A stretch of 63,992 bases of DNA, counting the filler, from Reticulomyxa filosa (taxonomy: Eukaryota > Protista > Foraminifera): the NCBI GenBank assembly GCA_000512085.1. It is 16 parts of 16 records of this genome, joined end to end, with 100 filler letters (N's around TTAATTAATTAA, not from the genome) between each part and the next. Parts side by side here need not be neighbours in the genome. Positions count along the whole stretch, not along the records: positions 1 to 21,201 come from ASPP01005800.1; 15 more parts are not named here. One strand, written 5' to 3'. Shown here one piece after another: positions 1 through 63,992 of the stretch. The notes below the pieces were generated by a model. That model saw only the letters and a list, made by a program, of their open reading frames with translations, was not told where the DNA came from and ran no database searches. Position numbers and translations under genes: made by a program. How positions within the stretch are numbered: the stretch's first letter is position 1; each line of letters opens with the position of its first letter.

Positions 1-26
1 TTTTTTTTTTTTTGAAAAAAAAAAAG

Positions 27-2681
27 ATATGTACATCTTATGCCGATAATGCCACGGTAGTGGGTATTACCACAGTAGAGAGAGAGAACGCTTCTTGTAT
101 CGCGAACGCAAGGAAGACGTTTGTGAGCGAAGACAAGCTCTCCGCAATATCGATGATCCAACACAAGTATGGCATCAACGACGTGAAAAGACATTCGCTG
201 TTGAATTGGCTGGACGACGTGATCAAAGACTTGAATGATCGCAGTGGAGGTCGCATCGTGACAAAGTACACTGGCCAAGTCGCGCTGTGGAACGACATGC
301 AAGAAGAGAGCAAGAAGACGATCAAAAGCCACTTGTTCGTGATCCCATTAATCTTGCTCATTTTCGGATACACCATTGGCAGTTGGAGACTGACACTCAT
401 CCCCATCGTCGCCATGTTGATCTGTGTCAGTCTGGCATTCATGATGATGTTACCATTCACAGATATATTCACCGTGTCCACAATGACGCCGACTATTATG
501 ACGAGCATCTCGTTGGCAATGTGCATTGACTACAACTTGTTTATGCTGATCCGCTTTCGCGAAGAGGTGGGAGACGAACGAGAGGTGCTGAAGATGTCCG
601 AGGTGTTTAATGCATTGCATAAGACTGTCAACTGGAGTGGACACGTCGTTTTGGTCAGTGGCTTTATCTTGGCCCTGTCACTCATGGGTTACATTTTCTG
701 TTCCATCGAGTTTCTCAAGTCCTACGGACTGGGCGCCGCCATCGCCGTCGGCTGTGCCATTGCTATCAATTTGACGCTCACGCCGGCCCTCTTGTTGCTT
801 GCTCCGCGCTTCTTCACGCAATTCGGGTTCAATTGTCGACTCACCACTATCATTGATGATCTTGACGAGCCACAGGGTATGTACAAACACTTTGCCCAAA
901 GGGGGGGAGAAGTTTTAAACAAACAAAAAAAAAAAATGAATAAACAAATATATACATATATATATAATATATATGTATATATTTGTTTATTCACTTTTGT
1001 TTATGCACTTTTATGTATGCACTTTTATGTATGCACTTTTGTTTATTCATTCATTTGAACAGAAGCTTCAGCGGAAGAGACACTCGGAGGAGGGGATTAT
1101 GGGACCAACCAAAATGAGACATTGTCGAATGAGCCAGAACAAAGCATACAAGAAAAAGAACATTCGGAAACAGAGGTGTCAGCGACAGCAGACGAGAAAG
1201 TAACAAAAGGGGCAATGGAAAATGGAAATGGAAACAAAGACGACAGAATACAAAGCGTCGTCCAAAGACACATCCGCATTGATATCGAAAGTGGACGATG
1301 AGCATATTGGAATAAGAGACAACGATGATCCCTTTCATCCATTTGAGATAACGGCGGCGGACGAGGCCAACTATTTCAAAAGTGTTGGTTCGTGTGCGGC
1401 ACGTGGACGACGTTGTTTCCATGTTCGTTATTGATCATCATTTTGGTGTATGCATTGATATTGCCAATAGCAATAGTGACGAAGGACATTGAAATTTCGT
1501 ATGCACAGACATTGGACATGCCACGTGACTCGACACATTGGAAGACGTTTCATCGAGTTAGCGAGCATTTCAGCAGTGGTTTGATTGGTCCAATGTACAT
1601 ATTAATCCGTGCCCCTTCCGGAGTGAACGTATTCAATTACTCGTATATTAACGATACGGCATTATTTTTCCAAGACGTGTTGTCGCAGTTGAATGACACG
1701 GTCGGACAAGTCGACCATGTGCGCGGTGTGTCGGTGGTCGGCGGACAATATTTGGGTGGTAAGAATCACAATGTCACGCAGTCCACGTATCAGTCTTCGT
1801 ATGCGAAGAGCAAGCTGTATCATGCATTGGTCGACAGCTACGTCGGCCAACATAACGCTGAGTCATACTTTGTGATGTTAACACACAACGATCCAAATGG
1901 CATGGATTGCAAACGCATTGTCAACCATATTCGAGACGTTATCAATCCAACGTGTAAACGACAGCTCAAACCATTGGGCTATCAATGCTATTATTACAGC
2001 AATTCCGCAAAGACGGTCGATGCCATTGATGACTTGTATCGCACATTCCCCTGGATTTTATTCATCACTATGATCTTCATCTTCTTAATCGCTGGTCTGA
2101 TTTGGAGAAATATGTTCTTACCTTTGCGTCTGTTCCTTACCATTGCCATGCCCATGTTCATGATCTACGGTCTTACTGTGCTCGTGTTTCAACACGGCTG
2201 GCTGTCCTGGCTTCACTCCAAGAGTGTCGATGACACCCATGGCATTGCCTGGATCATTCCTCTCATGACCATCACTCTCCTCTTTGGCTTGGCCTTGGAC
2301 TACGATATCTTTCTCTGGTCCAGAATCGACGAATACATGAAACATGGCATTCCTTTGCGTCCTGCTATTGTGCGTGGCGTCTTCAAAACTGGATCCATCA
2401 TCACTGCTGCTGGTCTCATCATGGCTTGTGCGTTCTCGGGCTTACTCTTGTCCACTGTTCCTGCTCTCAATCAGGCCGGCTTCATCTTGGTCGCCTCTGT
2501 CTTGGTTGACACCTTCATCATTCGCACCTCGTTGGTCCCTTCCATTCTCAGCATTTCTCTCAATGTCACGTGGCATCCCAAATGGCAGCAGCGGATCTAT
2601 CATCTTCTTGGATGGTCTGTCCCTCACACTGATACTGACACTGACACTCAAGAAACTGCTCGGCTGCTCCATAGTGAATAA
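27..2681 (+). CDS. MMPL/RND-family membrane transporter, 5'-partial, one clear intron (877-1062), apparent frameshifts near 1220 and 1383
   Basis: Two hydrophobic halves with MmpL motifs: SLAMCIDYNLFMLIRFREE and SGHVVLVSG (ORF 12..1058); FGLALDYDIFLWSRIDE, GSIITAAGLIMACAF and VDTFIIRTSLVP (ORF 1392..2681). GT donor at 877, AG acceptor at 1062. Confidence 0.85.
937..993. repeat. Perfect 27-bp inverted repeat (3-nt loop) in an intron
   Basis: tgaataaacaaatatatacatatatat (937-963) is the exact reverse complement of 967-993. Confidence 0.95.
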
Positions 2682-3095
2682 TCAATCATATTCCTTTCTT
2701 TCTTTTCATTTGGCTCTACGGGTTATTTCATTCAATTGTACATCATTTCAACCATTTCTTTGCAAAAAAAAAAAAAAATTTGCTTCAAACATTTTGGATT
2801 TTTTGTTGCATAATTGGGTAACTTGTTCCGGTGAATTTTTTTACGGTCATTTATGGTTCTGTTTTTTAAACAAAGCTTTTGTTTTGTTAATGGCATCTTT
2901 GCTCTTTTGTCATCAAAGACACTTCATTTTGCACATAAAAAGTAACTTCAATTTAATCATTCATTTTAGTCAGAGTGGCAAATACTCTTTTGCCATAAGA
3001 CTTACCTTATTTTACTATGTACTAAGGCAGCTATACAGAACATCAACTTTTTAAAAAGGTTTGAGACTGGGAGGGAAAAAGACGAAATTTAAGAC

Positions 3096-5794
3096 ATGTC
3101 AAAATTGCCAGAAACAAATGTTACTCCTGACCAACAAAAGGATGGTGCTCAATTGTCCATGGTGCCTGAAGAAGAGAAAACAGCAGATATCCCCAACCCA
3201 AATGTTCCAAACCCTCGTTCTCGGCATTATAGTGAATTTCAGCATGCTCAACTCACCCGTCAACAAAGTGACAGCATGAGCACTTCACATAGCAAATCAA
3301 GGTCACAAGAAGTTATATCTTTGAGTCATGCAAATAAAGTCAATTCAAGTGCGAATAATGCGTACAAATCAAACTTAGCGTCAAGACCACAAGAACCAGA
3401 TAACCTTCAAAGCAAATTCATAGGCGATGCAATTAATCTCTTCTCCAGAAAAAAGGTTAATTCAAAAAGTATACACATAGTGCACACATAGATCATATTG
3501 TAAGGCATTTATTCAAAGAAATAGTGTATCCTATTGAAAGGGAAATGTTTATTTATGTGTGTGGTGTATGTGTACGTGTGAAATCTTCAGCAAAATAACC
3601 CAAACGAAGAAAACAACGCCGAGCACGAAACCAAGGAAATGAGTATCGGCAGACCAATGAATGTGCAACACCTGATCCATGTCGCATGGGATGAAAAATC
3701 AAAATCTTACACAGTTTAGTGTGGTTTTGCAAATACACAAAACTCTTACTTTTTTAATACCACGACAATATGCCAAATATGCTGACTGCACCTATTTCTT
3801 TTTTTTTTTTCCTCCCCCCCTTGTTTTTTTTTCAATGTACGTATACAAGGGGAAAAAAAAACAACATTAAAACAAGGTTTCTATTGTGATTACTTTGACA
3901 TTGTGTACTAACTACGTAAATGAGAGAAAAAAATAATAATAATAACAAAACAAAAAAAAAAAAAGGGATTGCCAGAGGTTTGGCAGGCAGTGATTCCTCA
4001 ATCAAGAACAGTGACAACAGACAGTCTTCCCGTCTCAATTCCAGAACCGAACTTTACTCGCAAAATTAGTGCGCCTCCACTAAGTGCCGCCCTTGGTGGC
4101 ATCGTATCGGGTCCCTCGATGGAAAGGCGTAGGAGCTCGCTGACAGTGGTTTCCACGGCCGCAAATGTCAATGGTAATGCAAGTGCACCAACCACACGGT
4201 CATCCATCGCAGCCAATGGGGCACCGTCCAATCCAAATGCGTCATTTATAAGCAGTTCCACTTCGACTAGCAATAATGGAAACAACACCAATTTAGGCTC
4301 AATCTCAAGTTCCAATTTGAACAATGTCAACTCTGGTGTGAATTCCAACGTGGTCACCACAAACCCCATTCCATTTGTAATATCTTCCGTCCACGACATA
4401 AGTGCTGTCGACATTCCTGAAGTTTTCCTTCCACATGAAATGAAAAAGGGAGAGAGAGAGAACGCACACAAAAAAAGGACTACGTGGGGACAACAAAGAC
4501 TTTGAATAGATACAACGTATCCACACACGCACACATACAACATACAACAAAAAAAAAAAGCAAGCGTTGCCTCCGCCGGGACCTCGTGTGTTTGTCGGAC
4601 CGCGCCCAAACAAAGACACAAAACCCAATATCGACTTGGATTTGGGAATGGACTTCCACGGCCTGATGCCAAACCAGGTCATGAGCGTGGCAGAATATCT
4701 TCAGCATATTGGCTTTGACGATTTGCAAAAAACAATGACTGTGATGCAAATACGCCGAGAATTTTATATTAAAATGGGCTTTTCCAAACGCAATCTTTTA
4801 TTGGATGTCCCTAGAGCTATCCAAAGATTCATCATGTCTTATTTGGAAACGCGCTCCTTTTTAAGGACATGCATCACCTGTTCGGACCTCGCCTCTTTTT
4901 TGGATGATCCTTACATTTGGAGAATTTTGGTCTTATATACTGCAAAAGTGCAAGGTACCTTTCCATTTACGTTAAGCATTATGCTTTTTGTTACTTTTTT
5001 TTTTGGGAAAAAAAAGGTACATTGCATGAAACTTTTGTGTTGCGACATCGCGGATGGAAAGCAACGTGCTTAACAATGAACAAAATCGACAAAGATCCTC
5101 GCTATTATGATCATGTTTGGAATGTAGTGGTCGCGGGAGATGTGAAAGTGGGCCAAGAGCGATTGGTGGTGACTCTGGGAAAACACTGGCGATGCCGCTT
5201 AACGAATATCGAACCTGTCGTTTCTGCAGTGAATGGAACCTATCGCTTCGGTATTGATTTTGTTGTTCGCAGAGTGGTTATGAAAGAGTTGGTTATCAAG
5301 CTTCAAGTGTGGGATGGTGGTAATGTCATGGCGGACGCGCAATTACTGCAATCTGTTCACATCTTTTTAGTGTTGTTCGATGTCACTAATCAAGAAAGCT
5401 ACAATCGTGTTTCCTCTGTCGTTCGAGCTATGATGGAGCTTGTCCGAAATGCGTTTTAGTTGTATTCGCTTTTCTGCTGTTTACTTTGCCACTTTGTCTT
5501 GGTGTCAGCTCCAATGTAGACTCTGTTTTTATGAATAGGATGGCGGAAGATGTGCAACTGATGATGGTCGGAAACACTACCAATCACCCTGAGAAGCGCG
5601 TCATATCCTATGAGTCGGCCAAAAGATTTGCAAATGAACGAGGGCTTATGTATATCGAGGCCAACACGGACCATCCTGAATCTGTTAACAAAGCCTTTGT
5701 CACTTTGGCCACTGAATGCATCAACTTTTCCAAAATTCAAATGCGACAGCAAGGTGCAAATACTAAAAATCGAACCAATTGTTCTGTAATGTGA
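3096..5794 (+). CDS. Six-exon protein: CRIB/PBD, N/S-rich linker, LisH-like motif, F-box, degenerate Rab-like GTPase, CaaX
   Basis: Exons 3096-3455, 3591-3713, 3966-4421, 4561-4954, 5017-5452 and 5539-5794 join in frame at GT-AG. Motifs: SIGRPMNVQHLIHVAWD..YT|GLPEVW (PBD), VAEYLQHIGF (LisH-like), LLDVPRAIQRFIMSYL..DDPYIWR (F-box), GIDF..IKLQVWD, FDVTNQESY, C-terminal CSVM. Confidence 0.8.
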
Positions 5795-6956
5795 GAACGT
5801 CATATATATACATATATATCTTGTTAGGCAAGAACCTAGTTTTGGTTGGAGTTCTTCTTTCCTTTCTCTTTTTTCTCGTTTTCATCCGATTTCCCAGAGT
5901 TTCATGCTTTCTTTGTGCATGATAGTAAGAGCAAGAGAAACCATTTTTGTATTTTGCATACAAATGAAAACGAGGTTGTCAAATTGCAATACGAGTGTGC
6001 GTTGTTTCAAGTTTTATTTCAAAGATTTAATGTAAAAGAGGACAATTATGCAAACTTTTAGCGTTTGAACGCAATGCCACATTTTCCAGCATTTTAATGA
6101 CTCCCTTAGTTGTTGATGAGCATAAAAAGGAATTAGTCAATGCTTTACAGTGTCATGATTCATTAAGTTACATTTTAATTCAATAAGAGGTTACATAAAC
6201 TACTATAATTTTTTATTAAGTTTCTCCCGCTTTGACATAAAAGTTTTTGAGTAAACGAACGGTGCGGAGCTGAAGCTGAGATGCATATCAAGTCCAATTC
6301 TTTCCAGTCAAAAAAAGTATTCATATTACTACAATAACTGTTCAACAGATTAAATTGATTAAATTCAAATTTGCTAATTTATTGTAACGCTCTGTTTCTC
6401 TTTTTTAAGAAATGAGAAAGTAGCCCTTTTGACGTCGGAACCTTCGCAGCACTCTGTATTATCTCTCGTTGTTGATCATAATTTTTTCAATTTGGGAAAA
6501 AAAAATGCTTGATTAGTCAAAAACGAATGATCACAATTATCAAAATTGATGGTAGCGAGTCGTTCATGTTCTCCTTTTTCAAACAAACAAAAGAGATTTA
6601 CTGGAAAAAAACATAAGTATTTTCAGTAACGAAGAATATCCTTTGTAGAAAAAAAATGGCTAAATTTTTCTTTTCAACTTTAAATATGAAATTTTTAAAT
6701 AAGATAGATATAGACTTTCAATTTTTATATTGAACTCAAGAGTTGGTCTTGACTATTTCCTTGGCAATGTAGGCAGATCTAGATAATGCTTAGTGCTTTG
6801 GAAGATTCAAATCAAAATAATACTGGAGCCTTGAAGAACCTCAATCAAAGGCGGTCCCAACAATTTAATATACCGTTTATCGAAGACTACAGATTCAAAA
6901 AAAAGATTGAATTCAAACAAAAAAAGTTAAACAAGGTGATCGACATTGATAAAGAT

Positions 6957-9683
6957 TTAAACCGAAACAGCATTTTCCCAGTCAATGACAAGTATCTCTT
7001 TTCGTCGTTTCAAAGGCAAAATATGAATTTGATAAAGTGTAATGACGACGAGACGCTTGTACATTTGACACAAATTGGCAAAGTCTTGTTTACACTCAGT
7101 AGTTTGAGTTTGTGGTTGAATAACATTCAACCACAGTAATTTATGTATTTGTTGATCAAATTGACATTCAAAGACAAATTCAAATTTGTTGGTTTCACCA
7201 ATACTGACAACCCCCTTTTCATCGCTAAGAAGACTGTTGTCTTCTCCAAACAAGTGCTGATAGCACACCAATTTTCCGGAATAAAATCCAAACAACACAT
7301 ATACATTTCCGTGGATCACTTGAGTGCTACAGCACAGCACACTGTCACAACAGCCCAGTCCAAGTCCAACATTGAAATTCAGACCCGTGGCACTACTGTT
7401 GTCACCGCAAGCGGATGACAGCCGTTGGTTTTCCAATAAAAAGCTTGAAGCCACATGTTTCTTCAGAAAATGGCACGATTGCGTGGACAGCCCTTCCTTT
7501 AGAATATTGTCAAATACCACGCAATAGCCCACGCACATACCGACACACAATGACAGTGTGACGTCCATGGGCTGTTCATCGTTGATCGAGTCCAGACTGT
7601 CGATGGATTGATCCGAATACAGCAGTTCGATTGTTGGCGTTTGGTAAATGCGAAGACATGACACAGGTCCGTTCATTTGCGTGTTGTACACTTTTGTGAA
7701 AAGCTTTGGACTGTCTTTGTTTTTGTCATGTTTGCTGGTTCGAATCGAGAGTTTTATAAATCCATCTTGGCATGCAACGATGCAAACAATATACTGGTTG
7801 CATTTCATTGTATCCATACATAATATTCTAACATGTATCATTACAACAATATACAAGATTCATTTTACAAGTTTTAAAATAATTATTATAATTTTTAAAA
7901 AAGTCATACGGAGTGTTGAGCTTTCTCATTTCGGGTACTGGAAACTCATTGGCAGGGACTAATTTCAATCGGGTTATGTGATGTTCATCTACCGTCTACA
8001 AAAAATAAAAATCACAAAGATAAGACTGACTTCATTAAACACGAGTATATAAATTAACTGTGCAAAACGCATGTAATTGATCGTCTCCAAAAACGAACAA
8101 ATAAGATTGGTCAAACACATTCCTTGGGTTCAATAACACACACACATAAATCGTGTTGACAGTATCATAATCCAATCACAACACAACAAAACTTGGAATA
8201 ATGAAGACCAAATGGAATAAAATACAAAGGGATAATTTGACAATCATCGGTAAAGATGTTGGAGGATCGAAAATTTTGGCTGTGAAATAAATATACGTTC
8301 AAATAATAATAGGGTACATTGGATCGATCTTTCCAAGTACTTTTTTTGAAGTCATCTTTTGCTGAATGCTCCGAGGTTGCTCCAGCTTCATTTTTTTTGT
8401 CGTCTTCCTTTTCGACATATTTCTCGTCATTCGTGCTCTCTTTATTGATCTCTTTCTTTTCCATGCTGTTGCTATTGACTCCATTCTTCAACGCCTCCGT
8501 CAAATAGCTGCTACCTTGATTGGGATATCCAGTATGACACCACGTGACACACACCAACGTTTCGCTCTCTGGAAGGCCATGTCCATCGAGACACTGGATG
8601 GCACAAATCCTGATTTCTTTGCAGTCCTCTTTGGGCAACGCATGTCCAACTGTGCGTTCCATCACGGGGGAGCTTTTCGAAAACGATACGTTATTCCATT
8701 GACGAGACTTGTTGTTGTAAATGTAGATCATATCACCGTTCGACCACGTGTGTTCATTGTGATTGGATTCTTCTACATATATTGTGTCATAGGGTTTCAA
8801 TCATATAGAGTCAATATACAAACAAATACATAAAAAATGTTATTTGTATTTTCCAAAATTGAGTTCCAAACTTCGAGACAAAGTGTCAAGGAAATTGCCA
8901 TTGACAAATTCTCCACACTTTGTTTTGTGCATATTCCAATGTCGTCGCACGCCTGCGGACGCAACAAAGAGCCACTCGTCGTTCCAACAATCAGCCGAGT
9001 GGACATTTGTATACATGTACACGGGCATGGTGTAAAACTCGTACTCGTGCGAGGCCCGCAGATCCAAGTCGACCGTGTCCTCGGCGCTGTGAACCCATAC
9101 GCGCGGGTATTTTTGTTGTGCAAAGTTTTCGTGGTAATAGTGTCTTTCATACGATGTCTGCAAATATGCGTCCGTTTGGCTCTTCTTTTTATTGTCCAGC
9201 CATTTCTTTAATGTATGTGTTTACACACAAATGCAAATACAAATACACGTGCATATACACATGTGCATCTATGTATACATGTATATGTATATGTATATGT
9301 GTATATTATATTGTATATTGTATGGCATTGTACTGCTATTGTGCATGCACGTACAATTAGTGTTATCTGTGGAATGGGTATCGGATACAACACATGGAAT
9401 ATACACATGCTCTCTTTCAAACTGAAAATAGATCGTTGTTGAAATGCCACAGCGCGTTTGGCTTCGAAGTGGTGGTCACTTTGACGCAACAAGACCGCGG
9501 ACAAGAGTTGCTCGACTGCGAATTGGCCGACGAGGATGATTGGCTCTGGAGATAATAGCCCGTGGAGTCGTACAAATCATCAAACGCAAAGGGATCACTG
9601 TACGTGTCTTTGTGTTGATATCTATGACCATGGACTTCGCTCGTCGTAAGGTCCTTTGATTTTTTGCGCATCGACGACGGCAC
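6957..9683 (-). CDS. KPTN: Kaptin (KICSTOR subunit)-like beta-propeller protein, multi-exon
   Basis: Ordered motifs recalled from Kaptin: YTNVHS, ICAIQCL..LVCVTW, YLNVY, CQIIPLYFIPFGL, YLFVFGDDQLH, CQDGFIKL, NGPVSCLRIY, FDNILKEGL, DSVLC, GKLVCY, LVVITLYQIHIL. Confidence 0.75.
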
Positions 9684-10170
9684 TACATTCGAGCATTTTT
9701 TTTATTTTAAAGTAAGGATTACATATACATATATCATTTTTTTGTTGTTTGGTAATGTGATCAAATATTGGCAGTTGTGAGGATTTGTTGGGACAAAACG
9801 GCAAATATCAGACAATGTCGACGATATAGCAGTGACCAAAGGAGGCGGAGAGGACGATGTGGGTTTGAGCTGGGGCGAGGTCGCCAATGGCGTCAACAAC
9901 GGAATAATTGTGTGTGTATCGACAGTATTCTCTTGAACAGGGGAGGTGCTGTCGCTTAATACGTTTTCATGTTCATCTTGCTTTTTCCTTTTTGTGTGCG
10001 CTTCGCTTCGTCGCGACGGGGTCCAATTGACTGTTTGTCGATCTCCGTCGCTTTACACACCAATGTCACGTTTTTTTCCATCTTTCTTTTGAATCACCCC
10101 TTTTGCACACGTCGTCTTTCAACATTTTAAAAAAAATACACAAAGGAATGCACGATGAATGTCACAAACA

Positions 10171-10774
10171 TTACTTTGCAAAGTATTTGTCTTGGATATT
10201 TTGCGTCATCGCCACGTCGATTTGCGTGGACTGCTCTGCGAGACATGCGTCGTCTGACAAAGGTGTACGTGGGAGGAACGTGCGGGAGGACGGACACGAC
10301 AGAAATCGATGAATTTTCGCTGTGTTGTCGTATACTTCAGGTGCTGTCTTTTTTTTATCTTTTTTTTTTAAAAAATACAAGGTTCATTCGATGATGGTAA
10401 TCCCTTTTCAATAAAAAAATTTCTTTTTTTCGATCCCTTTCTATCTTACCCTTCTTTTTGAGGCCGGCTCCGGTACCTTTGAGCTGAAGCGCACTCGGCG
10501 AAAAACGATACAACATATTGTCATCTTTAAAATTATGGTTTTGATTCACGTGCTGAATCAAACCCAAACGAACTAGTTGACGTCCTATTGTCGCCGCTTC
10601 TTCTCGTGTCTTCGAGTATCCCTTATTTATTAGCCAATCTACACATTCCTTGCCGACAAAACATTGTTTATGAGTTCGCAAATGATACACTCTATCTTTT
10701 ATATCTAGGCCTCGTATTAAATGTTCAACTAAATCTGCTGAGATTAATACCTCTCTTTTTTTTGATGTGGACAT
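10171..10774 (-). CDS. DEP-domain exon(s), possibly the 5' end of the Kaptin-like gene
   Basis: IKDRVYHLRTHKQCFVGKECVDWL..TREEAATIGRQLVRLGLIQHVNQNHNFKDDNMLYRF is a canonical DEP domain. GTAAGA donor at 10449 joins an in-phase acceptor at 10344. Confidence 0.85.
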
Positions 10775-11273
10775 TGTTTGTGTTGATTTTATTTCAACAA
10801 GGTTTTTTTGTTTTTTGAAAAAGGTCCACTCTTGTTAACTTCTGCCAAACTTTTTGAAATCTATATCATCAAAGACAATAGTCTTGAAATGAATGTAGGA
10901 ACATTATCCATTTTCGCTTGCCTCTAAATGAAAAACTATTAAATAAGTTGTAAATATTGTCAAAGTCACAAGAAGGTTATTCTAACTGCTGAGTCAATAA
11001 TACTCAAATAGCTGTTGGCAGATCATTTTAAAAAATTTTTGGCTTGGAAAGGGAAAAAAAAGAGCTACTCTAAGAAAAAAGTTCATAGAAATTTTTTTAT
11101 GAAGAGAAATTTCATGGCCACATAGGTCAAGAAATTTTTGGAAATTTCAATATTTTACTAGTAAAACAAAACGCAAAAAATCTTCCGATTTTGTCACTCA
11201 GTCACTTGCAAATGGAATCCCCACAAAAGAAACTTGAAAATCAAAATCTGGAAAAAAAACTAAAAAATGCCGT

Positions 11274-11958
11274 TTATTGAACGTCAACAGTAACATGTCC
11301 TTTGGAAGTGGGGCGTTGTTTCGGAATTGAAACATTTAGAACGCCGTTTTCAAATTTGGCAGCAATTCCGGACAAATCTTTGGCAACATCATCAGGCAAA
11401 ACCAATTGTCGCACAAAGTTTCCGTGATATCTTTCTTTTCTGTGGATTGTCTGGTTGGTGTCTTTCTCTTCTTTGAACTCTTTGCGCTCACCACTTATTT
11501 CTAAAACATTTCCTGTCCAATAAAATGTTATCTTTTAAAATATAGAGGGAGATAAAAAGCCCTCTAAATAAACAACGATTGAAAGTAAAGGCCTCACCTT
11601 TTAACAGTACTTTGATATCTTTCTTGTCGACACCAGGTAGATCACAGGATATTTTGTATTCGGAGTCTTTTTCAATCACATCTGTACTCATTGACGGGAA
11701 TTTGCTGAAATTTTCCGGCCAATTTTCAAAGAAATTATGGCGGAACAAGTTTGGGTAATCAAAATGGCGGAGAAGTGGATGATCAAATGGACCGAATAAG
11801 TCACGTCGTTCTTGAGATGGCGCCACCAAACTTTCTTTCGATTGCTCTTTTCCTGTTCCTTTGTTTGGTCTTATTATTGCCAATCCTCGGGCACAATATG
11901 GAGGCACATGATACCCCTTGTGCACACAGGCTCTGCGGAGAAGTAAGTTAAATTTCAT
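11274..11958 (-). CDS. Small heat-shock protein (HSP20/alpha-crystallin), 199 aa, two exons, likely organelle-targeted
   Basis: Exons 11958-11598 and 11512-11274 give DVIEKDSEYKISCDLPGVDKKDIKV..LEISGERK..ERYHGNFVRQLVLPDD..AKFENGVLNVSIPK. The N-terminus is basic and Arg-rich. Confidence 0.92.
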
Positions 11959-12256
11959 GATTTAAACGTAACAAATTGTTTGACGCAGAAAAAACAAACG
12001 AAAAATCTTTTTTTGAAGGGGAACCTGCCAGCTCCCATAAGAGCCGATCAAACTGTCACGCTTACAAACAGATTCGTAGAGATGTTGTTATACGCCTGTA
12101 AATTTATCCATTTTATCAACTAACTGACATTGCAAATTCAAAAATACGCTTGGTAGTATTTGATTGGCAGCTGCCTTCGGTTTTTTCTTTTTTAATGAGT
12201 TTTTGTTTTTTTATTTCCCAAAATTATTTTTTTGTCTCTAATCCTTGAATTTTAGA

Positions 12257-13124
12257 ATGTCCACAGAAGAGAAAAAAGAGCAACAAGTAGAATCCACCGA
12301 ACCAAAAAAAGAAGAAGGAGGACTAGATGATGATGGAGACGACGAGATTGTACTGAAGACAGTAGGAGAGGACGGGAAAGACGGAAAATCTTTCTCGATA
12401 AAAAAAATATTGTAAACTTTCCAACTTTGTTATGACAATTTTGAAAGGTAATGTCCAAAAAAAGTGTAATAGGAGGCGTGATCTCTTTTGGGTTGTCCTA
12501 AATATTATTTCCGAGGATAAAAAATTTTTTATGAACGATAGGTGATCCAACTGCTAAGGAAATTGAAGTCCGTCAAGTTGGCAGTGACACATTAGAGAAT
12601 ATTGTCAAGTATTTGAACGAACACAAAGGTGAGGAACCTCCTCCGTTGCCTTGCCCAGTTCGATCAACGGAAATGTCACAAATAGTGTCAGTAAAATGGG
12701 ACGCCGAGTTTATTGATGCTTTTGACAAAAAAGCTATTTTTGAAATTATTTTGGTACGTTTGTGTCCATGTATTCTTTTTTACCTTGTTTGTTACAATCA
12801 ATTTAACAATTCCTAACCTTAAATATGATTTTGTTTGTTGGCCTGATTGAATCGGGTGATGCATATGAATTGCTTCGCAAGGGCGCAAACTACATGGGTA
12901 TGTTTTTTTTTGAAAACTGTACGTGTGTTATCGCTTATGATGATTTGTTGAAAAAATCTGTTGTAGATATAAAATCGTTGTTGCATTTGGGATGTGCCAA
13001 GATTGCAACTTTGATTAAAAAGTTGGACCAAAAGGAAATTAACCGTATCATTGAAGAAGAAGAAAAATGGCAAAAGGAACACGGTGGTGGTGACAAGACA
13101 GAAGAAAAGGAAGCATCATCCTAA
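12257..13124 (+). CDS. SKP1: Skp1-family SCF adaptor; four exons including a 16-nt micro-exon; frameshift in an A-run near 12400
   Basis: TLENIVKYLNEHK..WDAEFID..IFEIIL|GANYM|DIKSLLHLGCAKIATLIK. Micro-exon at 12882-12897. Confidence 0.88.
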
Positions 13125-14327
13125 AAAAGACCCAAAGTGAGGACCAGCAAAAAACACCATTTATTTTTGTAAGACATTTTTTTTTTTGGTGAAATTGTGG
13201 CCTTGTGTCTGTTGCAGTTGTTGACTGGAATCAGATACAAGTGTTTGTTTTCTACTCATGGGTGGCTCTTTAAAAGAAATTGAATAAACATTCATTTGAA
13301 TCAATTACAATATGAGACAATGAAACCCTTTTTCCTCAAAACAACACAATGTCCCTTTCTCCATTTTTAAAGGCTGTGGATATTAAAGATGAACGTACGA
13401 ATATTGCCCAAAAAACATAGAAAAATTGCAAAAGGAAATTTAAATAAACACGAAACTAACGTGATGCATTACTTGTAAAATTTATAAAAACGATCTAATT
13501 CTGACGCTATCCTGTTAAAAGAAGTGATCACTGCCAAAAACACGCCAAAAATTAAACCTCTTCTTCAAACACAATAGAAAAGTGTTTGATCAGTTTTTAT
13601 TATTACTTTTTTGTGACAAGAACGAACGTTTTTGGAATACTAAGGGAACTAACAGATAAATCTAGGACAACTCAAGAAAAAATTATTTTGTTTTTTGTGT
13701 AAGTTTCCAAAAACAACAAACAATTTGCGATTGTGACAAAAAACGAGTTGTTTATTCGGAATTTTGTCTTTCTTAACAAAGAAAAAACGAGTGCGTGCAT
13801 CTCCCTTTTACTTTGAAATCTTGCACTTTCATTATTAGCTCTTTATTTTAAAGGTTGTAAACAAATCTGGTCATTTCTTATCTTTACAGGTGAAATTCTT
13901 TCTCCATTTGAGCGTAGCTCACAGTAGCAAACGCTCAAGCGTAAACAAATCGAAGGAACAACTCGTAGATTACAACTTTATAACTTAAACAGGTGAGGAT
14001 ATGGACAACGGATTATGCCCATCGAAGAGAGCAGTAGAAGGTAGCAAATATTCATAAAAAAAAATGAAGTAGCTCAGTTTTTGGCGCATTTGCGCAATAT
14101 CTTGAAGACACGGAATAAAAAAATAGTTGTAAAAGAATTGATTGAGTTGAGACGGTCCGTAATTGATCACATTGAGGTGAATGACAAATCTGCAGTTCCA
14201 TCAATAGAACAAACAATGCAAAATTAAACAAAGATTAAATAAATTATCATATATTTTACTTGTTTTGCAACAATCTAATCAAAAACGTTTTATGTAATGT
14301 GAAAATAAGGATTATAAAAAGAAGCAC

Positions 14328-17300
14328 ATGTGCACACGTGTGTACGAATATGCAAAGAAGCATAAGAAACTGAAAGGAGGAATGCAAAATGAACTGGAAC
14401 AAGATAAATTTTTAGTAGAAATGAAAGCACTGATAAGATTGTGTGGTGATGTGGTTGAAGAAGAGGTGTTGCGAAAACAATTGGAAGAAGCAAATGGAAA
14501 CGTATCTGTTGTGATTGAAAATATGGTTTCCAGATTTATGAGTGAAAATGAAATGAAGGAAAAGGATAAGAAAAAAGAGATAGAGAATATTACAGAAAAA
14601 ATAGAAAAAGGAAAAAGAGAAGAGGAAAAAATAGATATTGGTGAAACAAAACCAGGAATAAATTTGCAAGGTTATTGTTCAAATAAAAAATGTCTAGCAG
14701 CAAAAGGAAAGTTATTAGTATGGATAAATATTGGTTTTAATGAGATATCATTTGTATCAGATAAAGCATCATATTCTTGTCCAGATTGTAAGGGATTAAG
14801 TGTAGCATTAATTGAAAAAGTAAAATTTATAAATTCGGAATATTCAATAATAGCAAGCGATAAATCGACAATATTAGAGAATAAAAATATTTATCAAAGT
14901 ACATACGTAATAAACTCAGGATTAAAATATAAATTAAAAGCAAAAAAAATTAAACAGCATGCAACAAATGTAGATGATTTAATAAATCGAAGTGAACAAG
15001 CAATGAAAAGTAAAGAAATAATAAAATTGATAAAAGAATTAGAAGACTCTGGTATTAAAGTAGTTAATCCACCAAAAATAAAAGAAAAACAAAGATTACT
15101 AGAAAAAATAGAAAATGATTATAATGGTGACTTTAATCAAGCGTTTGATATTGGAAGATTTACCATTTTATGTGAAAATATTACAAATTTAAAAACTGCA
15201 GTTGCTGTGATGAAAGAAGCAGAGAAATTTAACTTAATTGTATCTGAAGATAAAAATTTTTTTGAAGCACAATCTAAAACACATTATCGTGTCCACATTA
15301 TTAAATTATATGCTCCAAACGATGATGTCTACATTGAAATGCAAGCAACATTAAAAAAATTTACAACATTGGAAGGACACACTGTGATTGAAAATGCAAA
15401 ATTAAGTCATGATTTGTATGATATCAATCGGGTATGGAAAGTAAATGATTCAACAAATCAAAAAGAAACATTATTTAAACAAGCAAGTGATGAAATATTA
15501 ACTAAAATTAATGATATTTTTTGTGAATGGATTGAAGAAAAACAAATACAAAAAATTTCCGATCGTTATAAATCACATTTAAGTATTGGTATTTTAAAAC
15601 CACCACAATTAGATTACAAAAATTCTTCTAACATCAATCATAGCACTCCATTAAAACTTATCGAATTTGTCTATCAACAACTTTGTAATTTTATTCCAAG
15701 TACAATTAAAGGAAAAGCTATTTATGTTACTTTATATGAATTTTATAAACAATACATTATTGAAAGACATCAACCAGCAAGCTGTTTTGATTTTTCATTA
15801 CGATTACAAAAATCTAAAAGTCAACAAATACAGCAAGATGTGACAATAGTACAAGCACTTGAAACATACATACCATTAGAAGCAAATAATTACCCATACA
15901 ACGAAAATGAAAATACTGATCAAAAATATATATCATATGATTGCTATGAGCATGTAATGAAATTTTTAGAATTAAAAGAAGATGACAAAAAAATTAATGA
16001 ACGACATTCAAATAAAATAATGATAATTCAAGGTAAATCAGGATCTGGAAAAAGTCTTTTTTGTCGCCATTTAGAAGATAAATTATGGAATAATTATTCA
16101 TTTGATTTAAAAAGACCTATTCCTGTTTTTATTTCATTGCCGAAAGTTTACAATCAATATAACAAAGAAAAACAAGATGATATTATTTTACAATCATTGC
16201 CATATAAAAATATTAGTAAACACATTATTAATGAAATTCGTAATAAATTATCTTTTATATTCATTATGGATGGATTTGATGAAATATTTAATTCGTATCG
16301 TAACAATGTCAATAATAATAAATATTTTTATGATTATTTTAATTTAAATCAATGGAATGCAAATATTGTTATTACTTGTAGAAGTGATGTATTACATGAT
16401 GATGATATTAAACAGATGTTAATGGGTATAAATCAAAACAATATACCCAAAACAACAACAAAAATGATGCATTTATGGCCATTTACTAAACAACAAACTT
16501 ATAGTTATATAGAAAAATTTGCAAGCATGTTAAAAAATAACAAGAAAAATAGCATCAATATTAACATTAATAATAACGTTGATTGGGATTTACAACAATA
16601 TAAAGAAACATTAAACAATTACCCAAATTTAAAAAGAATGATGGAACAACCATTTCTTCTTCAAATTATTTTAACAGTTTTGCCGTCATTAACAAAACAA
16701 TACGATAATGGAAGTAATCTTTCTAAAACACAAATATATGAAGCATTTCATAATTATTGGATTGATCTTCGTGTTCAAAATTTAATTAATAGATTAGCAA
16801 AATTAAAAATTCAAATTAATTATAAAAAAATTAAATCTACATTTTATAAATATTGTATTGATCTAGGATTTGAAATGTTTATTCAAGGTAAATCAATTGC
16901 AATTGAAGAAGATATTCAAGATGAAGAAAATGAAAAAATATGCATTAAATTAGATCCAAAAGAAGAAGAAGGAGAAAAGACAGAAGCAAAAAAGAACGAT
17001 GTTAAAATGGAAACAGAAAAATCAATTACTAAAAATGTTTGGGAAAAATATTTCAATGGTGATAGTATTGCTAAATATATATTAAAAAGAGTTGAGAGCG
17101 ATAAATATGAATTTTTACACAAGTCATGTCAAGAATATTATGCAGCACAAAAAATAATATTGGATATAATATTATGGAAACCAAATGACATAAATAATTT
17201 AAATAATGCACAATTTCAAAAACAATTTGAAAGTAATATTCATAAATTATTAATTAATTATAAATTACTAAATGAGGAATTAGGAATTATTCAATTTATT

Positions 17301-19634
17301 GCAGAAAGAATTCATGACAATAACGCAATATATATAAATTTGAAATCGAGACTATTTAGAATTATTGAAGCATCAAAACATAATTCTAATATCAATATTG
17401 CAGCATCTAATGCAATAACAATACTTAATTTTGCGAGAATAAGTTTAAATAATCAAAATTGGAATAATATAAAAATTCCATATGCAATATTAGATCATGC
17501 ATTTTTGGAAGGAACAAATTTACAAAATGCATATTTAAATCAAGTTTCATTTTTTCAAGCATTTTTGAATAAAGTAAATTTTTCTAATGCATCAATGACT
17601 CAAAGTTATTTTGGTGAATATGCATATTTAAAAGGACATTCAAGTAGAATTAATGAAGTAAAATTTTCAGCAGATGATTTACAAATTGTATCATGTTCAG
17701 AAGATAAAACAATACGAATATGGGATACATTATCAGGAAAGCAGCTAAAATTATTTGAGGGACATACAGATGATGTACGTGGAATAGAATTTTCAAATGA
17801 TAATTCTAAAATTTTATCATGTTCATGGGATAAAACAATAAGATTATGGGATACAATATCTGGGAAACAAATACAAATATTTGAAGGACATAATATGTAT
17901 GTAAATGCAGCATATTTTTTACCAAATGATAATACTAAAATTATATCATGTTCAGATGACGAAACTATTCGATTATGGGATACAATATCTGGAAAACAAA
18001 TACAAATATTTGAAAAACACGAAGGCTATGTAAAACAAGTACAATTTTCACCAGATTGTTCAAAAATTGTATCATGTTCATGGGATAAAACAATAAGATT
18101 ATGGGATATAATATCCGGAAAACTAATGCAAACATTTGAAGGACATTTACATCCAGTAAGGAATGTACATTTTTCATCAGATGGTTCCAAAATTATATCA
18201 TGTTGTGAAAACACAGTTAGAATATGGGATATAATATCTGGAAAGCAATTACAAATATTTGAAGATAATTTTAACAATGTAAATGATGCAAAATTTTCGT
18301 CCAATGATTCTACTATTATTTTGTGTTCAAATAATATAATCCAAATATTAGATGCGTTATCAGGAAAACAGATTCAAATATTAGAAGGACATTCAGGCTC
18401 AATAAATGGTATACATTTATCTTCAGATGGTTCTAAAATTGTATCATGCTCAAGTGATAAAACTATTCGATTATGGGATACATCGTCAGTACAAAAAATA
18501 CCATTTTTAGAAGGACATAAGGATACTATTAATCATGTAAAATTTTCATCTGATTTTTCTAAAATTGCATCATGCTCGAAAGATAAAACAATAAGAATAT
18601 GGGACACACTATCAGGAAAACAATTGCAATTATTTGAAGGACATACAAAGGATGTAAGTGGAATAGAATTTTCAAGTGATAGTTCAAAAATGGTATCTTT
18701 TTCGTCGAATGAAATAATAAGATTATGGGATACAATATCTGGAAAACAAATACAAATATTTGAAGGACATAATAAGTTTATAAATGCAGTACATTTTTTA
18801 CCAAATGATAATACCAAAATTATATCATGTTCAGCAGATAAAACCATTCGATTGTGGAATGTCTTTTCTGGCGAACAAATTCAAATATTTGAAGGACATA
18901 GTGATGAAATTAATGGAATACATTTTTCTCATTCAAATAGTTTACAAATTGTATCATTTTCAATGGATAATACAATAAGATTATGGGATATATCAGGAAA
19001 GCAAATTCAAATATTTGAAGGACATACTGCTTGTATAAATGATGTAAAATTTTTACCAAATGATCATTCTAAAATCCTGTCATGTTCTAATGACAATACA
19101 ATTAGATTATGGGATACATTATCAGGAAAACAATTACAATTATTTAAAGGTCATTCAGATGACATTGATGGAATAACATTTTCATCAGATGGTCTCAAAT
19201 TTCTATCATTTTCAAAAGATAAAACAATAAGAATATGGGACATTTCATCAGAAAATCAAATTCAAATATTACGCGGACATAAAAATAAGATTAATTTTGC
19301 TCAATTTACTTCTGATGGAAATAAAATTGTTTCTTGTTCAAATGATGAAACAATAAGAATATGGGATTTATCTAAAAAACAAGTTCGAATATTAGAAGGA
19401 CATTCAGATTACGTAACTAAAATACAACTTTCTTCAGATGATTCAAAACTTATATCATGTTCAAGTGATAGAACAATTCGATTATGGGGAATTGATAATA
19501 AAATGGGGTTAATAAAATGCATTTGGCAAAGTGGTATTCAAAGTTGTGGACTATCAATGAAAGGAAGTATTTGGGAAAATGTCAATGGTTTAACACCTCA
19601 ACAGGAATTACTTGTAAAACAACGTTTAATTTAA
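14328..19634 (+). CDS. NLR/STAND-like protein: CUE-like, Zn-binding, RelA/SpoT-like nucleotidyltransferase, NACHT-like NTPase, pentapeptide repeats, 15 WD40 repeats
   Basis: Uninterrupted 1768-aa ORF (the true start may be the ATG at 14382). Walker A GKSGSGKS (16032), Walker B FIFIMDGFDE (~16270), sensor-1 VITCR, winged-helix FLHKSCQEYYAA (~17110), pentapeptide AFLEGTNLQNAYLNQVSF, and WD40 repeats at ~17630-19490. Confidence 0.92.
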   Translation: MCTRVYEYAKKHKKLKGGMQNELEQDKFLVEMKALIRLCGDVVEEEVLRKQLEEANGNVSVVIENMVSRFMSENEMKEKDKKKEIENITEKIEKGKREEEKIDIGETKPGINLQGYCSNKKCLAAKGKLLVWINIGFNEISFVSDKASYSCPDCKGLSVALIEKVKFINSEYSIIASDKSTILENKNIYQSTYVINSGLKYKLKAKKIKQHATNVDDLINRSEQAMKSKEIIKLIKELEDSGIKVVNPPKIKEKQRLLEKIENDYNGDFNQAFDIGRFTILCENITNLKTAVAVMKEAEKFNLIVSEDKNFFEAQSKTHYRVHIIKLYAPNDDVYIEMQATLKKFTTLEGHTVIENAKLSHDLYDINRVWKVNDSTNQKETLFKQASDEILTKINDIFCEWIEEKQIQKISDRYKSHLSIGILKPPQLDYKNSSNINHSTPLKLIEFVYQQLCNFIPSTIKGKAIYVTLYEFYKQYIIERHQPASCFDFSLRLQKSKSQQIQQDVTIVQALETYIPLEANNYPYNENENTDQKYISYDCYEHVMKFLELKEDDKKINERHSNKIMIIQGKSGSGKSLFCRHLEDKLWNNYSFDLKRPIPVFISLPKVYNQYNKEKQDDIILQSLPYKNISKHIINEIRNKLSFIFIMDGFDEIFNSYRNNVNNNKYFYDYFNLNQWNANIVITCRSDVLHDDDIKQMLMGINQNNIPKTTTKMMHLWPFTKQQTYSYIEKFASMLKNNKKNSINININNNVDWDLQQYKETLNNYPNLKRMMEQPFLLQIILTVLPSLTKQYDNGSNLSKTQIYEAFHNYWIDLRVQNLINRLAKLKIQINYKKIKSTFYKYCIDLGFEMFIQGKSIAIEEDIQDEENEKICIKLDPKEEEGEKTEAKKNDVKMETEKSITKNVWEKYFNGDSIAKYILKRVESDKYEFLHKSCQEYYAAQKIILDIILWKPNDINNLNNAQFQKQFESNIHKLLINYKLLNEELGIIQFIAERIHDNNAIYINLKSRLFRIIEASKHNSNINIAASNAITILNFARISLNNQNWNNIKIPYAILDHAFLEGTNLQNAYLNQVSFFQAFLNKVNFSNASMTQSYFGEYAYLKGHSSRINEVKFSADDLQIVSCSEDKTIRIWDTLSGKQLKLFEGHTDDVRGIEFSNDNSKILSCSWDKTIRLWDTISGKQIQIFEGHNMYVNAAYFLPNDNTKIISCSDDETIRLWDTISGKQIQIFEKHEGYVKQVQFSPDCSKIVSCSWDKTIRLWDIISGKLMQTFEGHLHPVRNVHFSSDGSKIISCCENTVRIWDIISGKQLQIFEDNFNNVNDAKFSSNDSTIILCSNNIIQILDALSGKQIQILEGHSGSINGIHLSSDGSKIVSCSSDKTIRLWDTSSVQKIPFLEGHKDTINHVKFSSDFSKIASCSKDKTIRIWDTLSGKQLQLFEGHTKDVSGIEFSSDSSKMVSFSSNEIIRLWDTISGKQIQIFEGHNKFINAVHFLPNDNTKIISCSADKTIRLWNVFSGEQIQIFEGHSDEINGIHFSHSNSLQIVSFSMDNTIRLWDISGKQIQIFEGHTACINDVKFLPNDHSKILSCSNDNTIRLWDTLSGKQLQLFKGHSDDIDGITFSSDGLKFLSFSKDKTIRIWDISSENQIQILRGHKNKINFAQFTSDGNKIVSCSNDETIRIWDLSKKQVRILEGHSDYVTKIQLSSDDSKLISCSSDRTIRLWGIDNKMGLIKCIWQSGIQSCGLSMKGSIWENVNGLTPQQELLVKQRLI

Positions 19635-21358
19635 CTTTTATGGAGTCAATTTGTGTAAGTTTGAAATTGTTTTTTGGTAAAATTTCAAGTATTTTTGAAA
19701 ATTACTGATGTAAATAATTTTGATGAAATTATAATTTTTTTTTATATTGTGTGGAAAATTTTACAAAAAGTTATCAATAATTTTCAATTTTTAAACTCCA
19801 ATATTACTCAAAATCAATCACAAACAATAAAGAGAAATGAAATTAGAAGCAAGTACAAAGGAGATCACAAATTTTTTACGGCTATAAATAATCGAATATT
19901 GTAATACAATTCTTTCCAAAAAAAAAGCATATTTATAATTTATACGGAAGAGACTGTTTTACTTTAAAAGAATGAAGAATTTCTGACAATGATCTTGATG
20001 TAACAAATTTACAAAAATGACAAAGACAAATCAACGACAAAATCCTCAACACACGTCAGACATAAAAAAAATTATATTTTTCTGATAACAAAACCATGTC
20101 ATATGAAGTAGTGTCTTGTGTTTTCACACAATACCATTTTTACTTTTTCAAATATTTGCTTAAATGGATATCGATCCACTTTTGTACTTAGACATAACAA
20201 CATTTTCATGCTATCATTCAACAGTGAAAAAACAGCAATTTGATATTCTTGTGTAGTTGATCAAAAATTCATCATTATTTCCAAACAACTTATTTCTGTG
20301 TTCACAAATAATCGTTATCAATTCATCATTTTGTTTAGTATTTTTGCGAAGTTCAACATCAACAAACAGAAATACACAAAGTATATTGTTTACTTTTAAG
20401 TAACATTATTGATGTGATGACAATTAATACAATTCAATAGAACACGAATCGCAGAAATATTTTCATGTCTCAAATTATTTTCCATTTATCTTGATTCCAC
20501 ATAGATAAGGGGAAGATCATAATGATTGTATTTGGTGTGAGAGAGAAGATACTGTATAGTATTCTTGATGGAATGCTTGAGGTATCAAAAATTACGTTGC
20601 AATTGGTGGACAAATGTCCAAGAATTGCTTACAGACATTAATGTATTTCACTGTCGTTGAAAAATTCATTATTGGTGATCGATCGTGGAAACAGTATGTT
20701 AATTTTTTTTTAGCTGATAGAATGTTGTAATATTGAAATTCCAAAAAATATTTAATATCAAAAATCTGAAAGAAAAAATGAAAACATAAAAACATATTAA
20801 TGTTTCTTTACTAAATTGTGATATCAACAGGTCTGATCAAAATATACGTTGATATTCCACAAAGCATCCAGATTCCCTGAAGAGACCCAGTTCACAATTT
20901 AAAAGGAAACAAAGCGTGAGTTTGTTCCGACTGGCTGCATTCACAAAAACTTTGGTATGTGCTGAATGAAGATGTAAGATATAACACTAATTCAAACAAA
21001 TGAAACAAAACATCAATTTACTTTGTTAAAAAAAATTTTCCTTAGGTATTTGCAAGCCCTAAAGGAAAATGAAAGCTATGTTTTACCCATTTGGTGCTTT
21101 TCCAACACACAATAACATATTTTTGCTGTTTAGGACCTTCGGCATTTTCTTTCGCACGTTACCGGCGCGAGTGCTTTCCGCGCCTCTTAATGAGATGCCG
21201 GNNNNNNNNNNNNNNNNNNNNNNNNNNNNNNNNNNNNNNNNNNNNTTAATTAATTAANNNNNNNNNNNNNNNNNNNNNNNNNNNNNNNNNNNNNNNNNNN
21301 NGTGTTAAGTTTATTAAGCATTAATTAAAAAAAAAAATACATGTCATTGGAAACATAG

Positions 21359-22240
21359 AGCAGACAATTTAAATTATGTAAAACCTTAAAAGAGAATGAC
21401 CTACCGATGAGAAGTGTAAAATTTTCTGTGGATGGTGACAAGATTGTTTCGTCAACAGAAAATGGCACAATTCGCATATGGGATGTTGCATCTGGAAAAG
21501 CACTCCAAACTTTTAAACATGATGCCTCCATATTTATGGCAGAATTTTCTCCAGATGGACGTATGGTTGTGTCATGTGTGAAGGGTAATAATATTGTCTT
21601 GTGGGATGTTGAGTCAGGAAAGGAGGTAATGAAATTGGAAGGACATTTGGATCCTGTGTGTAATGCGAATTTTTCTCCAGATGGTAAATATATTACATCA
21701 TGCTCATTTGATGGGACTATACGAATTTGGGATGTAGATTCTAGAAATGAGATTCAATTACTTGCTGGACATTTAGCTAGTGTTTATAGTGCACAATTTT
21801 CGCCAGATGGTCAAATGATTGTATCAGCATCTGAGGATCATATCATTGTTATATGGGATGCCAAATCTGGTCAGATATTAAAACAATTACGAGGTCATCT
21901 TGGTCCGGTGACACGTGCAAAATTTTCTCCAGATGGACAGTCTATTGTATCTTGCTCAAAAGATAAAACTGTTCGATTGTGGAATATAGAATTAGGAACA
22001 TGCATGCGAATATTGGGAGGGCATTGCAATTCTGTGAGAGATGTGAAATACTTTCCAGATGGTCAAACTGTTGTATCCTGCTCAAATGATAGGACAATTC
22101 GGCTGTGGAATGTAAAATCAGGGGAGGAAATACAGAGATTAGAACACTCTGATCAGGTGACAAATATAGATGTTTCACCAAATGGTCAGATCATTGTGTC
22201 ATGTTCTCGTGACTGTAAAATCAAAATCTGGAAGATTTAA
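21359..22240 (+). CDS. WD40-repeat protein (about 7 blades), 5'-partial
   Basis: Repeated GH..V....FSPDG..IVSCS.D.TIRLW units. Confidence 0.93.
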   Translation, partial: SRQFKLCKTLKENDLPMRSVKFSVDGDKIVSSTENGTIRIWDVASGKALQTFKHDASIFMAEFSPDGRMVVSCVKGNNIVLWDVESGKEVMKLEGHLDPVCNANFSPDGKYITSCSFDGTIRIWDVDSRNEIQLLAGHLASVYSAQFSPDGQMIVSASEDHIIVIWDAKSGQILKQLRGHLGPVTRAKFSPDGQSIVSCSKDKTVRLWNIELGTCMRILGGHCNSVRDVKYFPDGQTVVSCSNDRTIRLWNVKSGEEIQRLEHSDQVTNIDVSPNGQIIVSCSRDCKIKIWKI

Positions 22241-23407
22241 ACATTTATGTAAAGCTTAATACAATGCTTCTTTTTTTTTTTTTTTTAAAAAAAAAGTAGG
22301 ATAAACGTATTGTNNNNNNNNNNNNNNNNNNNNNNNNNNNNNNNNNNNNNNNNNNNNTTAATTAATTAANNNNNNNNNNNNNNNNNNNNNNNNNNNNNNN
22401 NNNNNNNNNNNNNTAAATGATTATGATTATTTCAATGAACCAAGTCGAAGTTGATATGATAATGTCCTTCAACTTATTTGGAGATATACACTATCAACCG
22501 AATTCAAATGTAGCACAAGTTTTCTGAACAGAAAAACTTCTTGTTTTCATTTGCAAAAAAATATAATTATGTTTCAATTGCTTTTTGTCCTTTTTTCAGC
22601 TAATCCATTACATTACTGCTTGAATAGCTTCAATAATGAGTTCAACGCCGGAATTGGTAATGTTGATTGGCACAGACTCGCCCGAAGGAAGCTTTGAACT
22701 AAACGGCAAAACTCTGCGCAAAGCTGACTCGTGAAGAGTTGGAGTGCTCTTGTACGCATTCATGACTGGCATGTTGCCCTATGCCGCGTCCACCTTGCAG
22801 AATTTTATTACGCAAATTTTAATACAAAAGCCTGTTATCACACTGGGTGAAATTATAATTTGACGCATGGTGAAATTTTGCATCATTCACAAAGTCAAAA
22901 TTTTTTCAATCCTTTAAGGAATTCCTGTTTTTCAGTTTGCATTTTAATTGTTCATAACTTGGTCAATTATTTATTGAATTTAAAAATGGGACTTTTTGAA
23001 AACGTAAAATTAGGGGATTACCCTTTTATCTGCTTCGTAAAGGTAATCAATAATGAGTGGAGGGTTAAAAAGATTCAGAGCAGATTCAAGTTTGAAATTG
23101 TGTAAAGTGAGTGTTGTCAGTGAGTAAAGTTGACACGAATTACCAATAATAATAATAATAATAACAATAAAAAACTCCTCACGCGTGAGACAAACAAAAG
23201 ATTTATTCCAAAATGGATTTGTGTGACAACACATTAGATGGGATGCGGCAAGAGTGTGGCCCCAGGGACAACAGAGCATAATGCACTACACGAAACGTGT
23301 TGCGACGTGTGTGAAAGGAATCAAAGCCGCCACACATTGAAATGTATTAGCAGAAGCAAAAGTTACGCGAGTCCAATTAAAAACAAAAGCAGCAATAACA
23401 TACAAAA

Positions 23408-24160
23408 ATGAATATTGACACAACAGAAAAGGAAAGTTTCAAGTATGAATTGAAAGTGGTAGCATCAAAGACCCGTAACAACCGCAAGAGCGAACGAGCC
23501 TCGATTCGATACTTGGTAACTGTAACCGTAAAGAAACTCGAATCAACGGACACGAAAGAGAAAAGTGATGGCAATGGTAATGACAATGAACAAATAACGG
23601 CCTATTTGCGTGTGTGGCAGCCATTGGGAGATTGGAACCATTACTCATTGATTCAATCCTTGCGCTATGTGCGAAACAACGAGGATTTGCAACGATACGT
23701 TGCACAGTTTGGCTATACGGGCAGCAAATGTGAGGAGAAAATGCAGGAGTGGAAGGACTTGGGACTATCGAATCTAAAGTCGTCCAATGAGATTGAAATA
23801 GAAATTATTGGGGCAATTGAAAATCATGGGTGGGATGAAATACCATATTCGAAAGTCAACATTTGTATTGGCACGGACGAGTCGAAGTTGCTTGGACTCA
23901 CATTTGCACAGCATTGCACCAGAGACTATCAAGCGATGTTGGATGAGTATTGCTCCTATGGCTTTTTCACGGAGCTGTCTTTCAAGTTTGCTCTGAGTGA
24001 TATCGACACATGCAGCTCTTGCGTATTGAGCAACTGCTCGAGCGATACTCGCTACGATGCCATTCAGGAATGCGAACGTAAAGTCAAAGACTTGATTCAA
24101 AATGCAAATACAAATACAAATACAAGTACAAATACAAATGCAAATACAAATGCAAATACA
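23408..24160 (+). CDS. Hypothetical protein, 3'-partial, ending in an (N-T/A)n hexamer repeat
   Basis: Open frame of about 250 aa with coding-like composition; aataca/aatgca repeats run to the contig end. Confidence 0.6.
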
Positions 24161-24260
24161 NNNNNNNNNNNNNNNNNNNNNNNNNNNNNNNNNNNNNNNN
24201 NNNNTTAATTAATTAANNNNNNNNNNNNNNNNNNNNNNNNNNNNNNNNNNNNNNNNNNNN

Positions 24261-25271
24261 GTGGATTGAACGAGTTGTTGATATGATCGCTTTCGAGACA
24301 AGTGCTGATCAAACAAGGACTGCGTTTGCGGTTGGAATGGGCCTTCAAAACAAGAGAAGGAAGTGGGCAAAGTCAATGAGGTGTGATCGGGAAAAGAGCA
24401 ATTGGCTTGAGCTAAGCAAGGAGAAGCATTGGGAATTGGTTGTGCCGCATTGACAACCGTGTTGAGCAACCATTGAGGAATAGGCGGACAAGGCTGTTCT
24501 ATCGAGTCACTATCATACATTTCCAATTCGTCCACAATGTGCAATGACAAGCCCAGGCAAGTGCTCCATTTGTTTACCCACACTTTTAATTTCTCTACCT
24601 AAACGACAATGTTTATTTGTATTTACGTATTTTGACATATTTTGACATATTTACATATATATGCATATGTATATAATGTATATAAGTGATTGGTTCTACA
24701 AACTGATGGCTTGGATGCTTCCCCAATCATTAAATACTTTTCTAATTCCGGAATTGATACTTGTGTTTCCAGGTGCAGTTGATCGATTTCTCTTGCCAAC
24801 TTTCGCACACACATTATTTCGTGCACACATTCGCTCAATGGCTTATAGTTGTCCGGGAGCTTCAGTATATGCAAGTCTTTTCAAAATCACATTTTTATTG
24901 TTTGTTGTTTGTTGTTATTGTTGTTTGTCCATGTTGACGTCATTTGGTTAGTCATACATATAAAAAAACAACATTACAATAAATACATAAATAAACAAAT
25001 TGAAATTATGTATTTATTTATTCCCTTTGTTTTTTTTTTTAAATTTTTTTTTAAGGAAAATAAACATACCATTTTGTTGTTTTATTGTAAACGAATACAC
25101 GTCCGCGAGATTGTCGCCGGTACACAACACATCCGCATCCCATTTTCGACTGCAGTTCTTAAAGTGACACCGCACCTTATTATTCTTCATTTTTCCGACT
25201 ATTCTTACTACAAACCAATCCCCTTGTGCATCCTTCAGATCGTAATACGTGTCCACTTTCACATCTAGCAT
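24261..25271 (-). CDS. Multi-exon protein with an N-terminal Tudor/chromo-barrel (Royal family)-like motif, 3'-partial
   Basis: YYDLKDAQGDWFVVRIVG..VRCHFKNCSRKWDADV resembles D.KD..G.W....V....V.VHF.GW...WD. Downstream exons at 24623-24874 and 24261-24600. Confidence 0.5.
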
Positions 25272-26199
25272 TGTTTAAGTCAACATTCAAAAAAACCCCT
25301 TCTTGCGTGCATTTGTTCCACAACGCTTCCTAATACAAAATATCAAAAGTTTGAAGATAATTTTCAGTTTATACCCTCCCAGGCCAGAAAGCGGGCCATT
25401 TCGCGCAAATTTCATTCAAGTAGATGATTCACTAAAGAGTGCCTTTTTTATTGTTGATGAAAGAGAAGAATTTTAAAGAAAAAACTGTTACTTCTAAAAA
25501 TCTAAGCTGTACGTTCTTTGCCATTTTCAACACGAAACAGTCCCAATTCTCAAAATTATTTTTTTGTTTTTGCTAATTTTGATTACTATTTATCCTCTGG
25601 CACTTTAGCAAGATCTGTAAAAATCACTATCTTTTCTTTTTTTATGCTTAAAGTAAAGTTTAATTACTTCCAAAAAGTAATATTGAAAGATCTCATTCAA
25701 ACATAGCACACTAACTCAACACAAAAGTAAACACTCAATAACACCTGCGATCTTTGGTAACAAAGCACAAATTGGTACAACATTAAGGTTTGATAATTAT
25801 TTATTCAATAATTATAAAGAAGTTAACAATCTCTACATAATGTCAAAGTTTGTAGATTTAAATGCTTTTGATCTTACTTTAAAAGCTATTTGCATAAAGT
25901 TAGTTGCTAATGATGAGTGACTTTTTTTATAGTTATATGTAGTTTTTATTGAACAGTTAATCTTGTTGATGATGTTTTCACGAAATAAAAAAATTTATTT
26001 CAATTTAAACTTAAGAAAACGACAAAAAAATAACTGAGTGAGCAGCACGAACACAATAATCTTTTTTACAAGTCAAAAAAGAAAAAAAAAAGGGAAAATC
26101 AAACATTTCTCATTTCACTTTCACGTCTGCACACTCCTTTCTGCTGTTCATTTAATACATTATCGAAATGTTCTTGCAGTTTCACAAACTCATCGTCAT

Positions 26200-27060
26200 G
26201 AATTTCCTTTCGCTATTCACTTGTAATGAACTGTCAATTCTTTTTTGGTTTTCCAGGTGGTGAATATACATAGCACACAATTGCTCAGGTTGATAAAGGG
26301 CAGTGTTCACCAAGCTAGCACAATTTCCATCTTGAAACGAGTTAATACTTGTTTCAATACTGTAAACTTTGCAAAAGGCTTGAGGGTATTACTTAAACTC
26401 GCATATTTGCTGGTGTTCAAGCCGAGGTGGATATTGGAATTCGCATACTTTCTTGAAGATGTAGGTTTGTTTTCTAATCTTCTTCCATTTTTTTAAAATT
26501 TCCTCGGCTATTCCTTGTTGCAATTCTTTCTTCTCTTTGTTAAATTTTTCGCTTTGTCCATTGTTGGCAATCAATCCAGAGCGATTGCCCAACAATTTCA
26601 AAGTTTTTTCTCATGCTCTTGAATCACTATGGGCTTCCCGTACAATTTTCTTTGATCCTCATCCTTTCATGCGTCGTTGGCTCATTTCTTGTGCTGTGAT
26701 ATTATGCTGTGCCAATAAATCAGTTAATATTGACGAAAACGCACGTCTTTCTCTTTCGCCCAATCCCATCGTGTGCACATGTTGAATAGCCTGCCTCCGC
26801 TCCAAAGGAATCACTGATGATTGTGGTGATTCATCTTCCAACCAGTGAAGTGATATATAGTCTTTCTGGTAATCTTCGACTGGTTCGCGAACGACGCAGT
26901 TGCCTTTCGTTTATTTGGCTTTGCATATCTGCAGGACCACCCCACAAAATATTCTTGCCAATTAAATTGGTAATCGAAGGTCTTAGACCAAATGCTTTGC
27001 ATAAGGTTGGATTTTTTGCTGTTACACACCAAACAAAAGTAACCAATAAAATATTGCCAC
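26200..27060 (-). CDS. Hypothetical protein, partial and frameshifted
   Basis: Consecutive overlapping minus-strand ORFs (27079-26831, 26841-26659, 26601-26389) with coding-like composition. Confidence 0.4.
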
Positions 27061-27519
27061 TATAAAAAAAGACATACATTTTTTTCTTTAAAAAAAAATA
27101 TATATATGGACATATATATGTGTACGTACATNNNNNNNNNNNNNNNNNNNNNNNNNNNNNNNNNNNNNNNNNNNNTTAATTAATTAANNNNNNNNNNNNN
27201 NNNNNNNNNNNNNNNNNNNNNNNNNNNNNNNAATATTTGTGAAACCTTAATAAAGTCGATGCCAAAGAGAATACATGCAGTTAAAAAAGCCAAAAGAGAT
27301 ATAACACGTTGGTAAACTTGAATTAAATTTTAAAAAACAAATCTTATCATACTCAGGCACCACAAAAAATTTTTTAAAAGTAAATGAAAGATTAAAATTT
27401 TGTAAAGACTTAATAAAAAACTAAATTCAAAATGATATTTAAATACTACACGATTCGTAGATATTTTTTTTAAATAAAAAAAATTTTGATTAAATATTGT
27501 TTTTTCATGGAGAAACACA

Positions 27520-28461
27520 ATCATCTATAAGATGGCATTTTATGTGTCAACTTTCTTTTTATCCTACTGTAACAAATTGTTTCAATCATTCCATAAATAT
27601 TCCGCTTCTGTAAATTGTGTAAATTCTCACCTTATCATTATTATAAGAATCGTCAAAATGTCATTTGTTCTTCGTCACATGACAGTACCATTCGTTTTTG
27701 GGATTTTAAAGATAATCAACAATTACAAATATTTAAACACAATGATCATGTTGGTGGAATTGAATTTTCACAATTTACTGGTGGTAGATATTTGTGTTTT
27801 GGATCATACAATAATACAATTAATTTATCGAACGTTGAAATACCAAAATCATTACATGTTTCAATGGACATGAAAACTATGTTTGTTGTGTTGATATTTC
27901 ACCATTACAAAGCAATAATAAAAATGATAATAAAATAAATAATATTGGTATAATTGATGGAAATGGATATACAATTTGTTCTGGATCAATTGATAGAACA
28001 ATCAGAATATGGGATATTGAAACGACAAAACAATTAAATATATACCAAGTACATAAAGATTTTATCAATAATGTAAAATACGGATCAAATGAATTAGTGA
28101 ACACAATATTATCTGGATTATCTGATAATAGTGTTCGTTTGTGGGATATCAGATCTTATCAACAAATTCAATCATTCAATGGACATACATATTGGGTGAC
28201 TGTTGTTGAATATTCACCATTTGTAAAGAATAACATTTTTAATTCAGATGTGATATGTTCCTCTTCATTGGATAATACAATTCATTTTTGGGATATTCGA
28301 TCAAATAGGAACAATTGCATATGATCAAAGGTGATTCAAAAGATTGTTGAATATATTGCCTTTAAATTTATTAAATTGAAAAAGAAAGATAAAAAAATAT
28401 TATATATGATTTGAATTTGTGTTATGGTTCACACAATGAAAACATTCATATTTGGGGATAA
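27520..28461 (+). pseudogene. Degraded WD40-repeat gene
   Basis: Fragments ICSSSHDSTIRFWDF, GGRYLCFGS, GNGYTICSGSIDRTIRIWD and NSVRLWDIRS..FNGHT are spread across frames with stops. Confidence 0.88.
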
Positions 28462-29080
28462 GAAATGAAAGTTTTTTTAAAAAAATAAGGTGATACTAAA
28501 CATTTTTTATCTGATTGAAAGAAATAATTAAAAAAGTCATTTTCATGTTTTTTAAAATATTTTATCAACAACAAAAGCAGCATATACTGCAATGTTTAAT
28601 GAAAATAGAATAAAAACGATAAGCAACATAGATACAACAAAATTGAAGTACCATTTTTTGAAAAGTTTATTAAAAACTATATTTCATTTTTATTAGCGTT
28701 CATTAGATTACTCTTGTTGAGCTCTTTCAATATTTCTCATTGAGTTTCATTTTTTGACAAACGCTAGGTCTCTTGTTACACCTTCACACAATCTTGTATT
28801 ATTTTGCACGTGTTTCATTACTTTTCCATTTCAGTATTTTGGTTAATTTTTAAAAAATTAATTGTATACTGTCAAATTAAGCTCAAAGTGCTGATTAACT
28901 TAGTACAGTTTGAAAGTTCACAAAGACTTTTTTAACGGTTAGGAAGCGAGGAATTCTCTAATATCTCTCCTTTTTTGTATTTCCTTTTGAGGGTTGTGAA
29001 TAGTGTAATTTCTTGTAGCTTTGTAAATATTAGGCTTGTGAGCACCAGAAGCAAAAGTTCATAGATCTACCATTATTAAA

Positions 29081-29706
29081 ATGACAGCAGCCCCAACAGG
29101 CTTTGTAATGCAAGGATCAGGTAGAGATCGTAAGATCTCGACCTCAATATATCGGCCAAGAACGTCATCAGTGGCGGCGTTCTTTGAAACCCCTAAAACG
29201 GCAGCGCCAACAGCGCTAAACAGTGTGAGTCACAAGCCACAAAATGTGACCGCCGCTATGCCAGCCAACATAGCTCAGCCAACAGAGCGACAAAGACATG
29301 CCAACAGAGAAAGAAAGCAATCGATTTGGGTGTGTGTGTGTGTGTGTTGGAGGGAGGCTGGGGATTTTTTATTTTTTTTAGAAGCACCTTGGTTATATGT
29401 TGATTGTAAACACAAATACAAATACAAATACAAATAAATATAAATATAAGTATAAATATATTTATATTTATACTTATATTTATATTTATTTGTATTTGTG
29501 TTTATATTGATATTAATGTATGTATATAATATGCATATGAATGAATATGTGCATGAAGGAGCAAATAAATGAATCAACAACCAAATCGCCCTCGAAAGAC
29601 CCAACGAAAGAAATTGAAGACGTATTGGAGCGTGAAATTAAATTTCTGTCTGAGGAAGTTCCTCATTTTGGGAATTTGTTCAAGCAAGTGAAGCAAGATT
29701 TCAAAG
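29081..29706 (+). CDS. Hypothetical protein, 3'-partial, with an intron
   Basis: ATG at 29081 opens a coding-like frame. An AT-rich intron (~29330-29560) precedes exon EQINESTT..KQDFK, followed by a GT donor. Confidence 0.5.
29425..29498. repeat. Perfect 36-bp inverted repeat (2-nt loop) in an intron
   Basis: 29425-29460 is the exact reverse complement of 29463-29498. Confidence 0.95.
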
Positions 29707-32700
29707 TTTGTCTCATTTTTTTTTTTTTTTTTNNNNNNNNNNNNNNNNNNNNNNNNNNNNNNNNNNNNNNNNNNNNTTAATTAATTAANNNNNNNNNNNN
29801 NNNNNNNNNNNNNNNNNNNNNNNNNNNNNNNNTGTTTTGTAGTTTTTGGAGAATGTTTGAAAATAAAAAAGGAAAAGTGTAATTTTACACAACTTTTATA
29901 AACTTTGCATTTGTTTGTTTTCTGTTTTTAAATTGATTATCGTGAAGAGTAAAAATTTAAATATTTGACTTTGAAACATTAAAACTGCTTAAACATAAAT
30001 TTTATAAATGATATATTTTAAACGACATTTGATGATAAAACAGTGAGTTATGGAATGTAAAATTAGCAAAGATTTTTGATTTTGTTGCATTACATAGATT
30101 TCTCCAACATTGTCTTTTGCATAATTGCATTTATTATCTCTACCGTTTTCATATGAGAGAATCTTGGTTGTGTATTAAAGCAATCTCTTTCTTTAGATAT
30201 AAATAAAATTAACAAAAAAGTATTACACTAATTATGATTATCATTCACAAATACAGTGGATTGAATATTTCATACCACATCATGAAAATGATTATGTTTT
30301 TTTGTTTTAATGATTTTTTTATTATTCAAGATTTAGATTATCGTCAAAGTTTTTTAAATATCACTTGTATTGTAATGGATAAAGGTTATGTTTTTCATCT
30401 TTTGAATACTGTCGAAAATGCTTTAAAGATTGTTTTAGGCCTTGGATAATGAAAGCAAAGAAAAGAAACTGGAAAACGAAAGAGAAATGTTTTCCAGTTT
30501 TTATTGTTATTGATAATGCGTGATTAGTTTGATAAAGTAATAACATATACACTCTTGATGAAATATAATGTTTCTATTTAAAATGATTGGTTATATCATT
30601 TATATATTTATATATTTATATCATTTATTTTATTAACAGCAACAAAATAACACATACACGATTTGTTGATAAATCCAATAAGATAACATTTCCACCAGAT
30701 GTAATAATTGAATATGATTATATTGATAATACCAATTATTATCATTCCATTTTTTGAAATCCACTCTCTTTCTATGCATATGAATACTTTCTCGTAATAT
30801 ATACATAATATTTGACATTTATGAAATAAATAGTTGTGTAAAACTTGTTTATGAATTTGACGATATTTGATATGTTTATGATATTTCAAAATATTCCACA
30901 AAATATGCAAACACATTTCTCGAGATATTTTTATTTAATTTTCTTCTTTCAATTTATTATAGATCAAAATTATTTCATTGTTTTATATTTATTATATATA
31001 TATTTTATTCAAATTTAACTAATTTAAGTTGGAATCAGCATAAATTTTATTAAATTTATTAATGTGAAGGTTTTTAATATTGATTGAGATGGAATTACTG
31101 AAAAAAACATTCAATTAATAAATTTTTTAGAAAAAAAAAATGTTTTTCGTTTGCAATCCATTAAATCCACTGCTTACTTCAAAGTTATGATTTGCTTTCT
31201 CGTCTGATCTTTGAAAGAGAATTGAAGTAATAACATGTTGACTTATACAGTCTGTCTTTCAGGAATTATTCAAATTAAACTTTTGTAATATAAAAAATTT
31301 AATTGAATAAAATTATAAATATTCATCTTAATAGTTTTGCAATGACACACATCTTTATATACAATCCTTAGAGACACAAACAAAGGAACAAAAAGTTATT
31401 TGAACAAAAAATGTTTCGGCCAATCTTTTAAAAATATCAGTTTGTTATCACAACTCGATAACGAAAAATCCAAGTTTATTTCATAATAATCTCATCAAAA
31501 TCATTGACCCATTCTAATTTATCGTCAAAGTTCAAATCCAATATTAAGTAATACATTTTATCTCATTTTTTGACTGTTCATTATTTATTANNNNNNNNNN
31601 NNNNNNNNNNNNNNNNNNNNNNNNNNNNNNNNNNTTAATTAATTAANNNNNNNNNNNNNNNNNNNNNNNNNNNNNNNNNNNNNNNNNNNNATCGTAATAA
31701 TATGTATACATACATTTTTTTATTCGTGCTGTCTCCTTTTTCCCTACTTTAAATTCTTTTTTTTTTAAGTAGTAAAAAAAAAATGAAGTAAAATAAATAA
31801 ATAAAAAAAAATGGTATTTTGCGTTAATCACCCCTTTTTTTTTGTAACATTAAAGAAAAAAATATTTACGTAACAAACATCTCACAACAGACAGACGTAA
31901 TGTAGGATATTGCTAAACTAAATATGGAATTTTATTCGAAATTGTTCAATCACATTCCAATGTCATTGCAAAGTTGAGAAAAAATGATCAATATGTCTAT
32001 ATCTAATTGGCGTTGAATGATAAGATAACGATTCAGTGTCATTCCAAGGAACAACCTTTTTTTATTATTTATTGTTTATGCAATACAACAAATATGTTGA
32101 CATTTTAGATTTAAAAAATACTTGATGGCCATGGATGATAACAATTTGTAATATTTTTTTTCTTTAAATTTGGATCCTTATCAAAATCATCTATCATTTG
32201 ATGATAATTCGGATCTACTTTTGTCAAATACTCTAGCATTTGTTTATTTCCAACATTTCCAAGTGGCCAACACATGATGGATTTTGCCAGGTATCTTAAT
32301 ATTTTATTGTTTCATCTTTTTCAACTACAGTACAACATTTCTTTGTTTTTTTTTTTCGTCATCTTACCAACAAATTTTTTAATTATTCTGATAAATCTCT
32401 TGATCTTGTTGGCCCAAAACTAATGCTGATTGTGCTGCCATATCTTCCTAACTATATAATTTACTCTGCAAAAACAAATCAGATTAGTCCCCCCCCACAA
32501 CATACGCTCACTTGCAAACAACGGACTTCCGTGATAAGTTATATTTTGATTTGTAAATGGAATAATATCAGTAATTTTAATAAAATCGCATTCCAAAAGT
32601 ATACAATACTTGAATGTAAATTTTTTATTGTATAAATTAATTAAGTACTAATCTTCTGTTTCATCACGCAATATTTCTTTTGGAAAGTCTAAAAAATAAA

Positions 32701-33318
32701 TTAGTTGAATTTTTTGAAATTTCAAAACCATAATACATATTTCTTGCGAGAATAAATAATAATAAAGTAATGTTTGATTGTATAAAGTAATGCTTATTAT
32801 CAACAATTGGATGATTTCCTAATAAATAAATGTGTCTTGAAGACATTAAATATTCGAGGATATGTTTTTTTTTTATTATCAATAAGATGTAGAAATTACA
32901 ATTTTATAAATTTTTTGTGTGCAATAGGCCAAAGAAATGACATATGTACACGTCATTAAAATACAATAATTTCCAATATAAAATCCCCGTCTAAAGAAAT
33001 TGTTTTTGTATTATTAATATGAAAAGAGCTTTTTTTNNNNNNNNNNNNNNNNNNNNNNNNNNNNNNNNNNNNNNNNNNNNTTAATTAATTAANNNNNNNN
33101 NNNNNNNNNNNNNNNNNNNNNNNNNNNNNNNNNNNNTGTAACTCGAAAGATTTGATCAAACTCGTCGTTTGTTTTTTTTTGTAGTTGTTTCAAGCTAATT
33201 TTTGAACACATAATACTACTTGGAATTATTCAAAGAATAAGATCAAAAGCATTGGTATAGTTGTTTATTTTGTCCAAAGACGAAATTTTCAGAGTGGTTT
33301 TTTTAAAAAAAGAGAAAA

Positions 33319-34150
33319 ATGCAAGAATTCGAACAACGTATATCAAATTTAAGTGAAACAGTGAAAAGGATTGAAAAGATGATAAATGATTTGGAAAACA
33401 GCATAAAATCGCAAAAAGATTTAGTTGAACTATGTGAAAACGAAATAAAATCGAAGTATGGGTCAGAAATAAAAGATTTTGAAGAAAAGTTGACAAATAT
33501 AAAAATAAAGATATCCAAAACAACGAACACAAAAGATTATTTGAATCAGAGCGTATACGGATAAGTGTAAGATTAAATGAATTGGAAGAGGAATTAAAAA
33601 AACATGATGAACAAGAAATGAAAATAAAAAAAGAAATAGAGAAAATATTATCAAAATTGGATACAATTGAAGACAAAATAGCAAAAGACAATATTATTCA
33701 ACAAACGAATAAATTATTGGCTGACTCTAAACAAAGATCAAAAATAGAAATGAAACAAAACAAAGGCAAACAAGATTTAGTGTTCATTGAACAAAAAAAA
33801 ACAAGAATTACAGAAAACGGTAGATACATTGAATAAAGAAAAAAATGCTCTGGAAATAAACCAAAGAATTGTTTTAGATATGAAAAGACAGAAAGATGCC
33901 CAAATTATGCAAGCAAAGGCTAAAATTTGTGAATTATAGGCTCAAAGAGGACTTTATATCAAACAAAAAGAAGAACAGTCATACAAAATGCAACAAGAAC
34001 AACAGCAATATAATTGGTTAAAGCAATATGGATTCGCTACTGTATCTACCAGAAAAGTGTACCAAAACGAAGTATTTGCTGTTTCTTTCGATTTTTCAAA
34101 TTACAAAGATACATCTCAACCCTTCAAACACATGCATGGATTGGATTGAT
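33319..34150 (+). pseudogene. Disrupted coiled-coil protein gene
   Basis: K/E-rich heptad ORFs 33319..33564 and 33582..33836 plus downstream fragments broken by stops. Confidence 0.55.
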
Positions 34151-34689
34151 ACCTGATTTTGTGCAGATTAATTGAGATATTCACCTTTTTTGATCTTTCA
34201 TCACGGAGCAACAGATCTTGTGATTGTTGATTTTCTTGACTTGATATCAACATAATTGATCCTTTTAGTTCTCCATTGATCGTTTTGGATTTTCCAAACG
34301 CCTTTAAATTGTTATTCCGTTTTGATCGATTCAATGATGATGCGTTACGAATAACTCTAATTTGACTATTTGATAAAAATACCATAATTTCTAATTATTA
34401 CTTCAAATAGTGTAAAAAAAAATTGTTAAAATTCTTGATGTTTAATAACCACTGCCACAGTTCGTATATTCCAATATTCCAATTATCCAACTGTTACTCA
34501 ATATTTTCCAACCAATAAAATTATTTAACCAAAAACTCCAGAAGAAATTTTAATATTATTACAAAAGTGATTATCATTATTATATTTATTGATGTGTAGT
34601 ACATTCACCAAATCAATTGATTTTAGATGAAATTAGAATATTTGTTTAAGATATCTCGAATGAATTAATTAATTGTATTATTTACATTG

Positions 34690-35753
34690 GATGTGAAATT
34701 AAAAGAAAATGCTGAAGGTTTTATATATATTCCTATTATAGAAATAAACAAGAAAAATCATTATATATTAAGATTACAAAAACATATGAACATCAAATTA
34801 AAGAATGTTATGATACTTTTAAACTTGACCTTGGAGAAGATGATTCCCCTGAAATATATTGAATTAAAAATCACTAATAATTAAAAGAAAAAGAATTACA
34901 ATTATATAATATTGAAATGAATAACGCAGGACAACAAGTATTAAAATTGAAAACAGAATTAGAGTCTTTAAAAAATAATTTGTGTCAACAATATTTAACA
35001 TGTCCCATTTGCAAACCAATATTTGAAGAACGCAAAAAAGAATTACACTTATCATATGTGGAAAAATCAAAACAAGAGTCAGATATAAGAACACTTGAAA
35101 CAAAATATAACTTTTTATTGCAAGAAAGACAATTAATAAAAATGATTTGATTGAAAAACAAAATATTTGGAAAAAAGAAACTGATAATGATAAAAAATTA
35201 AAAGAAAAGGAATTAAAATTGAAAAAAAACTTGAATGGAAAAACGAATTAGAAGAATATAAAAAAGCAAGAACAGAATATAAACAAGAACTAAATAATTA
35301 TAATGATATTATAAAAGTATTGGTGTCAATGGAGATGTTTTAAATCTATTTTTAGAGTTACTCCAAAAAATGACCAAGTCTATGGTTAATATACAATTAG
35401 CTATTAGTTAAATGGAATCTGCATTGGAAATGGTGTTAGAACAAGCTATTCGACTAACTAAGGCCAATTTAGAACTGAAAGATATTCTTGAATGTAATAG
35501 TTTGTCTAAATTTTATTCTTCATTGGAAACTAAGGGATTTATATACGTCCAACATATTCATTGCAAAAATATTGAAGAATTTAAAGAATCGATATTAAAT
35601 AATGTAATCAATATGAAATTTAATGGAGTAGAAAAAAAAAATTATATGAACTTGCAATTAATGCTATGGGATATTGTCGAACTCATTGGAGAATATTTAA
35701 TGAAAAAAATGTTGTCATTGTCCAAATTTTTTAATAACATTTCATTCAAATAA
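34690..35753 (+). pseudogene. Disrupted coiled-coil + SAM-like gene (paralogue of 36513-37794)
   Basis: ANLELKDILECNSLSKFYSSLETKGF..IEEFKESIL aligns by eye with AKLTLKDALSELGLMVYYAPLQKEGF..IELFKQEIL. Confidence 0.6.
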
Positions 35754-36512
35754 TTATATATAATAATCGTGTTGAATTGTGCTATATTTTTTTATTGTGT
35801 TTTTTTTTAAAAAAAAAACAGTATTTGTTTAACACAAAATTCCCACATTGATCTAATTAAAAAATTTTTTTTAATTATTATATCGTTCCAGAACTCACAA
35901 AGAAAGACACAATAAATACAGTGAGCTTTCTTTTTTTTTTTTACAAATTGCATATCACTAATATCATCAAAACCTTTGATTGCCAATCTAGTGTTCATTT
36001 GGACGATGAAAAGTCAAATTATTGAGTTATACAATCATACTGAATGTATTGTACTCAACAATAAGAAAAATAAAAATTGACTACAAATAAGCTTATAGAA
36101 TGAGATTTTGTGACTGCGATCAGTTGGATCAAAATTCTTATTGCAGTTTCTTAGCGTACATATGAGAATTATCGAATTATATAATATAATTTAAATATTG
36201 TTTGATATAGTAGCCAGTTGGAACAAAAACTATGATGTTATTCCTCATATATGTATATATACAGGTAGTGATAAAAGCCCTGGTTGTGAATTGTGGTAAT
36301 GTATGTAAAATCAATTGTCTATATTCTCAATACATAACCATTTAATCAACATTTGAAAAAGGTGGAAGCAAAAAAGGAATCGACTGTTTGGATTTAAATT
36401 TCTGAAAATGAAAAGATGAAAATAGTGCTGAAGGATATCACATAGCTTTGATTAGAGATCAATGAAATTGAAATCAAATATTTTTTTTTACCAAAAAAGT
36501 CAAAAAAAAAAA

Positions 36513-37794
36513 TTATTGTTTTTTGGTTGAACCAGAAGCATTGTCCAACAATTTTTTTCCACAATGTTCTAACTTCTGATACATATTGAAAAAAAATACA
36601 TTCAACGCCGGCATTTGGTTGAGCACAATAGATTTTTGTTTTTGACAATATTTTTGTGCATTTTCACTTAGGCCAAGCAATTTCAACTTTTCTGCTTTAG
36701 TAGATACCACACCACCAATAAGAGGCAGAATTTCTTGTTTAAATAACTCAATACTGCATTGAAAGTCATTTAGATTTTCAAATCCTTCTTTTTGCAAAGG
36801 AGCGTAATAAACCATCAGACCGAGCTCAGAGAGAGCATCTTTTAGAGTTAGTTTGGCACTTGCCCGTCGTTCTGCCATTTCTAAAACAGAAGATCTCATT
36901 GCATCAATGACCAATTGGAAAAAAACAGTCATTCCAATCATTTTATGAGTTAAATCCAATAATTCTTCAGCATATTCTTCTCGAACATTTTCTTTAATAG
37001 TCTTTTTGAAGTATTGCTCATACGAATGAAATTCTCGTTTGGTTTCGTAATATTTTGTTTCATAAGTCATTAATTTGGATTTTTTAAGTTCACTCAAATA
37101 ATTTTCTTTTTCCTGTCTTTTTTCTTTAATCTCTTTATACAATTGAGCTTGTTTTTCGTATAATTCTTTTTTTGCACGTTCGGTTCTCTCAACGAGATCT
37201 TTGCATTCTTGTGTCAAGAGTATTTTTCTTTGTTGTCCACTGTGCTTTATACTTTACTTTATTTTGGAGTTCATTTGCAGTGTTAGAGGAATAAGAATTA
37301 AATGTATTGACAGTATCAATGATTCTCGATTTGTCTCCAGTGTATACATCTTTGTAGTATTCGTATCGATTCCATCCACACCAATTTGTGTTGACCCATA
37401 ATTCTTTTCGACTATCTGATGCATTTGCCAATTGACCTTGCAAATTTTCAATCCTATTTTTCAATGTATTTAATGCACTAGTAAGATCATTTACTTGTCC
37501 ATTTGCATAAGAAACACGAACGCTTGCTCCATCACATTCTCCTTTTTTGTAAGCTAATTCTTTTTGCAGCAATGTTAATTTTTCATCCAATGTATTAATC
37601 TCTTCACACGATTTACGTGCAATTTTTCCATATTCCTCTTTTAATCTTTCTATTTCCTCTTCTATTTTCGGTTTCTGTTCATAATATTTACTTCGTGCAT
37701 CATCATATTTGTTTCTTAATTCTTCCAATTTATTTGTTATTTCTTTAAGCAATGCTCCCCATTTCTTTTTTTCTTCCTCTTGCGCTTTGTTCAT
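36513..37794 (-). CDS. Coiled-coil protein with a C-terminal SAM-like motif; one frameshift near 37215; possibly 5'-truncated
   Basis: ORFs 37189..37971 and 36513..37217 are continuous coiled-coil sequence. L..LGL..Y...L..EGF matches the SAM pattern. Confidence 0.6.
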
Positions 37795-38171
37795 TGGCCG
37801 AATTAACCCAACCCCGAAAATATGATGGAAGTTTCCATAAACCTTGGCTTGATGGAACAAAATACAAACCCAGATATTATGAAAAGGATGAAATTTTTTG
37901 TGGTGCTTTGGTATGGGAAGCTTACGATGACAAATCAAACCAATATCACTTTTCAAAGCCTTCAAAAACAATTATGCATAAAGACGGAAAAGAAGTGCAG
38001 AATGAAATTTTAAAGATGAGTCGAGGAAACTATATGTGTTTTAAATGCTTTCAATTGGAAGAAATAATCATCAACAGAGATGACAGTATTCAAAAACAAG
38101 AAGAATTTTTATGGTCCCAGTACAACGTGTTCATGAAAAAACAAGCTCCTCCAGAAGAAGAAAAGAAATAA
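37795..38171 (+). CDS. Hypothetical intronless ORF, 5'-truncated, convergent on the virus-like cluster
   Basis: RKYDGSFHKPWLDGTKYKPRYYEK..YMCFKCF..PPEEEKK. It stops 27 bp from the end of the opposite-strand gene. Confidence 0.5.
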
Positions 38172-38198
38172 GAGTGAAATTTGATGCTTTTATTTTTT

Positions 38199-39292
38199 TC
38201 AGTCATCAAAACCATCATCAATTTCTTCGGATTCAAGATAAGAAAATCTCGTTTGTTCACACATTTCTTCATAAAAAGCATCATAAAACGCTGGCTCAAA
38301 ATAACAAAACTGCTTGTCTTCTTTTGCTCTTTAGGAAAAAATTTCAAAATCTCGGTCTGGTATTTTACGTGTCATAATTCTTGTGGCTGACAATTTTTCG
38401 GTTTTACTTGTGCGTAATGCTGTATATTTATCGAGTACAGATCTTCTCACAACATAATTTAATTTTGCAAGCTTTTCTCTTTGATCCACGAATTTTAAAA
38501 TCAATGAAAGAATATCTTTTTGAAAACCAACTCGTATAAATTCTCTTAAATACTGTCTGGCATTTTCAGAATTTTTGCATTTAGTTGGATTAATATGCTG
38601 TAGATACTATTCCAACGCAAAAAAAATATGTCACAGCTTTCGCAATAAGGACTGCTGAATTCGTATACATTTCTAACAAAATTTTTTCATTCACTTTTCT
38701 TAATAACTCTTGTTGATACGATGCTGTCATTAATAATTCTTGTCCAGTATGGCAGTTTCGCATAAACACATGCTTGACGAGGCAATGCCAATAATTTGTA
38801 TTTTAACATTCCAGTCTGATCAAGAGAATACAAATACTCAACCCAAGGTAAAATATCACTAATCTTTTTTTCGAGTAGTTGCAAATGAATTGTATCCCTT
38901 TCCAAATCCTTTGCAGTTACATCATTTCGACCATTTTTTATGTTTGGCAATTTCAATTGATATGTAAAATGCTTTCGAATAAATAAACTTTCTTCGCGTT
39001 CTTCGTTTCGTCTTTCAAATTTCCATTGAGATAAAACATTTAACATAGTACAGGTAGAATCATTCATAGAACTCTTTAACAATGGTCTGTGGATATACCG
39101 CAAATCGATGTACATTCCGCTCATCAAATTAAACATTTTAAATGGTTTTATTGAAAGCAAAACTTTTGTTGCATGATCAAAATCGTGTAGAAAAAACATA
39201 TAATCCTCATCCAATTCCTGGGAAAACTATTCAAACGTGTAAGAACTAAAAGATACGATATAGTCCACAATCGAGGTCTGCAGAATCTTCAT
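38199..39292 (-). pseudogene. Decayed paralogue C of the virus-like family (core motif, Zn finger, F-box-like)
   Basis: ATG at 39292, then in-frame TAG and TGA, a T8 frameshift, TAG and TAA. Contains WVEYLYSLDQTGMLKYKLLALP, PYCESCDIFF..YLQH and FQKDILSLILKFV. Confidence 0.7.
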
Positions 39293-39310
39293 TTTCTAAT
39301 ACCTGATCTG

Positions 39311-40024
39311 TCATTTCCAATTCTTCTTGTGTTTCGGGTTTCTTCTTTTTGACCATTCTGAGCCTGTTAATGCTGCAAAGGTATATGGTTTTGCAATTTT
39401 CATCATAAAATCTTCAATGGGGTAAGCACTCAACAAATAACGCAACATTTCAGTTTGATCATGTGAATACAGTCGAAGCACCCACAAAAGAAAATAGCTT
39501 GGTTTTTCCTTTAACATGTCAATCGAGTTGCTCAAAAACTTGAATTTCTCTTTTACCGGAAGAGGTTTACCGAACCAAAAATTAAAATAGAAAATTGCAA
39601 CTGTCTGTTCTCGAATGTGATAATTTTCTTTTGTTTCCACAGTTCTCCATTTGTTTCCGGCCAGCAATTGGTATTTCAAAATGGTGTAAACTCTTTTCAT
39701 GCGATGGCGAAATATAAAACGGTGATTGAATGCAATTGGACTATGCTCCAAACTCATTACCAGATTCAGTCCCTTGTAAACAACATTACTACGTTTCAAT
39801 CGGAAATTGAGTTTTTGACCATCCACATACAAGCAGGTAGGTTCTAAATTGAGATAATCTGGAAAAAGAAAACCATATTTATCTTCTAATTCAGCTTCCA
39901 TTTCAAAGAGCATGAATGGTCGTGTTTCCAAAATCACAATTCCGTTTTTGAGATTTTTTGCGACAATAATTCCAGCTCTTATAGTGTTTTCTACATCCAT
40001 TTCAACAAACCCTTTTCTTCCCAT
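39311..40024 (-). CDS. Paralogue B of the virus-like family
   Basis: 237-aa intronless ORF containing WVLRLYSHDQTEMLRYLLSAYP. Confidence 0.7.
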   Translation of the reverse strand: MGRKGFVEMDVENTIRAGIIVAKNLKNGIVILETRPFMLFEMEAELEDKYGFLFPDYLNLEPTCLYVDGQKLNFRLKRSNVVYKGLNLVMSLEHSPIAFNHRFIFRHRMKRVYTILKYQLLAGNKWRTVETKENYHIREQTVAIFYFNFWFGKPLPVKEKFKFLSNSIDMLKEKPSYFLLWVLRLYSHDQTEMLRYLLSAYPIEDFMMKIAKPYTFAALTGSEWSKRRNPKHKKNWK

Positions 40025-40139
40025 CCTGAAAGTTTGCGAATTGTTGTTTCCCTCAAAATAGGAAAAATTATCATGCGATCCAAAAAATTGTTTGTTGTCA
40101 TACTTAAATCTTCAAAACTTTATAAACTAGGAAAAAAGG

Positions 40140-41344
40140 CTAATCACAAAAAGTTTTAGCAACATAACAGTAGCTAGAAGCACCAATCCTCAGATCATCA
40201 TTTACTATATAATCAATCTCGGTCATTTTTATATTTTTTTTTACTTTCAAAAATGGAGACCCATCCTTTGTATAACGATAAGATTTATACAAAGAAAAAA
40301 TTATGATTTGTTCTTTTTCGTTTGGTTTTTTCTGAAAACGCAATGGATGTATGTAATCAACCAATATATTGATTATATCATTCGGCAACTTGTTTAATAA
40401 TAAAAACGCTTTTTTCGATGCATACGCAAACTCGCAAGGGTTTTCGCTATCTAAATGTTTCTTATAACCTTCTTCTAAACAGAAAAGACATCCACATTCA
40501 CAATAATAATCCTTAAGACTTTGGACATAATCTTCTTCTTTTCCATCTTTCTTTTTTTTAAATGATATTTTTTGATCATCTTTGTATCGAATTGCAAGGC
40601 TCCAAAAATAAGTTTTACAAAGAAATTTAGTAATATCCATCGGCGTTCTTGTCAGCAAATACTTCAAATAACTAGTCTCATCGGATTCTTCCAAATAAGT
40701 AAACCAATCCATAAAAAAAGACTCGTTCCGCAAAATGGTCTTATAATCAGCATAAGAAAATCGATAACCTTCAGCAAATAAACTTACTTTTTTTGCAAAT
40801 AAATTCATTTCTTTTCCTTCTCTTTCTTCAACAACATAAACACCTTTCATCAAATCAAAATAGTAAAGATCGGCTTCCAATTCACATTGCCATAATCCAC
40901 AAGTTTTCTCTTTTTATTTCTACAGAGAACCAATTTCTCAAAACCCGCGGACTTATCAAAATAAGCATAATCAAACAACCTAAAATGATTCAGAGAATTC
41001 AAAAAATTCTTTTCAAATAAAAAAAGTCCGTTGGATGGTTTACATAATATCCTGGTTACATAAGCAAAATCTCGTACTTCTGCTGAAGTCAATACTTTTG
41101 CTACTTTGACTTGTATTCTTGAAAATATCAAATCATTATAATGCGGAATAAGACTTTGGTTCATACCATGAGTAAAAAATGGACTAAAGTATCTTTCTTG
41201 GAATAATCAAAAAAGCATCGGCTTATCGGGTTGTAAAATTTTAGCAGATCTTCAGAAACAATTTGGGTATGGATGTTTCTTGCAGAAAATTGTTGCATCT
41301 TCAATGTAAGAATCAGCCTTTTGAGTGGCAATCTCGTAACTCAT
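40140..41344 (-). pseudogene. Paralogue A of the virus-like family, frameshifted (ORFs 40140..40880, 40850..41164 and an upstream ATG at 41344)
   Basis: WFTYLEESDETSYLKYLLTRTP, YYCECGCLFCLEEGYKKHL and LNKLPNDIINILVDY. Confidence 0.65.
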
Positions 41345-41515
41345 TTTTTCAAAAGTAAAAAGAATTAAAAAGTTTGGAATTAAAAAAGTTTAAAGGTTCC
41401 AGACCCCTTAAGACTGTCAAAACACATGTCTTTTCTAAATCCTTAAAAATCACCAACTCCTCTTGACACCTCTTCTTTTTAAAGTCTCATTTCCACTTTC
41501 AAGTTCACATTTTTT

Positions 41516-41553
41516 GGCTTAGGGCTTAGGGCTTAGGGCTTAGGGCTTAGGGC
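41516..41553 (+). repeat. Telomere-like repeat (TTAGGGC)5 at the contig end
   Basis: ggc followed by five perfect TTAGGGC units; the G-rich strand runs 5'->3' to the contig end. Confidence 0.8.
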
Positions 41554-41736
41554 NNNNNNNNNNNNNNNNNNNNNNNNNNNNNNNNNNNNNNNNNNNNTTA
41601 ATTAATTAANNNNNNNNNNNNNNNNNNNNNNNNNNNNNNNNNNNNNNNNNNNNTATTTATGTGATTTAATCACAGTCCAATATAAACAAAATAAAAAGGA
41701 GAAAAACAATTTCAAGGAAACTTCTTTACAATCCCG

Positions 41737-42390
41737 GTGACAATAACACTAATTCCATTTTATTCATATGATTACCCCTCTTCGATCAACTTCGGAGGCA
41801 TTGGCGGGGTTATCGGCCCGAAATATCCCAAGGCTTCGATTCACAAGGATCCATGTACAACGCGAATGGCAGCTGTGATCCTTCCAATATTTGGAGCAAC
41901 TCCACACGCCAAGAGTATTTGTCTCGCGTACAATGTATCATCAATCAATACAATACTTTTGAAGTGGAGCCAGGCGTGTATGTCAATGGCACACGTACGC
42001 AAACAGAAAATGTCGCAGACAACAGTGGTATCTCTGCCAGTTATTTGGCATGGCAGCAATGGCGCAAATCCAATGTCGATGTAAAGCTGCCCGGAGTTGA
42101 CTTGACTGATGAGCAATTATTCTTTATGGGATGGGCCAGATCTTGGTTTGTTTTCCTTTTCCAACTACCTATTCGTAATTCTTTTATCCACCCTTTTTTT
42201 TTTTTTTTTTTAATAAAAAAATAGGTGCCAAGCCTCGGTTCCTGGATATTTTTCAAACTGGACCAATGTTCATGCCCCTGCAATGGCCAGAGTTTGGGGA
42301 GTCGTCCAAAATAGCCCATATTTTGCACAGGCGTTTCAGTGCAGTGCAAACTCTTTAATGAACCCTACCAACAAATGTGATTTGTGGTAG
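41737..42390 (+). pseudogene. M13 (neprilysin/ECE-like) metallopeptidase C-terminal part with a disrupted HExxH motif
   Basis: NFGGIGGVIG..EISQGFD, VNGTRTQTENVADNSG, EQLFFMGWARSW and FAQAFQC..MNPTNKCDLW. Frameshift at the first His codon. Confidence 0.85.
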
Positions 42391-42921
42391 GGCAATCCCC
42401 GTCATTGTTTTTTTCTTGTTTATTCAATTTGTTATTAAATATGAATTTGAAACGCCAATTGCTTTGTTCTGTTGTCTTGTTTTAAATGCTTTTCTGATTT
42501 TTGCCTCGAAGACGACCCATGTCTAATTACAAACATTTATCAACATTTTTTTTGCAATTTATGTATTGTCCCTCGAAAATGTAGTCTCTTGTTTTAATCT
42601 TCTTTGCCATCTTGAAGTATCTTTAATTGTACTTTTTTATTTTGCAAACACGATTCTATGGCAGTTTACAAGTAATTCAAAATAGAAGTGATGTTTATTT
42701 GAAAGGAAAAAAAGCTTCGATTTTGAAAGGAAGTAGATCATTGCTATAAAAACCTAGCGAGAGGCAGGAAAAGTCCAGTTTAAGTTAGTTCAGCTTTCTC
42801 AGGGGGCATCTTTGATAATTAATTCAGACCAAAAGAAAACAAAAAATTCTAGAAAATATAATCCCTTTGAAGGAATGGACGCTAACAATAATGAAATCCA
42901 ACAAATAAACTTGGTGTGATG

Positions 42922-44047
42922 TGTGAAAATGTGGCCCGTTTTTTCCTCATATGTTGCAAGGAAAACACAACAACAGACAGAAAAAGACGTAAAGACGATT
43001 TTGGACAGTTGGGTTCGGTCGTCTTCGATTGAGATTGGATGGATCGACGATTTCAACAAATTTGTTGCACGATATGTCAGTATCCCTAACTTGTTTGAAT
43101 TACTTTTTTTTAAAGATATTTGCTCACATTACTAACTTTTGATAATGAAAAATTCAAACCAGACCAAACGTTTTAAATTATCGAAAGTCTTTGAAGGACA
43201 CTCAGAATCTGTAAAAAGTGTAAGAATATCAAGGGATTGTAAAAAAATTATTTCAGCATCCGACGACGGAACAATTCGGGTGTGGAATGTAGCATCAAGA
43301 AATGAAGTCTATTCTCTAAAAGGTCATTCACAAAGAGTGTATGATGCACGCTTTTCACCAGATGGTGCTATGGCTACGTCATGCTCAGACGATACAACTA
43401 TTCGATTGTGGGATGTTGAATCTGGAAGAGAATTAAAAATATTAACGGGACATACATGATGTGTAAAAAGGATCCAATTTCCACCAAATGGTCGTGTCAT
43501 TGTTTCATGTTCAAGCGATAAAACAATTCGATTGTGGGACGTGACATCAGGGCAAGAGCTGAAAAAATTGGAAGGACATTCGGGAGAGGTGAATGATGTG
43601 CAATTTTCATCTGATGCTCAAAAAATCGTGTCAGCATCGTATGACAAAACAATTGGTATATGGGATGTTGCAACAGGGAAAAGGCTCCAAACATTGATAG
43701 GGCATTCAGATGTTGTGATGAGAGCACAATTTTCTTCTGATGATCAATCTATTGTTTCGTGCTCATGGGATGATACAATTCGGATATGGAGCGTAAAATT
43801 GGGACGTGAGATGCAAAAATTGGTTGGATATCCCGATTTAATATGTGATGTCAAATTTTTACCAGATGGTCTAACGGTTGTGTCTGCATCGTGTGATAAA
43901 ACCCTTCGATTGTGGAATATAAGATCACGACATGAAACACAGAAATTAGAAGGTCACGCCCACTTTGTAACAGGAGTGGATATTTCCGTGAAGGGTGACA
44001 AAATTGTCTCGTCTTCTTTTGATGGAACAATCAGATTGTGGGAATAA
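42922..44047 (+). pseudogene. WD40-repeat gene with a family-specific N-terminal motif and one in-frame TGA (43457)
   Basis: KTILDSWVRSSSIEIGWIDDFNKFVARY exon, a probable intron, then about 7 GH..WD repeats; GHT*CVK. Confidence 0.85.
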
Positions 44048-44509
44048 ACACATATTTTTAAATTTAAAAAAATTTGGGATTCTTCTGTTTGGAAGGTGAA
44101 GGGCCCAAATAAAAAAGTGAATTATTTGTTGATATTTTGGCTATGCTTTAAGCAATCAAAACCGAACTTACTTTTTTACATTGCCGTTATTTTTAAACAA
44201 ATTTAAATTTAAAAATCGGACTCGCTTTAACCGAATAATGAACAAAAAAACTTTAAGAACAAAAAACGTCATAAGCAACAAAAGGAAACCCCAAAATAAC
44301 ATCATTGTTGGGATTGTCCTTTGAAGAGCAGATATGTTGTATAGTGACATAATACCACGCCAAAGCTTTGTATCTCATTTCCGATTGTATTTGAAAACAT
44401 TTGGGAAAGNNNNNNNNNNNNNNNNNNNNNNNNNNNNNNNNNNNNNNNNNNNNTTAATTAATTAANNNNNNNNNNNNNNNNNNNNNNNNNNNNNNNNNNN
44501 NNNNNNNNN

Positions 44510-46495
44510 AAAGGAGTAGAAGGAGCACTTGCTGCAGTAAGTGCTCCACTAATTACATTTTTTCTGTTTTTTTTTTTTTTTGTTTTGTTTGATCCCAAAA
44601 CTTAAAAAAAAAAAAAAAAAAAAACATACCACATTCAGGAATAGACTCACATCATCCTTGGTTTGAGAAAACGATGACTGAGCACCTAAGCTGTACGCCA
44701 AGTCAGTTTCGGATTCCATCAAACCAGTGGATTGCGGTACGACAATTCCTTTGGTCGTCTGCTGGGGCGTGACTGGAATCTTTTGATTTTGGCTTTGACT
44801 AAAACTTGTTCTGGAATTACGTGCAAGAGTGGCATTGTTCGCCTGTGTGGTAAGGGGAATTGATTTCCGGTGGTTTCTTTGCTCTTTCGCTTCGTCACGG
44901 AAACGTTGGATAATCTCCGCAAACTCATTTCTCTGTAAGAAGATCAGCTTACTCAACACCCGGATCAACTCCATTCGAACCAAAGGCGATCCATCGAATA
45001 CCTTGGCACAATTGCGGGCTATCGACAAGTCCATTGCTGCAAATGAAATGTCTTCTTTCTCGTGCTTTCCACCAAAGAATGTTCCCAAGGCGTGCAATGC
45101 CGCAGCACGAACCTTTCATTTTTTATTTTTTAATATGTTATGATTATTGTTTGTGATTCATCACATATCATATATGCATATGTGTATGTGCATAGGAAAA
45201 TAACTTCTGGCATATTTTCATTTAACAGCCCAAGCAAGGTCTCCACAATTTTCATTTCAATCCCCAAAATTTTAAGATCATTGGAATTTTCCCACAGTTT
45301 GGCGACACATAGAGCACTCCATTGTCGAATGCCATGAATTGGATGGGTCAAGTTTTTGAGCAGATGCCCAAGCAGCTTTTCGCCTTTGCGCAATTTGGAT
45401 TTCTTTTCTTCTTTGTAACTAGCCAGGATTTCATTGCCAAGCAAGTTATCGCGTTTGTAGTCTGCTAATTGAGCAATGATAAAAGTGGACAGTAAAATAC
45501 GACTGATATCGTCATTGCGATACAATTCGTGTAAAAAGAACATGTATCCTTTTTCTTTGATCAGATCCTTTCGTATGCTATCGTCATGGTTGAGCATCTT
45601 GCTCCAAACGAAGCACAGTCCATCTTTCATCGTCTTGCTGTTGTAATCCGTTTTTCCTTGCAGCAACTTTTTGAACGCAGGATACATACCTATGGAGCGT
45701 GATGATATTTTATTACAACTTATGTTTCTTTTGGGTAGATATGTAGTATTTGTGCAGTTGTACGTGGCAACAATATGCAAAGAGAAGCAAAAAAAAAAGA
45801 ATATATTTCATTATCATTTGTACATACATACATATATGTATATATATATATATATAATATATGCATATAAACATTATATACACATATACATATACATATA
45901 TATACATATATATGTATATGCATATATATTAAAATAAAAAAATACCAACAGACAAAATGTAATGAATGCTCCACGATGAACCCAAGTCGATATACTTGCT
46001 AATCAAGGAAATGGACTTACTGCGATGATCTTTGGTCAATAATAGCTGGAAAATGACGGGCAGCAAAGGCGGGACTCTTTTGAAATCTTTTTCGTATTCC
46101 AGCCACAACTCAAATGCTCGCAACTGAGTGTTGAAATAATTGCACTGCTTCCATTGAATTTGCAATTTGCCTTTCTTTGCAGGTTTGGCCTTGGCATTTT
46201 TATCTGCGTTATTGTGATTCGGGTTTTTCATATGCGACATCGTACCTGTTTTTATTGATTCATTCATTTGCAACTTGTTCTTGTTGGTTTCGTACCACTC
46301 CTTCAGCTTCAGTAGGGTGTGTTCTAACGACAAGTCCCACGCCTTCCACTCCACGTGATTGCTGGTTGGCGGCAAGCGCGGATAGCAAACCGGATTTCGA
46401 TTCATCGACTTCATTACCCTTTCTGCTAGCAGATAATTTCGACTTATCGAAGGTACGAGAAGATCCACACGAAACATTTTTTGGAACACATCTGA
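44510..46495 (-). CDS. RPTOR: Raptor/KOG1 (TORC1 subunit), internal fragment, multi-exon
   Basis: FQKMFRVDLLVPSISRNYLLAERVM, WKAWDLSLE, QLRAFELWL, DLGSSWSIHYILSVGI|YP, RQWSALCVAKLW, PEV|RAAALHALGTF and DGSPLVRMEL. Confidence 0.92.
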
Positions 46496-48267
46496 TTGTC
46501 CATTAAAAAAAAAAAAAAAANNNNNNNNNNNNNNNNNNNNNNNNNNNNNNNNNNNNNNNNNNNNTTAATTAATTAANNNNNNNNNNNNNNNNNNNNNNNN
46601 NNNNNNNNNNNNNNNNNNNNATGAAAATTGTTGACATATACTAATTGGTCGTATCATGTTTAGTGTGCTTAACTGTTGTTTGTTGCTGCTGGCACGATCG
46701 TCGTTGTGGATTTTCTCTTCGTCATTTTCTCCATTTGGGGCCATTTTTGGCGTCTATGTGATTCAACACATTGAGCTCTCTAGAACCAATTGGAGTCTAA
46801 TACCAGCAAGCAACCACCATGCGTTACATATCGTGAGTTCTTCCACATGGACGAACAATTGACTGGCGCATTCGTGTGCATGGATATTATATCCATTCAC
46901 ACTTGGCTCATTATAAGCCAGCATGCTGCCAGGGTTCTTGAAATCGCCCAAGCGTAACTCACAATATTAACGGCACCAACAATCCAATCACTTGTGCGTG
47001 CATTGTCTTGGCAAAGTCCACAACGGTGACATAACAGCCAGGTGTCCAAGCACAACGTTGCGCACATGCATTGTCCATGCCTGTTTATATTTTATATGTG
47101 GATATGTGTAATTAATTAAATAATCATTATTATTACAAAAGTTTTGTTCATACTTTTATCAGCATTTTTTTGGTTATTTTTTAATTGAAAGAAAAACATA
47201 CGACATTAACTGAAAGGTGCACCATGTAATATCAAATGTTCCACATTTATCATTTTTGCAAATCTTGATGTACCCACAAATTTGACATTCCATATTTATG
47301 GCCAAGATTTCTATGATAGTAATTGACATTGGAGTTGGTGCGATTGTTGGTGTAATAGTTGGCAAGATATTTGGTATGATAGTTTGTATGACCATATGTG
47401 AAATTGTTAATATAGTTGTTGATAGTGATTGGATGTTGAGAAGTGGCCTTGTTGTGAATTGCAAAATGGTAACGGCCAACTTTGAAACGAATGACATGCA
47501 CATCATTCGTGAGTAAATATTGAAAAGCGTTATCAACATCCAACGCCAGCACCAGAGAACTCCAACCTCACCAAGAAAAGAAAAAAAGAGTTTTTACAAT
47601 CATCCAACAGCACAATATCCATAAAAAAAGAAGTTTGTAATTTGAATTTCAATAGTCATATTTTATCAAAATAACTTATTTTCATCAAAATATTTTATCA
47701 AAAAACTTATCAATATTTTTTTACGACAAGGAGTGAGTTCTAGACTAAGAAAAAGTTTTTTTTTAAGAAAGCTCTAAATCTATGAACAAGCTATTTAAAA
47801 TGAAAACTAGTGTGGTGTTATTGCTCCTTGTCATTTATGGCATTCTAATTTTTGTTAGATTTTGGTTTATGACGTTATTACAAAGAAACAACTGTACAAA
47901 AGCTCCTGAAGTTTTTAATATTGCCCAATATTTTTTCCAATTCACAGTTGGAACGACATCTCAATTTGATTACCCTTACACAAAGTCACAAATGAACGTT
48001 TCGCATAGCCACAGTCACATTTCACTTCAAATTTTCCGCACATAATGTAACCAAAGAGCAATGTCCTCACGTAGATTGCCGTGTCTCTACTGATACGTGT
48101 AGCTCTTGTTTTTTGCAGCCATTGATATGTGTGTGCCAACGGCATCTTAAACAGAGGCACAATTAAGNNNNNNNNNNNNNNNNNNNNNNNNNNNNNNNNN
48201 NNNNNNNNNNNTTAATTAATTAANNNNNNNNNNNNNNNNNNNNNNNNNNNNNNNNNNNNNNNNNNNN

Positions 48268-51200
48268 CATTTGACATTTCAAGAATGGCTTGCTGCTTAT
48301 TATTTAGTTAGGTGTTTGTATCAATTAAATGAGACAAAACAACATGAACAATTGTGTTCAATTTTAATGAATCAACAACTCACTCCAAGATACTCAGTGA
48401 TGATTCCATTCATTTCTGGAATATTGTATAATAATATCATCTCCAATAAAGATCCGTCAGGATCAGGTTTATTGTATTTTTGGAAATTATTGCATTCATC
48501 ACCACCTCAAATTATTCCAATTCATCAAGTGATGTTGTTTATGCATTGTTTGGATGCTTGTAAAGCAGACACTGACAGTTCATTTCTTTCACCACAACTT
48601 CAAATTTGTCATAAATCACTTGTTGATTTATTTGAATCATGGATCATCGCTTGGATTCATTTTGATAAAGACAATGATTATGCTTACGGAAAGAATTGGC
48701 GCAATGATTACGAAAGAATCCTTGACAGGCCATTGAATAAAGTGATGGAATCTCATTTACCCAATTTTCAATATGTTTTGCATCATCCAGATATCCACTT
48801 TTGTATCATTAATCAAATTAAGATAATTCAAATACAATTCAATGGACTTGATAATCGGGACTTAATAAAAGATCGGTTATATTTATTACAGTATTTGTGT
48901 ATTTCAACAGAAACTTCAGATATTGTTGTCCAATGTTACAAACAAGTTTTTAAGAAAGAGATTTGGCTGTGTGCAAACTTACTTTATGTGATATCAGTGA
49001 AATGGAATAAACGACAATTGGATGATGTTATTGAATTTTTCGTAAGTGAACTTGTTAACGAAGACAAATATATTCATGAAAGATGTGCATTATTAATTGC
49101 AAAAATAGCATTAAAATCGAATAAGAGACAGTTGAATAAAGTGTTTGAATTTTTGATGGATGCCTTTGAGAGTGGAAAAATTACAATTTGTGATAAATGT
49201 GCACACGCACTTGCAACGATTTCATCACAATTGGGAGGAAAACAGTTGGATAGTGCATTCCAATGTTTAGTTCATATATATCCTTCATATTTCCATAAAA
49301 CGAAAGATCGGAATGATGAAACAGATGCAACTCAATTTATAATGAAATTGAAAGAAGGACAATTAGGTGATATTTTTCAATATTTGATTGGTCGATTATC
49401 CGATAAAAAGGAAAATGTATATAATCGTGGAAGCTGCGCAGAATTACTTGGAGAACTCTCAATGAAATGGAATGAAGAACAATTGAATGATGCTTTCAAT
49501 TCTTTAAAATACATGCTCAATAAAGATAATTATGGAACGTATAGAAAAGCACTTGAGACAATTACAGTGAAATTGTCTGGAAAACAATTGAATAATGCTT
49601 TTAATTATTTCGTTAATAGATTAAATTGTAAAGGGAGGTATATATATGACGATCTACTTGAAAGAATTGCACAGAGATTGGATGAAAAACAAGTGGACAT
49701 TGCATTGAACTATTTTATGGATAAGTTAAATGATAAAAATACACATCAAGATATTCGTCTCAAATACATTCAATTAATTAATATAACTTCAAACAAATGT
49801 AATGAACAACAATTGAATAAAGCTTTTGACTCTTCAATGGATATATTCACTGATAAAAATGATAATGCATATGTGCGTAAGGAATGTGCAGAATTACTTG
49901 GGACAATTGCAGTGAATCTAAATGGAAAATATTTCGATGATACTTTTAAATGCTTGACAAATGGATTAAAAGATAGTGATTCGAGTGTTCGGAAGTCATG
50001 TGTAAAATCACTTGTAATACTTTCAAAGAAATGGAATAATAAACAATTGGATATTACTGTTCAATGTTTGATTGATGGATTTCAAAATATAAATGGATAT
50101 CATTGTGGTACATCTTGCCGTTTACTTGAAGAAATTGCAATGAAATTGAATGAAATTCAAATCGATTCTGTTTTGACATGTTTGATCAATGGACTCAAAG
50201 GTAACGATGAAAAATTGTATGCAGAATCTATTGGACACGTTTCAATGAAATTAAATAAAAAGCAATTGGATGATGTTTTCGAATGTTTGAATGGATTAAA
50301 AGATGAAAATGGATGTATTCGTGCATTATGTAGAAATTCACTTGAAACGATTTCAACAAAATTGGATGATAGACAATTGGATAGAGTTGTCAGTGCTTTC
50401 ATTCATGGGTTAAAAGATAAATATAAATGGGATCGTAAATCATGTGCAAGACCACTTGGTATAATTGCAACAAAGGCAAGTGAGAAACGACTGGAAAAAG
50501 TATTTGACACTTTGATGAGTGAGTTAAGAGATAAAAATGGCGATGCTCGTCTATCATGTGCAGAAACACTTGGAGTAATTTCAGAGAAATTGAATGAAAA
50601 ACAACTGAAAAATGCAATTAATACTTTGATCGATGGATTGAAAGATAACAATCAATATGTTCGTAATTTATATGCAAAATCACTTGGAGTAATTTCAACG
50701 AATTTGACTGATGAACAACTGGAAGGAGTTTTCAACGCTTTGCCAATTGAACAGAGATGGGATTACTTTAATTCATATGAAAAAGCACTTAAAGAAATTT
50801 CAACGAAATGGAATGAAAAACAATCGGAGAGAGTTTTCAACGCTTTGATGTTTGTTTCCAAACATTCAATGAACACAAACGATGATAATGATAAAGATGA
50901 GTCATTGGTGAAATTACTTAAATTAATATTAACGAAATTGAATGACAAACAATTGTATTTATTGGTGATACATTCGTTGGAAAGAGCAAAAAAGAGACGT
51001 ATATATTATCGAGATGCATTGTCAAAAATATCCGAAGATATGTGGAAACGTGCAACAATTGGTGGATTGAAAGAACATAATATTTGGCAAATATTGTCTA
51101 GTAATTCGAACAAACCAATAGAATTGTTGGCTTTCGGTTTGATGACATTCAATCCTCGCATTCAATTGAATTGCAATGATGATAATATAACTTCAGATGA

Positions 51201-51608
51201 TTTGAACGAATTAATCAAGTATTGTGATAAACAAGCTTTTGAATGGGAATTTCCAACTCATCAATTAAAGTGGGATAACAGTAATATTGACAAGGATATT
51301 CAATATCCTTGTTTGAATAGCCAAATCGAACAAGTTTCTAATGATGAGAATGCATTCAAAGAATGTTACACTGTTGTTCATGAAGCAGCAAAATCAGGAA
51401 ACTTGTCAAAATTTAAATCGATATTGCAAAATCATTCTAACATTGACATAAATGATTCGTGTAATGAACATCGACAAACTCCATTGCATTTGGCAATCAA
51501 TCATCAACATTGGGATATTGCTCGTTATTGCATTGAACAAGGTGCATATATTGATATCAAAGATGGTGCTGTCAACTCTCTCATCTTAAGAACTCCTTTT
51601 GAAAATAT
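48268..51608 (+). CDS. STAND/NACHT-type protein fragment: winged-helix motif, HEAT repeats, ankyrin repeats; partial at both ends
   Basis: Starts with HLTFQEWLAAYYL (NACHT winged-helix motif). Tandem ~39-aa L.D....VR..CA..LG.I..K...KQL repeats are followed by VHEAAKSGNL and QTPLHLAI..HWDIARYCIEQGA. Confidence 0.85.
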
Positions 51609-51708
51609 NNNNNNNNNNNNNNNNNNNNNNNNNNNNNNNNNNNNNNNNNNNNTTAATTAATTAANNNNNNNNNNNNNNNNNNNNNNNNNNNNNNNNNNNN
51701 NNNNNNNN

Positions 51709-52843
51709 TATTTAATACAACAATAGTCGGAGTCCCTGTTGGCGATGGTAAACACGTACAAAAAGAAATGGACGTTGTTCTCCAAGATTGGAACTTCCAG
51801 TTCGAAAGCCTTCTAAGTCTGAAACACGTGCAGACCATGCTCATCCTCCTCAGAAATTCAATGAACGCAACCAAAGCCAAGTACCATATGAAGGCAAATT
51901 TCCTCAGAGGAGCCCACAACTGGACAACTCAGTTTGACGAGAAGATAAAACGATGCAAAGACTCCATACTCGCCTGCCCTCTTACGAATTGTCAATGGCT
52001 TCATTACCAGATGCCGATAAAAAAGGGGATTAGGCCTCAATTCTGCAAATGCCCAATCCAGCGAGGTATTCATTATATCCGCTCCAGCAGCAAGCCAAAA
52101 ATCACCATAGATCCACTCCCATATCCAAAATATCTAATGGAAATCACAATTTAAAGTTGAAGATATCATCGCGCATTATAACAAAAATACACTGTTGCAA
52201 GATAACATTATCGACTGTATTTTCATACCAAACCAATCCCGCACTAAAAAGATCACATCGCGTATACAAGGCGAATCTCGTTATAAATTGGCACCAGAAC
52301 ACCGCACATTGGTTAATGCTATAGCCAAACCACATGCATCGGGCTTTCTCAATGCTCGTCCCAGCAAATTCCAGCGCTCGCTCTTTGACAACTGCGGGTT
52401 TCGTTCCTTGCTGCGCTTCCGCCTAGGCAAAGGCATACTTTCAATACCAAGTGCCAAGCAAATCCTGCTTGCACAACACAAATGGATAAATTAATGTTAA
52501 CCATGATTGTGTTGCCATTTCAGTAAAGGCCGTGTTGCCCGCCACGATGGAGTAACCGCTTGCATTTCCAACCTATTGAAGCGAGCTTGTATTCCACACT
52601 AGATGGAAGTATGTGCCAGCACCGACTCCGCTGCGAGCAGGCAAACAAATCGTATACCCCTCTCATTGCAGAAACAACATGCGGATGGCACCAAGACGTA
52701 TGAAAGCTCTTCGACAAGCTGGCACAAGTCATCGCAGATATACATGGTGCAGATCTAACCAAGACCAAGACAAACATATACATACATTGAGCATTCAACT
52801 TCATAAAGGGAATGCTCACATGCTTAACTCCTATTGCGGATAA
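51709..52843 (+). mobile_element. 3' part of a decayed CRE/SLACS-clade non-LTR retrotransposon (RT thumb, CCHC region, RLE remnant)
   Basis: Across frameshifts: IVGVPVG, QTMLILLR, WLHYQMPIKK(G)GLGL, ASGFLNARP..FRSLLRFRLG, C..SKGRVARHDGV, YTPLIAETTCGW and TLSIQLHKGNAHML*. Confidence 0.8.
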
Positions 52844-53268
52844 TAATAAAAAAGTTTTAATGATAATCGACATGACACCGAATGAAAATTTTTTTTTCGA
52901 AAATGATTAAGTGTTCATAAATAATTCAAAGACTAAGTCACCATTCTTGTGTTCTTCAATTTTGATTTTTAAAAATAAAAAATTTGCTTTTGTTTTCATA
53001 TTTTGTTTTGCTTTCTCTCATTCTAAAAAACGGGAATTTATTTCCAATTATTATTAAAACTTGAGCAACTATTTAACTTCCACACCACAAGAGATAATAC
53101 GCAAACCTTTTTATATCAGTGAAATATCGAAGTTAACACAAAAGTTTAGTAGTTTTGGTAGAGTCACTATTGGTGAAGTTTAACAAAATTATTATAAATA
53201 AGTTGGACTATCATAAGCTCTTACCCTAAACTTCAAACATTGAATCCGAACATCACTAGTTCGCGGTC

Positions 53269-56200
53269 ATGCAGTCTTTAGCTTCTGATATCTCTTTCTT
53301 TCAGTTAGTTAGCAATGAAAAAGAAAAATTGTGCGGATTTTTTGGAGAAATTGCCACTAAGACAGACGGTTATTTATCGTCGAATTCTGATATCGACCCC
53401 CGAAACCTCGCTCCCGACCTGGAAAAACCCCCTTCGAACGTTGTATCTTCAGTTTTTCCAGTACCGTTATCCTTACCTAAAGTTTTGATAAATAAAGTCG
53501 GCTCGTCCGGCAACTCACACGTCTCCAACCGGAGTGCAAAAGAAAATGGCCTCATCAAGGGAAGACGACTCTGTCGAAAACGTACCCAAAAAGAAACTGT
53601 CGTCTGGCCATAACCAGAACTCTCTGGGTAGAAAGGCAAGAGGTATAGATAAAAATGCTAGTAGTCATAAAGGTAAGATAATGATGGAAAATGGGAAAAG
53701 CGAGATTTACCAACACTGGCTACATGAAGAGGCGGAAATTCGGCTAAAAGGGAACTATTCGTATACAGACCAGTCGACAATGCAACTAGTTGAAATTCAA
53801 GTAGCAGAAAATCAGTCGTATGTGAGACCTGTAGGCGCAGAACGAATGATAACCGAACAAACAACAAAAAAACGGGCAGTTCCAAAGCAATCTGGGGCGG
53901 AAAAGCTAGGTACGGAAATTGCAGAAAAACATTGTAGTGTGAGGCAAACAAGCGGGGAACAACTAGTTGCAATACAAGTTACGGAGAGACAGCCAGTTGC
54001 AAAGCCAAAAGACATGGAGCAACTAGTCGAAAAGCAGGCAATAGGAAAGCAGTCAGCTTCAATGTGTACAGATTTAGTACAATTAGTAGAAAAACAACCA
54101 GTAAGAAAATCGATGGTAGCGAGTCGTACCTACTGGAAACAACTAGTCAAAGGACCAGGAGTCGAAAGTCAACCGCAGGTTGAAGAAGATGACAGTACGA
54201 GTTCGGAAAAGGAAAAACTTAGGCGAACAATCGAAAAGCTCGACTGTTCTTTGCAGCATATGAAAAGAATTATAGTGAACGAGCTGCAGATGGGGGAAAG
54301 AGAAGCAGAATATGGTAAAAAGGACATTGAAAGGCCCTCATGTGGCTAATACCGACATCCAAATCGTAGTCAATAGTGAACATAAAGGGTTGTTGCCTAC
54401 TGGCGTCCAACCACCAACGCTATACTTGGAAAAAATTGAGGGGCAACTGGCTAGCAACGAACCGACGCTCGCCATAGCAAAAAAGCGATTCTACGAAACA
54501 AAACTCAACGTCACCATACCTTCCCCAAGTAACATCGAGGCACCTAGCCAGACAGTAGTCGCAGAGGAACCAATGTGGAATTTCGCAAGTGCGAAACAGA
54601 CACAATTGTACACCCGTCCAACACACGGTGACAAGTTTGTACCCCAAGCATTGGAAGTTAAAGCAGAAAGGGGACCCCGGCTTCCACGACCTCAATTCTC
54701 ACCATCATCCCTCTGTCACATACGCCGAACAACTGGCGCCAGCAGCCAACCAGCCATTTATCGCCAAAGCATCCACCATATCCAAATCGTATTGCCCCCG
54801 AAACGTGAACCTGTGGCAACCCCCACAGGCAGAGTCCTTCCAGCCAATGCATTGAGAGGAACCAGAGCGCAATCAATGGCAAACGCAGCCAACAGGGCAG
54901 ACTTTCCCGGAACAGGACAATCCCCTAACGGCGTCGCCGCCAGCAAGAATTAGCATTAAAGACTCCTCATCTCAGAATGGCTTAACTCTGCGAGGAACGA
55001 ATGATATATTGTACCAGCGAGTGAACCCCCTACCTTCAACATCTCCCATGGCACTACAAATGGACCGTATATCAATCAGCGACCATGCTACACTCGAGAA
55101 CTCATCCAGCAACTCCGGTGGAGGCATTGCAACGTTGGAGCATAGCAGTAGACAGTCACATCAAAGTGAACAAAAGAGGCTGTCACATACTAGCGCCCAT
55201 CCACTAACGCAACCCTTGGAAAAAATCGAGAGGCATCCGATTAGCATCGAACCGGCGCTCGCCAAAGCTGGAAATCAACACAACGAAGAGGAACCCAACG
55301 TCAACACAACCTCCCCGAATAACATCGATGCGCATAGCCGGACAGACGTCGGGGTTGAACCAATTTGGAATTTCGCAAGTGCGAAACAGATACGATCGTG
55401 CATACGTCCATCACACGGCGACAAACTTCGGCCTTTGCCTCGGGTCCACCCTTCAACTTCATCTACCCAAAATACCACCACATCGTTTACAAAGCGCGAA
55501 GCACCGAATGAGCCTCTTCCAGGCCACCTACCTGTGTTGCAGTTAATGCTCCAAAGCCAAAGCCAAGGCCAAGGCTCCCAGTGTGACCAATCATTTGTGA
55601 AAGAACAAACCCATCCGGTAGTCCACACGGCCCCGAGTTGTGAGGTGAAAAGAAGTAGCTCACTCTCATCCGAGTGCAGTAAACAGGCAGAAGAAGATGA
55701 TGAGCATCAACAAGAGTGGCAAGCGAATGAGAATCAACCGCCGGTACCAAACGATCGACCAGTTACCCCAAATAAGCAATTTCGCAACCCACAGGAGAAC
55801 ATCCCCTTTCGCTTGATGGCCTCTTAATTGGGACAAAGCTGTCAATCAACTCGCAAAATGCCGAAGTCCCCAGCACAGGGCCAATAACAAGCAGTCCAAA
55901 GATATCATTGACCGCCTTGCAGTCAATTGGAGTGGAATCAATCGTGAAGGCGCTGACACCTGCCGAAATTGCGCCAGAGAGACAACCAACACAATTGGCT
56001 CCTAGTGTTCATTCGCAATGTGATTTTGGCAAGACTGAAGCTACGATCGATTCAATCTCGACATCATTAAATGGACAGAAACAATCGACCACATATCCAT
56101 CATATTTCGTCAATAATATAGCCATTGCAACTAGGAGTGCAATGAAACAGCCCCCTTGATAGCGAAAGTGGTGCTGAAATCCAAAACGTCTTACTCCCGA

Positions 56201-59200
56201 GCTATATGTTCGAATTGCCACCGGCGCAGAAAGGCCAAAGTCAGGGGCCCCCCAGAGCACAGACACAAGCACAAACACTAGCTGTCCCTCAAAGCGTTTC
56301 GGACCGAACAAACTCTCCTAAAGTGTGGTGTGGAGACACAACTCCCCTGCCATTCACTGAAATCACCAATCCGAAGTGCCAACGACCACGACGAAGTATT
56401 ATCTAGCACTGAATACCCCAGAGGCAAAAACAACGAAGATGTTGACTCCAGTTCGTCGAGCAATGAACTTGAACCTCCTAATGGAGGGACGGGCACAGAC
56501 ACTGATGATGACACTGAGTTTACCGCACACATTGCAACACACAAATTGGAAACAAGAATACTCTCGTCCAGTAATACGCCATCTCGTTATATGAAAAGTG
56601 TCAGCCGATCCAAGCCTTCATTACAGCGAAATTCTCAAGAGCGACAGAATAATGATTTCGCCATGCAAACGGATCAAATGATATCGCGAAAATCAAGGCG
56701 GGCATGCAAGGCCAACAATGCAATCATGGCAGTAAGCATCATGGATGAAGTAGTCGTTCCAGTAGTGCCGCGTACCAGTGTCATCCCAAATGGCGAGATA
56801 TCAAAAAATTTACCAGCTCCGGATGCTCCTATCGCACATATTGCTCATCACGTGGGTACAGAGACTACATCAAATCCACCAACGTATTCCAGTATTCATA
56901 TCCACCAAGTACAGCCAACCACAAGTGAACAGTCAACACCTCCAACAATTGCCACGGGAGCATCGACACCCGAATATTCACACGAACAGCTTCATGACGC
57001 CCATATGATCCAAACGTGTCAAATGTTGAAGTCCACGAACGTTTTAACCAATGTGACACGCTCACCTCAGTCGTCCGGAATGCCATCCTCTCAAATTACT
57101 GCGAACCAACGTGACTTCAATCTTCCGCAGGCAACTGACGTCCCCCCGGCGAGTGCAAATGGATCCAAATCAAAGCAATCATTGTTCAATCAAGCAACAT
57201 TAGAGAAATTGAAGCCACCACCCACCATCAAGCAGCAGAAATGTAATTCCTTCCAAGCAGTTAGAAGCACGCGCCACCATTCGGCTGTATTATCACGTCA
57301 TGACACAGACATCAAGGAGAGGCAGTGGACCCACGGGTATCTTGTGTCTCGTACAAACGGACGCCGCCAGTGACACCACATGCCCTTCCACGTTAATGCA
57401 ATCAAATGCTATCCAAATTGTGCAAGCATCAGCAACCCCAGCCGGCCATACTTCCAATTCGAATGTTGTCCCTCTAGTCGTTCAGTCAGATGGCAAAATG
57501 AGCACCTTCTCACGGCCAATGCTCCAGTTGGGCAATCCAATCAAAATATATGCAAGAATATTGGATTTTGGAGTGTTTAATGTAGTGAACAATACACGAA
57601 GGTTACGAATAATCTGGTCGCAACGAGAATGGGCATAACCTCGAAAGGAGGCAATTATTATCCCTTTGACAAGGTTTTCGTCTCCTCTGTTGGTACTATT
57701 GATGTAATTCAGCAAGTTACAAACCCGTCAATTATAGCTGCTCTCGGAGGACAATCTAGTGTACTTTGTATGTATGTCCAATCATTTGCTAGCGACTCAT
57801 TGCCATCAACCAACACCTCGTTACCAATATTGCGTTTTATGGTGGATGAAGTACTCCGGGGTTCCCAAGCGCTAACCATTTCATTAAATTTATCCTCTAT
57901 AGAATTTGATGGAACAAATAAATCGAAAATTAGAGCATTTGATCTTTTAGACGATATCAACATTCATGCATCCCTCAACGATCAGAAAAAGGGATGCTCG
58001 TTGCTTAACTTATTGAAAGTATCAAAAAGAAAAATCGAAAATATATTATGTTTGGAGAACGCATTAGCGGATATCTGGGCAGCATCTCATCGCCCCAAGT
58101 GTCTGGTCAATCAACTCCCCCAGGCCACATAATTTACAATTTATCCATCTGCCAAACATTTGTCAAGATTGACCAAGAATTCTAAATGAATGGTGATATT
58201 TGTATTGTTGATTTAGTTGGGGATACCCCAAATATTGTGACTCGTTTTTACAATAATTTAACCAAACAAACATCAGTTCATAATGATATCTTGCATAGTC
58301 TTGAATTAGCATGCATTTCTTCAGGTCTAAAGCAATTCCGAACCATTTTAAAAAATTTTAACAGAGCCAATTTGAATTACCGGGACCAACATTAATGCAG
58401 TGAATGGAGGAAAATTTTGTTGTCGTGCATGGCTAAGTCCTCTAGCATATCAATCCTGTTTTCGATCGATCCAACGGTTGAGGCTGCGCCCTGGACCGAC
58501 AAAGACCTTCAATTTGCAGCGGACATCTCGAATATAACGATATCATCAAAGGAACCTAATATAACAGTGAGTATTATCCCTTCAGGAACGCTGAAGATTC
58601 AAACCAACGATGAACTCAATATCATTAATGGTACCGAACTCTCTTCGGGCTCGCCATAAAAAATCATTCCAACACCTGACTTGCGTTCAACAAGCCAAGG
58701 CAATACCCCCATCCAACGACAAGAAATGGAGGCCCGCCAACAAGTTCGATCCACAATTGAGTGCATACCATCGCAGCACCGGACATCCTTCCAGTCAATA
58801 TCTAGCGCTACCGATTCGCAGGACAGTAAAGAAGATACACACACTGATCCCTTCGCCAATGTAATTCAGCAATTGGAAAATCGTAACAATGCTAACACTT
58901 GCCAGGAACAGCAGAAAGGCGTCGAATCGGAGACCTCGAATAACAAGCAATCCGCAGTTAGAGCTCATTGAAGCAGCGGCACCCGACACCAGCGCTGACC
59001 AACGTAGCTCTTACCATGGATCATTTGAGCAAGATGAATTATTTACCATCTCCCCATCCCATCTTCTGATCCACCTCAATCGTCAAGTGTTGTGCAATCG
59101 AATGCTCACAACAGATTTCAATGTCCTGTTCATTGATGATCATCCTCCCTCAAGTCGGAAGCGGGCATGCATATCTACGTCAACGCTAATATGGCTTACA

Positions 59201-59515
59201 AGTCAAACGCCCGAATCCCCCAGTCATACTTTCAAGCTTTCGGAAGGATTATATGCATCGTTGCAGGTGCATTTTGCCAATTTCTGTCGCAGTCGATAAC
59301 ATGCGTAAGAACTGTTATGACGATATGATCAAGCAACAAAAGGCCTTTCGCGATCGCCGTTCCAGATTGCAGCAGTCAACATAGCAAAAATATCCGGAGA
59401 TATGCAGTGTATGGCAACTGCCGACCATAATCGATATCATTAACAAGCCCGCAAAAATCATTGGCCGTGTACCCAAGGCTGTGCGAAGCTCGTTTGCATC
59501 AATCGCAGCATGGGC
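53269..59515 (+). mobile_element. Long decayed S/T/P/Q-rich ORF, probably the 5' part of the next CRE-like copy
   Basis: About 6 kb of intronless, co-oriented ORF fragments broken by stops and frameshifts. Ends with GRVPKAVRSSFASI, resembling the pre-RT motif of CRE elements. Internal duplication EP(M/I)WNFASAKQ..RP(T/S)HGDK. Confidence 0.55.
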
Positions 59516-59678
59516 NNNNNNNNNNNNNNNNNNNNNNNNNNNNNNNNNNNNNNNNNNNNTTAATTAATTAANNNNNNNNNNNNNNNNNNNNNNNNNNNNN
59601 NNNNNNNNNNNNNNNTATTATTATACGTATATAAATATAATATATACATAAATATATATATGTATGGGCTGTTTTTAG

Positions 59679-60027
59679 CGTGAACTTGACACATCATTGT
59701 TTGTGCGCCTGATCAACAACGGCAGACATGTGTATGTTGCAGCAAAACTGGAGACATGATCGCATTACCATCAACACCGTATCGAGCTCAACGGGAAAAA
59801 AATTAAATGATTTGTATGGGAGATCATATAAACAATGCTTCGAAGTTTGCATTGTGGACAAATTTCAGGGAAATGAAATTAAAGTTAGCATTTTCATTGC
59901 GGCCAGAGTCAAAGATATGAATAATGTAGGGTTTTTGAAAGAAAGAGCTCGCGTCAATGTCATGCTGACAAGACCTAGGTTAGGGTTAATTGTTGGTAAT
60001 ATCAAGGAAATGCTATTTAATAAATGA
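59679..60027 (+). pseudogene. SF1 (UPF1/DNA2/NAM7-like) helicase C-terminal fragment
   Basis: SLFVRL..MLQQNWR, VDKFQGNE, VGFL..RVNVMLTRPR. Spacing between the motifs looks shortened. Confidence 0.75.
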
Positions 60028-62528
60028 TCTATCTTCCATTTATTAAAGACACTTTATTGTTACTTTTTTTTTTGTGAATTAGTGTTATATTGTAGATGTT
60101 TTTTTTCTATCTTCAATTCGATGAATTTTAATAATTTGAAATAATTTCATCATTAATTTTCGAAATGAATAAGTTTCTATTCTATTGTAAAAAATGCAAA
60201 AAATTTGTTTATAAAAATATGATTAAAGTTAGTCCCTTGTTTGAGTTTTTCTTCACATACAAAAACTGTTTTGTACTTTTGTTTTTTTGTTAAACTGTTA
60301 ATTGTTTTATAAACAAGTTGTATTGACAAGTACAAGCCCGTATGCTTGATCAGAGATGTTTTTAAATTTATTTTTTTTTTGCGAAAACGCTGATACAATT
60401 CAGGTAACGTATTTTCGTTAAATTGTTTGATCAGCACATTCCCTTACGACTGAGTCAAAGTGACGTATAATTTTTTCTGATTCATTGTTAAAAATCTTTT
60501 TCACGAAATTGCAAAACTAATAATAAAAACAAATAGACTTGCGCTGTTCCGAACAAAGATATAATTTTTTTTCACAGGAAATATCTTTGCTGTTTTATGA
60601 AATAACAGTTCAGTTCACAATTAAAAAGAAATGTGATCATTGATTTTTAAAATAAAGTTGGAGTNNNNNNNNNNNNNNNNNNNNNNNNNNNNNNNNNNNN
60701 NNNNNNNNTTAATTAATTAANNNNNNNNNNNNNNNNNNNNNNNNNNNNNNNNNNNNNNNNNNNNTTTAAAAACCCGGAATTCAAACCCTTTCGGTTCCAA
60801 CCAAAGAGGAGGCCATGGAAGTCGTAAGTCTGCTGATCCATGAAGATTCGTTCCGAGAGTTGAAAGAGCTGGATTTGTCTCATGGATGCGAAATTTTGGG
60901 GGAACTGGATTTGAGTGATTTACGTGATGAACGGAACATCAAAATTTTGAAGCCGAAAAACACTCCGCATCAACAACGGCTATCTGCAGATGCAAACACT
61001 GATGATGATGTTGAAGATTGAAACTAACACTGCTTTCCTTGTATTCGTGTTGTCACTTTGTCAATTTGCTCTATGTATTTTAATTCTGGTTTGTGAACAA
61101 TAAGCGCCGGCAAAAACAAGATACTAAAAAAAAAAAAAAACAAATATAAAATAATCCCGGTTTTGAGAATTTGTTTTTACTTTTTGAAACTCTACACTTT
61201 CATTTTCTGGCACTTGATAATTTATTGCATTTACCCCTTTTTTTTAGCTTCTTATCGTGTAATGGTAAATAAACAAATATTTTCAGTTCTGGAGTGGATG
61301 AAGCCAGCAAGAAACAATTCCTTCAAAATGCAACAATGCTTGTTATAAAACTTTCACAAAAGTTAGATCATGATTTCTATTTTAAATATATGATCGACTT
61401 TTTAAAAACTTTTACTTGGAAATGCTCCAAAAGGAATGCCAAAGCTGCTGGCTACAAGTTGACAAACGCAAGGGTAAACGTTAAACACAAAAAAGTGCCT
61501 GATTACGTGTTAAAAGAAAAATTAAGTGAGCAACTCCCGTTCAATACTAAATCAGTTAGCGAATCATTTTAGAAGATAATTTTATTTTGGACGAAATTTC
61601 ACAATGACGGATACCAAACCAAGTTCAAAGCCTACAGACAGGAAAAAAATTATTTACAAAGACGAAGTACTGGAACAGGAACTAGAATACATCCGCATGA
61701 AGAAAAATGTGCGTAAGCAGGCATTACCGCAAATTGAGCAAATTGTTTCTTATCTAATCGTGCCAATGTTAGGTGCAATAGTCTAAAAAAATTGGGTGTA
61801 TCAATACCTTTGGTACCAACTGCGGCTGGGATATCATTTTGTTCCAAATGTGGACATGCAAGTGATCTATCCAAAGTTGCACTTGTTCGAACATAGCCAC
61901 TTCGATCCAACAACCACAACATTAAGAAAAAAACACTTGCGTGCATCCTTGTTCCTACATGGTATTTTATCTCATCGGGCAATTTGTTGTGTGAAAAGTC
62001 TTCCACAGTTTTTTTATTGCATACATAAGCACTGTCATGAAAAATCGGGAAGATTCTTTAGATAATGAATGTGACGAGATAACACGTCCATTTTTTTGCT
62101 TTTTGATTTGTTGGGCACCATTTAGAGGAGTGATTTTCTGATAAAAATAAACAGTAACAAAAAAAGTTTGAACATTTATTATTCCAATGCGCTCACAAAA
62201 ACTTTGGCTGAAACATAATTAAGGAATTTCATTTTTATAAAAAATGTGAGAATTCAAATTACGATAATGCCTTATTTTGATCAACAACACTACAAATATG
62301 ATATTTGTTGCAATAGCACTAACAGCAATGAATAAATTTAGAGTGATGAGCATAAGTTATCTTAAAACAAAAAAGCATCTAGATTGAAAGAGTAAATTTA
62401 TTTAGCTAACACCTATGTTTTCCTTTTGTTGCAAAATAACTTTTGCAAACTTTTTCGTGAAAGTGATTTGATGCAATATGTTGTTAGTGAAATTCAAAAA
62501 AAAAAAAAAATTGAATTGATTGTGGATC

Positions 62529-62862
62529 ATGCGGTCCTCATCTTCATTATTAAAGCAAAGATCTTTCATAGGTCGTTCGTATTCCCAGCCAAATGCCAAA
62601 TATAAGTCTGCGTTGCGTAAATCGAAGGTTGCAGCGAACCATATGTTGTGTCTGACCTTGTTGATGGTTCTAATTGCGCAAACAGTGAAAACCGCATATC
62701 CATTATTTGTTGAGTCTTCTTTTTCCAACGCAACAATCTCACAAATTCATGCCGGCACACTGTCGTTATTTTTTCTTGTAGCACTGGGTAACCTTCTCTT
62801 GCCAAGTCTGGGAGACCAGTTTGGCTTTGATAAAATTCAATTTTATAGTAGTTTATTTTGTG
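62529..62862 (+). CDS. Membrane protein, MFS-like, first exon only
   Basis: Hydrophobic helices and LPSLGDQFGF (motif A-like G..SD.FG), followed by a GTAAG donor. Confidence 0.5.
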
Positions 62863-62988
62863 GTAAGTATTTTCGTTTAAAAAAAAAANNNNNNNNNNNN
62901 NNNNNNNNNNNNNNNNNNNNNNNNNNNNNNNNTTAATTAATTAANNNNNNNNNNNNNNNNNNNNNNNNNNNNNNNNNNNNNNNNNNNN

Positions 62989-63935
62989 GCAGCTGTGGTT
63001 GTTGTGATTGTGGCTGCTGTGATTGTTGTTGGTGCTGATGTCGCTGCAGCTGCGGCCGTGATTGTTGTTGGGGTTGCTGCTGTTGGTGGTCTTGTGCATG
63101 TTGTTGCTTCTATTATTGGTCACATATCATACAAATTCAAATAATATCAAATCTATTTACTCAATTATTCAACAGACATAATGCAATATACCCTTAATCT
63201 TCGGCAACATAGCCTATCACAGCATTTGCCCAATGTATCCATCCACCCATTGACGCACCAACATATGTTATCATAAATCTGCAGCATCTATTTTCATTCA
63301 TCGTCAATTCCAATCCAAATCACAAAAAAAAAAAAAAATATCGTCATCAATTCTGTGCAAGCTTTTCTTTTTAGAAACGCAAAAAAAAAAAAAGTAACTC
63401 GTGCTCGTTTTGATGTGCGCCCTGCCTCTTGCGTAATCTCGTCGTCATTGACTTGGCGCATGCTTCGTTTTGTTGGTTTTCGTCGTTGCTGCTTTGGTTG
63501 CTCGGATTGTTGTTGGACTTGCTGGCGCTTTTGTTCGTCTTGTTGGGGCAGCTGCTGTGGTTGTTGTGGCAGTAGTTGTTGTTGTTGGGACTGCTGCGAT
63601 TGCTGTTGTGGCTCTTGTGATTCTTGTGTATGGCCACTAGACACGACCTTTGGATTCACCTGCACATTATATTTAATTGGTCTATTTGTTGATTATCCAC
63701 ATGACACAAAGATATTAACAAAGATCAAACCTTGCGTCGCTTCCTTGGTGGTTCCATTGAGCCTTTCTTCGACAATGGCTTCAATAAGCCTTTTTTCTTT
63801 GGCTTCGCTTTGGCTCGTTTCTTCGGCTTCGTTGAGCCACTCTTTGTCGATGGCTTCTTTAAGCCTTTCTTCTTTGGCTTCAAGGAGCTTTTCATGCTGC
63901 GTAAGCTCCTCTTTTGCGGTTTTTTCTTGATACCG
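62989..63935 (-). CDS. Low-complexity Q/E/K-rich protein fragments, multi-exon, partial
   Basis: Poly-Q exon (63665-63400), a coiled exon with a repeated EAKE(R/K)RL.EAI, and a Q/H/P-rich exon at the contig start. Confidence 0.5.
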
Positions 63936-63992
63936 CTATCATCTATTTATTACAGTTTGGTGTATGTGTACATTTTTTTTAATTGATACACC

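Follow-up and report, generated by a model that had tools for sequence, protein, structure and literature searches.

To our knowledge, pyrophosphokinases of the alarmone type are considered to be enzymes of bacteria and plastids. Toxic forms of the RSH (RelA/SpoT-type) family, which include Tas1, the toxSAS enzymes and CapRel, come from interbacterial warfare and phage defence. In fungi, RelA_SpoT is among the 12 N-terminal effector classes catalogued for NLRs, and RELA_SPOT-NACHT-WD40 proteins have been explicitly catalogued in Gaeumannomyces graminis (Dyrka et al. 2014, PMC4986451). Fungal RelA_SpoT NLRs are also present in a survey of the Sordariales (PMC12258605). For this fungal class, catalogued since 2014, no functional test was found in the literature searched.

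The locus described here occupies positions 14,328 to 19,634 (+ strand) of the window, the whole analysed stretch of 63,992 nucleotides, filler included. It belongs to the foraminifer Reticulomyxa filosa, a rhizarian host, as the preliminary description of this DNA had stated. The same description regarded the combination of RSH domain, NACHT NTPase and WD40 repeats as the best candidate for an undescribed system, a claim left unsupported by the fungal RELA_SPOT-NACHT-WD40 proteins catalogued in 2014 (PMC4986451) and recorded again among the Sordariales (PMC12258605). Likened by their described layout, not by direct sequence comparison, the R. filosa and fungal proteins share the tripartite order of RelA_SpoT-type effector, NACHT and WD40, with up to 14 WD40 repeats, and both are known from sequence only. 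Unlike the fungal proteins, the R. filosa family has a rhizarian host and at least 130 domain copies. The RSH domain of the present copy scores below the Pfam threshold, is nearest to Tas1, and is flanked by an extra four-cysteine β domain and a helical region. Novelty lies in the occurrence in a rhizarian, in how far the family has expanded, in the Tas1-like subtype and in the four-cysteine β domain, to which no fold is assigned. No report of an RSH-NACHT-WD40 layout in Rhizaria was found in the literature searched, and with this locus Rhizaria join the lineages that have expanded NLR-like repertoires of the effector-NACHT-WD40 type.

A genuine RSH-fold effector mounted on an NLR-like scaffold is very probable at this locus. 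The complete reading, in which an active RSH pyrophosphokinase would be the effector that an NLR-like switch controls, is assigned a probability of roughly 55%. It opens the question of whether pyrophosphorylated nucleotides or ATP depletion act as the effector of a eukaryotic NLR, and which product is made, together with the question of the means by which a NACHT-WD40 switch controls an RSH enzyme.

Domain layout of the protein

The ORF is complete, running from an ATG through 1768 codons to its stop with no internal stops. It encodes an NLR-like STAND protein whose public R. filosa model is named 'WD repeat-containing protein', and all of the features below lie on the + strand. A search of sequencing runs found the gene in no RNA run; its only matches were 'synthetic metagenome' DNA runs with a small share of its words. 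The N-terminal extension (aa 1–94, positions 14,328–14,609) is variable, with a mean paralogue identity of just 31%. A candidate CUE domain at aa 43–65 was rejected, its match being sub-threshold (E 0.02) and located inside this paralogue-variable segment. The extension is followed by a conserved all-β domain (aa 104–207, positions 14,637–14,948) with four invariant cysteines, C117, C122, C151 and C154. For this domain, Foldseek returned nothing with E < 0.06, VIA-align over 48,161 chains reached a best Z of 5.6 with generic β-sandwich or cupin-like entries only, and the ESM Atlas contained only unnamed eukaryotic clusters. The predicted structure thus bears no convincing resemblance to any known fold.

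The RSH synthetase-fold domain (aa 213–401, positions 14,964–15,530), nearest to Tas1, is connected to the NACHT domain by a helical region conserved across the family (aa 402–555, positions 15,531–15,992). Part of this region, aa ~437–495, is possibly saposin-like. Its similarity to P0042 is weak, and the phmmer E-value of 8.7e-13 is inflated because P0042 has nine near-identical SapB repeats; single SapB repeats of P0042 each give E 2e-4 by BLASTP. The hhalign probability for the stretch is 52% over 20 columns only, and Pfam Saposin matches two of 32 members with E ≥ 0.023. On the boldest reading, in which the large R. filosa NLR repertoire shares an active Tas1-type pyrophosphokinase as its effector, both the four-cysteine β domain and this helical, possibly saposin-like, stretch would serve as modules of a new kind, for regulation or targeting.

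The NACHT NTPase (aa 564–732, positions 16,017–16,523) matches PF05729 with E 2e-10 and 41 bits, above the cut-off of 26.7, and contains the Walker A motif GKSGSGKS at 569 and the Walker B motif IFIMDGFDE at 644. In the interval between NACHT and WD40 lies a pentapeptide-repeat stretch (aa 1053–1092, positions 17,484–17,603), which, like the four-cysteine β domain, was absent from the preliminary description. The C-terminal part is formed by 14 WD40 repeats (aa ~1095–1725, positions 17,610–19,502), a number sufficient for two propellers, and the DNA encoding them is a tandem array with a unit of 126 nt, 14.5 copies and 67% matches. The NACHT match and the 14 repeats bear out the effector-NACHT-WD40 layout of the preliminary description. 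PADLOC defence models gave zero matches to the N-terminal 560 aa and to the NACHT region.

Sequence and fold of the RSH domain

Numbered exactly as had been given earlier, K252, R256 and K260 lie together with E259 within KIKEKQRLLEK, D274 within DIGRFTI, Y320 within HYRVH, E337 and Q339 within YIEMQ, and H361 and Y364 within SHDLY; DYNGD spans residues 264–268. D274 (codon at 15,147–15,149) occupies the DxxGxR-type motif position and E337 (codon at 15,336–15,338) the ExQ motif position, and the motif assignment of the preliminary description is correct. The residues K252/R256/K260, D274/R277, Y320 and E337/Q339 line up with RSH motifs in Tas1, in RelP and in distant relatives, and K260, D274 and E337 are invariant with the distant relatives included.

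Pfam RelA_SpoT (PF04607) matches this copy over aa 251–340 with 24.8 bits and E 2.8e-5 (24.6–25.2 bits and E ~3e-5 across searches), just below the gathering score of 27, a cut-off passed by 13–15 R. filosa paralogues with 27–31.7 bits and also by P0070 with 30.2 bits. When the single protein was searched against the PDB, the best sequence match was Tas1 with E 0.022, and a profile of paralogues only (A1) matched Tas1 marginally, with E 0.024. Profile A2, a diverse family to which distant relatives were added, matched Tas1 with E 3.2e-22 (Tas1 residues 249–426) and RelP (YwaC) with 8.6e-9, followed by RelQ, SaSAS and RelA. Significance against the PDB was therefore reached only once distant relatives had entered the profile. 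A search of 1.8 billion representatives linked the domain to RelA_SpoT-carrying proteins with E-values from 1.8e-12 to 1e-3.

The nearest sequence relatives outside Reticulomyxa are the C-terminal RSH domains of polymorphic toxins led by eCIS_core/DUF4157 or by phage MuF. They include P0044 (E 1.8e-12), with eCIS_core, P0055, with eCIS_core and RelA_SpoT, and P0063, with Phage_Mu_F and RelA_SpoT. Unlike in R. filosa, the RSH domains of these bacterial proteins belong to delivered toxins. The tree instead joins the R. filosa clade, with moderate support (92/89), to metagenomic proteins of two layouts, RSH-TPR (P0065) and Ank-RSH-NACHT (P0059 and P0060); with P0059 or P0065 as the seed, a search found nothing but the seed itself. 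P0018, which comes from an ENA metagenome and has 40% identity, hints at relatives beyond this assembly. On the boldest reading, of a repertoire with a shared, active Tas1-type effector, the STAND-fused RSH domains and these two groups of metagenomic proteins would make up a lineage of their own beside the polymorphic-toxin RSH.

The AlphaFold (AF2) model of the RSH domain has a pLDDT of 86 and contains the α/β nucleotidyltransferase fold of the synthetase domain, as judged with Foldseek and VIA. Foldseek places Tas1 first (E 5e-7) and assigns a probability of 1.00 to Tas1, RelQ, RelP, CapRel and Rel; of the 58 matches with E ≤ 0.001, all but one of the best 50 are RSH synthetases. The VIA Z-scores are 12.9 for Tas1 (172 residues aligned, rmsd 3.5, 19% identity), 11.9 for RelQ, 11.4 for RelP, and 10.9 and 10.5 for CapRel, against 8.3 at most for other nucleotidyltransferases. 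Tas1 is the closest characterised RSH enzyme by both sequence and structure, with a Z lead over RelQ of about one unit. On the predicted model, the gap of just 1–2 Z between Tas1 and RelQ, RelP or CapRel is close to a tie. The nucleotidyltransferase fold implied by the preliminary description is thus predicted, with Tas1 as the best match (Z 12.9). Together with the sub-threshold Pfam match (E 2.8e-5) and the match of profile A2 to Tas1, it upholds the RelA/SpoT-type synthetase domain proposed there as going beyond a chance resemblance, and aa 213–401 are placed in the RSH synthetase superfamily.

The Tas1 structure is PDB 6OX6; Tas1 is a (p)ppApp-synthetase toxin that Pseudomonas aeruginosa delivers by type VI secretion. 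The two domains have in common the K/R/K phosphate-binding helix, DYxGD, D..R.TI, GY, ExQ without the Arg, and H..YE..R. Tas1, however, is a secreted interbacterial toxin with a neutralising immunity protein, whereas the R. filosa domain is internal to a 1768-aa eukaryotic NACHT-WD40 protein. No immunity-like ORF of at least 80 aa was found on the + strand within 1.5 kb past the stop codon.

Proposed mechanism and product

The domain identities and the predicted fold are established and the nucleotide-binding and catalytic motifs are intact; judged from its sequence, the RSH domain is probably an active enzyme. In the proposed mechanism, the WD40 propellers would bind a ligand, either non-self or altered self, upon which the NACHT domain would oligomerise and the RSH domains would be released or assembled. 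The RSH domains would then move pyrophosphate from ATP onto a 3'-OH acceptor. Because the toxin Tas1 is the nearest relative that has been characterised, the likeliest outcome would be mass synthesis of (p)ppApp with depletion of ATP, through which the affected cytoplasm would be arrested or killed. The domain would thereby act as a suicide-type effector, not as a fine-tuned second messenger, and by analogy with NLRs the R. filosa proteins may have an immune role. Product specificity is not readable from the sequence, the alignment yielding no specificity determinants, and (p)ppApp is a tentative assignment held at somewhat less than even odds. If the whole repertoire shared an active Tas1-type enzyme, (p)ppApp-type synthesis with ATP depletion, or else tRNA pyrophosphorylation, would be this eukaryote's main cell-autonomous death or arrest effector. 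No native alarmone hydrolase or canonical RSH was found in the R. filosa assembly. HD_4 hydrolase candidates were rejected: they lie on contigs of 492–885 bp with 61–65% GC, and were taken as bacterial contamination because these contigs are GC-rich and shorter than 1 kb.

The same architecture could carry an RSH domain that pyrophosphorylates the 3'-CCA end of tRNA in the manner of CapRel and FaRel2, stopping translation and not consuming ATP. The toxSAS enzymes are defence proteins in which a sensor is fused to a toxin. CapRel, which unites sensor and RSH toxin in one chain and acts in defence, is a strong structural match (Z 10.9/10.5, within 2 Z units of Tas1) and gives the longest VIA alignments, of 189–197 residues, extending to model residues 374–383. 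This reading is nevertheless unlikely: CapRel is absent from the matches of profile A2 at E ≤ 1, where Tas1 reaches 3e-22, and in Foldseek it is 100-fold weaker than Tas1. Lacking a profile-level sequence match, CapRel also differs in being controlled by a C-terminal pseudo-zinc-finger domain and not by NACHT/WD40.

Less probable still is the synthesis of (p)ppGpp, whether as a signal or to manipulate bacterial prey, competitors or symbionts. Bacteria serve R. filosa as food. RelP, RelQ and RelA match significantly in both profile and fold, and RelQ and RelP, like CapRel, share with the R. filosa domain a common fold (Z 10.5–11.9) and matching motif positions; the SAS enzymes differ in being free-standing homotetramers that produce (p)ppGpp. 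A (p)ppGpp hypothesis was also put forward by Dyrka et al. for the fungal RelA_SpoT NLRs (PMC4986451). Against this, Tas1, nearest of the characterised relatives, is a toxin specific for adenosine. The N-terminus contains no signal peptide-like sequence and the NLR layout is cytosolic, and the product would therefore arise in the host cytosol.

Paralogous family in R. filosa

The R. filosa assembly contains at least 130 matches to the RSH domain. More than 100 copies reside on separate contigs, with protein identities of 44–73%, mostly 55–67%, and all 48 full-length relatives that were found come from R. filosa, nearly every one with NACHT and WD40. The repertoire, with its at least 130 effector-domain copies, perhaps amounts to several hundred genes. 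D274 and E337, the residues singled out in the preliminary description, are retained throughout the 64 distinct copies, in 64/64 and 63/64 respectively, the one remaining copy having a gap at E337. H361 is likewise present in 64/64, K252 in 63/64, K260 in 62/64 and R256 in 60/64. Pairwise identity among paralogues is highest in the RSH domain (0.78), intermediate in NACHT (0.66) and, among the domain and repeat segments, lowest in the WD40 array (52%). The effector is thus conserved and the WD40 part variable. Two features of NLR/STAND proteins of the NACHT-WD40 type are present, namely the Walker A and B motifs and C-terminal repeats that vary most among these segments (0.52). That this large NLR repertoire shares an active Tas1-type pyrophosphokinase as its effector is possible, at slightly below even odds. 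With at least 130 copies and near-invariant catalytic residues, the family provides a natural, strongly constrained set for study.

Conservation also bears on whether the RSH domain might be a pseudo-enzyme or a nucleotide-binding adaptor, with a scaffolding function or a role outside immunity, for instance in governing self/non-self fusion of reticulopodial networks. Such a domain would be consistent with the form of the ExQxRT motif, which reads EMQATL here and lacks the Arg, as does Tas1, and with the Tyr position of GYxSxH, which is Y320 in this copy and His in 57 of the 64. Fungal NACHT-WD40 relatives such as HET-E function in allorecognition. Pseudo-enzymes, however, usually lose their catalytic and nucleotide-binding residues, whereas the predicted ones here are near-invariant across the 64 copies and the distant relatives, and no segment of the protein is more conserved than the RSH domain. 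A role in allorecognition would alter the target of the sensor, not the chemistry of the effector. The pseudo-enzyme reading is accordingly about as improbable as (p)ppGpp synthesis, and the near-invariance of these residues argues for an active RSH pyrophosphokinase.

An origin foreign to R. filosa, by assembly contamination, mobile element or virus, is very improbable: the gene has 25.6% GC (GC3 12.7%) against 36–47% GC in its neighbours on the contig, and bacterial contaminant contigs are present in the assembly, but the 21-kb contig also bears eukaryote-type Ras and DEP genes, the more than 100 copies are dispersed over contigs without common flanks, and WD40 and NACHT in a long intron-free ORF are at odds with a bacterial contaminant of such GC. 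Transposon-borne duplication with common flanks was also considered and rejected; the flanks differ between copies, and their matches elsewhere are short interspersed repeats on other contigs.

Domain organisation of the receptor

One ORF that starts with ATG and runs for 1768 codons encodes the NLR-like receptor (window 14328-19634, + strand). The protein consists of several domains, all on the + strand: an all-β domain (aa 104-207, window 14637-14948), a RelA/SpoT-type synthetase-fold (RSH) domain (aa 213-401), a helical region (aa 402-555), a NACHT domain (aa 564-732; Pfam, E 2e-10, 41 bits, cut-off 26.7), pentapeptide repeats (aa 1053-1092, Pfam) and 14 WD40 repeats (~aa 1095-1725, Pfam), the last encoded by 14.5 tandem copies of a 126-nt unit (67% matches). 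The Walker A (GKSGSGKS at 569) and Walker B (IFIMDGFDE at 644) motifs are intact. The public model P0071 (‘WD repeat-containing protein [Reticulomyxa filosa]’, 1814 aa) is identical to the ORF over residues 1-1092. It drops two short stretches as predicted introns, which are doubtful because the genomic frame continues uninterrupted. P0071 lacks 11 in-frame residues after aa 1092 (window ~17604-17636), and near the 3' end (19600-19900) a downstream exon takes the place of the ORF's final residues.

The β domain is conserved, is modelled confidently (pLDDT 87-96) and, in every paralogue examined, lies N-terminal to the RSH domain. Its four invariant cysteines, at 117, 122, 151 and 154, possibly form a metal site. 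Foldseek against the PDB gives no convincing structural relative (E ≥ 0.07), and the best VIA matches, at Z 5.6, are generic sandwiches and cupins. In the helical region, aa ~437-495 (window ~15636-15812) weakly resemble the SapB repeats of P0042, a protist saposin protein from Eukaryota sp. GEM-RC1 (2e-4 per repeat; 52% by hhalign over just 20 columns). This stretch holds only two of the usual six saposin cysteine positions, and Pfam Saposin touches 2 of 32 family members.

Sequence and fold of the RSH domain

The RelA/SpoT motifs quoted in the preliminary description are all recovered at their residue numbers by a script readout of the translation, which carries K252, R256, E259, K260, Y265, G267, D268, D274, G276, R277, Y320, R321, H323, E337, Q339, H361, Y364 and R368. 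Pfam RelA_SpoT (PF04607) covers aa 251-340 with E 2.8e-5; its 24.8 bits narrowly miss the gathering score of 27 bits. When the single sequence is searched against the PDB, the top match is Tas1 (6OX6, E 0.022), with a conspicuous alignment across the K-x3-R-x3-K helix, DYxGD and D..R.TI. Tas1 is a type VI toxin that synthesises (p)ppApp. An exhaustive phmmer search with aa 215-520 over 1.84 billion representatives yields 69 matches, which outside the family include a 3127-aa eCIS_core toxin (P0044, E 1.8e-12) and the PF04607 carriers P0049, P0055, P0062, P0063, P0065 and P0067.

In an alignment of six family members and 19 distant relatives from this search, K260, D274 and E337 are invariant, and conservation reaches 90% or more at K252, R256, G267, R277, Q339, H361, Y364 and R368; 16 of the 25 members individually match PF04607. 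The profile of this alignment again finds Tas1 first in the PDB (E 3.2e-22, 166 profile positions), followed by RelP/YwaC (8.6e-9), S. aureus RelP, an exported Streptomyces SAS, RelQ and the long RelA/Rel enzymes.

The AlphaFold2 model of aa 95-560 (mean pLDDT 86, pTM 0.75) leads to the same enzymes. Tas1 ranks top by Foldseek against the PDB (E 5e-7, TM 0.56 by target), and the best 50 of 58 matches at E ≤ 0.001 comprise RelQ, RelP, SaSAS, CapRel and Rel/RelA, together with one putative nucleotidyltransferase. VIA-align superimposes Tas1 on model residues 119-307 (aa 213-401) with Z 12.9, 172/194 residues and an rmsd of 3.5 Å, followed by RelQ (Z 11.9), RelP (11.4) and CapRel (10.9); generic Pol-β-type nucleotidyltransferases (Cid1, URT1, CdnE, cGAS, MenT) remain at Z ≤ 8.3. 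Foldseek and VIA-align thus place the model with the RSH synthetases, and the first refuting outcome named in the preliminary description, that no nucleotidyltransferase fold would be predicted, did not arise.

Gene family and genomic setting

In the R. filosa genome (101.9 Mb, 50,809 contigs), aa 215-520 has at least 130 matches (129 of 412 candidates scored), of which ~75 span the full query without a stop and 7 contain in-frame stops. For the NACHT region, 513 candidates yielded 101 matches, mostly on contigs shared with RSH matches. All 48 full-length relatives found (48/48) belong to R. filosa; they are named as WD-40, NACHT or NB-ARC proteins, and an RSH-derived name is seen for none of the 48. 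Across the 64 non-identical copies in which the domain is complete, the catalytic acidic residues persist, D274 in 64/64 and E337 in 63/64 (the remaining copy is gapped), so that the second refuting outcome, a catalytic D/E pair that varies among paralogues, did not arise either. K252 is kept in 63/64, R256 in 60/64, K260 in 62/64, H361 in 64/64 and Y364 in 62/64, while position 320 is His in 57/64 and Tyr in 6/64.

Averaged over all pairs of 32 full-length proteins, identity is highest in the RSH domain (0.78), declines through the pentapeptide repeats (0.68), NACHT (0.66), helical region (0.64) and β domain (0.63), and reaches 0.52 in the WD40 array and 0.31 in the first 94 residues. By sequence, a constrained effector is thus coupled to a diversified repeat sensor, as would be expected of NLR repertoires. 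On contig C6763, two RSH-domain matches (1204-1980 and 2350-3255, +) share a single 1032-aa open frame, which reads as an effector module duplicated in tandem within one gene. In P0014 (1017 aa, R. filosa) the effector module occupies residues 719-970, and a NACHT domain is not found by Pfam.

The sole canonical RelA_SpoT and HD_4 matches in the assembly (L034-L036; RelA_SpoT up to 79 bits, HD_4 up to 174 bits) lie on C7084 (641 bp), C8583 (885 bp) and C32270 (492 bp). The very small size and 61-65% GC of these contigs speak against native RSH genes and make bacterial contamination most likely. A native alarmone hydrolase was not found in the assembly.

Upstream of the receptor, the same contig carries two consecutive MMPL/RND-transporter-like ORFs (window 12-1058, +, E 3e-32; 1392-2681, +, E 3e-29), possibly two exons of a single gene, together with a Ras-like fragment (4917-5459, +) and a DEP-domain ORF (10355-10774, -). 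This gene set fits a eukaryotic nuclear contig. The receptor ORF is much richer in AT than its neighbours, with 25.6% GC and 12.7% GC3 against their 36-47% GC, and the paralogue loci average 30%. Its flanks have only short interspersed repeats in common with other contigs (window 12950-13275, 20523-20692 and 20745-21000); the copies are therefore old duplicates rather than a unit spread recently by segmental duplication or a transposon. The ~170-nt repeat unit downstream of the ORF has at least 30 copies on other contigs at 80-86% identity, and these repeats are not linked to the paralogues. A search of sequencing runs found no RNA-seq run containing the gene.

Predicted output, precedents and relatives

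By analogy with NLR/STAND proteins, the WD40 propellers would bind a ligand and NACHT would then drive oligomerisation, thereby activating the RSH domain, which, as in RSH enzymes, would transfer the β-γ pyrophosphate of ATP to a 3'-OH. The predicted output is (p)ppApp synthesis with ATP depletion, leading to suicide or arrest (probability roughly 0.35-0.4); this reading is favoured because Tas1 is the closest characterised enzyme in both sequence and fold, and because delivered toxins are its nearest relatives in bacteria. Pyrophosphorylation of tRNA-CCA, as in CapRel, is a less likely alternative to (p)ppApp synthesis. (p)ppGpp synthesis and a non-catalytic role of the RSH domain are both improbable.

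The preliminary description offered the receptor as a candidate for an undescribed system. Its identity as a RelA/SpoT-type effector within an NLR architecture is supported by sequence and model, and its novelty was overstated: RelA_SpoT is one of the 12 classes of N-terminal effector listed for fungal NLRs, with RELA_SPOT-NACHT-WD40 examples given and ppGpp-based manipulation of bacteria proposed as speculation (Dyrka et al. 2014, PMC4986451). In later surveys it stays a rare canonical class (PMC12258605, PMC9815663); in Sordariales, the T-NACHT type accounts for 14 RelA_SpoT NLRs, 82% of the class (PMC12258605). The architecture is shared and hence not new in kind, whereas the R. filosa proteins differ in host lineage, scale of expansion, a Tas1-like subtype below the Pfam threshold and two extra conserved modules. 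A full-text literature search combining Reticulomyxa or Rhizaria with NACHT, NLR or ppGpp returned nothing relevant, though the R. filosa genome paper may mention such proteins.

In a maximum-likelihood tree of the 25-member alignment, the R. filosa sequences and P0018 form one clade (support 100/98), which joins P0065, P0059 and P0060 at a moderate 92/89; toxin domains led by eCIS_core or MuF lie on the opposite side. Given its long branches and arbitrary root, the tree offers only a hint that STAND-associated RSH domains may be a lineage of their own. P0018 (471 aa) comes from an ENA metagenome contig; P0059/P0060 (Ank-RSH-like-NACHT, L033) and P0065 (RelA_SpoT-TPR) are likewise metagenomic, and these proteins carry the closest forms of the domain outside Reticulomyxa, in STAND-like or repeat-linked layouts.
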